This document shows positions 1 to 64,000 of a DNA stretch of 64,000 nt, one piece after another. The stretch is from Calcarisporiella thermophila CBS 279.70 (taxonomy: Eukaryota; Fungi; Calcarisporiellomycota): the NCBI RefSeq assembly GCF_041956535.1, contig NW_027192194.1, forward strand, positions 341,444 to 405,443, read 5' to 3'. Under the pieces are notes generated by a model. It was given only the letters and a program-made list of their open reading frames with translations, searched no databases and was not told the origin of the DNA. Every line of letters begins with the position of its first letter. Positions within the stretch are counted from its first letter, which is position 1. Both the position numbers and the translations under genes were made by a program.

Positions 1-863
1 CTATAGTTAAAATTGTAAGGCTTAGAGTATTCTTGGTTATTTTCTACCGTATTTGATATTTACCGATTCCAATTCCATGTACAAAAATTATTGGCGATTG
101 TTTTAGCGATTTATCCTGTGCAATATAGGATCCTGGTCTCATCCAGTATGATAGATGCCCACATTGCATCCTTCGAAAACCTTGATAAGAGAGATATAAG
201 CCCATAACTAAATCTGCTACCGACACTATTCCATATACAACAAGGGGCCGACTAAGTGAAGTGAAGGGATCCAAAGTCATTCGCATGCAGTTGACATTGG
301 AATTATATCCGTTTTCTAGTTTAGAGCCTATTTTCTGTTCCAGAATACGGATCATCCCCTCCGTTGTTTGCACTTCTTGCACTGTCAATTCATCCAAATA
401 TTTATCATAAAAAGCCCACCCCAAATATTCGCGTATATTTTCCTTTCGTAAATCATTAACATGTGCACCATTGAACCAGAGAGAGAGTGTAGCAGTGATC
501 TCAGTAGCATGCGAGCAACACTCGAAGAAGATGCGATTCATTTCCTGGGGAGAGAGAGAAGGAGGGAGTACGCGATGCTGTAATCGCTTAGAGGTACGGT
601 AGTAATATACTGAGAAGGCACACTCTGCCGCGCTCCAAAATAATGCAATTACACGCCATCTTAATTCAAGTATGTTAGAGAGAAATATCCTGCAGATTTA
701 TAAAGTTCTTATATAGATAATACCTTGGGAGAGAACACATGGTTCCATTTCTAATAATAAAATCGCGAATCGCTAGTGTAACATTGGCCCAACAGAGTGC
801 AGTAATGCCATAGATTGGGAACACAAAGGCAAAAAGTACAATGTAGTAATCCCAACGTGGCAT
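1..863 (-). CDS. Alpha/beta-hydrolase-fold membrane-associated protein (5' part; runs off the left edge)
   Basis: Exon MPRWDYY... (863) splices through a GT-AG intron (~691-723) into ORF 44..541. It contains EYLGWAF and PIIFVHGIGIG, the oxyanion-loop motif of a conserved fungal a/b hydrolase family. Confidence 0.7.
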
Positions 864-1683
864 TGGAATGAACTAGGACATTTACAATAGTGATAGATGG
901 TGAGTTAACTGAATAGGTCGATTAAAATAGGTTATATATAAGGAATTTTTTCTATCTGCAAATAAAAGTTGAGGGTGAGTATGCGATATCAAATTCAGTA
1001 AAGCTATTAATTTTCAAAACTTGTTAGATATTTTCATTACTAAATGAATTCTCTAGAATTCACTATTAAAAATTATGTAGGATCTCGTCTTTTAGGCTAG
1101 CAAGTATAGAATGACTTGACACCATGCTAACGAATTATCCTAGTATTTATATAAAGCTCCAAGCTGCGAAAATGGTGAAGAGGAAATTTTTGACTCTTTG
1201 CCATTTCACACACATATGGCAGTATTTACATAATTGGGGATTACAAAGAGGTATGTGTTAAAGAATTTATGTAAATATGTATGTTTAAATTCAACTATCC
1301 ATTAGACGCTATTACCTTTCAAGCATTAATTTTTCAGAAAAATCTCCCTCTTTTATGCCAGGCTCACTTAGCTATTTTCCTAGCGACTGTTAGAAGAGAA
1401 AATGCTACGGCCATCTAAATAATATAAGTTTTATCTTGAGGTTCAGTTGAAGAGACCATTGAAAATACCGCATTGAAAATGAGATAATTCTAATAGTCAA
1501 AATTTTGTCATTTTTTGAATATAGAAATGGCAGGTCTGATTATTAAGGAGCTTTATTGAAGTGTCTGTGCAAAATGGAAAAAACCACTAATTAATACGTC
1601 ATCAAATTCATTTCGACTAACTAGCAGTTTTTAGTGACGCGAAGAAATTGTAATATCCATTACATTCCGAGAGGCCAACTGTT

Positions 1684-4600
1684 ATGGATTTTTTTACAAA
1701 AGGCTATAGTGCGCTTCGAGGAGACAAGGGCCAGCATCAGAGCGCAAGTGATACAATTGACAGGCTTTGTGACCGCCTTGCTAATGCTACTCTGCTTGAG
1801 GACCGTCGTGCTGCAGTTTTAAGTCTAAAGGGATTGGCTAAAGATTACCGAAATGTAAGGGAATTAACCAGTTCGACAAATTATTTGTATTAGACTCTTT
1901 TACCACTTCCACGCTCTGATTATCATTATGAAATGATTTTAAATATAAAATGTTCAAATGTTGAATCATCTTACTAAACTCGTTACCTTTATTAGGAGGT
2001 TGGGGCGAGGGGCTTAACAATCTTACTTAAAGCTCTAGAGCAAGATGGGCTTGATGTAGACACTCTACGGGCAATACTTGAAACGTTAAATATAATTTGT
2101 TCAGTTGAAGATGAAAAGGTAAATATTGATTGTATTTTTAAAGTATAATGAATTCATTTTAACTGTGTAAATTTCATTTAGGAGCCTTTAAACGATCCTG
2201 GAGCAATATTTACAGAGGAATTTGTTAGGGTATGCTAAAAATGTATATGAATGATATATATAAATTTCCTTTTAATCTATTCCCGCTCCTCTTAAAAAAG
2301 GACCCTAATAACGTAACTTTGGTCTTGGATGCACTAAACCAAGAGGATTCATATGTACGTTACAGTTGCGTCAAGTTACTCTCCACTCTTCTTAAGAATA
2401 AAAGCCAAAGACTCCAAGAGTGCATCCTAATATCTCCGATGGGAATTTCTCGACTTGTCGGTTTACTTGATGACCGGCGTGAATTCATAAGGAACGGTAA
2501 AATGACTATTTATATCTTTATTAAATATTCATGAGTTAAGCTTCATATATTCTGTTATTTAATGATTTTATAGAGGGACTTCTCCTGTTAATAGCTCTCA
2601 CCACGACAAATGCGGATATTCAAAAAATTGTCGCGTTCGAAAATGCTTTCGAGCGTCTTTTCGAAATAATTCTAGAGGAAGAGGCTTTGGACGGTGGAAT
2701 AGTCGTCCAGGATTGTTTGGAACTAACAGTGAATCTATTGCGTTATAACATTTCTAATCAAGTATGCTTTTGACCTTTTTTTTAGAGCACATGTGACTTA
2801 TTTTCATTTTTGATAGAATTATTTCCGCGAGACAAGCTGCATTCAAAGGCTTCCTGGTCTCTTTGGTCTCCTAGGTTTCAATCCACTTGAATCAAATACG
2901 CGGGCACCTCAATTTGTTGAGGTGCCCTGGCCAGCTCAGAAAATTATGAATGCCAATTTGATGCTTAGATTAATTAAGATGCTTGTCGTTCCTAATAGCA
3001 CCAACACTTCTATCAATCAGGTATATTTTCTCCTTTGTTTCTCGAATGCTTACTCAGGATCTTATAACCTATATTGCATTATATAGAACTTAATGCATCA
3101 ATGTGGGGTGTTGCAATCTGTTACTGAAATGGCTCTTTCTTCGAATGCACCTCCCGTTGTTAAAGCTGAGGTACTTTATTATATTGGCTCTTAGGGATTA
3201 TGTTGATATATTGATATATTGATCTGGAACTCGCTTTTATCAGGCCCTTTATGCTTTGGCAGATATCGTTCGTGGTAATTTGACGAATCAGAACTATCTA
3301 TCCAATATAATGATTGCAACACATCCTATGGAATTTGACGGTCATGAACGATATTCAATACCTTGTCCTGCAATAGCTGCTCTAGTTGCGGTTGCGGTCG
3401 CACCCGATTACAGTAATAACCCAGGATTACAAGCTCGCGCTGCTGCTACATACGTCTTAGAGGTTTGAATGGTTATTTAATAATATATTGCTTAAAATGT
3501 ATAATTAAGTTTTACTATTAGTGTCAAATGATCAAAAACCCAGATGCTCAACTTGCTCTTGCCTCTACCTTAACTCCTCCTCCTGAAGATAATCCTAATA
3601 CTGATTTGGCAGGTGAATTTAACGATTTAGCTATTGGTATAAACTCTGTTGACGCCAATATTGATATATTCCTTGGCTAGGTCGACCTTTCTCCGCTGGT
3701 TCTCTTGTTTTAAATGCTTTGGTAGATTGGGAGCGCTCATTAAAAGACCCCTACATATGTTGGTTCGCTTCAGTCATACTTTCTCACGTTTTACGAGACA
3801 ATGACCAGTGCAAGACCATTGCCGCCGCAATCACCTTAGGTGATCCTGATCATGGTAAAAAGTGAGATTTAGGAATTATAGCATTTGTTATTAAATTGTT
3901 TGTATTAGGTGAGGAGCCCGTTCCACTCGTTCACGCGATATCTGCTTCATTGATGATGGCATCGCGTGATAATGCAGCGGATCTACGTGTACAAATCGCC
4001 TATCTTAGTTTGCTAATCACATGGCTGTTTAATAGCCCATCATCTGTAAAACAATTTCTCTCCGAGGGTGTTCATGTGCAATTCGTATCCTTTGTTTCAT
4101 ACAAATTCAATTTTCATACCGATTTTAAAGGATTAGAGGTTATCTTTAACCATTATCCAATTAATAGCTTATAGAGCAAGTTAATCAATCCTCGGTTGAT
4201 CCCATGATACAAGGCCTTTCTGCTTTCCTTCTTGGCGTATCTTACAAGTTTGATGATGACCCTGAAGCCGCCTTCTCTAGATCCCAGCTGCAACCTATTC
4301 TACTCAGCCGGGTTGGTGCTGATCAATTCGTGAGCCGAATCTCTAGATTACGTGAAAATGATGCCGTCAAAGTTTCTTCTAGTTGCTTGCAAGTAAGTAC
4401 ATAGTCATTCCAGAGTCGATTTTTAAAGATTTATATTTTGATTATCTATAGATATCTGAACTCGATCACGAGAAATATATTGCAACAGGTGCTCTACCAC
4501 CTCTTTTTTTCGATCAGGCTTTTCTTGAGTTTTTCAAGACTACATATGGTAAGAGTTGTGTTATTTCTTTCTGCTAAACCTATAAATAACTATTCAATTT

Positions 4601-5140
4601 TATTTAGATTCAATACAGAGATCTATTTCCGAGGATCCAAATGCCCTGCGATCTGCACAAAGTAATTATACGTGATTTTTTTTGATAAAGCAAAACTATA
4701 AACTTATATTTCTATAGCGGAAGCATCCACGGCACCCGCATCTGATACACTATTAAATGATTACAAGCATGCTCTTGCTGATAAGGATGGGCAAATCGAA
4801 AAATTAAAAGACATAATTAATGGCTTAGAAAAGAAACTTGCTGAAGAGGTAAAAATTAATAGAAATAAGGGTTATCTCACGTTGGTTGATTGCGTTAATT
4901 GGATTATTTTTAATATAGCAATCTGTAAAAGCTGATTATCAAGCCCGTGTTGAGCAATTACAATTATCTCTCAATACTCTACTTGCAAAGCACTCTACTC
5001 TTGAGAAAGAACAAGAAGATCTTCTAGTGTGCTTAGCTGAACAGGATCTTGAGATGAAGCAGCTCAAAGGACGTTTAAAGGAGCTTGGAGAAACAATAGA
5101 AGAGGATGAAGAGGAGGCTGTGGATGAAAATGAGGAATGA
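1684..5140 (+). CDS. USO1: Uso1/p115 vesicle-tethering protein (armadillo head, short coiled coil, acidic tail), ~16 introns
   Basis: TIDRLCDRLANATLLEDRRAAV, PMGISRLVGLLDDRREFIRNEG, IQKIVAFENAFERLF, IQGLSAFLLG, EQEDLLVCLAEQD and an acidic C-terminus; stop TGA 5138-5140. Confidence 0.95.
4085..4167 (+). other. U12-type (minor spliceosome) GT-AG intron in USO1
   Basis: Donor GTATCCTTT, branch TCTTTAAC (4143-4150), acceptor AATAG. Removal joins VHVQF to LIEQVNQSSVDPMIQG in frame. Confidence 0.8.
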
Positions 5141-5362
5141 TGGAATAATAAATAGATAAATAATATCCTCCTTTATATACGATTTCTGCCTTATAATCAT
5201 ACTGGTTTTCTACAAAATTTAAATTTCAAGAGAAATAAAGAGAGTATATTTTTACTTTATTTCTTTATACCTACATTTATATTCTTGCTAATTGATTTTT
5301 TTTTTTTACATTCATGATCATATTGTGGCTTGTCATTCTTATTGAGTAGAATATAAGATTCG

Positions 5363-5368
5363 ACGCGT
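5363..5368. promoter_or_regulatory. MCB-like element ACGCGT upstream of RAP1
   Basis: Exact ACGCGT ~55 nt before the ATG in AT-rich context. Confidence 0.4.
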
Positions 5369-5423
5369 TTACGCACTAAATGGTACAAAGAGGTTTACCT
5401 CTCGAACTCAGAATTGACTTGAT

Positions 5424-7687
5424 ATGGTGTCACCTTCACATATAGAGTCATACCCACAAGATCGACTGCGAGAAGAGAAGATTTTTCATGGGATCGCATT
5501 CTTTGTCGCATATCTGGTAGACGAAAGAGAAAAAATTTTGAATTTAATTAGAGTAAGTTCAATTCCCTTGGATTTTTTTGTGGTTTCAGCACTACATTTT
5601 CTGTTAATTCTCTATTTTGGTGGATATATTGATATGAAAAAAATGACTATGTAGCGAAATGGTGGCGTAATAGTCTCGAATCCTCACAACGCTAATCATG
5701 CAATTGTTAATTCAACTGCGAACATATCTAACCCTGGAATTTCGGATCGATTTATCTGGGACTCAGTTCGGGCCGGGCGACTACTGGATGTGAGGGAATA
5801 TTGGGTTGATCCAAACCGAGTTCGCCGCGGACGACAAGTATTTACGGACGAAGAAGATCGAATTTTGCTTGAATGGGTTCAGAAATACGGAGCCACAAAC
5901 GATCGCGGGAATCTAATATATCAGAATCTAGAAAAAGTGGTATGTGTATATATGTTTGAAAAAAACCTTAATTTTAGTCTTTTTTTAATATATACTTCCT
6001 ACCGCAGTACCCACAACATACTTGGCAATCATGGCGAGGGCGTTACTTGAAGATACATTTACCAAATAGAAGGAGATTACTACAAGAGTCTCAAGATAGG
6101 ACAACCAATTTAAATTCTAGTATTACCGTGCATAACGGAGATATAGCAAAATCTACTACCTCAGGTATATATACAGTCAAAACAATTGAATCCTCTTCTT
6201 TACAGGATGTCAAGTTCCCTGATAATAAGCCTGTTCCCTCTAAAATTGGCGACACGAGAATATCAATGCAGAGCCATGAGGAGCTAAAATTGGAGCCGGA
6301 AGTAGCCCACAGCTCACAAAATTATAAGTCGCAGAATGACGCTATGGGCACTAAAATTGAGCAAATAGCGGGTTCCTCCTTACCTTTAGGCCGGGAAAAA
6401 TTGTCAGAGAATGCACCATTTTTAAGGACAAATGTGGAAAAGCATGAGAATGACGGGGAATATGAATTAACTCCTTCTGATGAAGAAGAATATGCTAGCG
6501 CTGAAGAAATTTTAGACCTGGCTGCTGAGAATTTTCAGTCTCTTACAACACATTTTTCTACGCCAGTACGGCACCAGTCCGAGCGGCTTGCACACTCTAC
6601 GTCTCCAGCGCGAGATTCTCATTCAACACATTTATTCCCAGTTAAAGATTCTAATTTGTGCAAGATGAAAATATCAAGTAATAAGATTGGGAGAAAGCAT
6701 ATGAACGACACTGAACAACATATGTACGAAGGAAGTCTTGGGATGTATCGAAATTCTCAGCAGAAGAGTACGATCGATGAAAGGAAGGAGCTGCCGCCTG
6801 CGGAGCCTAAGCATCTCAACCCACTTAGTATTAGCTCTTTAGCAACCAGGGGGGACGGCAATGAGCCAGCAGTTAGTTCTGATAGTCGTATCTCTCCTAT
6901 ATTTGATTATAATTCAATAGTTGATAACACTAAACCGAATGCTCGGAAACAAGATAGTGAGAAAGAATTTAAACCACAGAAACGGGCGAAGCCAAATAAT
7001 AGCAGAGAGAATAACACCAAGCGAAAACAGCAATTCTATACTGTAGCATCCACGACACCGACACCACCTATAGCTACTGCTACTATAACTAGCAGATCTG
7101 TTACGCCCACCGATACAGTTCTCCACACCTCTAGTCCTATCCCAAATGGGTCTTTGAAGAATTCTTTCAATAACTTGGAGATCCCGGAGAGTAAGCAAGT
7201 GTCAAAAGGAAAAAATACCGCACAAGAAGAAACTGAAAAGAGCCTAGACTCATCACTTTTGCATGCAAAAAGCACGACCAAAACCTCCCCTGTTGAAATC
7301 CGTACTCTATTTTTACGCACCGTGAAAGGAATATGTATAGAGACCAGATGTTCCGTTTCGGATGTCATTGAAGTACTTAAACGGACGAATGGGGATTTCG
7401 GACTAGCAAGACGAATATTATTGAAGAAAATTGATAGTGAGTATTATTAGTTTAGTGATTAGGGTATATTTCTCATTTGTTCTTATTAAACTACAGTGGA
7501 CGAAGAACCGAAAATATGGACTGAGGAGGAAGATCGTGTTATTTGTGAAGAAACTGATACCGTTCTTATACGTAAGTTATATGATCAAAAGGGGTCCCAT
7601 GCGGTGCAGAAAAGAGTGCTATTCTTGTCACGATATCATAGTCCTGAAGCATCTCTGTCCACTTTTAATATTAACGCTCATAATTAA
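5424..7687 (+). CDS. RAP1: Telomere protein Rap1 (BRCT, single Myb, C-terminal RCT domain)
   Basis: BRCT-like IFHGIAFFV...LIRRNGG; Rap1 Myb FTDEEDRILLEWV...GNLIYQNLEK..PQHTWQSWRGRY; RCT VIEVLKRTNGDFGLA...IWTEEED...KGSHAVQKRVLFL; 3 GT-AG introns. Confidence 0.85.
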
Positions 7688-7991
7688 ATTCGCTTCTATT
7701 AGTGTTTGCATTTTCATTGTCATTAATCGTCCCATTAATTTTTTAGTTATTAAAAATGTGTAGCAATGATATCTATTGTATCAAAGAATATGATAGTTTA
7801 CCTGGAGTTTTGATCTACTAAATATACAACCACCCTTGATATGAAGGGAAAAAACTAATCTGTATTCATTCAATCACGTGAAACCTTCATTCTTTCCGAT
7901 ATGGGTACACACAACCATAATAATATATTAGCTGCGCCTATTTATCCTTATTTTTGTCCTCGAAATCCCGTTCCTGAAATTCATTACGAAA

Positions 7992-8387
7992 ATGTCAAAA
8001 TCTTCAACTTCCTCAACACCCTCATTTGCATCCTCGGAAGTATATTACCAGATACCCTCTTCCATACTAGCTAGATTTCGCCAGTATATACCCAGTTCAT
8101 CTGAAAGTAATCCTGACTATATTTCGTTTCAACAATTAGACCAAGACGAATATATCAATACAGCACTACTTCATACAAAATCAGATTCAAATGATTTCTC
8201 GAAGAAAATCAGCATAGAGTTCGAAGAATATCCAGACGACCAAATTGGTTGGGATCTTTACGAATCGTTAAAGGGCAACCCAGAGTTTCTTAAGTGGTTT
8301 AATAGTGACAGTTCAGAGGATAGCGAATGGAAAATCAAAGCCTTAAGACGTCTGGAAGCTTTGAGGGCGCAGTTTTCACAGAAATAA
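7992..8387 (+). CDS. Hypothetical 131-aa acidic protein, intronless
   Basis: AAAATG start context, protein-like composition, TCACGTGA motif upstream (~7875); no family recognised. Confidence 0.6.
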   Translation: MSKSSTSSTPSFASSEVYYQIPSSILARFRQYIPSSSESNPDYISFQQLDQDEYINTALLHTKSDSNDFSKKISIEFEEYPDDQIGWDLYESLKGNPEFLKWFNSDSSEDSEWKIKALRRLEALRAQFSQK

Positions 8388-8541
8388 TCTTTGTTTTCTA
8401 TACCTGGTTGTCCTTATTTAATTACTACCCTAATTTGTAAACAAGGGGAAATACTGTATTTATTTAGATTATAGACAAGTAAAAAGAAGCTATTATATCC
8501 TAGCTAAATGGCTTGTAGTTTTACATTCCATTCGCTCAAGC

Positions 8542-10306
8542 TTAATGCTCCTCATCATTGATCAGAAAATTTTCGATCTGCTTCCGTAAATTCTCTTCAG
8601 TGTTCTCCTTGCTGTTATCACTTGCTTTTATCCCCTCTGCTACATAAGGAGGGAAGGTAACAGGTGTATTGACTCGAATATCGCGCAAATTAGTACGGCA
8701 TGAGTAACATAAATGCCCTGTAAGATCAAAATGATTCGATGTATCTGCACATGTTGAAGTTGAGGATGGAGCTAAAGTATCTTCAGTCGAAGGAGGGTGA
8801 AGGGTGATAATTCGCTCTTGCCACTCCTGGATGTTCTGCTGCACTGGCCTAATGTATACACAAATTAAATATTCAATATAAATTGCTCAGTCTATATAAG
8901 CTTTTTTACATCTGGCATATCACGCAGCGCTGGTTTGGATCTATAGCTTGGTTTGCTGTTAACTTGGCTCCCGTCCTTGCAATAGTACTTACTGTTGACG
9001 GGAAATCCTTATCTAGGCCAACAATGAAATCTTCGGTGAGTCTATCAATACTTGCTTTTGCTGGAGCATATGTTGAAAGATTGGGAATAGCAACGGGGTC
9101 TAATCCGTTAAATTTGTTGTACATAGCGATCTCCTTGGAATTGGCGTCCTTCATCGGGCGCATGATTGTTATATCTAAGTATTAAATCCTACATTAATTG
9201 AACAAAATTTCAGAAAAGATAAATCAAAAGACTACCTCCAAACCAAGAGGACTCTCCAGCAGTATCAATCGGTAGACTAAACCCGCGACCTTTGCTTGTA
9301 AGTGCTATGATTTTTATTGCCAATCGAGATGCAGAGTCACCCAAAAATATAAACGAGCATCTACAGTAGAATCTAGATTAATATTTTCGTATATTGAAAA
9401 TTATTGAGAAATCAATGGTTACCCTTCACGCCTAGCAATTTCTAAAAGCAAATTCATTCGCAAATGACGGATAATGTCTTCCTTTGATGTTAGCTTTGAC
9501 ACAGCCTTGATGAGAGACTGCAACATTTCGCTTGGTGACCGAGGATCTTCACCAAGTTGCATCTTGAGCACTGCGTAAAAATATAAATTTTAGCAATCGA
9601 TCGAGTTCAATATATATATATATATAATTTACCACCAAGCTCTCTTTGTATAGACGGATCTATCTCCAGAGTGGCCATGATCCTTTCAAATCCACCATTT
9701 CTCGTATAATGGGGTTGAAATATGTCCTCCAACCGTACACCCAAGAACTCAAAATCTGTGTGTTTTTTAACAACTTGCTCCACTTTTTCTATTGTGCCTT
9801 CATTTTCACCATTGCTCAATATCATCGACTCTTCGATATAGCATACTTTCATATCGGCAAAATATTGTCGTTTAGGATCGGGCATTCCGAGCCGGTATCT
9901 AGTATACATCAAATGTATCATTGAAAGTGACGATGGCCCTCCAGAGAATGCGAGTATAGCACGGGCCTGCCTACGGGACTGGATAGCAGGGGATTTTGTC
10001 ATATTAGCACGAAATTTGCCATTGTAAACGTAAAGAAAGCAGGTTCTGAAATAAGAAATTATATATCCTCATAGTAAATTTCTAGATTAAATTAACATGA
10101 AAAACTAAACAATTTACTTGCAATAGAGGACATGTCGAACAAGGATGACGGGTTTTTGAGTTTTACATTTCCAGCATAGAGTAGGATCAGTCTGAGCCCT
10201 ACTTTTTCGCTCTAATAATCAAAAAGAATGATTACCCCAAAATAATTAAAGGATAAAGGATAAATTCATACTAACTTGTTAAGACAGGTTCATCTATATC
10301 GCACAT
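8542..10306 (-). CDS. CTU2: Cytoplasmic tRNA 2-thiolation protein 2 (Ctu2/Ncs2)
   Basis: N-terminal CWKC..YCKTCF, PP-loop-like AFSGGPSS, GDSASRLAIK...TSKGRG, RPMKD, SIDRLTEDFIVGLDKDFPSTVSTIARTGAKL, CVICQ, LCYSCR; start MCDIDEP at 10306. Confidence 0.93.
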
Positions 10307-10435
10307 GTTTCAAGCCGATAATTATTATTTTGATTCTTATAAAGAGTAGGGTAGCCAAAATATTGACAGCTTTAAGTGACTACTCTTCAATTTATATGCT
10401 CAATTTTTTTTTTCAACTGCGATCAAAGAACCGCG

Positions 10436-13124
<2,689 letters not shown>

Positions 13125-13225
13125 TACCTTTGAATCATTTCTCCAATAAATATTGGGAAAAATTGTATTATACACATTTGGATGAATTAAAGGAGGCTTA
13201 CATGATACACCATTGCTTAAGTTTA

Positions 13226-14350
13226 TTAACAATACACGCGTAAATTCTCTGTGACCCGCTCGTCTAAATCGACTTCAGTCACATAGAGCTTTCTTTCCAC
13301 CTTTTTCTTTTCAACCTCCTCCTCTCCGATTTCCTCAACTTTGTACAAGTCTTTTCTTCTCCATACACGCTCCTCATCTCGCCCTAAATCTAAATCTATC
13401 TTGGTGTCCAGTTCGCGTGTTTTGCCGAGACAGATCTTCACAGCTTCTTCGCCCACACGTTCAATGTATTGATATGAATTGAAAGCCATGAAGATGCGAC
13501 GAGGGAAATTGCGAAAGCCTAGTAGGTTTTCTTGTGGTAGAAATCCGACCGGGGAAATAAGTGAAGTAGGTGGAAGGGAAAAATAGCTGGTATCAGTAGG
13601 TTCTTTGTGCAAAGATTCCAAAACGCTCTCTTCCATTGCAGCAACTGGCGATGTAGACGAATTAGAAATGTTTTCTGGCTTTTCGGGCAGCTCTTTCTCT
13701 GTTGCAATACTTTCTTCTACGGAATCGATGGTAGTTTTTTCATTACTCACACTATCTGCGGATATATCAGCAGGATTTTCAAGTGACATATTGCAACCGG
13801 CACTAATTCCGTTTAGCAATTCACACCATGCAATTCTACCAACAGCAATCATTCCGTCCACTTCCTCAGGACGTGTCAGTTTTGACTCGATCCCATTATC
13901 TTTGGAGGCATCTGTAGGAAGTGCATTTAAGGCACGTTTGCGGCGCTGGCGTATTTCTTCCTGCACCATTGAGGTGATTTCCGTAGGTGAACCCTCTTTG
14001 ATCTCGTAATCCAAGGCTGCAGCAACAAAAATTGGCTATCAATAATAGAACTGTTAAAATTCAATTCATTCATTAAAGCCAGCTTTGGGGTTTACCTTTA
14101 TATATTCCCGAAACCATCGACGACTCTTATAAATACCATCACCAGGTGGTTCTGCCAGATATACCACCACTTTTCGTGGCATTTCATATGGGCCAAGAGG
14201 CTCACGGGCTAGATGTTCGACTCGAGCAGCTAATCTTTCATGCACTTGCTTACTCAGATGCTTGTCACGATATATGAGTCCTGCAACAGTAGCCGAGACT
14301 AGGAGAAAAGCAGAAGTTGTTTTAGAAGGGGCCCTGATTTTGAACACCAT
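13226..14350 (-). CDS. TIM54: Mitochondrial inner membrane translocase subunit Tim54
   Basis: N-terminal TM, then MPRKVVVYLAEPPGDG...WFREYIKPIFVAAALDYE; GMIAVGRIAWCELLNGI; LLGFRNFPRRIF; one intron. Confidence 0.9.
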
Positions 14351-14519
14351 TTCTATTCTATTACACTCTCTTAGTTATCATAGAGAGCAGTTGTATATTT
14401 TGGATTTTTGTTTACTTGTGACATATAATTTGAACTCAGATATCTATAGAGGTATCCGAAGTCAAATGCAAAATCTACTTGAAAACGCGTCAAAATTTAC
14501 AAAGCTATGAGATATAATC

Positions 14520-15113
14520 TTATGTTGCTGCTGCTGACTTTTCTCCTTCATTTTCTTCTCTCGACCTGATATCTTTTTCCTCTCCGAGGGCCCCCTCTGG
14601 CACCCTTCCCTGCGTTTCGCACAATGATCCATCTATTAAATAAGTATATTGCCCACCTCGGGTTTTCTCCGTCAATTCATATGCAATTGGTAAACTGCAC
14701 CCTAGTCGTATGCCAATAAGTCAAGTACTAGTGTAAATTTTCAAAAATCTAAAGGCAGCTTACTTGCACAGTGAAAGCGAAATTGCTTTTCAAACCCGTT
14801 GGTTCTCTTCAGCAAAACAACTGATTTTTGATCGGTTACTCCACTTAGCTTATAGTGCCGTCGATTATTATCCACAATGAGCGCATGATCTGTTTTTCTC
14901 TTTGGCAGAGCTCTTAAATCTTTATCTGCAATAAAAAAATTGATCAGCAATTCGAACTGAAACAAAATAAAGTGATGGATATAGACCAATTACGAGTATA
15001 AATTCACTACATAAGCAGTAATATACACACAACTTTTGCTGTTGTTGTTGCTGAAGGGATTTGTTGACATCATCTGAAGTAACGACTGTAGAAGAAGACA
15101 CCACTCTGGGCAT
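14520..15113 (-). CDS. STEEP1: STEEP1/CXorf56 (UPF0428) homolog
   Basis: Spliced: MPRVVSSS...LCVYYCLCSEFILVIDKDLRALPKRKTDHALIV...GFEKQFRFHCARCSLPIAYE...YTYLIDGSL; two introns. Confidence 0.85.
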
Positions 15114-15996
15114 TTTGATCTCAAGATTTCGAAAATAAGAAATAAGAAAACTAGTTTCAGACACCGATAAATTTTCAAATATATAAGTTGATACATTGTG
15201 TTCTACTGAATTGGCCGTTACTAGATAATCTTGTAGAAGTAGAATTAACATAGCATTTTTTTTTTTTCCCAAAAATAAATGCACCGCCATGTACCCCATA
15301 TTTGGTTCCAAAATTTCGAGTATCTTATTCTAAATGAGATCCTATATAATAATGAAATTAGAGGCAAAATTACAAAACATTAATATCTCTGGGAAGCTGC
15401 TCGCAGAAAAATGCCAACCCATTAACGAGGGAAAAATCACCCCTCAACATCTTGGGATAAATTTGTATTTAAAATACTATTAGCCAACTAGGTGAGAAAA
15501 CTGGCGTACCCATGGGGGACACTTTTGTTTTTTCTGGAATGCTCATTTTTGCATTATTGTATGGGCAGAGTTATATCATGGTACAGTCTAAACAAAATCT
15601 ATAGCTATATCCTGACTCAGTTTTTGTCTCATATAAAGGATTTTGAGATCTCATAAAAAGAGGAATATTGTATTGCAACAGAAAGCCTCTAAATGCGTCC
15701 AAATTTCTTTGATTTTGCAAGCTCTTGGTCAAAATTTTACATTTTTCTCCTATTTTCCTCCCCTTTTTCCATCAAGTTATTACGCCTTTGGCCGCATAAG
15801 TTGAGAATACAAGAAATTAGGCCAACGTCGAGCAATCAAACTTTATGTTTCCTCTGCTCGATTCCTCAACTTATCTCATCGTTTTTACTATCGCAGTCTA
15901 TATATCCTCACGTTCAAAAGATAAATACAGATATAGGACTTCTAATAATTGCGCCGCCCCTTCTCCATGTTGAATAAGCTTTCGAAAAATGGTGCT

Positions 15997-18900
15997 ATGG
16001 TTCAAGAGACCACCCTTGCAAATGGAACTACCGTGCGAGTAAACGGTATTATATCTAATATGTTCCTTTCCTGCAGAATACCTATGATGTTATAATAATT
16101 TTACCTATAAATTAATATTCACTCATAACTTCAACGAAAATAGATCACGTCTACCTCCTCCCTGAGCATCACACAGAACCTTACTATATTGGGCGCATCA
16201 TGGAATTTGTCAAGCTACCCCAAAATAAAGAGCTTCAAGCTCGCATCGCCTGGTTCTATCGTCTTAAGGACGTGTTTCATCGTAAACACTATGATTCCCG
16301 GCAGCTCGTTGCGACTATGCATTCAGATCTTAATCCTGTGAGCAGTATCCGCGGAAAATGCGTCGTGACTCACCAGCATTACATTACGGATTTAGATGCG
16401 TATCGACATCTTGATGACCACTTTTATTACTCTCAACTACTTGATCGGTACATTCAGCGTTTGTTCGAAGTCCTTCCGTGCGAAACAGTAAGGAATGTTC
16501 CTATGCACATCTCGAAAGCACTCAGGGAAAGGTATCAATATATTGTTGTGGAACCAAGCAAGGCTGCAGATTTCACAACGGCTCATGTGGAATGTACTGT
16601 GTGCGGGAAATGGTGCGCTAGGTAAAGAGTCCAAGTAAACGCAATTATTAGAGCAAATTCACTAAAATATCTCTTTTTTTTTTAAAGTAATGAGGCTCTA
16701 CGCTGTGTATCCTGCAACAATAACTACCATCTCTCCTGTTTGAATCCCCCCATAGCTAAAAAACCTTCAAAAGGCTTTGCCTGGCAATGTGCATGGTGCT
16801 CTAAAAAGGATCTTGATCGTATTGCGCAGAACACTGCTGCAGGAGTAATGGCCCCTGCTCCACCTGATCCTCATCCATCTACCGGCCCTGCAACACCTAC
16901 TAGAATATCGCGGCAAGCAACACCGACGCCAGAATCGAACCGATCATCGCCTGCAACAAGCCATCCAACTCCATCTGGAAGAAGGGGGCGCCATTCTCTC
17001 GGTCAAAAGCATAAAAAATGTAGGTTAAAGTTTAGGTCTGTGATTAATCCCGCTAATTACTATTATTTTGAAGGTATTGTAAACCGAACCACTACTACGG
17101 AAACGATGTCACATGGGTGGCCATTTCGCTATTTCGGCATTCATTGCCATATCAACGATATCTTGGGTAAGCATTTATTAGAAATAGACTGTATTACTTT
17201 ATATTTATGAGTATTTTCTCCTAATAGATGATGACGATCGCATATACCCTCGTGCCGCAAGCCGAATAGGAACAAAATATCAAGCAGTTGTCCCGGATTG
17301 GTGCGAAACTAATTCATCTCAGGATGCGGCAACGCCTTCGTTCTCTATGGAAAAATCGGGGAGGAGCAGAAAATCTAAAGTAGAAAAAGGTGCTTCCAAG
17401 GCCAAATCAAGCACACCAATCGAGGGTAATTTACTGTAGTTAATATTACAATCCAATTTTAACATTTTTTTCTTTTGTATTTATTAGCCATTCCAGTTAG
17501 AGGGACGGAGGAAACAGTCGAAGTTATATATAAAAAACCTGATGATCTTCCTTTAGAAATTGGTGAGTGTGCAATGCGCCCTTCAACCTATAAATATGAG
17601 GATAGCCTTTCGAATAATGGTTTAATTCTTTTGTAGTTGAGAATTATATGGATACTGTTAAAAATCTTAGTCTCCCTCTTCCTCCATATTCGGTTGATCT
17701 ACTAGATCGTGCACTTCATGAGCTTCAAAAACACGAATATAAGGTAGATACGTGTCTTTCCGATATAAGGGCTCTGACAGCCCAAGATCTTGGGGTGGTG
17801 GATTGGACCCGAGAGGAAATCGATGCATTCGAAAATGCAGTGCGTACTTATGGGCACGAAATTACTCGCGTTGCAAGATTTATACCAACAAAAAAAGTGG
17901 CAGATGTGGTGAGATTTTTTTATAGATGGAAAAAAACCGATCGATATGAACTGGTATATTCGGAGTACACTAAAATTCATAAGCCTCAGTATGTTGTCTA
18001 TGCTTATCTTACATTTTATGCGATCTCCTTAACATCTGCTTATCCATCATTAGAAAAAAATTTAAGAGACGTAATGCTGATGGCTCCTACGCCGACAACC
18101 TACAACCAATGGCAATTGATTCAGGAAGTGAGAGCGAGGATCCAACAGTGGCTCCTTCACATTGGGGTTCTGCACACCAGTGCGCCAATTGCCTCACCAC
18201 GACCTCTACCATCTGGCGTAGAGCTCCTCCCGATACTATTCGCAAAACGGCCTCAAGACGGAAACCGGTGCTCTGCGATGTATGCGGGATGTATTGGTTA
18301 AAGCATGGAGAACCACGGCCAGTAGAGCTTGAGTCCTCGAAAGGAAAGAAGAATGAAGGGAGAGGAGGATACAGGCGGAGGAAAGAAAATGATACTCCCA
18401 ACAGGAAGAAAGAGGTGAGCGTTAATCGCGAATACTTGATTAATAAGCATTTGATAAAACTTTGGCCCTATTTAGAAACGATCCCACTCTCCCTCCCCTC
18501 CACCCCCTTCTCCGTGCTCCGTTTGTGGAATATTAGAGGCTAAGTCGAATCCGCTTCTCACCTGTCATGATTGTGGATTATCTGTCCACACAGAGTGTTA
18601 TGGGGTTTCGTCCAAGCCGCAGAGTCGATGGATTTGCGACATGTGCAAGAATGACAAAGAACCAGTTGTGTCAACGGTAGGCACTCCATATTCCACACTA
18701 ATTTTGTACATAACACTAATATAGTTTTCATTTGAGCAGTCGTACAGCTGTGTTCTCTGTCGTAAACCCTGGAACAGCCCGCACCAAGCGCTTAAGAAAA
18801 CTGCGGGCAATAATTGGGCCCATGTCCTTTGCGCAATATGGATGCCCGAAGTCAAATTTGGCAATACAGCGTCACTTGAGCCTGTGGAGTGCATAGGCAT

Positions 18901-19492
18901 GATCCATACGTCGCGGTGGAAACAGACATGTTGTATTTGCCATGCAACAGGGGGAGCGACAGTGTCTTGTGACATTTGTCGCAAGGCGGTTCACTCAATG
19001 TGTGCGATGGAAGCAAAATGGAAAGTGGCGTTTGAAATGCAGCCAGTCAAATCGACAAAGCAAGTGACAGTGATAGGCGCTGGACACTTTGCGGCGGGAG
19101 GAGGTTGGATGGTTCCAAGGGTCTGGTGCCCTGAGCATGACACGGGAAAGCTACGAATTGTTAACATACATGAGGTGGATAATGAGACCGGGCATAGTGC
19201 AATCCATACTTATGTAACCCAGTACAAGCACTTTGATACCTCTTCAACGGGCGCTATGCGCAAGGCCCGTTTGGTCACTTCCGCGCAATCCTCTCGGCGT
19301 CTATCGGTCAAAAGACAGGTGGAATATGTGCAACGCCACACTTGTCGAGATTGTGGGACGGATGCATCTCCATACTGGTGGGATTATTCTGAATCGGAGA
19401 ACACTCCGGATCTTCCTGGGAAATCGATGTGCGTAGAAAAGCTGTGTCATTTGTGTTGGTGGAGTAAGACGCATTCAAAATCCCTAAGCTGA
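15997..19492 (+). CDS. SNT2: Snt2-like chromatin protein (BAH, PHD, ELM2-SANT, GATA-like Zn finger, PHD/ePHD)
   Basis: BAH EPYYIGRIMEF...DSRQLVATMHSD; PHD CTVC..CVSC..HLSC..KKPSKGFAWQC; DDRIYPRAASRIG; SANT WTREEIDAFENAV; CANC..LCDVC; ePHD ALKKTAGNNWAHVLCAIWMPEV. Confidence 0.9.
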
Positions 19493-19856
19493 ATCGAATA
19501 GGGTCGTATATATAATTTTCTTATATAACACACTTTTTTTTTTATCATTTTCTTTCTCATTTTTCACCTATCACTCTTCGCAATAGTATTCTGTTTCTAT
19601 ATTTTTATAAAATGCAATTTAATTTATAGTATGTTCATTCATGTTGGATTTCCAGCTCCGATGCAACATTAAGTATTTGATACCTCTCCTAATTTATGTG
19701 CATAAGAAAGATAAAATAGCAGATGTTGAAGAGTGAAGGAGGCAGATATACATTGAGAAACGCGATATTAAGGTTGTATACGCGAAAATAGATATCAAAA
19801 TAATAGTTTGCGAGAATCATACAAAGGTCAATAGATAAATGGTAGAGGAGACAGGT

Positions 19857-21236
19857 TTAGATTCTGGAAGGGGCCTCGCCTACTTCAACCACCGACACTA
19901 CATTGTTCATTATGCCGCGCATGTTCCACCACCCGCTCTCGGGTTGCACATTTCCCCGCGAGTCAATAGCTTGTGCCAAAACCTTTGCCCCGGGTTTTAG
20001 GTGCATTCGAGCTTTCCAGATAACCCAACCCCATGCACGACCATCTTTCTCATCAGCTTGCCCATCTAATTCGGCGCAAACCCAAGAGTTGCCACCATCG
20101 GGAGAAACTCGAACCTCTAATACTTTCGCACCACCACCAGAATAGGCATATCCGCGCACAGTGTACGGCGAGCCGCCTCGAGGTAGTAAAGTACCCGAGT
20201 GTGGGGAGCAAATGACGCATTGGATATTGCATTCTTGGAGAGCAGGTCTTTTGCACCACTCCGTTGCCGCCTGCTCCTCATTTAGAACCTTACAAAAAAA
20301 TTAGTAAGCACACTGAATCTGAAGAGTCTAAAAGGAGATGTATTACATTTTGGGGTAGTATTTTATAGTCTCTCTTCTGCCAATATGACGAGGATTCATC
20401 GGCTTGAACTTTGATTTTAGCCAGGTACTTAACGGATCGAGCCCCGATAAATCCTATTGATACCATTATAAGCTGGTTTACCCTCGATTGCAAAGTGCGA
20501 TTGCAATGCTCACCTGGGACTATAGCGCGCACTGGATAACCGTGTTCCAAGGTTAACGGTGCACCATTCATCTCATAAGCGAGAATTACGTCTCCAGCTG
20601 GATCCATCGCCTTGGATAGAGGAATGGAGGCTTCGTACTTCTCCCCCTCTTCACACATATCACAACCTTCAAACGCAACATGGTGGGATAAATTGTAGTT
20701 TATCCCACAGCTAAGTAGCACATCACATAACCTACATCCCTGAAGCGAAATTGAACATTAATGTACAATCAAAAATCCATTCAGAGTTGGAGAGTACCTT
20801 CCACACCGCATTTCCAATGGCACCCTCTCCCCAAAGAAGACCGGAGACCTTACGAATTTTATTCATGCTCTCACGTCTGTTCCCTGCACACTTTACATCA
20901 CATTTAAGATATTTTGAAACTTCACGGGTGCGAAAAACGGTTAAAATGGTTATTACCCACCTGCAATGCAACAGTTACCTCAACCTGCTGATAATTTTGT
21001 TTCAATTCCACCAATGTTAGCTTTTTCATTAGCTTGCCGCCCACCAATATCTCCACTTCATGTTTGGAAGAATCTAGTCGAGGCATCGGTCCATGATTTC
21101 GGACAAAGAAATGAGGGAGAGAGGTAATGACTCCTGCGGTCAAACTATCAAGGCATCGTGGCTCAGCATTGTATGGAGAGGCCGCGCGTATCTGAAGATT
21201 GGAGCAATCTTTTTGCTTGGGAAAATGACCAGACAT
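19857..21236 (-). CDS. Sulfite oxidase (Moco and dimerisation domains, no cytochrome b5 domain)
   Basis: PYNAEP, FFVRNHG, LQCAGNRR (Mo-ligating Cys), WGEGAIGNA, AYEMNG.PL..EHGYPVR, GARSVK, RGYAYSGGG, WNMRG; ends SRI*. Confidence 0.9.
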
Positions 21237-21617
21237 GATGAATATAGATGGGGAAAAGGGATGCTATATTAAGAAAACTTCAACAAAAATTGAATTTCCT
21301 GCGGATTCATACTCCTGAGTTATATCCAAATCAAAGCGAACCTAAATTTTGACACTTTTATCCTACTACGTGGAATTGTCCATTACATCACATCGAACCT
21401 TTTTCCTAAATGCCCAGCGGTAAAACTATAGAGTCGCTGAGGTCTTTTTGCCCCTATTGTGAGGTTGTATTGAGCAGGCGACTCATCTTTAGACACGAGA
21501 AGCTTTCTTCAAGAGTTTTGAGGATAAATAATAAGGCTATTTAAAAGTCTCTGACGTCAAACTCAGAGTTCGCACAAGCAGTCCACAATATACAACGATA
21601 AATTGTTACAAAGCAAT

Positions 21618-22641
21618 CTATTCCCACACCAAAGCCCCATGCTCGTTCACTTGAGCGGTCCTCTCTTCCCTCTGCTTGTTGGACCAATGATTCTCAAGGG
21701 GGACCACCGGCTTTCGTCCCGCCCCTCGTGCGAAAAACTCTTTGATCCTTTCGTTCTCCAGCGCTCGCTTATGCGCAGCAAGTCGCGCAGCTTGAACCTC
21801 GTCTGCCTGCTGTTTGAGCTCCTTTTTGCGCTGTGCGCGCAATTGGTTCTCGCGCTGCTTCTTTGTGAGTAGTTGGGGAGCTGGATTAGTACTCGCACGA
21901 ACGTGTGGAACTATTTTAGAGTACGGGTAATGGTGGGAAATGTAGGAGGGTTATTGCACTGCCGCATTATTCAACGCTCATAAACTTACCAGTGTGTACA
22001 CGGCCCCAGCCGGGCTCTACGGGCTCTTCTATTCTCTGCACTGGCTTCTCAGACTTGATCCTTAAAACTCTTGCATAGTGCACATTTTCTACATCCATAT
22101 GGGGGTCAATCTCGTGCACTTTCTCATCCTTCTTCATCGCAATTGATTGCAAAGAGGATGGCTCCTTTCTTTCTGGGTTCTCTGAAACTAGTGAAGTAGG
22201 GGATGTCACTACACTAGAATCTCGACTGGGAGTAGTTATCAAGCCTTTGCCATCCTTATCTTCGACTAATTTCCTGGTGAATTTCTCTATTGGCACCTGC
22301 GAAAGATGTTTTTCGTTGGTGGATAATTGATCCTGAGCCAAGCTCGGTTCGTTCGAGCGACAAGCATTTTCCTTGTGTTTAGCTGTCGATACAGAAGATT
22401 TAGAATTATCTGCACATTTCTCTGGCTCTGCCGACTGCTCTTGTTCTAATTTCCCATCCTCTTGCTGGGAACGAGCCTGATTCCCTTTTCTTTTCTTTTT
22501 CTTTTTTGATTTTGATTTTTTCACATCATCGATCGCCTGATGATGTGTTTGTGAGGTCTTAGTATTCTCCTGACGGATAATGTAAAATATAAAAAATGGG
22601 AGAAGAAGAATAATCGATAAAAGAATGGCAGAACTAGACAT
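21618..22641 (-). CDS. Single-pass membrane protein with Lys-rich juxtamembrane segment and C-terminal helical domain
   Basis: N-terminal TM (AILLSIILLLPFFIFYII), KKSKSKKKKKRK, intron 21911-21989, LTKKQRENQLRAQRKKE...ARLAAHKRALE; ends GALVWE. Confidence 0.75.
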
Positions 22642-22736
22642 CACAACGTGAGAACAAAAGGGATGCCACCGAACCTAGTATAGTAAGTATTGGAGGGGAA
22701 TAAGGAGATTTATAGTGAGCAATCCTCCAGTGTAAG

Positions 22737-22744
22737 CAGTCACA
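22737..22744. promoter_or_regulatory. Homol-D-like box CAGTCACA
   Basis: Exact octamer ~95 nt upstream of the ATG at 22641. Confidence 0.35.
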
Positions 22745-23023
22745 ATTCATTTAATTATTTTTTTGGAATTGTTCAAAACGAGTATAATATGCACTTTTTA
22801 GACAAGAATATTCTCCTTATTATTATTAAACAAGTACATTATCTATCACTACTTTGAATGAGATTGCATGGAGTTTAATTTCCTCTGCGTAACATGGAGA
22901 TAACTGCTTAAATTGTAACATATTCACTCAAGCATAAAACATGCTATTGAAAACAAATCAAGTGCAAATGGGAACAACTACTACAGGGATAGGAAGTGAA
23001 GAAAAAAAACTTTTATATTATAA

Positions 23024-25164
23024 TTACATGTAATCGTCATCATACCTCCGAAACTGTAGATAGAAAAATAAAGTGAAAGCCCCCATGACCACCGATTCAA
23101 ATGCATATACCCATAAGATTTGAGGGTCTACAGACCAGATTGCGAGCAGTAACCCAATGAGCGACCCCAAAGCATTGGTAAAAAGGAAGAGCGAAATGAC
23201 AACAGATCTAATCGAGTAAGTGTAAGTGTTACTGCTGGAGCGAACTCATTTTGTTCTTCAACCTACTTTAGCTCGGGAGTTGCGGCTTGATATGCAAACT
23301 CAAGTCCAGTAATAGACGAGAATAACTCAGAAGTCGCAATTAACACATACGGAATTATTAGCCACCATATTGAGATGTGGTTTACAGGCATTGTTCCTGG
23401 AATGATGTTGCTTATATTGGTGAAGTTGTAATAAGGTGGAGAGTTGTACACAGCTGCTTGCAAAATGGTGACTGTTTCATAAACAAGCAACGCTGATGTC
23501 AAGGAATCATAAGATCTCTATAATAAAGAGCGATAATACCATAAAGAAAGCATATCGAAGTAATCCCAAACCCAATGGATATGCGGGTGATATGACCAAA
23601 TTTGAAACCGCGATTGTGGAGAAAGGGGAAAATCAAAATGTCAAAAATTGGGATAATAATAACCAACACCATGCTGAATAACAAAATGCAATTAGAGCAT
23701 ATATTTTCCAATACTAGGCTTTTTCTTACCTATTAAACACGTTGAGCTGCTCTGGACCGAGCCACGCTGGCCTTTGCATATGGAGTCCCATCGTCACAAA
23801 CTATTGAGTAGAAAAACCTTGTAGGAAAAAATGGCAGAGCAGAAAACTATATTTACGGGCTCACATTATCAAACATCTATAACCTCTACAAGTTAATCTC
23901 GAGTATTAGCCTTCTTTTTTCTTCGTAAAAAGAGACTTACATTATTGTAGAGCGCCCAATATATCGGGTATATCATAAACACTTTGCAAGCTAACCGTTA
24001 AAAATAAATCACTGTTGGGGTGAAAAAGAAGAAAAAAAATCTAATTTGTACATACCTTTTAGAGTGAGCTTGAGATCGTCTACGAATTGGTTATTCCATT
24101 CTAAACATTCATCATCTGACTTGGCATAGTCAAGCCAAGTATATCTTTTCTCCGGGCAAGAGTGATCTTTTCTGAGGCAATAGCCACATGAACTATCATG
24201 TGTTCGCTTAGCAGCAATGGCGTAACGCATGCAATGTAAAACTTTGCGAAGGATCGATCCCCCTGGCGGAGTCATCTATTTACAAGATGGTTACCGGTAT
24301 TCAGACCCCGGGGCTAAATAAAGTACGAACAACGTAGCTCTTCTTGTCGAAAATGAATACGATAATTCCAACGGCGAATATGACGGTCGGAACCAAGTAC
24401 GCATACTCGAACCCCTTGTTATTAGCTAGGAATGGACAGATCACTAAACAAAAGAAAAACAGGTTAGAGATGTTTATCGAAAGGCGCAGATATGTACATT
24501 GTCCCAGGAGTGCTCCGATATTAATAGACCAGTAGAAATAACGGAAAACGCGCTCCAACGTCAACTTATGATCGTGTATGACACGTTTATTTAGCACCTT
24601 TTCATCGGCGGGGACTTGTTCAGCTGCAAACGCTGATACATTTGCCTTTATTCCACCCGTCCCAAATGAGATGAAAGCGTACAGAGAAGTGTAGAAGCCT
24701 AGATGGCGAAAAATATCTGGCAAGTCAGGTAATGCTGATATGGTCAACAGGATAAGTCCTAGCAAATAGTATGCGCAGAAGAAAAGACACACGCGATATC
24801 TTCCAAACCACTGATCGGCTAATACCGCGCCGAGTATGGTTGTTGTATATGCAAGAAAGATAAAACCTCGATTAATGGCAGTGGAGACATCCGGTGGGAG
24901 AAAAAGTTTCTCTATCATATAATGCTGGAAAAGTGTGGATGCACCATAGTAAGCGCTGCGCTCTGCAAACTCGAGGACTACTATGGTGAATACTGAACGA
25001 GGCAGTGGGCCAGCCACACGCGTAAATTTGCATTCATCTCCATCGAATCCATTCTCATCCTCTTCATCAAAGGATTCCCTGGTTGTAGATATTAGATATG
25101 TAGAGGAGGGATCTTTGTGGAGAAATTTGCCACTTGAATCAGTTTCATCTAATTCAATGTCCAT
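23024..25164 (-). CDS. PTR2: POT/PTR family proton-dependent oligopeptide transporter
   Basis: ExxER motif (EFAERSAYYG), GAVLADQWFGRY, GTGGIKANVSAF, FYWSINIGA, ELFSSITGLEFAY; multiple introns, including a 12-nt microexon. Confidence 0.93.
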
Positions 25165-26039
25165 CTAGTCAAAGATTTAATAATTGGTGTTGATGTAACC
25201 TTGGAGGCTGTTCAGGCATGGGCGGCCAATCGATTGATTTTTTTATTTTACTCTAGATAGTTTTGTGATCGAAGATCAAGCAATAAAAGCGCTTCCTTAT
25301 TGTAAAAACTCTCTACTATTTCAAGGAATGTTTTATTTTCCGTCCATCGAGGTTGGCCAGCGCATTAAAGCGATAAAGCTTTTTCCGGGCCATTATCTCA
25401 TCAACAGGAGGATTCGCTACGCACCGCTATTCAAGTGGGAATGCGAAGGGGATAGCCCTGAGGCGAGCAATTATCCCTCGAGATATTTCCCGTTGGAGAG
25501 GAGTTGCTTATGCTTCCCCATGCTCTTTCAGGATCCCCTCCCGTGGGGATCTTTATGCTTTGCACGCGCCAATTGCCATATATTCTAGCGGCCTAGCTGT
25601 TATTCGCACGAAGTTATTTTCGGGTTTTTGGCTCTGAGAAAGGAGGTTCCCATTTCGTACCACAACCCCTTTCTCGAACACAAGCGATCATAGGGAAATC
25701 CTCGAATGTATGAAACTGTGGTCTCACCTCTCCATTTTTGCGTCTTCGATTTGTCGGCCTCCTCCCCTCGAATCCAATCTTGGCTCGAATCACCCAAAAG
25801 TTAACCCTTAGATCGCACGGGTGGCCGACTCGACTCCATCCAACTGTAAAATTGTCATCCTGACCTCGGCTCCTTTATGAAGCTCACCCGTTTATATATA
25901 TCACGCATTATTAGCTGGCTTTTCTTTCTCATTTTTTTATTTCTGCACCCAAAGTTCTCTTTCTCTCTTTCTCTTTTATTCTCCTTACTCTCGTTTTGTT
26001 TTATCATTCCTTCTTTCGCTCTCCTTCATTTCGTATCTG

Positions 26040-28054
26040 ATGGGTGAAAAGGGGAAGAACAAATTGATTACAGCAACCGTTGGGCTCTTCATGGTCCTTG
26101 GGCTGCTGCCCTCGCTGGTCGCAGGACATGGACGCATGGTAGGTTTTTCGTCCCACCTAGTCTCCTAGTCTCTTAGTCTCCATGCTGAACTTCGTTAACC
26201 GTTTTTCTCTGCCTCTAGACTAACCCCCCTCCTCGCATCAAATCTGGCGACTCTGCTGCAAATGATTTCATTGGCACGGAAGGACCCTCCGAAAACTTCC
26301 CATGCCAAGGTCTCCGTTCTGGTGCCATCAAGGCTGCGTTCACCGAAGGCCAAACGATCCCACTCAAATGGCACATTTCAATTGCACATGATGGTAAATA
26401 TCGTCTGTTGTTGTGCAATCTTCTTTTTGTTTTTCTCTCCTCGATGTCAAGACGGTAGTTCTGATGTCATATTGCTTCTCTTCTAGGTCCCTGCCAGTTT
26501 GAGCTTTCACCAACGGGTGACAGTGGATTTCAAAACGGAAAGTTCATCTCTCTACTGCGCATTGAGAAGTGCGCGGAGACAGTGGGTGATTTTGAACGGC
26601 AAGTGACATTGCCCCAAGGAGTAGCTTGCCAAAAATGTACAATGCGATTCCGCTGGCTTGCTCAGTTGCCCGCCAAACCATACCTCAACTGCGCAGATGT
26701 CACTATTCGTCCCGGCAATGGTGGCGGCGGTGGTGGAGGCGGTGGCAACGGTGGCAACGGTGGCAACCGTCAACAAGGTTTTGGTCAAGGGCAAAGACAG
26801 CAGGGCGGTGGTCGCGTTGCAGGCCAGCGCGGGCAATTCAACAGTGGACAACGTCAGCAAGGACGGTCAAATCGAGTCGGTCCGCGTGACTTAATCGCGA
26901 GTGAAGCCTCCGATGTAGAGCATCTTTTGTTCACTGACTCTGCCCTAGATACTTCGCTTGAACGTCGTGACCTGGAACCCCGTGCCAGACGAGGTGGTAG
27001 GAAGGGTGGAGCCAGGAAGGCTGGCGGCGCAGGAGGCAAGAAGAAGGGTGGTGGTGGAGGCAAGAAGAAGGGCGGAGGTGGTGGTGGTGCTGCCGCTGCT
27101 GCTGCCAAGAGAAAAGCCGCCGCTGCCAATGCTAAAAAGAAGGCTGCCGCTGCCGCTGCCGCCAAGCAGAAACAGGACGCTGCAAAGAACCAGGGTGGAA
27201 ATGATGCTGCTGCTGCTGCCGGTGGTGATAACGGTCAACTCAAATCGACTAACGGACTCGAACTTGAAACTTTCCTCAAACGCAGTGATCTTGCAGAACG
27301 ACAATTCCCAGGAAGACAACGAAAACAAGCGGCTGCAGCAAAAAAGACAGGTGGTGCAGCTAGGAAAGCGGGCGGTGCTGCGAGGAAAGCAGGAGGAGGT
27401 GCTGGTGGTGCTAAGAAAGCTGCTGCTGGCGGCAAAGGGAAAAAGAAAGGAAGCGCAGGAGCCAAAGCGAAAAAGGGAGGCGCCGCTGGTGGTGGAGCTG
27501 GTGCGGCCGGTGCTAAAAAAGTAGGTGGTGGCGGCGGTGGTAGAAATAGGAAAGCAGGAGGGGGTGGTGGCGGCGGCGGTGGTGCTGCCAACGGAAGAAA
27601 CAATAACAGAGCTGCAGGTGGTGGTAACCGAGGAAATGGTGGGCAGTTCAATGACCCCTTCAACAACCCGAATGATCCTTTCAACAATCCCAATGCGGCC
27701 AATGGTGACTTCAGTGGTGACAATTTCGGTGGAGCCGGAGGTGACAATGGTGCTGGGGCTGGGGGCGATCCGTTTAACGACCCTACCAACGGAGGATCCG
27801 GCGGCGGTGGTGGTAACGGTGGCAATGACGGCTTTGGCAACAATGGCAACAATTTCAATGATCCTAATGATCCATTCAACGCTGCCGCAAACGGAGGAGG
27901 GGTCCAAAACGGAGATTTCTCCAACAACCCACTGGATATCGGTGGTGATCAAGAGCGTCGCATTGAAAGACTTAAGGCTGCAGCTGATATTGCCAAGAAT
28001 ATCTTCACCGGCGTTACTGGTATCGTCAATGCGGCTACTGGCAAGGGCAAGTGA
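26040..28054 (+). CDS. Secreted His-brace LPMO-like (AA11/AA15-like) domain fused to a long low-complexity, putatively Kex2-processed tail
   Basis: Exons 26040-26138, 26219-26393, 26487-28054. Signal peptide ...LLPSLVAG|H, then HGRMTNPPPR, FPC, second His in IAHDGPCQ, CQKCTMRFRW, YLNCADVTI. Confidence 0.85.
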
Positions 28055-28364
28055 GCTATTTAGATAAACTCTTCTTTTACGTGTAGTTTTTTTGCATATT
28101 TTCCCCCTACCCTCTACATTTTTTCCACTCTGGAGATCATTTCATTCTTTTACATTCATTCATTCATTCATCTACACACAATATAGTGGTTTCTCAGCTT
28201 TTTCCAAGATTCTGTAATATTATTTCCTTTTTATACAGATAAAACTAGCAAGTGAAATTTTATATACATGACAAGTACACGCTCTCCAACAAACCATAGG
28301 TTAACACACTTATCCTCAAAATGAGTTGGAAAAAAAAAGATAGATCATAAAATAAATCGGCTCA

Positions 28365-30345
28365 CTAACGGTGATCACTTATGTTCTCACGATCAATAAT
28401 ACCAGCCATGGCCAGGATCTCTCTTTCAATTTCAGTGTCTGCGCGTCTTTGTCGAGTGCTTGCTCGCCTCTCAGCTTCTCTTTGTTCAAATTCCCAGGCC
28501 AAGAGCTGCCTTCGTCGTGCATCCTCGCCAGCAAGTCCGAACACCTCTACCTCTAATATTTCGAAATAATATGCGAGGCTGTGCTGCTGCCCGAGTTGGT
28601 GCTGGAATTCAGAAGCGACAAATCCATCCAGTTCGCCAGGAAGATTATCAACAAAGGTGCCTGCCTGAAGAGAGCTGTTCATGGAGAATCGTCCCCGGGG
28701 AGGCGTTGAGTCCTGGGAGGAGGAACGGCGTGAAGTAGGCAGAGCACTATGTAATTTTGGTTTATTTGACCCGCCAAATCGTATCCCAGTTTCCATATCA
28801 CAGTGGATATAATCGGCTGTACTGCCAGAAGTGGGAAACACTTCAAAGTGCGGTGCGAGTTCAATCAACAGAGTATCGCTGCCTGCCCACCCGGCTCCAC
28901 TTTTCGACGATCGTTGCCAAGGTGAAGGAATGTAGGCCGCAATTAAAATAGTGCCCTCATTCGGGCTGACACGGGTATCTTGAGGTGCAATTGCTACGGA
29001 TCCATTAGAAAAATCTGCAGGCGAGCTAAACGAGCTAGGATGTGTAGGGGAGAGTGGGGAGCTACGTGTATCTTCGAGTTTTATCTCCCCCATAACCAGT
29101 AGCAAAGTAGGTCCAGGGTACTGAAACACATGCTTCTCAAACCGATTCATACTAAATCCGTGCTTCTCCCCGGAGTATAAGCGGTGCCAATGGCCATCGT
29201 GCACCACTTTTGTAGGAAGAGCCCAGGTAAGTAGAGTTGTATAGAACGGTGTGAGTATGTCACTCTCATCAATCTTGGGAAGAATCGCTTCAATCATCTT
29301 TGGCGAAAGGGCTGTCAGGTTTCCAAGAAGAAATTTTTCATACAGAAAAGGTGCCAGTACGTCAAACAGATTGGGAGCGTTACGCGTGTACCACTTCGAG
29401 AATGTCGCCCAGTCGAGAGTCAGGAGCTCTTCGCACTCCGGGGTGGATACTCGATTCACTCTGGAGAGCATAAAGCTTTGCACAATGAAAGCCAACCTTG
29501 ATCTGCATTCATTAGAGAAAGAATGCTTATGCGAACTTTCACTGTCGTCAGGAGTCTGGTTAGTGGAGCGTGATTCAGATATCCATAATAAAATGGTGAG
29601 AAGCTCCGTCAAATCACTACATCGCACACAAATAGAATCTGTATTCTCGATTGTCGTCTTATCCTCCTCATCAATTTCACGATCCTCAAAAGAAATCCCT
29701 AGATCCTTAAGTCCGAGTCCCGACGGTTGATGAGGAGCCTCCTCCTGGCTCATCTGCTCAGGTGTCTTTTCTCCAATTACTGGATTTTCTGTTCTCACCG
29801 CATAAGGTGGAGAGGAATGAACCACTGCGATGCTGTCAAATATCAGGCGATTTAACTCGTTTTCCGGTACTATATCCTTTGCTTTACCACAGAGGAGGGC
29901 GAGTGCTTTCGCGAGCGAAGTCTCAGAGAGTGGCACCGGACCCGTCTCTGCAAATGAGGGGTATGAAGCTAGCGCGATGAATATTTTGTAGAGGAGCGAT
30001 CCGCCAACAGCAAGATCATTTGGCAATTCTAGATATTTCTGTAACAAAAAACGTTAAGTGATAGCACATTAGAGCATGCAAAACAAACTTACAACAAAGG
30101 CAGGCTCTTCCAAGCATTGAAATCCATCTGAGAATACAGTTTTTAGCTCATCAAATGTCTGCTTCAAAGCATGCCGTTCCACAGGCTTCAACTTCAGCCA
30201 GAATTAAAACATTAATCAATTTCATTGAAAGAGCACATCATAAATGCGGAATGGGTACTTTTTTCAACAATCGACCCGTCATGAGCTCATTGGCGCTGGA
30301 AGTTGGAGTAGAACTTGATGGTTCAATACTTGATCGCTGACCCAT
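28365..30345 (-). CDS. RTC5: TLDc-domain protein Rtc5/MEAK7-like
   Basis: MG start (myristoylation-like), LYSGEKHGFSMNRFEKHVFQYPGPTLLLV, EVEVFGL, AWEFEQREAERR, EREILAMAGII. Confidence 0.85.
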
Positions 30346-31858
30346 TATAAAAATCGTATGTGAGAACTACGTGAAATAAAAATGGAACGCATCCCGCCAA
30401 GATAAATTAAAAAGGAAAATAGAATAACGAAACTACCCTCCTGCCAGTCTGATGCAGAATTCCAATTGGATACGGCCCGAGGACGGTTGAAAGGTATATT
30501 AATCGAACCTTTTTGAGGGAAACCGCGAAGGTTTAGCCTTCTAGGCCCCTGGTAGCGAAATTCAATAGCTAACGGTTGTGAAGCAAAAAGGCTCTTAACC
30601 TCTTTTTCACGCATCCATATTCTTTTGCAGTTGTTGAAACGCCTAAACATGGGTTTGGTTTGAAGGGTAAACAACACGTGTTTGCCTTTCTCCTAGGCCA
30701 AAGTTGTCTTTTTTCAGCCAGGCTGTGGAGTCAAACAGTTACAACCACCACCTGAGTATATTGAAAGGAAACTTTGCAGAATTGTATCAGATAATTACTC
30801 TAAATTTCTGGAGAAAGTGCAAATGAGAGATGATAGAGATGTTAATGCGTTGGTTTTGACTCGACTACATTCGCCACTTGGAAAGGTATAGCGCGGTAGT
30901 AATGAGCTGATAAAAATTTCACGTACTCATTCGCAAAGTGAATTCACAGTTATTTCTTTGGCCCCCGTCCATTTCTATTTATAAATGGCGGCAACCATAA
31001 ATTAATACTCTTTACAACGCAAAACTTCAGATTGGACTGATACTGAATCGAAATATTTCTACGTCTGGCAGCGAAATTCAGTAGGAAATTAAGACATAAT
31101 TACCAACTATCTTGCCTCCTACCCCCCTAATCGGCCATTCCTAATTTTCAAACAAGTACTGTATTTCCTCCGAGGGCATGAGTAAGAAAGTGAATTGTGA
31201 GGGCTCCGTCCCTGTGGCTGTGGAGATGTAAGAGTTTGCGGATCTACCTGCAAAAACATTGTTGTATGACTCCTATTCTCGTAAGGAAATATGCAACCCC
31301 CACGTTTTGTATATCCACACCCCATGTGCGCTTTCACCCTATTTCGGAGCCGACCCGTTTACAATACGGTCCCAGAGGAAATAGATTCTCGAGAAAAGAG
31401 ACTTGCCAATAGGGAAGTCAAAACGTGGTTTCTGTAGGTTCCAGAGTTGGAACCACAGAAACCGGATAGAGCCCCATACTTTATGCTCTATGCAGCGAAA
31501 TTATAGCCAAACAGTAGTTTGGCCACACACGCGCCCTATCTCTTTACCAACTCGGTCGCGCAGTCCTTCCCTAAGAAAAATCCACCAAGCTCCCTTAAAC
31601 AACTCTTCTATCTTTAGATTTCGCTCGATTCCACCATCATTCCTCGGACCTCTCCGAGTCTTTCTATTTAGCTTTATTTTGGACGAATAGGTAAGAGACA
31701 CAGGCTGCGTGGACACTGGAGAAACCTAGGTACGGCTTCATTGTGCAGAGATCGTCTATTTAGCCAGAAAACCTTTTGGCACATAAAGTCAGATATCTTC
31801 GCCCACTTTTTTCGACACTGTTATTCGATATTGCACTATCTTACACTTACCCGACAAC

Positions 31859-33005
31859 ATGCTTGCAGTAAATCCCATTGAGCTAGCGATCAATATTCTC
31901 TCTATTATTAGCGGTTGTCTAATGGTGGTCTTTGTCACTTGGCTCCGGTTTTCGCAGCCTGACGTGGCCAACACCGTGTCTTTTAAGCTCTCATTTTGGA
32001 TTGGCTTGGCGGATGCTATCTATCGCGTAAACATGCTTCCTCTGTTCTCAAAACACAGAACAAAAAGCTCATATCTTTTTCAATTACTAAACTTTGGCAG
32101 GGATTTTTCCTATTACGCCAATACCATGATTTGATGGATAGGGTGCTTCCTTCGAATAAAGCACTGTGCCGTTTCTTTTTTTGGACCATGATCTCAATTC
32201 CTCTATGGTACCATTGAGAAATTTCTTCGAGAGGCTACAAATATTTGAAATGATTTTGTTTTTTATTTTTCTATAAGGTTTGCGTTTCTCACCACTGCAA
32301 TTGCCTTCGACTTACATTTGACTTTCATACTGCGGCGGACAGGGCTGAAGAAGATACAGCAATTGTATTTTCCGGTAGCCTCCATTCTTGCTCTTATCAT
32401 CACGCTACCTGTACTGATTATGGGAAACGTGAGTTGGTCACCTGAACAGGTACCGTGGGAGTCGCTTCTTTGTTTTATGAAACTCGCGCTTATCAAATCC
32501 CGTGCTCACAAACTAGCATCACTTCAATACGGACTGGAGTCCGCTGACTCTTATTCTCACCACCATTTTAGAGAACAACCTTTGGATGTGCATCTCTATC
32601 GTATACTCCACCATCATTGTGATTCTAATCTTGCTGCGCGCTTTGCGATATCTTCGAGAGGTAAAAAATAGCTGCCTCCACATTGATTCGGGAAACCGAC
32701 ATTCTGAGCGCCGTTTGGTATTTTCTGTTCTACGGATCTTGCTCTATCCCCTCGTGCTCGTACTATGCCAATCTGTTTCATCATTTCAGGCTTGGATCGC
32801 AACCCTAAACAAGTTTTCGCACCCAATATACCGGCAGCTCTTCCGAGTTGGAGCCATAACTACAGGGTTGCAGGGGGTGCTAAATCTGCTTGTTTTCTTC
32901 ATCAATCCAGCGTTTGTGGAGGCGATGGGCAAATTCCCGCCCTTTTCAAGGACGAAATTGCCTAGAGTTCAACCGGGGGACGAATCTAAAGACCAAGCGG
33001 TTTAG
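31859..33005 (+). CDS. 7TM GPCR, cAMP-receptor-like/Git3-like class
   Basis: Seven hydrophobic segments after removing 3 introns; SFKLSFWIGLAD, LCRF..LTTAIAFDLH, RILLYPLV, GLQGVLNLLVFFINP. Confidence 0.8.
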
Positions 33006-33678
33006 CAGATTTGGAAATTTTAGAGAGTTGCATGGAGATAGCGGGGTGTTAAGACTATTTCGCATATGCAATGGTGGCATACTACATCGATGATCACATA
33101 GCTTAACGGAACCAGCTTATGCACGAGGTTGAAAAATAAATTAAGCTGAAAAAAGGGACAAGCGTCAGGCCGGGATCACTCATATATTATTATTCTATAT
33201 TGGCATTTGTAGTATAATTTGTTTCAATAACAGCTGAAGTTTGGCATTGCTCTTTCAACTCGAATTGATGGGATTTTCAATGGAGTTAATTAGTTTTCAA
33301 CTAACTGCTAACATGAAGATTTTGAGAGAGAAGAGCACTACTTGTCTCAGCTCGAGATCGATTTCGATTCATTTGAACCAGGTAACTATATGCTAACTAC
33401 AGCATAGGCATGATAGAATACATACATAATAAAACATGGCTTTATATTCTAATGATCAAGTTTTATTAAAATTTTTAATCGATTCATGCTAAGTGTATTC
33501 TTATAATATATTCCATATGCCTGTATGGGGTGAATCATTAAGAATAGAATAAAAATATATGGCCGAGATTGTGGTAGAGCCGGTAGATCGAATGATTGAA
33601 TTCGGTCAACTTAAAATGCTCCATTAAGCCACACACATATTTTAAGATTCTTGCGGGAAAAATAGTACAGCTCATCCA

Positions 33679-34241
33679 ATGCTCCCTCCATTTATCGAAG
33701 CGTATCTTCCTCCAGCAGAGGATGGCTGGCTTCCGCGCGCCATCCTCTTCGTGTCTGCTCTAGCTTTTACCAACACAGTTGGCAATTTTGTAAATACAAG
33801 ACTTTCTCGGGAATGTTACGATGTGGAAGCTCGCTCCGGGAAGATAACTCCTCTTGTGTCCCGGCTCTTCGGGACCTGGACCGTGATGTCGGCTGTGGTT
33901 CGCGTGTACTGCGCGTATAATATCCGGAACAAGCCGTAAGTAAAGGGATGCCCTCATCAGACTTGCGAGCCGTTGATGTTATATAATTTTCTTATAGGAT
34001 CTACGATGTTACTATTTGGTCGTACGCGATTGCATTGTTCCATTTTACCTCTGAGATGTTCGTGTTCCGCTCGGCCCAATTGAACCGCGCGACTATGTGG
34101 CCATGCATAATTGCCTGTAGGTTTTCCAGCACTTTTTTTGTTATGCACAGTAGTTCTGATCTTTCTTGTTTAATAGCTTCACTGCTCTCGTGGATGGTGT
34201 ACGAGTACGAGAACTATCTTGGGGTGCCCCTTGTTCGTTAG
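33679..34241 (+). CDS. ERG28: Ergosterol biosynthesis scaffold Erg28
   Basis: LPPAEDGWLP..LFVS, TPLVSRLFGTWT..SAVVRVYCAYNI, FHFTSEMFVF; two introns. Confidence 0.93.
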
Positions 34242-34338
34242 ACTGATCACCTCTATCTTTTATTCTCTTTTCTGCTCTATTTAAGGCCACAATAAAGGGA
34301 TAGATTCATTTAATTATCTACTAGTTGTCTCGATAAAT

Positions 34339-35462
34339 TTAATGCTTAATAAACTCCTCGACATTCAGCTCCCCTCCCGTCTCAAGGGTGACATGATTTG
34401 CCGGGAAATACCCCTCGCCTCTTGAGGTTTTTCCCCTCCACCATTCCCCCTCTCGCTCCATCACCATCACCGCTTCACCCTTTCGTAATGGGAGCTCCTG
34501 AGGGCCACGGGAAGCGAAATCGTACAATACACGAGCCTTGATGTCCGGCTGGGTGGAGGAGAACGGGGAATTCAGCTGTCGACGGGAGCGTGTCATTCGA
34601 GCAAGTAGATATGGGATTCCAAGCACCAGCGCTATTGTTATCCACCCTCTTCCCCCACTTCCTCCGCCCTCTCCTCGTCCCGGATCTTCGTGTGGACCAT
34701 TTCCCTCCCCACTCTGTTCCCCATCGCCGTATGTACGTGGAGGCGGCTGAAGTTCCGGTGGGATCTCTCTTCCCCTTAGCTGTAGAAGCCGTCTCCTACA
34801 CCATCTCCAGATCGCAAACAGACCTAGTCCGCCAAAATAATTCCTTACAATTCCAAACTGCTCCGCCACACCCACCATGGCCATGAATGATGAGTGGGTA
34901 GCGAAAAATGTGGATTCGAGCATCTGAGCGAGGCCACTAAATGCGGAGATAACCTGTTCGAGAAGGTGGAATGTCGTTCCGATTCCGGGATCCATGTCTG
35001 GTGGTTGATTATATCCCATGCGGTTATAAGGTGAGTAAGAATAAGAGCTAGAATAAGGAGAGTAGTAGCTGCTGGAGAAAGGCGAAGAGTAGCGTGAGTA
35101 TGTGGAGCCAAACGGTGAAAACGTGGAATTGTATCCGTAGCCCCCATAGCCGCCATAGCCGCCATAGCCCGTCCCGTAGCCGCCATAGCTTGTCCCGTAG
35201 CCGCCGTAATTTGTTCCATATCTACTATACCCATTTCCATAATCTGTGATATGCGGATTAACGAAAGGTTAATGAGCGAAAGAGTAGGGTAAGAAAACAT
35301 TAAGGGCTTAGGGTAATTACTTGAACTATAGGATAGGTCCATATTAGAGGGGCGTTCTGGAACGTCGGGGGCCGCGATCTCGGAGTCGCGAATTGGCTCC
35401 GCATCGGAAATGGCTGAACTATTGGCTCTCTCCCATGGTTTTGGTGGCGATGGTATTGCCAT
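34339..35462 (-). CDS. PEX13: Peroxin 13
   Basis: SPPKPWE, YG-rich repeats, TFHLLEQVISAFSGLAQMLESTFFATHSSFMAMVGVAEQF, C-terminal SH3 (ARVLYDF..ELPL..WWRG..GYFPANHV). Confidence 0.95.
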
Positions 35463-35806
35463 TAGATGTTTATTTTTTCATATGATGAGGGAGGGATAAT
35501 GAAATGCAAGTTGAGGGTACAATTGCCACCGATAATTTATAATAACCAATTCAGCTTGTTGAACGAACGGAAGTGTTGAATATACACACATTATTATAGG
35601 AAAATGAAACGAAGCTATAAATAAGAAAAAATTGCCAAGGGATAAAATCATTTGAGAAAAAAACTAATATACACAGGAATAAATTCAGGAAAAAGTGTTC
35701 TTGCTCTCAATAGTAGAAACCAATTTCTAATAAAAAGTGTCAAACATGTATATAAACCAAAGAAAAAAGTCCGTGGAGGGTAAATGCAGCATGCGGCGGC
35801 ATTGTA

Positions 35807-38735
35807 CTATTTGATCTTGGCCAAAAATTCCTCTGCTCTCTTGCGTACTTCCGCCCACTTCCTTCCAGGTTCGTACGCGTTTGATTTGACTCCCTCCATC
35901 TCTGTCGCCTCCACGCTTGGAGCTCCATTCATCACGACCACGCCCTTGTCCCTTTCCGCCAATTCATCCTTCTTCGCCGTTGCGTCATACTCACAACGCC
36001 ACGCGTGCAATCGCTGATGAACTTTCTGTTGGTACAGTGCGATTGAGTTGAGTTGCCCGGGGTGTTTTGCAAGGAATTGCGGAGACGCGTCGGCGTTGCC
36101 CAGAGAGATGGCCATTCGTTCGAATAAACGGTCGACGAGCAATCCCCAAACTTTATCAAGCGGCACCCGGTCTAGAAATGATAAATAAAAAAAGATCAGA
36201 CCAGTAACGAGCCCAACGGAAATCACTCATACTACCTCCTGCAAAATACTTTTCTATCTCCACTGACACCAAATCCTCCTCTCCTATTGCCCTAGCGAAC
36301 TCCCTATACACCGCTCCCAGTATCTGGTTTGGCTTCAATCCCTTTTCAATGTAGGTGGAAATGTCCAATGTAGGCGGAGAAATCTCAAACTGCCTAGCAA
36401 ACCAAGCTTCAAACTGCTCGGATTCCATTCCTTGCACTTGAGATCCGAGAGCTCGTGCAATTCCTTGAACCATTTCGTTATAGAGCTCCATTAGCATGAC
36501 AGAGGCGGTGCCATGACCGATTAAAAAGTGCGAATCATCCGCACGAGGAAGGATTGCAGCGCATTGTCGTGCAGTCCATTCGAAGAGAAAGCGAAATTCT
36601 TCAGCGAACTCGTGGAAATTAATACGCTTTGGGGCCGCGGGCACCTCGCTTGACGTGAAACCAAACCAATGGAGTTCATGTTCAAACTGGAGATTGAGCG
36701 CTCGAGCGTAGGCATTTTCATCTAGGAGAACGAGTTGGTCATCTCCGAGCGCTCCTTGGAGTCGGAAGGTTTCCAATTGCAGCCATTCAGAATACTACCG
36801 AGAAGCACGGCGCCAAAAAAAAAAGGAATAAGAATCATTTCTAAAATGGGTTATGTATTGTTGCAGTCACCTTGTCTAAAATTGTTGCGGTATTGTTCCT
36901 GGTCTCTCTGGATGTCCACGCAACCAGCATGACGGGTATCTTTCGGCCTCTACGACTATTGAATTGTTCCATCATAGTCTTGAATTTCGAACATTCGCCA
37001 GACCAATATTCGCTATTCGATCATAAGCAAGCTCAGCACTAAAATAACTTGAGTGAATCGCGCTTCAATTGAGTTTACCTCCTCTTTTCAAGGCTAAGTG
37101 TGCCAGGCGGTATTGCGGCCAGCTCGTAGATAATTGCAGCAGTTTCCTCAATTGCATCCTAGCATAATGGGGCACGTAATAAGGAAAAATATCAATCGCG
37201 TCGCGAAAGCAGGTACTCACCTCGCTCAAACCTATTTCCTCTTTCCTTCCAACTTGTACAATCACATCCACCTTCTTTCCAGAGTCTGTTCGCTCATTCT
37301 GCTGATCCTCTCCCATAAACTTATCATGGAGCCAGCGACCATGCTTGTTTCCCTTGTCTTCGGCTAGGGCAACCACAAGCCGCCAATGAATTCTGCCGTC
37401 CTCTCGCGCCGATTGGACTCCGCGATAGCGTGGCTCAATGTATTGCTGACGAAGTAGCGAAAGATTGATAGGCCTACGCATTTCTTGAGCCTCGCCAGCC
37501 GTCTACAGAAACATTTCAGATTGCGGTGAAAGGAAAGTGGCCAAAATCTAGTGCTGCACCCTACCTTTTCAATATACTCGGCCAGTGCTTTATCTCTGTC
37601 TTCGTGTGTCACGCCCAGGTTCTTCTCCAATCCGTACACCATCTTTCTTGGCTCCGTTGCTGGAAGTCTTAGTGCCCCTGCTGCTTTGGCCTGCATCTCC
37701 GGGGTTCTAAATATCCTAGGAGGTGGGAGAGAATCAAGCGAGAAGAGTCTTGTTCGCTTTCGCTCCAACTCAGTCTCATGTTCCTGTCGTTGGCGTTCTT
37801 TATGTGCACGACGCCGGGTCTCAGCCTGCTGGCGCATAGCTTCTACGACCTTGGGTCCCAGCTCAGCAAGTTCCTCATTGGCACGAGGTGATATAATTTC
37901 GTCCAAGGGAGCGGGGGGACGAGAGGTTGCAGGGGTGACTGGTTCATGAGCGCTTCCGTTCAACGGAGCCGAGGAGCTTGGTCTCTGAGGCGTTTGCGGG
38001 AATATCTTATCAGCTTCCACAGAAGGCTCTAGCACCTTTGTATTTCTCTCGGCCTCTTCTCGATCTCTTACGCCTGGAAGATTCAGGCCTTTTTCTTCAT
38101 CAGTTGTTTTCGCTTTTTCCTCCTCCTTCTCTTCCTCCTCCTCCTCTTCATCCAAGCTCTCCTCATCCAAATGATCAATAATGTGCTGACAGGTATAACT
38201 TGGTCTGATCACGTATGAGCTGGGCTTAACTTCCTTGTATTTGATCTCTCCCCCATTTCCTATCGTCTCGGACACCTCAGGCGCACGCTTCTTCAACACC
38301 AGCTGCTGATACCACTCCGGTTGTTCAGAGGGTGGCGGTGGCGAATTGAGATAGACTGTATTCTTATAGTGAAGTCGGATACGACCTGTAGAGGTGAAAT
38401 CACGATCCGCGCCTGAGGGCGTTGAGGGTTGATTAGGGAGATCCGCGGTCAATTCCGGGGTGGTTTGCGTGGCAAATTCTCTCGTTGTTTTCGTGGCGAC
38501 CGGGGACGTGGGTTGCAGAGAAGGTGCCTGACTGAATGGTTTAGTGGGAATAATTTGGTCAGGAGCCACTGGTTGAAGAGTTGGTTTTGACGAGTTTTCT
38601 GGTAATTTCGCCCCTAGCCGCGACAATATGGAAGATTTCTCAGCTGGTATTTGCACTGGCAGTGTTTGACCATATAGAGGAACAGTCGCGTTGAGAAGAG
38701 CTGGCTTTTCTGGCTGTTGTTGTTGCTGTTGCTGT

Positions 38736-38767
<32 letters not shown>

Positions 38768-41178
38768 TAGGAAATTTGGCGTGGAAATTGGTTGTAATTG
38801 ATTTAGAGACTCTTTGTCCCTAGTAGCCACGACGCCTAATTGTGTTTGAGATGCAGAAGAGGTCGGGAATAGAGGTGCAATCTGGGGGGGTTTCTGGTTT
38901 AATGGCGGTGCAAAAAGGCCAGTCGCGGTGGCTAAGGTTGCCGGGACAAAAGCTGAGCTAGGGGTGCTTGTGGCGGGAATGTGCGAAAAGAAAGATGAGG
39001 GTGCGGTCGAGGCCTTGTTAGATGGCTGCAGAGAAGAGGGTTTGAAGCTGAATGCAGAACTGGATGATTCGGTGACGGGAGTCACCTGTTGAGCGGTTCC
39101 AGCGGCAGGTGCAAAAAACTGGGAGGTTTGCGGTGGGGGTGCAACACCGTGCATCTGGAAGCCAGAGGGGGCGGGTATGGCCAAATTTGTCGCTGGTTTT
39201 TGGAACGGGGGTGGCTTCTGCGCAAAAGCCGAGGAGAAGTGGGTCGTTTCGGGGGTAGATTGATTGGGCGGAGGAATCACTGGACGCTGCGGGAAAAATG
39301 ATGGTGCGGCAGGATTCAGTTTTACACCCCCAGTAGCTGCGCTTGTAAACTTTGTCATCTCTACTCCGTTGATAAGCTCAGGATACGAATGTTGACGCAT
39401 TGCGTCAATGAAATTGCAACGTCGCCGGGGAGGGGGCAAGACCTGGTCTATATTCGATACAATTAAATTAGCTCTACTCATAGCGATATGAGGCGGCGCT
39501 TAAGAAAAGGGTAGTTACCACTAAACGTAAGCTTGGATTTCTCATCCAACTTCCCGAACAGGACGCTCTTCATTCCACCAAATCCTCCGCCTGTAACCTC
39601 TAGCCCATAGTAGGTGACGAATTCTTCGGCCTCTTCCAGATCGTTGAATTTTAGCATTGACATCAAATCCGCCAAGGGCAGGGCGGCTATTCCACCGCCT
39701 CCAGCAGCACCCATTCCCATCCCCTCCACCATGTAACTCGTGTCCCCAGCCCGATTCAAGGCCCTCAAGGCACTTCGCCTGATTTCGGTTATATACGTCT
39801 GCACTAAGCACGCCATCGTGAATGGAGTTTCGGGGCTGGCGAGCTCGCGTAAAAGCCTTGTGTAGTAGTTTAGACAGTTTTTACAATTGGGAGGCGGATT
39901 ACGACCAACGCGTTCATTATTCTTCTGAATTAGACGAGCGAAGAGCAGAGCACGCTCAAAAATTGGATTTTTCTGGATGCTTTCGGGAAGATATTGGGTG
40001 AGCATGTAGAGTTCTGGGTCGCGGACATGGATGAGAAGGTAGTAGGCGCGAAACTCTGCCTCATTAGGGCATGCGACGCCTTCTACCCGCAAGTCATCGT
40101 AGAATTCTTTTAAGCTCTGTAGGACTGTAGGGTTGAAAACAAAATCGACATTAGCATGCTGAGAGAAGACGATGTAAAATTGGTCTTGGTTAACACTAGC
40201 CTTTACGCGTTTGTTCCAGCTCCTGCTCTTCACTAAATGATTGGTCATCACTTAGTGCGTGCAGACATAAAAGATGGTATCTAGCAATGCGCTCGTGCAC
40301 CTCGACTGCAGAGATATCCCGAATGTTTTGGAGGGTAAAATCCTGGCGAATACCGCGGGTTCGATCCCGAATAAAGCTGTGTGATGAAGCAAGCGTGGGA
40401 TCTTTAGCGACAATCTCGTTGATGAGGTAATCGAGAGTTTTCTATAGATAAAGAGAGGGTGAATATCGCATGATCTTGAGGAAAAAGGGGTAAGCGAGGG
40501 TACCTTTAAGATATGCGGAGGTCGGACATCTGAAGGCAAGGGCTGCTCATTACCAGCGGCAGGGCGATGAAATGTTTTCACAGCGCGGAGGTGGTCAATT
40601 CTTTTCGTACCGTCAATCTATATTTCATATATTGGCAATGAAAGAGTGAGAGATGGTTACAAACCAAAAAAATTGAGTGAAACTTACAGATTCATATTTA
40701 TCCACAAAGCCCTTATATTCTCTCTCCTCTCGCTCATATTCTGGGCACATATCGGTACATGTCCCGACAAAAGTAATGGCGTCCTCCAAACGTCTTGGTT
40801 TTTCAGGATCGTCAATTAATCCGAGTCGAATGGCATCTTTTCGTTGTTCTTCGCGTCTACTTTTCAGCTATAGAATAGAGGAGATCAGATGGATGGTTCA
40901 ATGTGGATTTCTAAGATCAGGTCATCATTTTGATTCCTTTATTGTTTTACCTCTAGGTATCTATTTCCCTCCAACACCTGATTAAATCTTGCATATCGAT
41001 CTTCCTTCGTGACGACTTTTTTCTGAGAGAGATCGCCTTCAAGCGGATCGTCGGGAAGCGGCTCGGCATCGGCGAATCGATGCGTTTCTCCTCCACGCCA
41101 ATTACCGCCACGGCGCTTTCCACGCCATGCAGTGCCTCCTCCCGTTCCGCGCTTTCCACGGCGACCTCCTCGATCCAT
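35807..41178 (-). CDS. SAC3: Sac3/GANP-family nuclear mRNA export factor (TREX-2 scaffold)
   Basis: KRLEDAITFVGTCTDMCPEYE, AVKTFHRPAAG..QPLPSDVRPP, FIRDRTRGIRQDFTLQ, QELEQ, CPNEAEFRAY; long Pro/Phe/Gln-rich middle; ~9 introns. Confidence 0.9.
38714..38767 (-). repeat. CAG/CAA repeat encoding an 18-Gln tract in Sac3
   Basis: Mixed (ctg/ttg)18 on the + strand. Confidence 0.9.
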
Positions 41179-41644
41179 GGTCAAAGACGCGAGATTTGAC
41201 CGTACTAAAATTGAAACAAGGTAGAAACAACAAAGAGCTCTACAGCAATGAAACTGGATGTTTTCTCTCGCCACGTAGAAGAGGATGGCTAGAGGGATGC
41301 TAGAGTATAAAATGAAATAAAATCCTCTATTTTGGCATGCACGATCTACTTCTCGTCAAGCGAAAAATCAAATACGAAATTGAAAATTGGGATAACAGAC
41401 GAGTTTAGGATAGGTGGGATACTTGGATGTGGCTTATAATGGATGGGGATGCCTATCCGTTTTGGATATAGAAGGTAGCCATGTGATATTCTCGAAAGGT
41501 TTATTAGGACCATAATCCAGAACGCGGTGTCAAAGCACCACGTGAAACACGAAATTTTCCAACTTTAATTTAAACCAAGGTAAAATTCCACTTGTCTTCT
41601 CCCAAAGTGTGGACCTCCCCCATCCCATCTCTCCATTCATTTCT

Positions 41645-43764
41645 ATGCCTAGCAAGAAGTTTAGCTATAGCACGGAGCTGCCAGGGGAGCCGGCGCCCGG
41701 AGAAGCTCGAGTCCGTCGCCATACGAAGTTCCCGGATATTGTCTCCACTCCGGCTCCGAATGTGCATACCCTTTACGACCATTTCCTAAGTGCCGTAGAG
41801 CGCTACACTCATCGTAATTGTTTTGGCTACCGCGAGGTCATTGCCATTATTGAGGAGGAGAAAGAGATTTCCAAGATTGTTGATGGAAAGGAACAAATGG
41901 AGAAGAAAGTGTGGAAGTATTTCCAGCTCTCCGAATATAAGTATGTGAGCTATACACAAGCAAAAACCATCGCTTTGAACATTGGGCGGGGGCTCCGGAA
42001 ACTAGGCATGACGGAGAAGCAGTGTGTGGAGATATTTGCGCAAACGAGCAAAGATTGGATTTTGATGGCACTTGGTAAACACTCAAAAGGTCGCAAGGCA
42101 CTGGGCCTTGCGCACTCCTTCTTCCCCCTACCCTCGAAAGGTCCTGGTTTACTAACCGTGTCTTGGTGATAGGAACCATTTCACAAAACATGTATATCTC
42201 CACGGCTTATGAATCGCTGGGAGAGGAGGGCCTACTCTATTCGCTAAAGGAGGTTGAAGCCGTGGCCCTCTTCACGAATGCGGAGCTTCTCAAGACGGTT
42301 AGAAGCGTGGCCCCCGACTGCCCTAGCCTCAAGATCATCGTCTATAATGGCAAGGCGAAACAAGAGGATCTCGCAGGCCTCTCTGACTGGCAGGTCGTTT
42401 CCTTCGAGGAGCTTCAACAGCTGGGCGAGGAGAACCCCGTCGACCCAGTGCCACCTAAAGCGGACGATTTGATGTGCATCATGTACACAAGCGGGAGTAC
42501 GGGGAATCCAAAGGGCGTCATCCTAACGCACTCCAACTTTATCGCTGCGCTAGCGGGGATAAGCAAGACACTCGGCCCCTATGTTAAACCGGATGACACC
42601 ATTCTCGCGTATCTTCCCCTGGCCCACGTCCTTGAGCTACTGCTCGAAACGGTGTGCCTGGGCTTTGGAATCACGCTTGGCTACGGGAGCCCAAAGACCC
42701 TCACCGATTCGTCTGTTCGCAAATGCCAAGGCGACATGAAGGCTTTCCGGCCCTCGTTGTTGGTCGGAGTGCCCACGGTGTTTGAGACGATCCGGAAAGG
42801 CGTGCTGGCGCAAGTGCACCGGGGATCCTCTCTGGTCCAGATGGCCTTCCATGGCGCCTATTGGGTCAAATCCCGGTCCTTGAAAAGGCAGCTCAAGAGC
42901 GTCGCCAAATTGATGGACGCCATTGTGTTCCGCAAGCTGAAGCAGCAGACGGGTGGACGGCTTCGCCTAGCGATCTCGGGCGGTGCGCCGCTTAGCCGCG
43001 AGACGCAGCACTTCTTGACGGTTGCCCTCTGCCCCATTCTACAGGGATACGGAATGACGGAGTCGAGCGGCATGTGCACCGTGATGACACCCGACCTTTT
43101 GGACTACAGCACCGTTGGTGCCCCGCAGCCATGCGTGGAGATCAAATTGGTGGATGTCGAGGAGGCAGGCTACCGCACCTCGGACAATCCGCCTCGCGGA
43201 GAGGTGTGGATCCGGGGTCCAAGTGTTTGCAAGGGATACTTTAAAAACCCCGAGCTCACCGCCGAAACCATCACCGAGGATGGCTGGCTCAAGACCGGCG
43301 ATATCGGCATGTGGCGGCATGACGGCTATCTCACCCTCATCGATCGAAAGAAGAATCTCGTGAAGCTGGCGCATGGAGAGTATATCGCCCTCGAACGTCT
43401 CGAGTCGATCTACAAGTCAAGCATCTACGTGGTCAATCTGTGTGTGTACGCCGATCCGGAGTGCAATCGCCCCGTTGCTCTTGTGCACCCGGATGAGAAC
43501 CGGATTCGCGATCTGGCCGCGGCCAAGGGCATCCAGGAGAAGAGTTTTGCGGCGTTGTGCCAGAATGAAGAAATAAAGCGCGAAGTGCTTGCTTCTATCT
43601 CGGCCGAGGGCAAGAAGGCCAAATTCAAATCGCCGGAATACTTGGCGGCGCTGCATCTGTGTTCCGAGGAGTGGACCGCGGAGAACAACATGCTGACGGC
43701 GGCGCAGAAGCTGCGTCGGCGAGAGATCTCAGAGCGATATCGTGGCGAGATTCAGAAGATGTAA
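41645..43764 (+). CDS. Long-chain fatty acyl-CoA synthetase (Faa1/Faa4/Lcf1-like)
   Basis: IMYTSGSTGNPKGV, YLPLAHVLE, QGYGMTE, GWLKTGDIG, IDRKKNLVKL..GEYIALERLE; single intron ~42076-42172. Confidence 0.95.
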
Positions 43765-44464
43765 ATAGGATCGCTCTAATACTTGCGCGAATCTCTACTA
43801 ATCGCACGAGCTTTTTTCATAGGCTACCGTCTGCCCGAAAGAATTAACTCTGACTGAAGAGTGCAGGTTGAGGGTGTCTCCTTTTTACAGGTCCTTCTTC
43901 GCGTATACCCCCCAGTAGCAACCCCCGTTTTCCCCTTAGTCTTAATGTTCTCTGTGTTTTTTATTTAATCCCTACCGTTCTTGTTTGATTTAATGTGCCA
44001 GAGCGGCTGGATCGCTCCTCCAGCTCGCCCCACCTCTTACCCTAATAATAATAATGATGATGATGATGATGTGTTTCGCCTGATTTCCGAAGCGGTCTGA
44101 AACTCGGTCCACGTGCTCACGCATGGCAATGCCAGAAACCCCAGCCGGGCAACCCGCTCTGGCTTGGTCACCGCATCTGAAAAAAAAAAAAAACTGCGGC
44201 CTCACCAATTTCCCGCAAAATTGTGTGGTCGCAGTTCCGGATCTCTGCGCACTTTTACAAATATGGAAGAGGAAAACAACATAAAATGGAGGTAAAATTA
44301 AAATTTTCCCCGCAGCTTCGCAACCTTTGTTCCCTTTTCTCTTCTCCCAGCCGAACTCGTCAGACACGCTCTCTCACCTCTGCTGCTGAACACCGCTCCC
44401 TGCTCTCGTGCATTTTTCCTTGTCTTCCCTGTAAATATCCAGCACTTGCTTGCTTGTCGTCACC

Positions 44465-44970
44465 ATGAATGCATTTCCGTCCAACTTTGGCCTTGGTAAT
44501 GTAGAGCGACTGTCGATTCCGAGTGTTGCGCCCTCCTTACTGACCCCCTCCACCCTAGGTACCTCTGGCGGGATGAAGCGGAAGTGTGGAGCCGAGTACG
44601 AGCAGGTATGTAGCATGGCCATGCTCCCTTTGCCCCCACCATTTCCCTCTTGTCTCCCCTGCTCTTGCTTTTCTGCTCTCCTTGTTTTCTCGTATTCACC
44701 GCTCTTTTTCATTCGGAACAGAGCATGAACAAACGCCTCAACTCGACTCCAGCCACCGAAGTGCAATTTGCTTGGCCGTTTTTCCCTGAGCGTGAGTCGG
44801 CTCCCCCGACTCCGATGGAGGAGCTCGAGACTGAAGGCACGCAGCTCCCGCCTGCAATCACCATTGCCAATCCGGACTACCGCCCCCTCCCGCCAGACTT
44901 GCTGCAAAAACTATCTGCTGGCCAGACGTGCAGCAATTGGAAGTATTGCGTGAATGGGGGCGGGTTTTGA
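44465..44970 (+). CDS. Small spliced hypothetical protein (~129 aa; possible extra upstream exon from 44263)
   Basis: Donor CAG|GTATGT (44606) and pyrimidine-rich acceptor ACAG (44721) join ...MKRKCGAEYEQ to SMNKRL... in frame. Confidence 0.6.
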
Positions 44971-46178
44971 GCGAGAATGTAGTTTGCAATGGCGTTTTCC
45001 CAATGTACAGATAATCCCCTTCTTGTAGTTTTTGAAATCCGAGTTAAATTAAGTGGCAAGCAACAATTGCATGACAAGTCTCCTGTTGTTTTTGCTTGAC
45101 ATTTGTGCACTGCCGTGAGGGAATTTAATCACGGGGTTTGTAGGAGTTGCATAGAAATGAATAAATCGCATGTTGCCTTAATGCCATGCAGGCCAATGCT
45201 GCAAATGGCCCAGCAATCCAAGGCGAGGAATTTCCAGCATCGGACAGCGACTCTTCACTTTAAGCGCTAGCCTGATAGCTGCAGTTAGGGTGGGGCCGCC
45301 ATGGTGCAGGAGAGCAATTGGAAGAGTGCGGTAAAATGAGGCCATGCAGGAGTTACCAGAGAGAGCCCAAACAGAAAAAGTCGAGTCGACTCTACAGGCT
45401 CGATTTTACCGACTCTCACTATCGAAGGAGAGGCCGCGATAGGCCAAGTGGGACTACGGATAAAAATTCTGACTAAGCTTCCAGAGTGGGTGAGCCACGG
45501 GCAATCGGAGCTCAATCCCAAGAGTCGACTCGGATTTTCCTGCTGCTGCCGCTGCTGCTGCTGACGTCGTGGGGAGGGGGGCCGGCCTCAGCCATACCCA
45601 CAAATCGAGCGTGGATTCTGCTACGCCCGAAAGGCAGCCTCCTCTGCACGCCGGTGGTAGGCTCCGATTGATGCACCCAAGCCTCCCATTGCGGCACCCT
45701 AAACAGGACTGCCGCTTCTATAAAAAGAAGCCTGTTCAAACACTCGGAACAAGCCCCACTCTTGGCCACGGCCCCAGCATAAAGCGAGCATTCAAACCTT
45801 CATAGCCTCTCACGAGGTCATCGAGCACGCTGGATCTCGGGCATCGCCTCCTTGGCATTTCTTTCAGCGAGCCATCGCGTGAATTGGGGATTTCGGAGGC
45901 CAAGGGTCACGGCTGGACGATTTTTCCAGATAATTTTTGATCTCACTGATAACCGAACTTGATTAAAATTGAGGATTGTACTTCCTCAGGCGTGCGGTTT
46001 TTCTTCTCCCCATAATAACAATATTATGCATTCATAGGGCCTCCTCTTCTCTCCCCCTCTCCCCCATCCATAATTATAGCATCCTAGATCCCATCGAATG
46101 GCCCATTTATTATAAACGCATTCCCTCTTCCACTTTCCAAGCCCCTCTTCTTAATATCGATAGACTAATTGCCCTTCT

Positions 46179-49100
46179 GTGATGAGATTAAGGCGCTCGC
46201 AACGCAACCCCAACACTGTGCTCACTTCAAAAGAGGGCGCGTCGCCTCAGCCTTTGCCCCCTCAATACAATCCCTCCCTCCACAAAAATGCCCTCCCACA
46301 CGCCTCGCTGCACCCCGCTCCACATCCGCATCCTCCCCATGCGCAACGTCGTCGCTTCCCCTACGTGCGGCGGAAGCGTTCTACCACGCTAAACCCTACC
46401 GTGTCTGTTGATCCCAACCCTACTAATGGAGCCCACCCGCGACGCACCTTCCTCCTCCGCCAGGTTCGCCGAAAACCATCTATGCCAACTATCGCCCCCA
46501 ATCCCCACCATTCCCAAGCACCTCCCGCGCGAAGGCGATTCCAGATTATACGCAGGAAACGAAGTACGAATTTAACCAGCCCCGCTGTGAAATCTAAGCC
46601 TACGCACATGTTTTTCCGGCGGAGAAGGCCGGCTGACAATGGGCCCGATGCTCCGGAAGCTATCGCGACGATAAAGGCGATGCCTACTGGAAGAGCAATG
46701 GACTCGGCTCCTCTCAGCGCCAGTTCTTCTCCTGAGCCCATTCCCCCCTCTCACCCGCCTTCCACCCCGATCTCAGGCGCGGCGACCAACGGAGCGGCAA
46801 GGACGGCTCATAGACGCAACCGCCAGTTTTTCCGCCGTCGTCGCGGCTCGATACCGGGCGACCCCACTCTTACTCTTAGAGTGGCCATTATTCAGGCACG
46901 GAACCTGGCAGCAAAGGATCGCAATGGCCTCTCCGATCCCTATGCGGTTCTCAACACTGGATTCGAACTGCATCAGACGCACGTGGTGCCCAAATCACTG
47001 CACCCTCAATGGTACAACGAATTCGACCTTCGCCTTAAGCCGCATCGTTGGCCTCATCGCATCGCTATTACCCTGTGGGACAAGGATCGATTTGGCCGCG
47101 ACTTCCTGGGAGAAGTATCTATTCCCCTCAATGCGATACTGGATCTGAACTGCGAGGATCCTGTGCTTGCCTATGACGATCCGCGGAATGGACCACGGTG
47201 GTTCGTGCTAAAAGGGAGGAGTAAGAAAAGACGGGATGTGGAGGTGAGCGGTCAGGTCCAACTGAAGTTTGGGCTGGTGGGCGGGCTCCCAAGCAAGGAA
47301 TGGGTGACAATGTGTGAAAAGATGCTTGAAAGAGTCGCTGAAATATCGACGTCTCTTTCACGATCCATAGGTTCGTAAGCGCTGACATTTTACATGTATC
47401 TTGGTTATCGAGACGGCTTGGTCCTCATCGACTTTTGTATTTTCTACCCACTAGATTCACCTGCCGCCTCTCCGCAAACATTCAAAATGCGAAAGAAGAC
47501 AAAGCCTGGTCGTGCCCTTCACGCCACATTCAACCAAAACTTATTGGGGTCGGTTTTCATCGAGGTGGTATCGGCGTCCGATCTCCCCCCAGAGCGTAAC
47601 GTTACTCGTACCGGTTTCGATATGGACCCGTTCGTCGTCATTTGTTTCGGGCACAAAACCTTCCGCACTCGCGTTATCCGGCACAACCTGAATCCCACCT
47701 GGAACGAGAAGCTCTTCTTGCATCTGACCGAGTCAGAATTGAAGTATGCCCTGCGATTTGCCGTTTATGACTGGGACAAGATTAGTGGGAATGATTTTGT
47801 TGGATATGCGGAGGTGAAAATCCTGGACATTATCGCGTCGTCTGAGAGGAAATGGTCTGCCAACGGAGGAGGAGGAGGAGGAGGGGCAGCAGGCGAGGGC
47901 GAGCGTGAGAGCATTGACCAGGATATGGAGCTACATCGTGTGCCGCTCCAGCTCGCTAACCATAAATGGCGCGACAAGCACCAGCCCATGCTCACCTTCC
48001 GCGCGCGATTCGTGCCATACCAGCAGATCCGACGCCAATTCTGGTACGCCCTCATCAAGCAATATGACCTCAGCGAGGATGGGATGATGAGCCGGGTGGA
48101 GGTCGTCTCCATGCTGGACTCGTTGGGCTCCACGCTCCATGCCAACACCGTTTCAGGCTTCTTCACGCGGTACGGCAAGAACCCCGTGAGTGGAACGCTG
48201 ACTTACGAGGAGCTCATCGAATGCCTTGAGAAGCAGCTGATCAAGGATGACGAAAAAAGCCTCAAGCTGAGTGGCGGAATGGACCAATACTTGAGCGAGA
48301 GCGAGGAGGGGATCTCGGACATTGAAATAGACGAGAATGAGAGCCCACCACTGGAGCCGTTGTCATTGAATCTGATGCTGATGTCTGCCGGCGAAAACGA
48401 GATCGGTGACTCAAGTGCGACGGCAAGTGACGACAATGGGAAAGCATCCAGCGACTCTGAAGTGGTGCTCTGCGAGGAGCCGGAGGACATGGGCGAACAG
48501 ATCGTGCCCAATCTGGCGGATGATTCCGAAATAGAGACCATAGCATGCGAAGCCACCGCGGTGCCAGAAGAGGGCGAAATGAAGCTTGCCAACGAGGTGT
48601 GCGAAGAGGAGGACTGGGAGCTGGTCGGTCCGGCCGCGCAGACGCCTGATTCCACCGTGGAGCGCGTAATTCGCGTCCAGGAATGCCCGATCTGCCATAA
48701 ACCCAAGCTGGGTCGCCGCACCGAGATGGACATTGTGACGCATGTTGCTATCTGCGCGAGCAATGATTGGGTTAAGGGGGTAGATCAGTTTTTGCTTGGA
48801 AACTTCGTGACCGAGGCGCATGCCCAACGAAAGTGGCTGGTCAAATTGGTGAGTCGGGTCGGTTATGGTGGATACCAGGTGGGCAAGGTAGGTTCAAGCA
48901 AGGATTTGGCCCACAGGACGAGAACGGCCGATTGACCCTTTTTCTCTGTGCATATTTCTTCGCTTTTTAGAACAATGCAAACATAATTGTCCAAGACCGC
49001 GCAACGGGCCAACTCATCGAAGAAAAAATGGCCGTTTACATCCGACTAGGCATGCGTCTCCTCTACAAAGGCATGAAGACGGGGGTCGAGTCACGCACCG

Positions 49101-49912
49101 CGCAGCGCCTGCTCACCAACATGACCCTGAAGCAGGGGCGCAAGTTCGACCACCCCAATAGCGTGAGGCAAATCAAATCATTCATCAACTTCCACAAGCT
49201 GGACATGTCCGAGGTGGCCGAGCCACTTGAGAACTTCCGCACCTTTAACGAGTTCTTTTACCGGAAACTCAAGAAAGAGGCGCGGCCGTGTGAGCACCCG
49301 GAGGATCCAAGGGTGGCGGTGAGCCCGGCGGACTGCCGTATGATATGCTTTCCGACCATCAAGGACGCCACACGGCTGTGGATCAAAGGCATCCACTTCA
49401 GCATTGAGCGGCTCTTGGGCGATGCGGAGGAGGCCAAGCGCTACATTGGAGGGAGTCTGGCGATTTTCCGCCTGGCTCCCCAGGACTACCACCGTTTCCA
49501 CTCGCCCGTGGACGGCGTTTTGTCCGAGTTCAAGTGGATCGAGGGCAAATACTACACGGTGAACCCGATGGCCATCCGCTCGACTTTGGATGTGTTCGGG
49601 GAGAACGCACGTGCCGTGGGGTACATTGATTCGCCGAAATTCGGAAGGGTTGCGATTGTGCCTGTGGGGGCCATGATGGTCGGCTCCATCGTGATCACGG
49701 CGCAAGCGGGGCCGATTAAGCGGACCGATGAGCTTGGCTATTTTGCATTCGGAGGAAGTACGCTGGTTGTTCTCTTCCCCCCGGGCCGAATGAAGTTCGA
49801 CCGTGACTTGGTGGAAAACGCGGAGAAAACCCTGGAAACCCTTGTGCGCGTCGGGAACCGTGTGGGCGTAGCCATGAGCGAAAAGAGCGGAGAAAAGGAA
49901 AAAAGTGTATGA
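46179..49912 (+). CDS. PSD2: Phosphatidylserine decarboxylase 2 (two C2 domains, EF-hand-like, PSD domain)
   Basis: C2 IIQARNLAAKDRNGLSDPY; C2 DLPPERNVTRTGFDMDPFV; FNEFFYRKLK, RLAPQDYHRFH, VGAMMVGSI, cleavage motif FGGST (~49751). Confidence 0.96.
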
Positions 49913-50888
49913 ATACGGTACTGCGACCCCCATTTATCAAACATTGGAAAAACACTTCTATACTAAATGTTCAACATCCTTGTTTTTGTATTTCCTCTTT
50001 TTTTTTTCGTTAATTTGTTCGGGATTGGGTGTGTGAAAACTATATCATTTTCTTGTACAATTTCTCTCTTCTGTTTGTTCCAACATTTTCTGAATACCTC
50101 TTCCCTCATCCATTTCTCCCTATATTTGTTCCATCACCGGACTTTTTTTTTATTGTCTATGCAACATTGGAACTTGGAAAAAACATTGAACATTCTTTTG
50201 TGATATTTCCTCTATTCTTCAAAAGTCAAATGTTGCTCGAGAACTTGCACAGAATCGTTCTCCAAATAAGTCCTGCTTAAAATAGGACAAAAGTGTCTAG
50301 CTTCCTGCGGTGGCTTAACCGAAAGAGTGCATAGGCTGCCTCTATAGAAAAACTTGACCCCTTTCGGCCCAAGCAAAATATACGCCTACTTAGTTATATA
50401 TTAAGCGCTGGCCATTGGGATTTTATTTCTCCTGATAAGTAGTTTACTAAGTGGATATACAAACAGGCTTGGGAGAGAAGGGTCGCTTCAATAAACGCCT
50501 AGAGAAGCGAGGCAGAAAAAATGAATGTGCTAATGGCGAGAATCCATAATAAGCCATGGATTGCCTTGCATCCCCATTTTGCTCAATAGCCTCTGTACCG
50601 GGAATCATGGGTGATTTTTGGAAACGCACCTATGCTCTCTGTCCATGCAGGCGCCTCATAAGCGAGCTGCTGTGGCTTCTTTCCGACCTTTGACCACACT
50701 CAGAGATCCCGCCAATGGGTGCCGAGCTAATTTCACCACGCTTTGGTATCGTTAAGGCATAACCTTAAATCAGAGTGCCGTGTTTCCTATTTGATTGCTA
50801 TTGAAAAATTCGATTCCTATTTCTCTTTAGAAAGCCCGACTCTTGCTGTCTCGTCATCTATGATTTCAGCCATTATCATTTGAAAGAA

Positions 50889-52115
50889 ATGCCGGTACAA
50901 TTTGGTAAATTCGACGAGATATGCTCGATGGTGACTCTTCCCCTCTGCCCGCTCATTGGCCCAATAGCCAATAATACTCAGCGTCCGCAGGGGATTGCCG
51001 CCAAATGTTTTAGTCGCAATGTTGATATCAATGGGTTTCTCATCTTCCAGCCCGGTATATACAATGATGATGGTTGGATGCCGCCTCAGTCACTGATGTA
51101 TTTCTTCATTATGTAGCAACGCTTATTATCTATGCCGTCGCATTGATTATGACGACCATTATGATATACCATATCAAGTCGAAATACACGGCAGTTGGTG
51201 AGTCATTTCCCCGATTGCGTGACGAGCTGTCTTTTTCGCTGCATCCAGTTAACTGACTGCTTTCCCAAAAGGCCGAAAGGAAATAGTGATATTCTTCTAT
51301 ATTTACATGGTCACGGCTCTCCTCGAGATGCTGCTCGTGTCCGGCCTTATCCCCATAGGGACGATTGTTTATCCTGTATGTCTTGTTTGAATGCATCCCA
51401 CTGCTCTACTGTCGGCCTAGTGTACTATACCATTTTATCTATCTAGTATTTCACAGCGGTGCATCTTGGCTTTGTATCGGCTCTCTTCTGGTGTCTGTTG
51501 CTCAATGGCTTCGTTGGATTTCAGTTTATTGAAGATGGCACTTCCCTATCCCTGTGGTCAATACGGCTGAGCTCCGCGCTCGTTTTCGGGTTGGTCACCT
51601 TTATTGCCATTGCCACCTTCCTCCCTATCCGTCCCTTCAGCTTCAGCAACCACATCATACTTTGGATAATCCACTACATTCTCAATGGTGCCGCGCTGAT
51701 TATCTATGTGATTTCGCAGATAATCTTGGTGTTGAACACGCTCGATGACCGCTGGCCTCTCGGTGACATTACGTTCGGCGTGCTCTTCTTCACGATCGGG
51801 CAGGTGGTGATCTTTGTTTTCTCCGCCAAAATCTGCGACACAAGCAAGCATTACATTGATGGTCTGTTTTTCGGCACCATCTGCAATTTGCTCTCGGTGA
51901 TGATGGTATACAAGGTAAGACTTACTTGGCGGCAGGGTAGGCGCAGGAAAGCCGGGAGAGCTAATGCCTGATGCGTTTATTTACCGTTTTTTTATTATTA
52001 GTATTGGGACTCGATCACAAAAGAGGACTTGGAGTTCTCCGTTGGAAGCAAGCAGAACGTGTGGGAAGTAAAGCAACCGTTTGACGAGGACGGCCATCCA
52101 CACTTTCCCCACTGA
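50889..52115 (+). CDS. CHS7: Chitin synthase export chaperone Chs7
   Basis: FGKFDEIC...[69 protein letters not shown]. Confidence 0.96.
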
Positions 52116-52564
52116 TGATACCATTATGATTCCCAAGATTCCCTTCGCCATGAATATCTTAACGCTACGCGCCTCTCCCGTGTACTCTACTAATCATCCT
52201 ATTTACCTCTCATATTTTCTATTATATTATTTCATGCGACTCTCGTAACTTTTCACCTCTTTCTGCTAATATTTTTTCTAATTTATATATTATATTTCCT
52301 TCTTGGATCAACGAACAAATTCCTTCTTCAGGCTGGCTGACCTTGAAATATGTTTGAACGCGATTTTCGCGTTCCTCACTTTATTTTTTATTAACTTGGC
52401 TTTCCTCTCCATCCTACTCATTGCGGTGATTCACCCTTCCACAAGGCGGTTCACCTATCTGCCACTGGGGCGATTATTTCTGAACGTACCAAAAGGCAGA
52501 GCTGGTTAATTCTCATTAAAGATTAGCAAGGCAAAACGCGAAAACATTTTGAATATAGCAGTCA

Positions 52565-54333
52565 ATGCGATTCAAGTGGTTACATGGTCCAAAGAGGGAC
52601 TCTCGGGCGGACGCGACTGTAACAGATACAAAGACAGAAATTCGTGTAGCGAAAGAGCAAGTCGTTGACGAAGCGGAAAGCAGTGGGGATGAAACAAGTG
52701 TTGCTGATTCATTCAGATTTAAAATTAACGAGAGATCGGATCTGTTGCGCACACCTCCTCCTGCGCACCAAAGAGACAAGCCAGATCCGCGCTCTCCCAA
52801 ATCACGCCCCATTACGACGTTAAATCGAGCCAATCTTGAAAAGGCAGAGGCAGATTCTTATCTCAATGAAAAGGTAGATATCGGCTTTATATCACTCGGA
52901 AAATCCATGCTTAATATATCATTTCATAGTCGATTAATGCTTCATATGCATCGACTATGGCCAACGTGGAACTTTCTTTAGCAGTTGACGATGAAATGAT
53001 ATCAATTGTCCGAAGTTCGGGTGAGGAAAGAGAGAACGAAAAAGACGGCGAGGAACTTGACCAACTTCAGTCCTCTCACTCTGAGCTACAGACCGAAGAG
53101 TTCCCCTTGCAAGTTCAGAACAGCTCTATCGATAAAGAACGCGAAGGCACTCTGCCCACAATGACCGGCTCCCACCTTGAACCAGGCAAGGAGCAACTGG
53201 AAATTATGGAGCTGCGTGCACAAATACGAGCCCGGGACGCCAAGATTCTCGCAATGGAGAAGGACTTGGCGAGGAGCACTGACACGAAATTGGAGATGGA
53301 GCGACGGCTGAAGCTTGCAGAGGGATTCCTGCGCGCGGAAAAGACTCTGCTCGACCGAAAGTCGGAGGAAATTAAAAAAGCACTGTCAGAAAAAATTGGC
53401 TTGGAAAAGCAGCTGCAAGCAGCCGAGGAAAAGATAAAGGAGCAGAAAACGCTGCTTGAATGCCGTTATGATGAGCTTGCTGGGATACGGGAGCAGAACA
53501 ACTCCCTCCATGCGAAAATCAATACCCTGGCTGCGAGTGAGAAGAAACTGGCGAAGGAACTTCATGAGCTTAAAGAGCGTATGCAATTAATGGAGCAAGA
53601 TACATCCCGCGAAAATGAGCAGATGTTGGCACGCCTGCATGCTGCTGAGAAGACGGCAGCAGAGCAAGCAGCACTGCTTCAGGCACGCAGCAAGGAAAAT
53701 GCTCAATTGCGCGAGCACAGCACCAACCTCTACAACGAGGTGGCCTCCTTAACCGATCAGCTCAAGCAACAAATCGAATCAGCACATGCTCGCGCAGATC
53801 AACTCCGCCACGAACGGGAAGCTGAAGTCGAACGCTTACTCGGAAAGATCAAGCGGAGAGAGGAGGTCGCACTCGGCTTCCGGCGCCAGCTAAAGGAACG
53901 GAGTCGGGAGCTAACGGAGGAACGCACAATGCTGGCTCGTCTGCTGCAGCAGAAGGAGGAGCTGATGAAAGAGGTGGATGAGGGTAAGAAAGTGATAGAG
54001 GAGCAGGCAGCGAAACTTCGCAAGCTATTGAAAGAGAAGCAGGCCATGAGCGAAAGGTTGGCAGAAGTCAGCCGAAACCAGCGAGCCCTGGAAAAAGAAA
54101 ACGTGCCCCATTCGCTCAATTCCTTGGATCGTAAGTCGATCCAAGGGTACCATGCTGATACGAAAACGGCACACACTCCTCGATCAGCCATGGCGAATAA
54201 AACAGGGCTGGTAGCAGCATCAAGCGTCAACTTTGACGTGACCCCCTCTGTGAAGTCGCGATATGTTTCCCTAGACAAACGTGCCCTCACGGGTTCTGCG
54301 CGCGCGCGACGAGCCGCTGAAATGCTTCTCTAG
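52565..54333 (+). CDS. Coiled-coil protein of unknown function
   Basis: Two exons (intron 52874-52929, in frame); ~300 aa of heptad-rich E/K/L/R sequence; KEN box (EKENV) near the C-terminus. Confidence 0.8.
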
Positions 54334-54849
54334 TCATTGTCACGTTTTTCATCTTTCTCCTCTTTCTCCCCACCCCCCCCCCCCCCTCCGAAACCCACTG
54401 AAGTCTTTCCTTTTCGGCCCAGAGTTCTTTGCGCATGTTCACTATGGTCCTGGCCGAGCGCGAGCTTGTCTCAAGTCTGTTTTAATTTAGTGTTTATCCT
54501 ATTTGTTCTGTGCTTTTATATACTCTTTTTAACGTCGAAGATGCAGTATGTACTACAGTATTTGTTTCTTTTTACCCCCCCCCCCATTGTAAATAGAATT
54601 GCTCAACATTTTCTTTCGTGTTAATTAAAGATGAACGAGTATATATATTGTAAGCAGAAAATCGAGGGAGAAAAAACAAAACGAAAAGAATAGCTCTAAT
54701 AAAAAACGATACAACGGGAAATAAAACAAACTACCAAAGACGAAGACAGAAAAAATCAAATTAAAGAACGGAAGGTTAAGGAAGTAGATATAAATTACAA
54801 CTCGACACATCGACCCCTAAAGCAGTATTCATGTCAAAAGTGCCCCGAT

Positions 54850-57800
54850 TCACCTCCGTTTTCCCATTGTCACCTTCTCCAAATCCTCCATAATCTTCTC
54901 CAGCTCTCGACGGAATCCTAACACTTCTTCGTCTCGCTTCCGCAGGGCCAGCTCGGACTGGACACGGCACCGCTCCAGCCGTGTATCGCCTTCGTGCTTA
55001 GCATCCTCCAGCATGCGATACAACTCGCGCTCCCGTTTCTTGTGACGCTGCTCGAGGCGTGCAATCTGAAGAGAGAGCGCATCGATCTGATCGTGGAGGA
55101 GGCGAGCGGTGGAGGCTGCCGCAGGCAGACGTGGATCCGCTTTGCGATCGCGGTCGGGTTCTGCATCAACGGCCTGAGGCTGGTGCAATGCGTGCTCCAT
55201 AAGCGTACGAAGCTGCTTGTTCTCGGCCCGCAAATCGGAGATCAAAGTTTGCAGAAGCGAGATGGTTTCTTCGTCGTCCGCTGCTGCAATCGCCATATTA
55301 CGCCTAATGCGATCTCGCCCCGCTCCTGAGAGCTTGCCCCCCAAAGCAGTTTTCTCGGCATCTCCATTGAGTAGGTTGGCAAGGGTCTTGTCTCCCACTG
55401 CCAGTCGAATCAGATCCTCTCGGGACATTTTACCTTTGAGCAATTCGGTTTCCTTACTAAGCTTGCCAAGCTGCGCTTGAAGCTGCTTGATGTCCCTTCG
55501 CATCGACGTCTCGTCCTCATACATGAGCGCGGGCGCAGCAACTGCTCCGATGCCAGCTACTTTCTTAGCAAATGAGGTGGGTTTTGCGGAGGCTGCGGCC
55601 CGCTTCAGCTGCTGTTGATATTGCTGCTGCTGCTGCTTGAGCTGCTCCTCGAGCTGGGCTATGCGTGAATGGAATTGGTTCACCTCGGCCTCGTGTTCAC
55701 GCAGCAACTTAGTTCGCTCTTTGGACACCTGGTTGAGAAGTTTTTCCGCGGTGTCCGCACGATGGTTTGCCTCGTCCACCTCGCGCTCCAGCTTTTGGTG
55801 AGCTTGTTCGAACTCATTCGTCTTCTGCGCCATGTCCAAATCGATTCGCGCGTCCAGCTCGAGTCTCTCGACCTCCGCCAGCTTTTCCTCATACGCACGC
55901 TGGTAGTACTCGATCTGCTCCTCTTTCTCCTGTATACGTTGCTCCAGCTCTTTTACGTACTCTGTTGTTTCTTGCAATCGCGATCTCATCTCTTCCAATT
56001 TCACGCTTGCCTCTTTCTCGATTACAACGGTGTCCTTCGGCTCTGTCTGATGGAAGCTGGGCTGTGCAAAAGATTGCGACAGCATCTCCTCCCTCAGCCG
56101 ATCATTCTGCTCGCGGACAAGCTTGAGATCCGCCCGCAGCTGTTGAATCTGCTGCTCAAGGCGGTGGGCCCGTTCTTTATAGCGTTTCGCGGCGTGTCGC
56201 TCTGCATCGACCACATATTGCAGGTGACGTAGTTCCACGTTTTCCTGCTCTACTTGCGAGATGTATGCTTGCAGCTCTTCACGCTCGTCTTGCGCACTTT
56301 CAACTTGCTTAAGCAATGCCAAACGCTGAGCCTCGAGCTCGCGTAGGCGTGTGCTTAAGTGGTATGTATGTTTATTGGACCCCTTCATTGCGCTCTCGTT
56401 AATCGAGATATTCTGTGAGGCATCCTCGTTCATGAGATGAAGCGGGGGCGAGCCCTTGAGGGTAGAACCCTGGGAAGCGTTCATTGGGGAGTAGTCCGGC
56501 CGACGCTGTTGCTGGTCGGAGTGGACTCTGGGGGTCATATACGTGGATTTGTGGTGGATCGATGCATCTTTCCCTTGATTACTTTGTTCCACTTTAATCT
56601 CCTGCTCTAGACATTTTAGGTCGTTTTGCAGTTCCTCCACTTCCAGCTCTAGCTCGCGGGTGTGGGCTTCCATTTTCTTGTTTTCTTTCTCCAATGCTCG
56701 CGCACGGCGCTCACGGTCTTCCGTCTGCAGCTGGGCCTTATCCAGTTTCTCACGCATTTCCGCCAATTCGTTCTCTAGACGCTGTATTTTTTCGAGGGAG
56801 CACGCTGTCTCGTTCTGGAAATCCGTGCGTTGCCTCTCGAAAAGTTTAACCTTCTCTTTAAGCTGGGTTTCGGCGATACTGAGCTTATCCTGGGCATTTT
56901 TCAGATCTTTTTCCAATTTACGAGATTTTTCTTTGAGGTCTTCGGATCGATGCTCCATTTCTTCGGAATGTGCCTTTTGTTCTTTTAGTTCAAACTCACT
57001 GCGCCGAACCTCGGAGCGCAGAGAAATCACCTCCCTCTCTAGTTCACGAACTCGTAGCTGAAGTTCTGGGCGCTCTTGCTCGAACTCGAAAGCGGACTGC
57101 TGCAATCTGCGCGTTTTCATATCGAGTTCATCAAACTGTGAACGTTGCTGCTCAAGCTCTTTCACCACAGCGCAGTGCGCCTCCTCAGCCTTGGCGAGTT
57201 GAGTCTCCTTTTCGACTAGTTGGCTCTGCAATTGCTCACACTCGTTTGAGAGAGTACGGTATTCACTAAGAAGCTCGCCCACTTGCTGCTGTAGTTTTAC
57301 CGCCTCATCTCGGGCCAATTGATTCTCCTCTTCCAAAGTATCCCTTGCGCGTTTCAACTCCTCGTTTTCATCATCAAGCCTTTGCACAAGACTCCTCAAA
57401 CGATCAATCTCCTTCGAGTTCCCGTCAGCATCTCGCTGCTGTTCTTCAATCTTCGCCTCAAGCTCACGCACTCGATTTTGTAAAGTTGCTTGTTTGCGAT
57501 CTATGGTGGCCTTTCTCATAGCTTGCTCTGTATTAGCCTCCGTCTTTAATTTTCGGTTTTCATTCTCAAGCTGTAGCATTTTTTCCTTGAGGCGGCTTGC
57601 CGTCTCCTCCCTATCGTAGCTCGCGATTTCTAACTGTGAGGCTAGTCGCTTATTCTCTTGCTCAAGGCGATATGCCCGATCTTCGAGCCGCTCCTGCAGT
57701 TTTTCCCGTTCGGTGATCTCGTGCTCAACTTGGGTACGATAGGCGTTGCGCTGCTGTTCAATCTGATTGAGCTGCTCAAGTGTGCGTCTTTCGTTGCTTG

Positions 57801-60550
57801 TGGCCTCCTCCAGCTTTTGCTGAAGCGTTTCCATCTCGGCATTAAGTTCATCGATTCGCGTGCGGAGCGCTGTCACTTGTTCCTCGCTGGCGGCAGTCTC
57901 TTCAAGTTCAGCACGGAGCGACTCGTTCTCTCTCTCAAGATTCCCAACTTGAGCCTCTAACTTAGTCAATTTGCTCAGCTCTTGCTCCAACTGATTTTTT
58001 TCTGCCAATAGATCTTCAAGCTGCATCTCCAGAGAATGGCAACGTTTCTGGTTGCGCAACTGCTCCTCTTCGAGCCGGTTAGCCTCATCTTGCAAAAGTT
58101 GATTATTTTCAACAAGTTCGTCGTTTTGAGCGCGAAGATCCTCCAGCTCGTGCACTGCTCTCTCAAGCTCATCACGGAACATAGCCGCCCGATCACTCTC
58201 ACTGACTGTAGCTTGCTCGAGATGTTGCAATCGTTCCCGCAGCGTTGGGATAGCCTGGTTTTCCTCCTCGAGTTTACGGCGTCTCGCGTCAATTGTCTCG
58301 AGCTCTTGTTCAATTTCATCAAAGCGCTTACGTATTTCGGGCGTCCGACTTTGGAACGGTGAAGAGCGACTGTAGTGTACACTCTCCTTTTCGACTGAAA
58401 TAGCACTTATCTCATTAGCTTCGGCCATTTGAACTAGCTCTGGGGACATGTAACCGCGATCGCATAACTCAGTAATGATGGATTTGACTCGAGATCGTTT
58501 TGGTACTCTATTGATTTCTACCAGTGCATTCTCTAGTTCTCGTATCCGATCCTTCGCCCATAAACCAGCATTGTCCTCCTCGTGCTGCTTAAGGAGTTCT
58601 TCCAGCTCCGTAACACGCTCACGATGTTCCTTGGTCAATCGACGCACTTCGTTTTCCAAAGCCGCGACGCGAACTTCTGCCGAGTTTGAAGTCCTCGATT
58701 GGTTGCTTTTATTTGCTTCGTCGAGTAAAAGAAGTTTAGCATCCTCGAGTCGGTTGGTCAGTTCACCAATATGGATCTGGTGCTCACGATCCCGCTCTTT
58801 TAATAGCTTGCGTAAATTTTCCACCTCCTCGCGCCATCGGTTCACTTCTGATTTGGCAGCCTCAGCGCCCCTAGCACGCTGCTCTGCTTCCAAAACACGA
58901 TCTTGCAGAGTAACTATCTCATTATTAAGTTTATCAGTTATCTCCGCCGCCCTCATCTCGGCAGCCCTGCGTGCTTCAGTTTGCTCGTGTATTTGTACTA
59001 TCAATTTTTCTGTTTCAGCATTCTTAGACTGGATAATACGTTCTGCTTCTTCAACCTCCCGCTGCAGTCCTGCCAGCTGCATTCGTATAGCAGATGCCTC
59101 TCCCGCTTCTGTAGTGGAGGAAGCTCGCAAAGCATTGATTTCAGCCTCGTAATCCTCCATAACGCGAGCAGCTTCTAAGAGTTCATTCCGGAGTTTATCC
59201 AGGTCACGGTCCCGCATCTGTAGCGCCTCAGCTAATTTCTGATTTTCCTGCTCTAACTGTTTACGGGCAATGAGCGCATCAGCCGAACGTTTTGCGACAT
59301 CACGTACTGAGCGTTCAAATTGAGCATCGATTGCATCCAATTCAACAGAGTCCATCTCGCCTGCAGAACGCCTTGGTGCGGGGGTGCGCAGCATAGTGAT
59401 GGCTTGGGTGTACTCTTGGTCTTCAACGTCCGTTGATCCCGATGTATTTGCCACACTCTCATCCTCGGTAGTATCTGTGGATTGTATTATCGTACTACCC
59501 TGCAATTGCCTCAAGGGTCGAGAAGACAGGTTTGATCGGGGTGTATATTTCTTAGATTTCTGTGCAGACCAGAGCGACATCGAAACTCTAGGAGTTTTTT
59601 GTAGCTCTTCCTTTTCTTTGGTCGCCCAAGGAGAGAGGGATGAAGCAGCTTTGTTTTTCTCTTGAGCAAACTGATTTGAAGACGTCAGCAATGCAGATGA
59701 ACCTATACTGCTCTTAACTAACTGCTGTTCTCGTAGTAGGCCCTCTGCTTTCTTCGAGGATGTTGGCTGTCTTAATTTTTCTTTCTTCGTGGCCCAAGGA
59801 GAACCAATTATCCGCGCATGCAATCCTGGAGTTGAAGAGAGAGGATTGAGTTGGGTATAGTTCTTATAAGAATCCTTGCTTGCTCCACTCTTTCCGCTCT
59901 CTCCGCTTCCATTGCTTCCTTGAGATGCAGTCAACATCGAATTGCCGGAAGATTTAGGACTTGATCTACCCGAAGAGGCAGGCCCACGTGCTGTTGTTAA
60001 AGAAAAGTTGGTTTCGGTAGGCATGTCTTGCTGAAAATACTTCTCTAAGGAGGTTGAGGATGCTTCTCTTGATAGATAGTTATTGTTATCGACATTCTGC
60101 TAAAAACAATAACGAAATTAACTACATGCTAACATTTCATCATGTAATATTTACACTGACCGCGGAAGCTCCTTCAGTATTATCAACATTTTTTGTGTCT
60201 ACCGCGCGAGAATAGCTCATATAGGACCGCTTCTGATAAATAAAAAATCAATCAAAAATTCCATCAATAAGCACAACACCTAACCATACCTGAGACAATG
60301 CCTCATAGTTGACCTCAGAAGTTGTGCTTTTAAACTCTGGACGATTCGCACTCAACTTGCTTTTTATTCCAACATTGCTCTCTCGGTGAGCAGTCGCGTA
60401 ATCAACGTAACTCATATTTCCCCCTAATGCACTCGCATTAACGTCGTCCTTCACTGTTTCTGATTTATCAAGGAAAGATAGACTTTGTTCCTCAATAGGT
60501 GAACTCATCCCATCTATGTCCCAGGAGAGATCATTTCTATCTGACTCCAT
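54850..60550 (-). CDS. Giant (~1,860 aa) coiled-coil protein with CEP162-like C-terminus; candidate centriole/SPB component
   Basis: 1724-codon terminal ORF plus two short 5' exons from MESDRND (60550); Ser-rich N-terminus, long coiled coils, C-terminal IARLEQRHKKREREL...KRDEEVLGFRRELEKIMEDL. Confidence 0.8.
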
Positions 60551-60716
60551 CCCGCTTATTAGGTGATTAATGTGTTTTAATAAAAGAACTAAAAATGTAA
60601 ATGGGAACGCGTTTTTGATTTCCGCGCGACTTCCAATGAGAATTTTCATAAGCCACTATATCTCTGTCAACAGAGCTAGGTGGTAATTCCCTTAACCTCA
60701 TTCGAGATCTTGAATA

Positions 60717-61062
60717 ATGTTTTCAACAAAACCTGCATGGTCAACCGTATCTCGTCGTGCTTACGAAGTCCCTGAAGTGCTGAAACGGGCGCGACGACCT
60801 TATCGTACACGTAATGTTATAACCGGCTTAGCCTTGCTCGGATTCTGTACCGCAGTCTGTATCCTTTTAGATCCAGTTTATTAATGATTATACATTTTCA
60901 GAAATTCAGTGCATTTTTTCCCTTTTTCATTCACTGATGCAACCCCATATATCCTTAACAAATTTTGTGTGCTAATTAGATTCGTACTCGTTTTTGGCAG
61001 TCAAGCAAGATGACTTTAGCGACGTTGTAGTTCCTCAGAAGGATACAGAGGGCTCGGATTGA
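60717..61062 (+). CDS. COA3: Cytochrome c oxidase assembly factor 3 (not in the ORF track)
   Basis: Exons 60717-60858 and 60980-61062 encode MFSTKPAW...LKRARRPYRTRNVITGLALLGFCTAVYSYSFLAVKQDDFSDV..., the fungal Coa3 signature. Confidence 0.9.
60859..60979 (+). other. U12-type GT-AG intron in COA3
   Basis: Donor GTATCCTTT, canonical branch TCCTTAAC (60952-60959), acceptor TTAG ~20 nt downstream, no strong polypyrimidine tract. Confidence 0.88.
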
Positions 61063-61371
61063 ACTTAAATATGTAATTATTTATAGATGATATATAATGT
61101 TTATATAGCTACGTTTCTCTTGTTTACTCCACTACCACATTCGACTACCTGGAGTCTGGACTGAAAGATACTTCACTATTTTTCGTAAAATATATACTGA
61201 AGTTTTTTTTTATTTTCATTTTTTAAACTTGAGAGAGATGGCCATACTCCCCCCAATGTACTAAATCTACAAAGAAAAAAGCATTTCCAACCGACATCAC
61301 TCGCATAATCATGACTGTAACAATGAACGTAAGGAAATTCGTGACATGAGATAACCACAATCCACCGTCAT

Positions 61372-61983
61372 TTAAATGAGCAACTTCTCGATCTGTTGCT
61401 TGATAGCCTGGATTTGTGGCTTCAGGTCAGAGGCCTCGTTTGTCGTTACAGATGCAGAAATCACGGGGCGTGAAACACCACATGCACGACCGAGATCGAA
61501 TTTTGAAGGAACAAAAACGTAGGGAACATTCTACACAAAAGTGTAAGAAAATAATATATTAGTACACACCATTAGTAAATAAAATATTGTACGAAGGTAT
61601 ATATCAGCTATTTCTATCTTTGCTAGTATGATAGAGCAAAAATACTTCGGATGGAAGTATGATTTTTTGTACAATTTGCTCACCTTATCTTCACAGAGCA
61701 GGGGAAGGTGAAGCAAGATTTCGATCGGATCGGTGTCAGCAGCCATCACAATGAACTCAGCAATACCACGATTGAGAGTTTTGGTAGCTAATTGAGCGAG
61801 AAGAAATTAGTAACAAGGAAGCAGGAGAAGCAAAATCGGCCATGGCTGACGCTTAGAAACATTACCTTCGTTAGCACCTTTCTTCAGCTGTTTGTAGTGG
61901 CTCGCCTGCTGAACCAAGTCGAGGATGGTGTTGGAGAGCTTGGCGTCAGCCAGAGGGAATGCTTTGGGGTTCACCGTTGCCAT
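61372..61983 (-). CDS. SNU13: Snu13/15.5K K-turn-binding protein (U4 snRNP and box C/D snoRNP)
   Basis: [69 protein letters not shown]; two introns. Confidence 0.97.
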
Positions 61984-62081
61984 AGTTTAATATAAGTAGA
62001 TTTAGCGATTGTTTTCAATTCAGTTGTTAAAAGAAAAAAAGACCTGCAATGATGATGAGATTGTAAACAAAATTGAAACGG

Positions 62082-62089
62082 CAGTCACA
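62082..62089. promoter_or_regulatory. Homol-D-like box CAGTCACA in the SNU13/PRP3 bidirectional promoter
   Basis: Exact octamer near the midpoint of the 196-bp gap between the two ATGs. Confidence 0.55.
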
Positions 62090-62179
62090 AAACGTGATGT
62101 AAAAATGGTTGTGGAATAGAATTGGTAGAAATTTCGTCACGGCTTTTCTTGTCAATGATCCTTTAGTTATAATTTAATC

Positions 62180-64000
62180 ATGAGCGGCGTGCCAGATAAA
62201 GATAAGGTAGATTTAAAGCAGTTGCAGATATAAATAAGTATGGCGGAGCTGATCCTCTATTTATTTACAGATCGCGGCGATGATCGCCCAGAAAAAGGCG
62301 GAGCTAACTGCCAGACTTGCACAATCTGGCCTAGGCACAAAACCTGCCACTCCTCCTCCAGCACCCGCACCCCAGCCAACAAGACCAGAGCTTTCTATTC
62401 CTGCAGGTGTAAATCCAGATGAGATTCGGCGTAAACTGCAAGAGGCGCGTTCGATCGCAAAAACCTTAGCTGGATCGGTATGTTAAAGCTTGCTTTTTGT
62501 TAGAATACTTTGTACATTCTACACTTATTATAACGTCGCAATTTCCACATAGGCGGCTGCGAATAATGAACCACGTGCAAAAGGAGGGCTACAAGTAGAA
62601 GCTCATCCATTATTGATGCGCGATGAAACAGGGAATTTGAAGTTCAACTCATCCAAAGTGGCAATACCAAAACCTGTTTTTGCCACTACTAAGGTGCGTT
62701 TGCTATTGAATAATGGCATCAGTTCGAAATTAGCGGATATTGTTGCTATATCTTCTGCTCACATTAATTAACTATTATAATATCATATAGGCAAATTTGC
62801 GAGTAGCTCCTAAGAAACAAAAAGAAGAAGTCAAGCCTAAACCAGTTGAGCCCGTGAAAAACCCATATCTTGAAGCAAGTACAGAGGTCGAACCTGGTGC
62901 GGTACGACGAACGCGCAAATTCAAATTCGTTCAGCCAGGAAAATATGTCAAGCAAGCAGAACAAATTAGACAGAAGGTAATGGTGTAAATTTGCATTTAA
63001 GCATATGCAATCCTAATCCTCCTTTATGTGTATTTGATAGGCACATATGGAGGAATTGAAGGAAAAGATCGCAGCAAATGTAAATAAAATTGGTCTAGAG
63101 GCTGAAATTAGTATTTCCGATAAAGCAATTAAGGTATTGTCCACTTTATTTACGCTTACTCTACGTACAAGCGTTTAATCCTGTATTTGATTTTTCTTTT
63201 AGAAAGAGCCACCACCGGCAATCGAATGGTGGGATGCTTTTCTTCTCCCTAATAAAACCTACGACGATATTGATAATGGCCAGGCAAAGATCGACACAGA
63301 TGACTCGATTATTACCCATCTAGTGCAGCATCCGGTGGTTATTCCGCCACCCGACTCAGGCACAGCACCAGCCAAAATGCTAATGTTGACAAAGAAAGAG
63401 CGTAAGAAGCTCCGCCGCCAGAAACGGATGGAGATTCTTAAGGAAAAGCAAGATAAAATTCGGCTAGGACTATTACCGCCAGATCCGCCTAAAGGTAAGA
63501 GAGAATTGGCCTTGAATCATGTTTTCCTTTTAGCTTTTGACGCTTCTATCTAAATTCGTGTTAACATTTTTCTTTGGTAGTTAAACTTAGTAATCTAATG
63601 CGTGTCCTTGGCAATGATGCTATCCAGGACCCCACTAAAATTGAAGCACGAGTGCGTAAGGAAATGGAAAAACGGCATGCATTACACATGAAAATGAACC
63701 AGGAACGAAAGTTAACACCGGAACAATTGCGGGAGAAGAAACGGCGGAAGCTGGAAGAGGATACTAGCCAAATGGTTCATGTCAACGTGTACAAGTAAAT
63801 ATACTCCCTCCCTATAGCCAAGCTTATTTTGAAATAATGGATCTGCTAATCTATTTATCTCTTTGACAGAATTCGAGATCTTTCCCACCCATCCCATCGG
63901 TTTAAGGTCGATAAGAACGCACAACAACTTAACTTTACCGGTATTGTCTTGTTGAATAACAAGTTCAACTTAGTAGTCGTCGAGGGAGGCCCAAAGAACC
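62180..64000 (+). CDS. PRP3: U4/U6 snRNP protein Prp3 (truncated by the window end)
   Basis: RAKGGLQVEAHPLL, KFKFVQPGKY, PPAIEWWD, LTKKERKKLRRQ, IRLGLLPPDPPKVKLSNLMRVLG..AIQDPTKIE, HRFKVDKNAQQL..TG, VVVEGGPK. Confidence 0.96.

Follow-up and report, generated by a model that had tools for sequence, protein, structure and literature searches.

The stretch of DNA analysed (the window) comprises 64,000 nt of Calcarisporiella thermophila CBS 279.70 (assembly GCF_041956535.1, contig NW_027192194.1, positions 341,444-405,443 of the forward strand). It carries a gene of three exons whose product, P0001 (613 aa; VTP21DRAFT_8416, annotated "uncharacterized"), was identical at every residue to the translations of the exons. 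The features are listed in Table 1, in which coordinates are positions within the window and residue numbers are those of P0001. Both introns were found by inspection to be of the GT..AG type. Splicing is supported by the intronless paralog L003:745-1761:-, since its frame reads continuously over the positions of both P0001 junctions. Exon 3 continues the reading frame of the LPMO domain as one uninterrupted stretch of 522 codons.

Table 1. Features of the P0001 gene and its product
Feature	Position in window	Strand	Residues and remarks	Basis
Whole gene, start codon to stop	26040..28054	+	three exons; product P0001, 613 aa	
Exons	26040-26138, 26219-26393, 26487-28054	+		translations compared with P0001
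Intron 1	26139..26218	+	GTAGGT...TAG, 80 nt	P0001 and intronless paralog L003
Intron 2	26394..26486	+	GTAAAT...TAG, 93 nt, phase 1, within Gly92 codon	P0001 and L003
Signal peptide (predicted)	26040..26126	+	1-29; basic n-region, hydrophobic core, V-A-G end	sequence features
LPMO-fold His-brace domain	26127..26710	+	30-166; split by two introns	Pfam, PDB profile, AF2, Foldseek
His-brace residues	26127-26129, 26387-26389, 26681-26683	+	H30, H90 and Y157, respectively	conserved columns
Gly/Asn/Gln/Arg low-complexity linker	26711..26908	+	167-232; kind common to P0002, P0005 and L003	
Island 1, acidic/hydrophobic	26909..26986	+	233-258; ends S-L-E-R-R/D-L-E-P-R; RR251-252 at 26963-26968	
Cationic block 1, Lys/Ala/Gly-rich	26987..27232	+	259-340; contains RR259-260 and KR299-300	
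Island 2	27233..27316	+	341-368; T-F-L-K-R/S-D-L-A-E-R; KR356-357 at 27278-27283	
Cationic block 2, Lys/Ala/Gly then Gly/Asn/Arg	27317..27637	+	369-475	
Acidic Asp/Asn/Pro/Phe/Gly block	27638..27946	+	476-578; DPFN-type repeats	
C-terminal segment	27947..28051	+	579-613; follows Q-E-R-R/I	AF2, amphipathicity

The DNA coding for the tail that follows the domain is rich in repeats, which are short local units only, and several further frames as well as the opposite strand are also open there. A hidden intron starting at GTAGGT (27521-27526) was ruled out, the downstream DNA being G-rich and having neither a pyrimidine tract nor a branch-point-like sequence. It is very improbable that the tail past island 1 is mis-annotated, an intron having been overlooked or the 3' end lying elsewhere, or that it is a neutral low-complexity expansion, recent and functionless, that followed the loss of an ancestral stop codon. 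Both would agree with the repeats and additional open frames, and with the paralogs, which end shortly past the equivalent of island 1. However, exon 3 is uninterrupted, the G-rich tail-coding DNA is unlike the two real introns, which are T-rich and have a branch-point look, and the distinct blocks and non-repetitive islands of the tail speak against pure slippage. Moreover, the Gly and Ala runs are encoded by mixed synonymous codons, which argues that an amino acid sequence, and not a DNA microsatellite, has been maintained.

A preliminary description of the locus, made from the DNA letters, had proposed a secreted LPMO-like protein with a mature form starting at His. His30 directly adjoins the V-A-G end of the predicted signal peptide, and predicted cleavage would leave His as residue 1, as in the LPMO superfamily; a His immediately after the end of the signal peptide was nearly invariant across the family alignments. 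Residues 3-29 were helical in the full-length, single-sequence AF2 model. The only Pfam family over the cut-off for the domain was LPMO_10, with 29.2 bits for the domain alone versus 19.5 bits for the full protein (gathering threshold, 23 bits) and a match to model positions 83-183 only. Scans exon by exon gave sub-threshold matches only, and the domain was scanned from the database protein instead. AF2 modelled residues 30-166 as a compact domain (pLDDT 95.6) with the immunoglobulin-like beta-sandwich of LPMOs, and the first 31 Foldseek matches in the PDB were all LPMOs (TMq up to 0.73), the best being AA15, AA11, AA10 and AA16 at TMq of approximately 0.7. A profile of the clade matched AA11 (7p3u, E 1.5e-12) and AA15 (5msz, E 1.4e-10) in the PDB, with approximately 27% identity to AA11 and a domain shorter by approximately 60 aa. 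The results from Pfam, PDB profile, AF2 and Foldseek support the proposal at the level of sequence and model: P0001 is a predicted secreted protein with an LPMO-fold His-brace domain, nearest to AA11 and AA15.

The second His, in the motif AHDG (H90), and the Tyr of YLNCAD (Y157) had also been pointed out as resembling a His brace, and both proved to lie at conserved His-brace positions: H1, H61 and Y128 in domain numbering were conserved at 90% or more in 56 homologues. In the AA11 chains 4mah and 9exj, a His and a Tyr stand opposite H90 and Y157, at positions that serve as copper ligands in AA11 (AoAA11 structure). Six Cys residues of the domain are conserved. The usual position of the second-sphere Glu, two residues ahead of the axial Tyr, at which AA9/AA11-type proteins have Glu/Gln, is occupied by Lys (K155-P-Y157); K-P-Y was also found in paralogs P0002, P0004 and L003, and E-x-Y in most clade members. 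With Lys155 in place of a Glu that is near-universal in the relatives, the domain may have changed or lost its oxidative activity, and it may not be an enzyme.

By sequence comparison the domain belongs to a small clade with AA11 and AA15 as its relatives; among the named matches, the clade members come from Calcarisporiella and Glomeromycotina only. Word-index searches for homologues of 337-1072 aa returned P0001 itself only, and the relatives came from an exhaustive representative search. At least 9 paralog loci are present in the C. thermophila genome. LPMO_10 was matched by 51 of the 56 aligned homologues and PF20238 was touched by 12 of them and by paralog P0003; the UniRef label of the relatives is "chitin-binding type-4". 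The clade includes members with intact and with degenerate His braces. In paralogs, KR/S directly follows the domain. The tail of P0005 aligned significantly with P0001 residues 216-240, indicating that the ancestor probably had the domain and linker with a short acidic peptide at the C-terminus, to which approximately 350 aa were probably added in the P0001 lineage.

The tail of P0001 is 448 aa long, predicted disordered and unique in the genome. It had been described as standing in the place of a CBM or Ser/Thr linker and is neither of these: no Pfam family was found in it, and Ser and Thr are very scarce (together 21 of 448 residues). In the full-length, single-sequence AF2 model, pLDDT was below 50 across most of residues 153-580, and no trustworthy contact was seen between the islands of the tail and the domain (pTM 0.26); the Atlas model had a mean pLDDT of 0.46. 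A short low-confidence helix (352-361) was predicted by single-sequence AF2 in island 2, and a C-terminal helix (578-608; pLDDT 63-70), moderately amphipathic (muH approximately 0.5), near the end. A GPI anchor was ruled out, as the C-terminus following this helix is polar (...T-G-K-G-K), without a hydrophobic end. The cationic blocks have net charges of +14 (after spacer 1) and +22 (after spacer 2), and the charged-residue fraction of the tail overall, 0.23, is inside the range usual for LPMO tails (PMC8615602). Searches of the C. thermophila genome with residues 226-375 and 476-613 returned the gene itself only; a weak match on contig 8 was rejected because it lies antisense to an unrelated T-box-like gene. 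No usable match to the tail was obtained in the Atlas, and no orthologue with a tail of this type was present in the databases searched. A disordered C-terminal region (dCTR) has been defined as a stretch of 30 or more residues beyond the catalytic module, with predicted disorder and no known module (PMC8615602), a description that the 448 residues past the domain fit.

Two similar acidic spacers, each preceding a K/A/G-rich block, had been reported in the tail, and their presence at 26960-26983 (E250-R257, ERRDLEPR) and 27278-27301 (K356-R363, KRSDLAER) was confirmed in the sequence. A gap-free alignment of the islands extends over 13 residues (LDTSLERRDLEPR / LETFLKRSDLAER) and scores 31 versus 18.3 ± 3.8 for shuffled sequences (p approximately 0.009, for islands selected post hoc). 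The similarity holds for this junction only; BLASTP between the two "modules" detected nothing beyond it, save the overlap common to both queries, and the idea that a unit of spacer and cationic block had been duplicated within the tail was therefore rejected.

Of the 24 dibasic pairs in the tail, most are KK and RK, types not favoured by Kex2 (PMC8528282). Arg is at P1 in just 5 of the 24 (RR251-252, RR259-260, KR299-300, KR356-357 and RR582-583), and in-silico cutting at these sites gave six fragments. Kex2 prefers Arg at P1, Lys/Arg at P2 and Leu/aliphatic or hydrophobic residues at P4 (PMC8528282), and both spacer junctions match this preference. To this extent their earlier reading as Kex2 junctions stands, but KR/RR followed by xDLxxR, which had been called typical, is no established rule; the arrangement described in the literature is KR and then EA/DA or XA/XP (the STE13 signature; Le Marquer et al. 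2019, PMC6339444). Five to six kexin P-domains (at least 5) are encoded in the genome. In the tails of 22 non-redundant close relatives, KR occurred 38 times versus 14.3 ± 3.3 expected and RK showed no enrichment (13 versus 14.3 expected), shuffle statistics that overstate independence because the clade tails are related sequences; the per-protein sign test gave only 9 versus 3 (p = 0.07). The KR excess was absent in 105 tails of distant homologues. A motif derived from the two P0001 sites occurred 9 times in 31 other clade tails versus 0.57 expected. Within P0001 itself, RK (7) outnumbers KR (2). Judged from these sequence data, trimming of the P0001 tail by kexin is plausible, with a slightly better than even chance.

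The tail may instead stay attached to an unprocessed LPMO, with the dibasic sites a by-product of its richness in Lys/Arg, and we consider this rather unlikely. The same holds for its proposed action, in which a blocky polyampholyte would anchor the copper domain on charged polymers of the wall or promote self-association. LPMO tails are common, long and without assigned function (PMC8615602), some have positively charged ends (PMC10617569, PMC10990093), and the known cases act attached, as in CoAA9A, which dimerises through Cys with the help of electrostatics (PMC10990093), and UmAA10, which has a conserved basic end (PMC10617569). The charged fraction of the P0001 tail and the predominance of disfavoured KK and RK pairs also agree with an attached tail. 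On the other hand, L-x-R-R and L-K-R exposed in a disordered secreted chain would be good kexin substrates (PMC8528282), KR and not RK is enriched in the clade tails and not in those of distant homologues, and both sites are situated in the sole islands that are not of low complexity and that resemble each other.

The explanation that we favour, to which we give about an even chance, is that P0001 combines an LPMO-type domain, predicted to bind copper, with a lineage-specific, disordered and charge-blocked 448-aa tail serving as a kexin-cut pro-region or accessory. Signal peptidase would expose His30 as residue 1, upon which H30, H90 and Y157 would bind copper, and in the late Golgi a kexin-type convertase would cut the precursor after R252 and R357, with further cuts possibly after R300 and R583. 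Most of the tail would thereby be split off, leaving the domain with its Gly/Asn/Gln/Arg linker and the acidic island. The tail would then be a pro-region or a physical accessory, possibly acting by electrostatic masking, by favouring solubility or by associating transiently with charged polymers of the wall, and would not consist of defined peptides of a hormone-like or antimicrobial kind. Counting against this explanation, the candidate sites number 2-5 and their likeness was judged after picking. A long, maintained and composition-structured tail is also odd for a mere pro-region.

The preliminary description went further and took the protein for a polyprotein of bioactive peptides, in which kexin processing would co-deliver a chitin/cuticle-acting or copper-binding domain and separately functional polypeptides. 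We regard this as improbable, and equally so its suggested products, namely polypeptides of a cationic kind, one of the acidic DPFN type and a helical, amphipathic peptide, with antimicrobial, membrane-active or adhesive properties. Extended to the whole clade, the idea would make its members kexin-processed precursors with a His-brace (or degenerate) domain carrying C-terminal passenger polypeptides, released together and acting by themselves, and it is just as doubtful; in P0001 the passengers would comprise a pair of cationic chains resembling histone H1, the acidic DPFN chain and the amphipathic helix, with roles such as antimicrobial action, wall coating or coacervate formation. The likeness of the islands, the KR enrichment, the excess of the motif derived from the two sites and the kexin genes also count for a polyprotein, and the amphipathic helix follows an RR site. 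However, near-identical repeated peptide cores, the defining trait of Kex2-processed repeat proteins, are lacking, cutting would yield, as the "peptides", chains of low complexity and 40-220 aa in length, and cationic block 1 itself contains KR299-300. As the tail had no relatives in the genome or the Atlas, there is no evidence of selection on the fragments. With neither repeated cores nor an orthologue found, the polyprotein claim was not sustained, and the release of antimicrobial or adhesive peptides is purely inferred.

It had also been suggested that no LPMO with such an architecture was on record, which goes too far. Every LPMO family examined includes proteins with a disordered C-terminal region, from 30 to more than 1000 aa in length (Tamburrini et al. 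2021, PMC8615602), and P0001 is therefore an extreme variant and not a new kind; what would be new are tails rich in candidate cut sites in a small fungal clade. For disordered LPMO tails, the sole function found in the literature consulted is the dimerisation of CoAA9A (PMC10990093). Our literature search found no natural LPMO coupled to a Kex2-processed C-terminal propeptide and nothing on P0001 or on Calcarisporiella LPMOs. P0001 and its clade, which is also present in arbuscular-mycorrhizal fungi, rich in secreted Kex2-processed proteins, offer a concrete alternative role for LPMO tails, that of being trimmed or released by kexin. If processing occurs, LPMO tails should be considered as pro-regions or passenger peptides, and recombinant work in Kex2-containing yeast hosts must allow for cutting; were the passengers real, the disordered tails would gain a function so far undescribed. 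If there is no processing, P0001 is an extreme example of a known architecture.

Among known systems, the domain resembles AA11 (7p3u, 4mah and 9exj; e.g. Aspergillus), the best profile match of the clade, in its N-terminal His, a second His in an H-G-G-x-C-like context, an aligned Y-x-N-C-A motif and the E-x-Y kept by most clade members. The identity is 27% by Foldseek, and the P0001 domain differs from AA11 in its length (137 versus approximately 200 aa), its Lys at the Glu position and the restricted distribution of its clade. AA15 of Thermobia domestica (5msz) was the top match both in Foldseek and in the single-sequence PDB search, and the N-terminus of P0001 has the H-G-x-x-x-x-P-x-x-R form of AA15 and LPMO_10, whereas identity to 5msz is 21% and only the C-terminal half of the LPMO_10 model is matched. 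X325/BIM1-like proteins (PF20238) are likewise small fungal LPMO-like copper-binding modules, possibly non-catalytic, but P0001 had no PF20238 match at E up to 10 and has no GPI-type C-terminus.

Kex2-processed repeat proteins (KEPs) are recognised by a signal peptide, at least 4 fragments from KR/RR cutting and near-identical repeated motifs between the sites (PMC6339444). P0001 shares with them the signal peptide, the six KR/RR fragments, the P4/P2/P1 pattern and the presence of kexin genes in the genome; it falls outside the definition because it has no nearly identical repeated cores, and it differs further in that the precursor is led by a folded enzyme-like domain and that no XA/XP STE13 signature follows the sites. 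With dCTR-bearing LPMOs it has in common a catalytic module followed by a low-complexity disordered extension without a known module, as well as basic patches. Unlike them, it has kexin-type sites in conserved-looking islands, Kex2 not being mentioned in PMC8615602 or PMC10990093. In addition, its tail is approximately 3 times as long as the family medians of 93-152 aa (PMC8615602), is poor in Ser/Thr and has its charges segregated into blocks instead of well mixed.

The window comes from contig 4 of the 28-Mb Calcarisporiella thermophila assembly. The protein P0001 (613 aa), labelled in the database only as 'uncharacterized protein VTP21DRAFT_8416', is identical to the translations of all three exons of its gene, and this database sequence was used for whole-protein analyses. 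The paralog L003:745-1761:- has no introns and its frame is continuous across both junction positions, thus giving independent support for the splicing. Open frames flank the gene on both sides. Judged by eye from the translations, the upstream one (window 24301-25164, minus strand) resembles a PTR2/POT-type peptide transporter exon and the downstream one (28365-30047, minus strand) a large gene without a recognizable type; neither showed an evident functional link to the LPMO gene.

Features of the P0001 gene and protein, and related loci of C. thermophila
Feature	Position	Strand	Remark
P0001 gene	26040-28054	+	three exons
Exons	26040-26138, 26219-26393, 26487-28054	+	two short GT..AG introns between
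K155-P-Y157 in place of E-x-Y	window 26651-26703		common to P0001, paralogs P0002, P0004, L003
Linker	residues 167-232		Gly/Asn/Gln/Arg
Island 1	residues 233-258		acidic/hydrophobic
Cationic block 1	residues 259-340		Lys/Ala/Gly
Island 2	residues 341-368
Cationic block 2	residues 369-475
Acidic block	residues 476-578		DPFN repeats
Terminal segment	residues 579-613		moderately amphipathic, muH ~0.5
Paralog L018	1530-2897	-	G000 contig 6; no His brace
Paralog P0018 (locus L007)	1636-2439	+	no His brace
Kexin/furin P-domain genes L012/L013	~1110032-1112179	opposite	contig 5; close pair
Kexin/furin P-domain genes L014/L016	~757755-759762	opposite	contig 7; close pair

Residues 1-29 of P0001 resemble a signal peptide ending in V-A-G, followed by His30. 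The LPMO-like His-brace domain recognized in the preliminary description was confirmed, several lines of sequence and model evidence assigning residues 30-166 to the LPMO superfamily. Scanned alone, the domain scored 29.2 bits against Pfam LPMO_10 (cut-off 23). A single-sequence search of the PDB matched AA15 (5msz) and AA11 (9exj, 4mah, 7p3u) at E ~1e-4, and a profile of 17 close relatives gave 1.5e-12 for AA11 7p3u and 1.4e-10 for AA15 5msz. The AF2 model of the domain (56-sequence alignment; pLDDT 95.6) matched AA15, AA11, AA10, and AA16 structures of the PDB at TMq ~0.7 in Foldseek. In homologue alignments, the N-terminal His, H90 (in AHDG), and Y157 (in YLNCAD) were conserved at ≥90%, and the close clade has six conserved Cys in the domain. 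With 137 aa, the domain is compact compared with AA11 (~200 aa). Most clade members keep E-x-Y; in P0001 Lys155 replaces the second-sphere Glu of nearly all relatives, and the domain may therefore be altered in catalysis or be a copper binder only. Being common to P0002, P0004, and L003, this change is older than their duplication.

Exhaustive searching gave 200 homologue representatives at E ≤ 1e-3, of which 28 reached E ≤ 1e-10. The nearest named ones, several with a precomputed LPMO_10 annotation, were C. thermophila paralogs and proteins of Glomeromycotina (Geosiphon, Racocetra, Ambispora, Entrophospora, Gigaspora, Cetraspora, Dentiscutata, and Scutellospora). At least nine mini-LPMO paralog loci are present in the C. 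thermophila genome, and the His brace is gone from three of them: in P0005 the H/H/Y positions are occupied by Asn, Arg, and Phe, and P0018 and L018 lack His1 and carry an N-terminal extension. Since they keep the fold-defining Cys and their tails are long, charged, and provided with KR↓S sites, these three look like pseudo-LPMOs. Both copper-ligand His are also missing from the clade members P0022 and P0023 of Geosiphon pyriformis, whose tails are true repeats of Cys-containing units between A-K-R and K-K-K-R↓S-L; by sequence, they are a clearer Kex2-repeat-like case than the P0001 gene.

The P0001 tail (residues 166-613, 448 aa) matched no Pfam family and had no relatives elsewhere in its own genome or in Atlas. 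It is predicted by AF2 to be disordered except for two helices, one spanning residues 578-608 and the other, a weak one, residues 352-361. Charges (charged fraction 0.23, net charge per residue +0.085) are strongly segregated along it, and Ser and Thr are scarce (21/448). The P0005 tail aligns significantly with P0001 residues 216-240 and the paralogs stop soon past that point, suggesting that in the ancestral form the domain was probably followed by a linker and then by a short acidic peptide at the C-terminus; approximately 350 residues were probably added in the P0001 gene alone. Synonymous codons are mixed within the Gly and Ala runs and DNA repeats in the region are short local units only, which argues for a maintained protein sequence over a microsatellite; an annotation or neutral-expansion artefact is regarded as very improbable.

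Both acidic spacers, in islands 1 and 2, lie exactly where they had been placed by the preliminary description. Over 13 residues the two can be aligned gap-free (score 31 versus 18.3 ± 3.8 in shuffles, p ~0.009, the islands being chosen post hoc); beyond this junction, no similarity between the two spacer-plus-block modules was found. Their S-L-E-R-R↓D and F-L-K-R↓S match the published Kex2 preference for Arg at P1, Lys/Arg at P2, and Leu or another aliphatic residue at P4 (PMC8528282), and three further P1-Arg dibasic sites lie in the tail (RR259-260, KR299-300, and RR582-583). That xDLxxR after KR/RR typifies Kex2 junctions, as had been proposed, is no established rule; EA/DA or XA/XP follows KR in a survey (PMC6339444). 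The initial observation held and its interpretation was supported in part, a polyprotein of bioactive peptides being an unlikely reading.

The tails of the clade lend new family support, at sequence level, to the Kex2 idea. In 22 close-relative tails (non-redundant at 50% identity), KR occurred 38 times versus 14.3 ± 3.3 expected and RK 13 versus 14.3, and in 31 tails KR occurred 52 versus 23.0 and RK 19 versus 22.8, with the caveat that these are related sequences. The 105 tails of distant homologues gave KR 15 versus 14.6 and RK 23 versus 14.7. Many C-termini of distant LPMO_10-like homologues (P0046, P0048, P0052, P0058, P0075, and similar) pass from Gly/Cys through a hydrophobic stretch to an Arg run, resembling bacterial C-terminal sorting signals, and these ends explain the RR excess in this control set. 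The pattern [KR]R[SD][SD]?[LI], taken from the two P0001 sites, occurred 9 times in the 31 clade tails other than its own (0.57 expected), and I-I-K-R↓S stands directly behind the domain in C. thermophila paralogs. The genome encodes 5-6 kexin P-domains; for a fungus, the convertase set formed by the two gene pairs and further copies is unusually large. A per-protein sign test on the clade tails gave 9 versus 3 (p = 0.07 only), and in P0001 alone RK (7) exceeds KR (2); that the tail remains intact is a tentative alternative, somewhat improbable in our view. With about even confidence, we favor a copper protein of mini-LPMO type, related to AA11/AA15, with a lineage-specific disordered tail that kexin would trim at the island sites and that would act as a physical or pro-region accessory.

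The literature search found no natural LPMO with a C-terminal region removed by Kex2. The general architecture is not new, because disordered C-terminal regions are described across LPMO families (median lengths 93-152 aa, up to >1000 aa; mostly weak neutral polyampholytes; PMC8615602), as are basic C-terminal patches in UmAA10 (PMC10617569) and in CoAA9A, which dimerises via its tail (PMC10990093). P0001 is not a Kex2-processed repeat protein, since it lacks the nearly identical repeated cores of that class (PMC6339444). From the described disordered LPMO tails it differs in length, block charge pattern, Ser/Thr scarcity, and kexin-type junctions.
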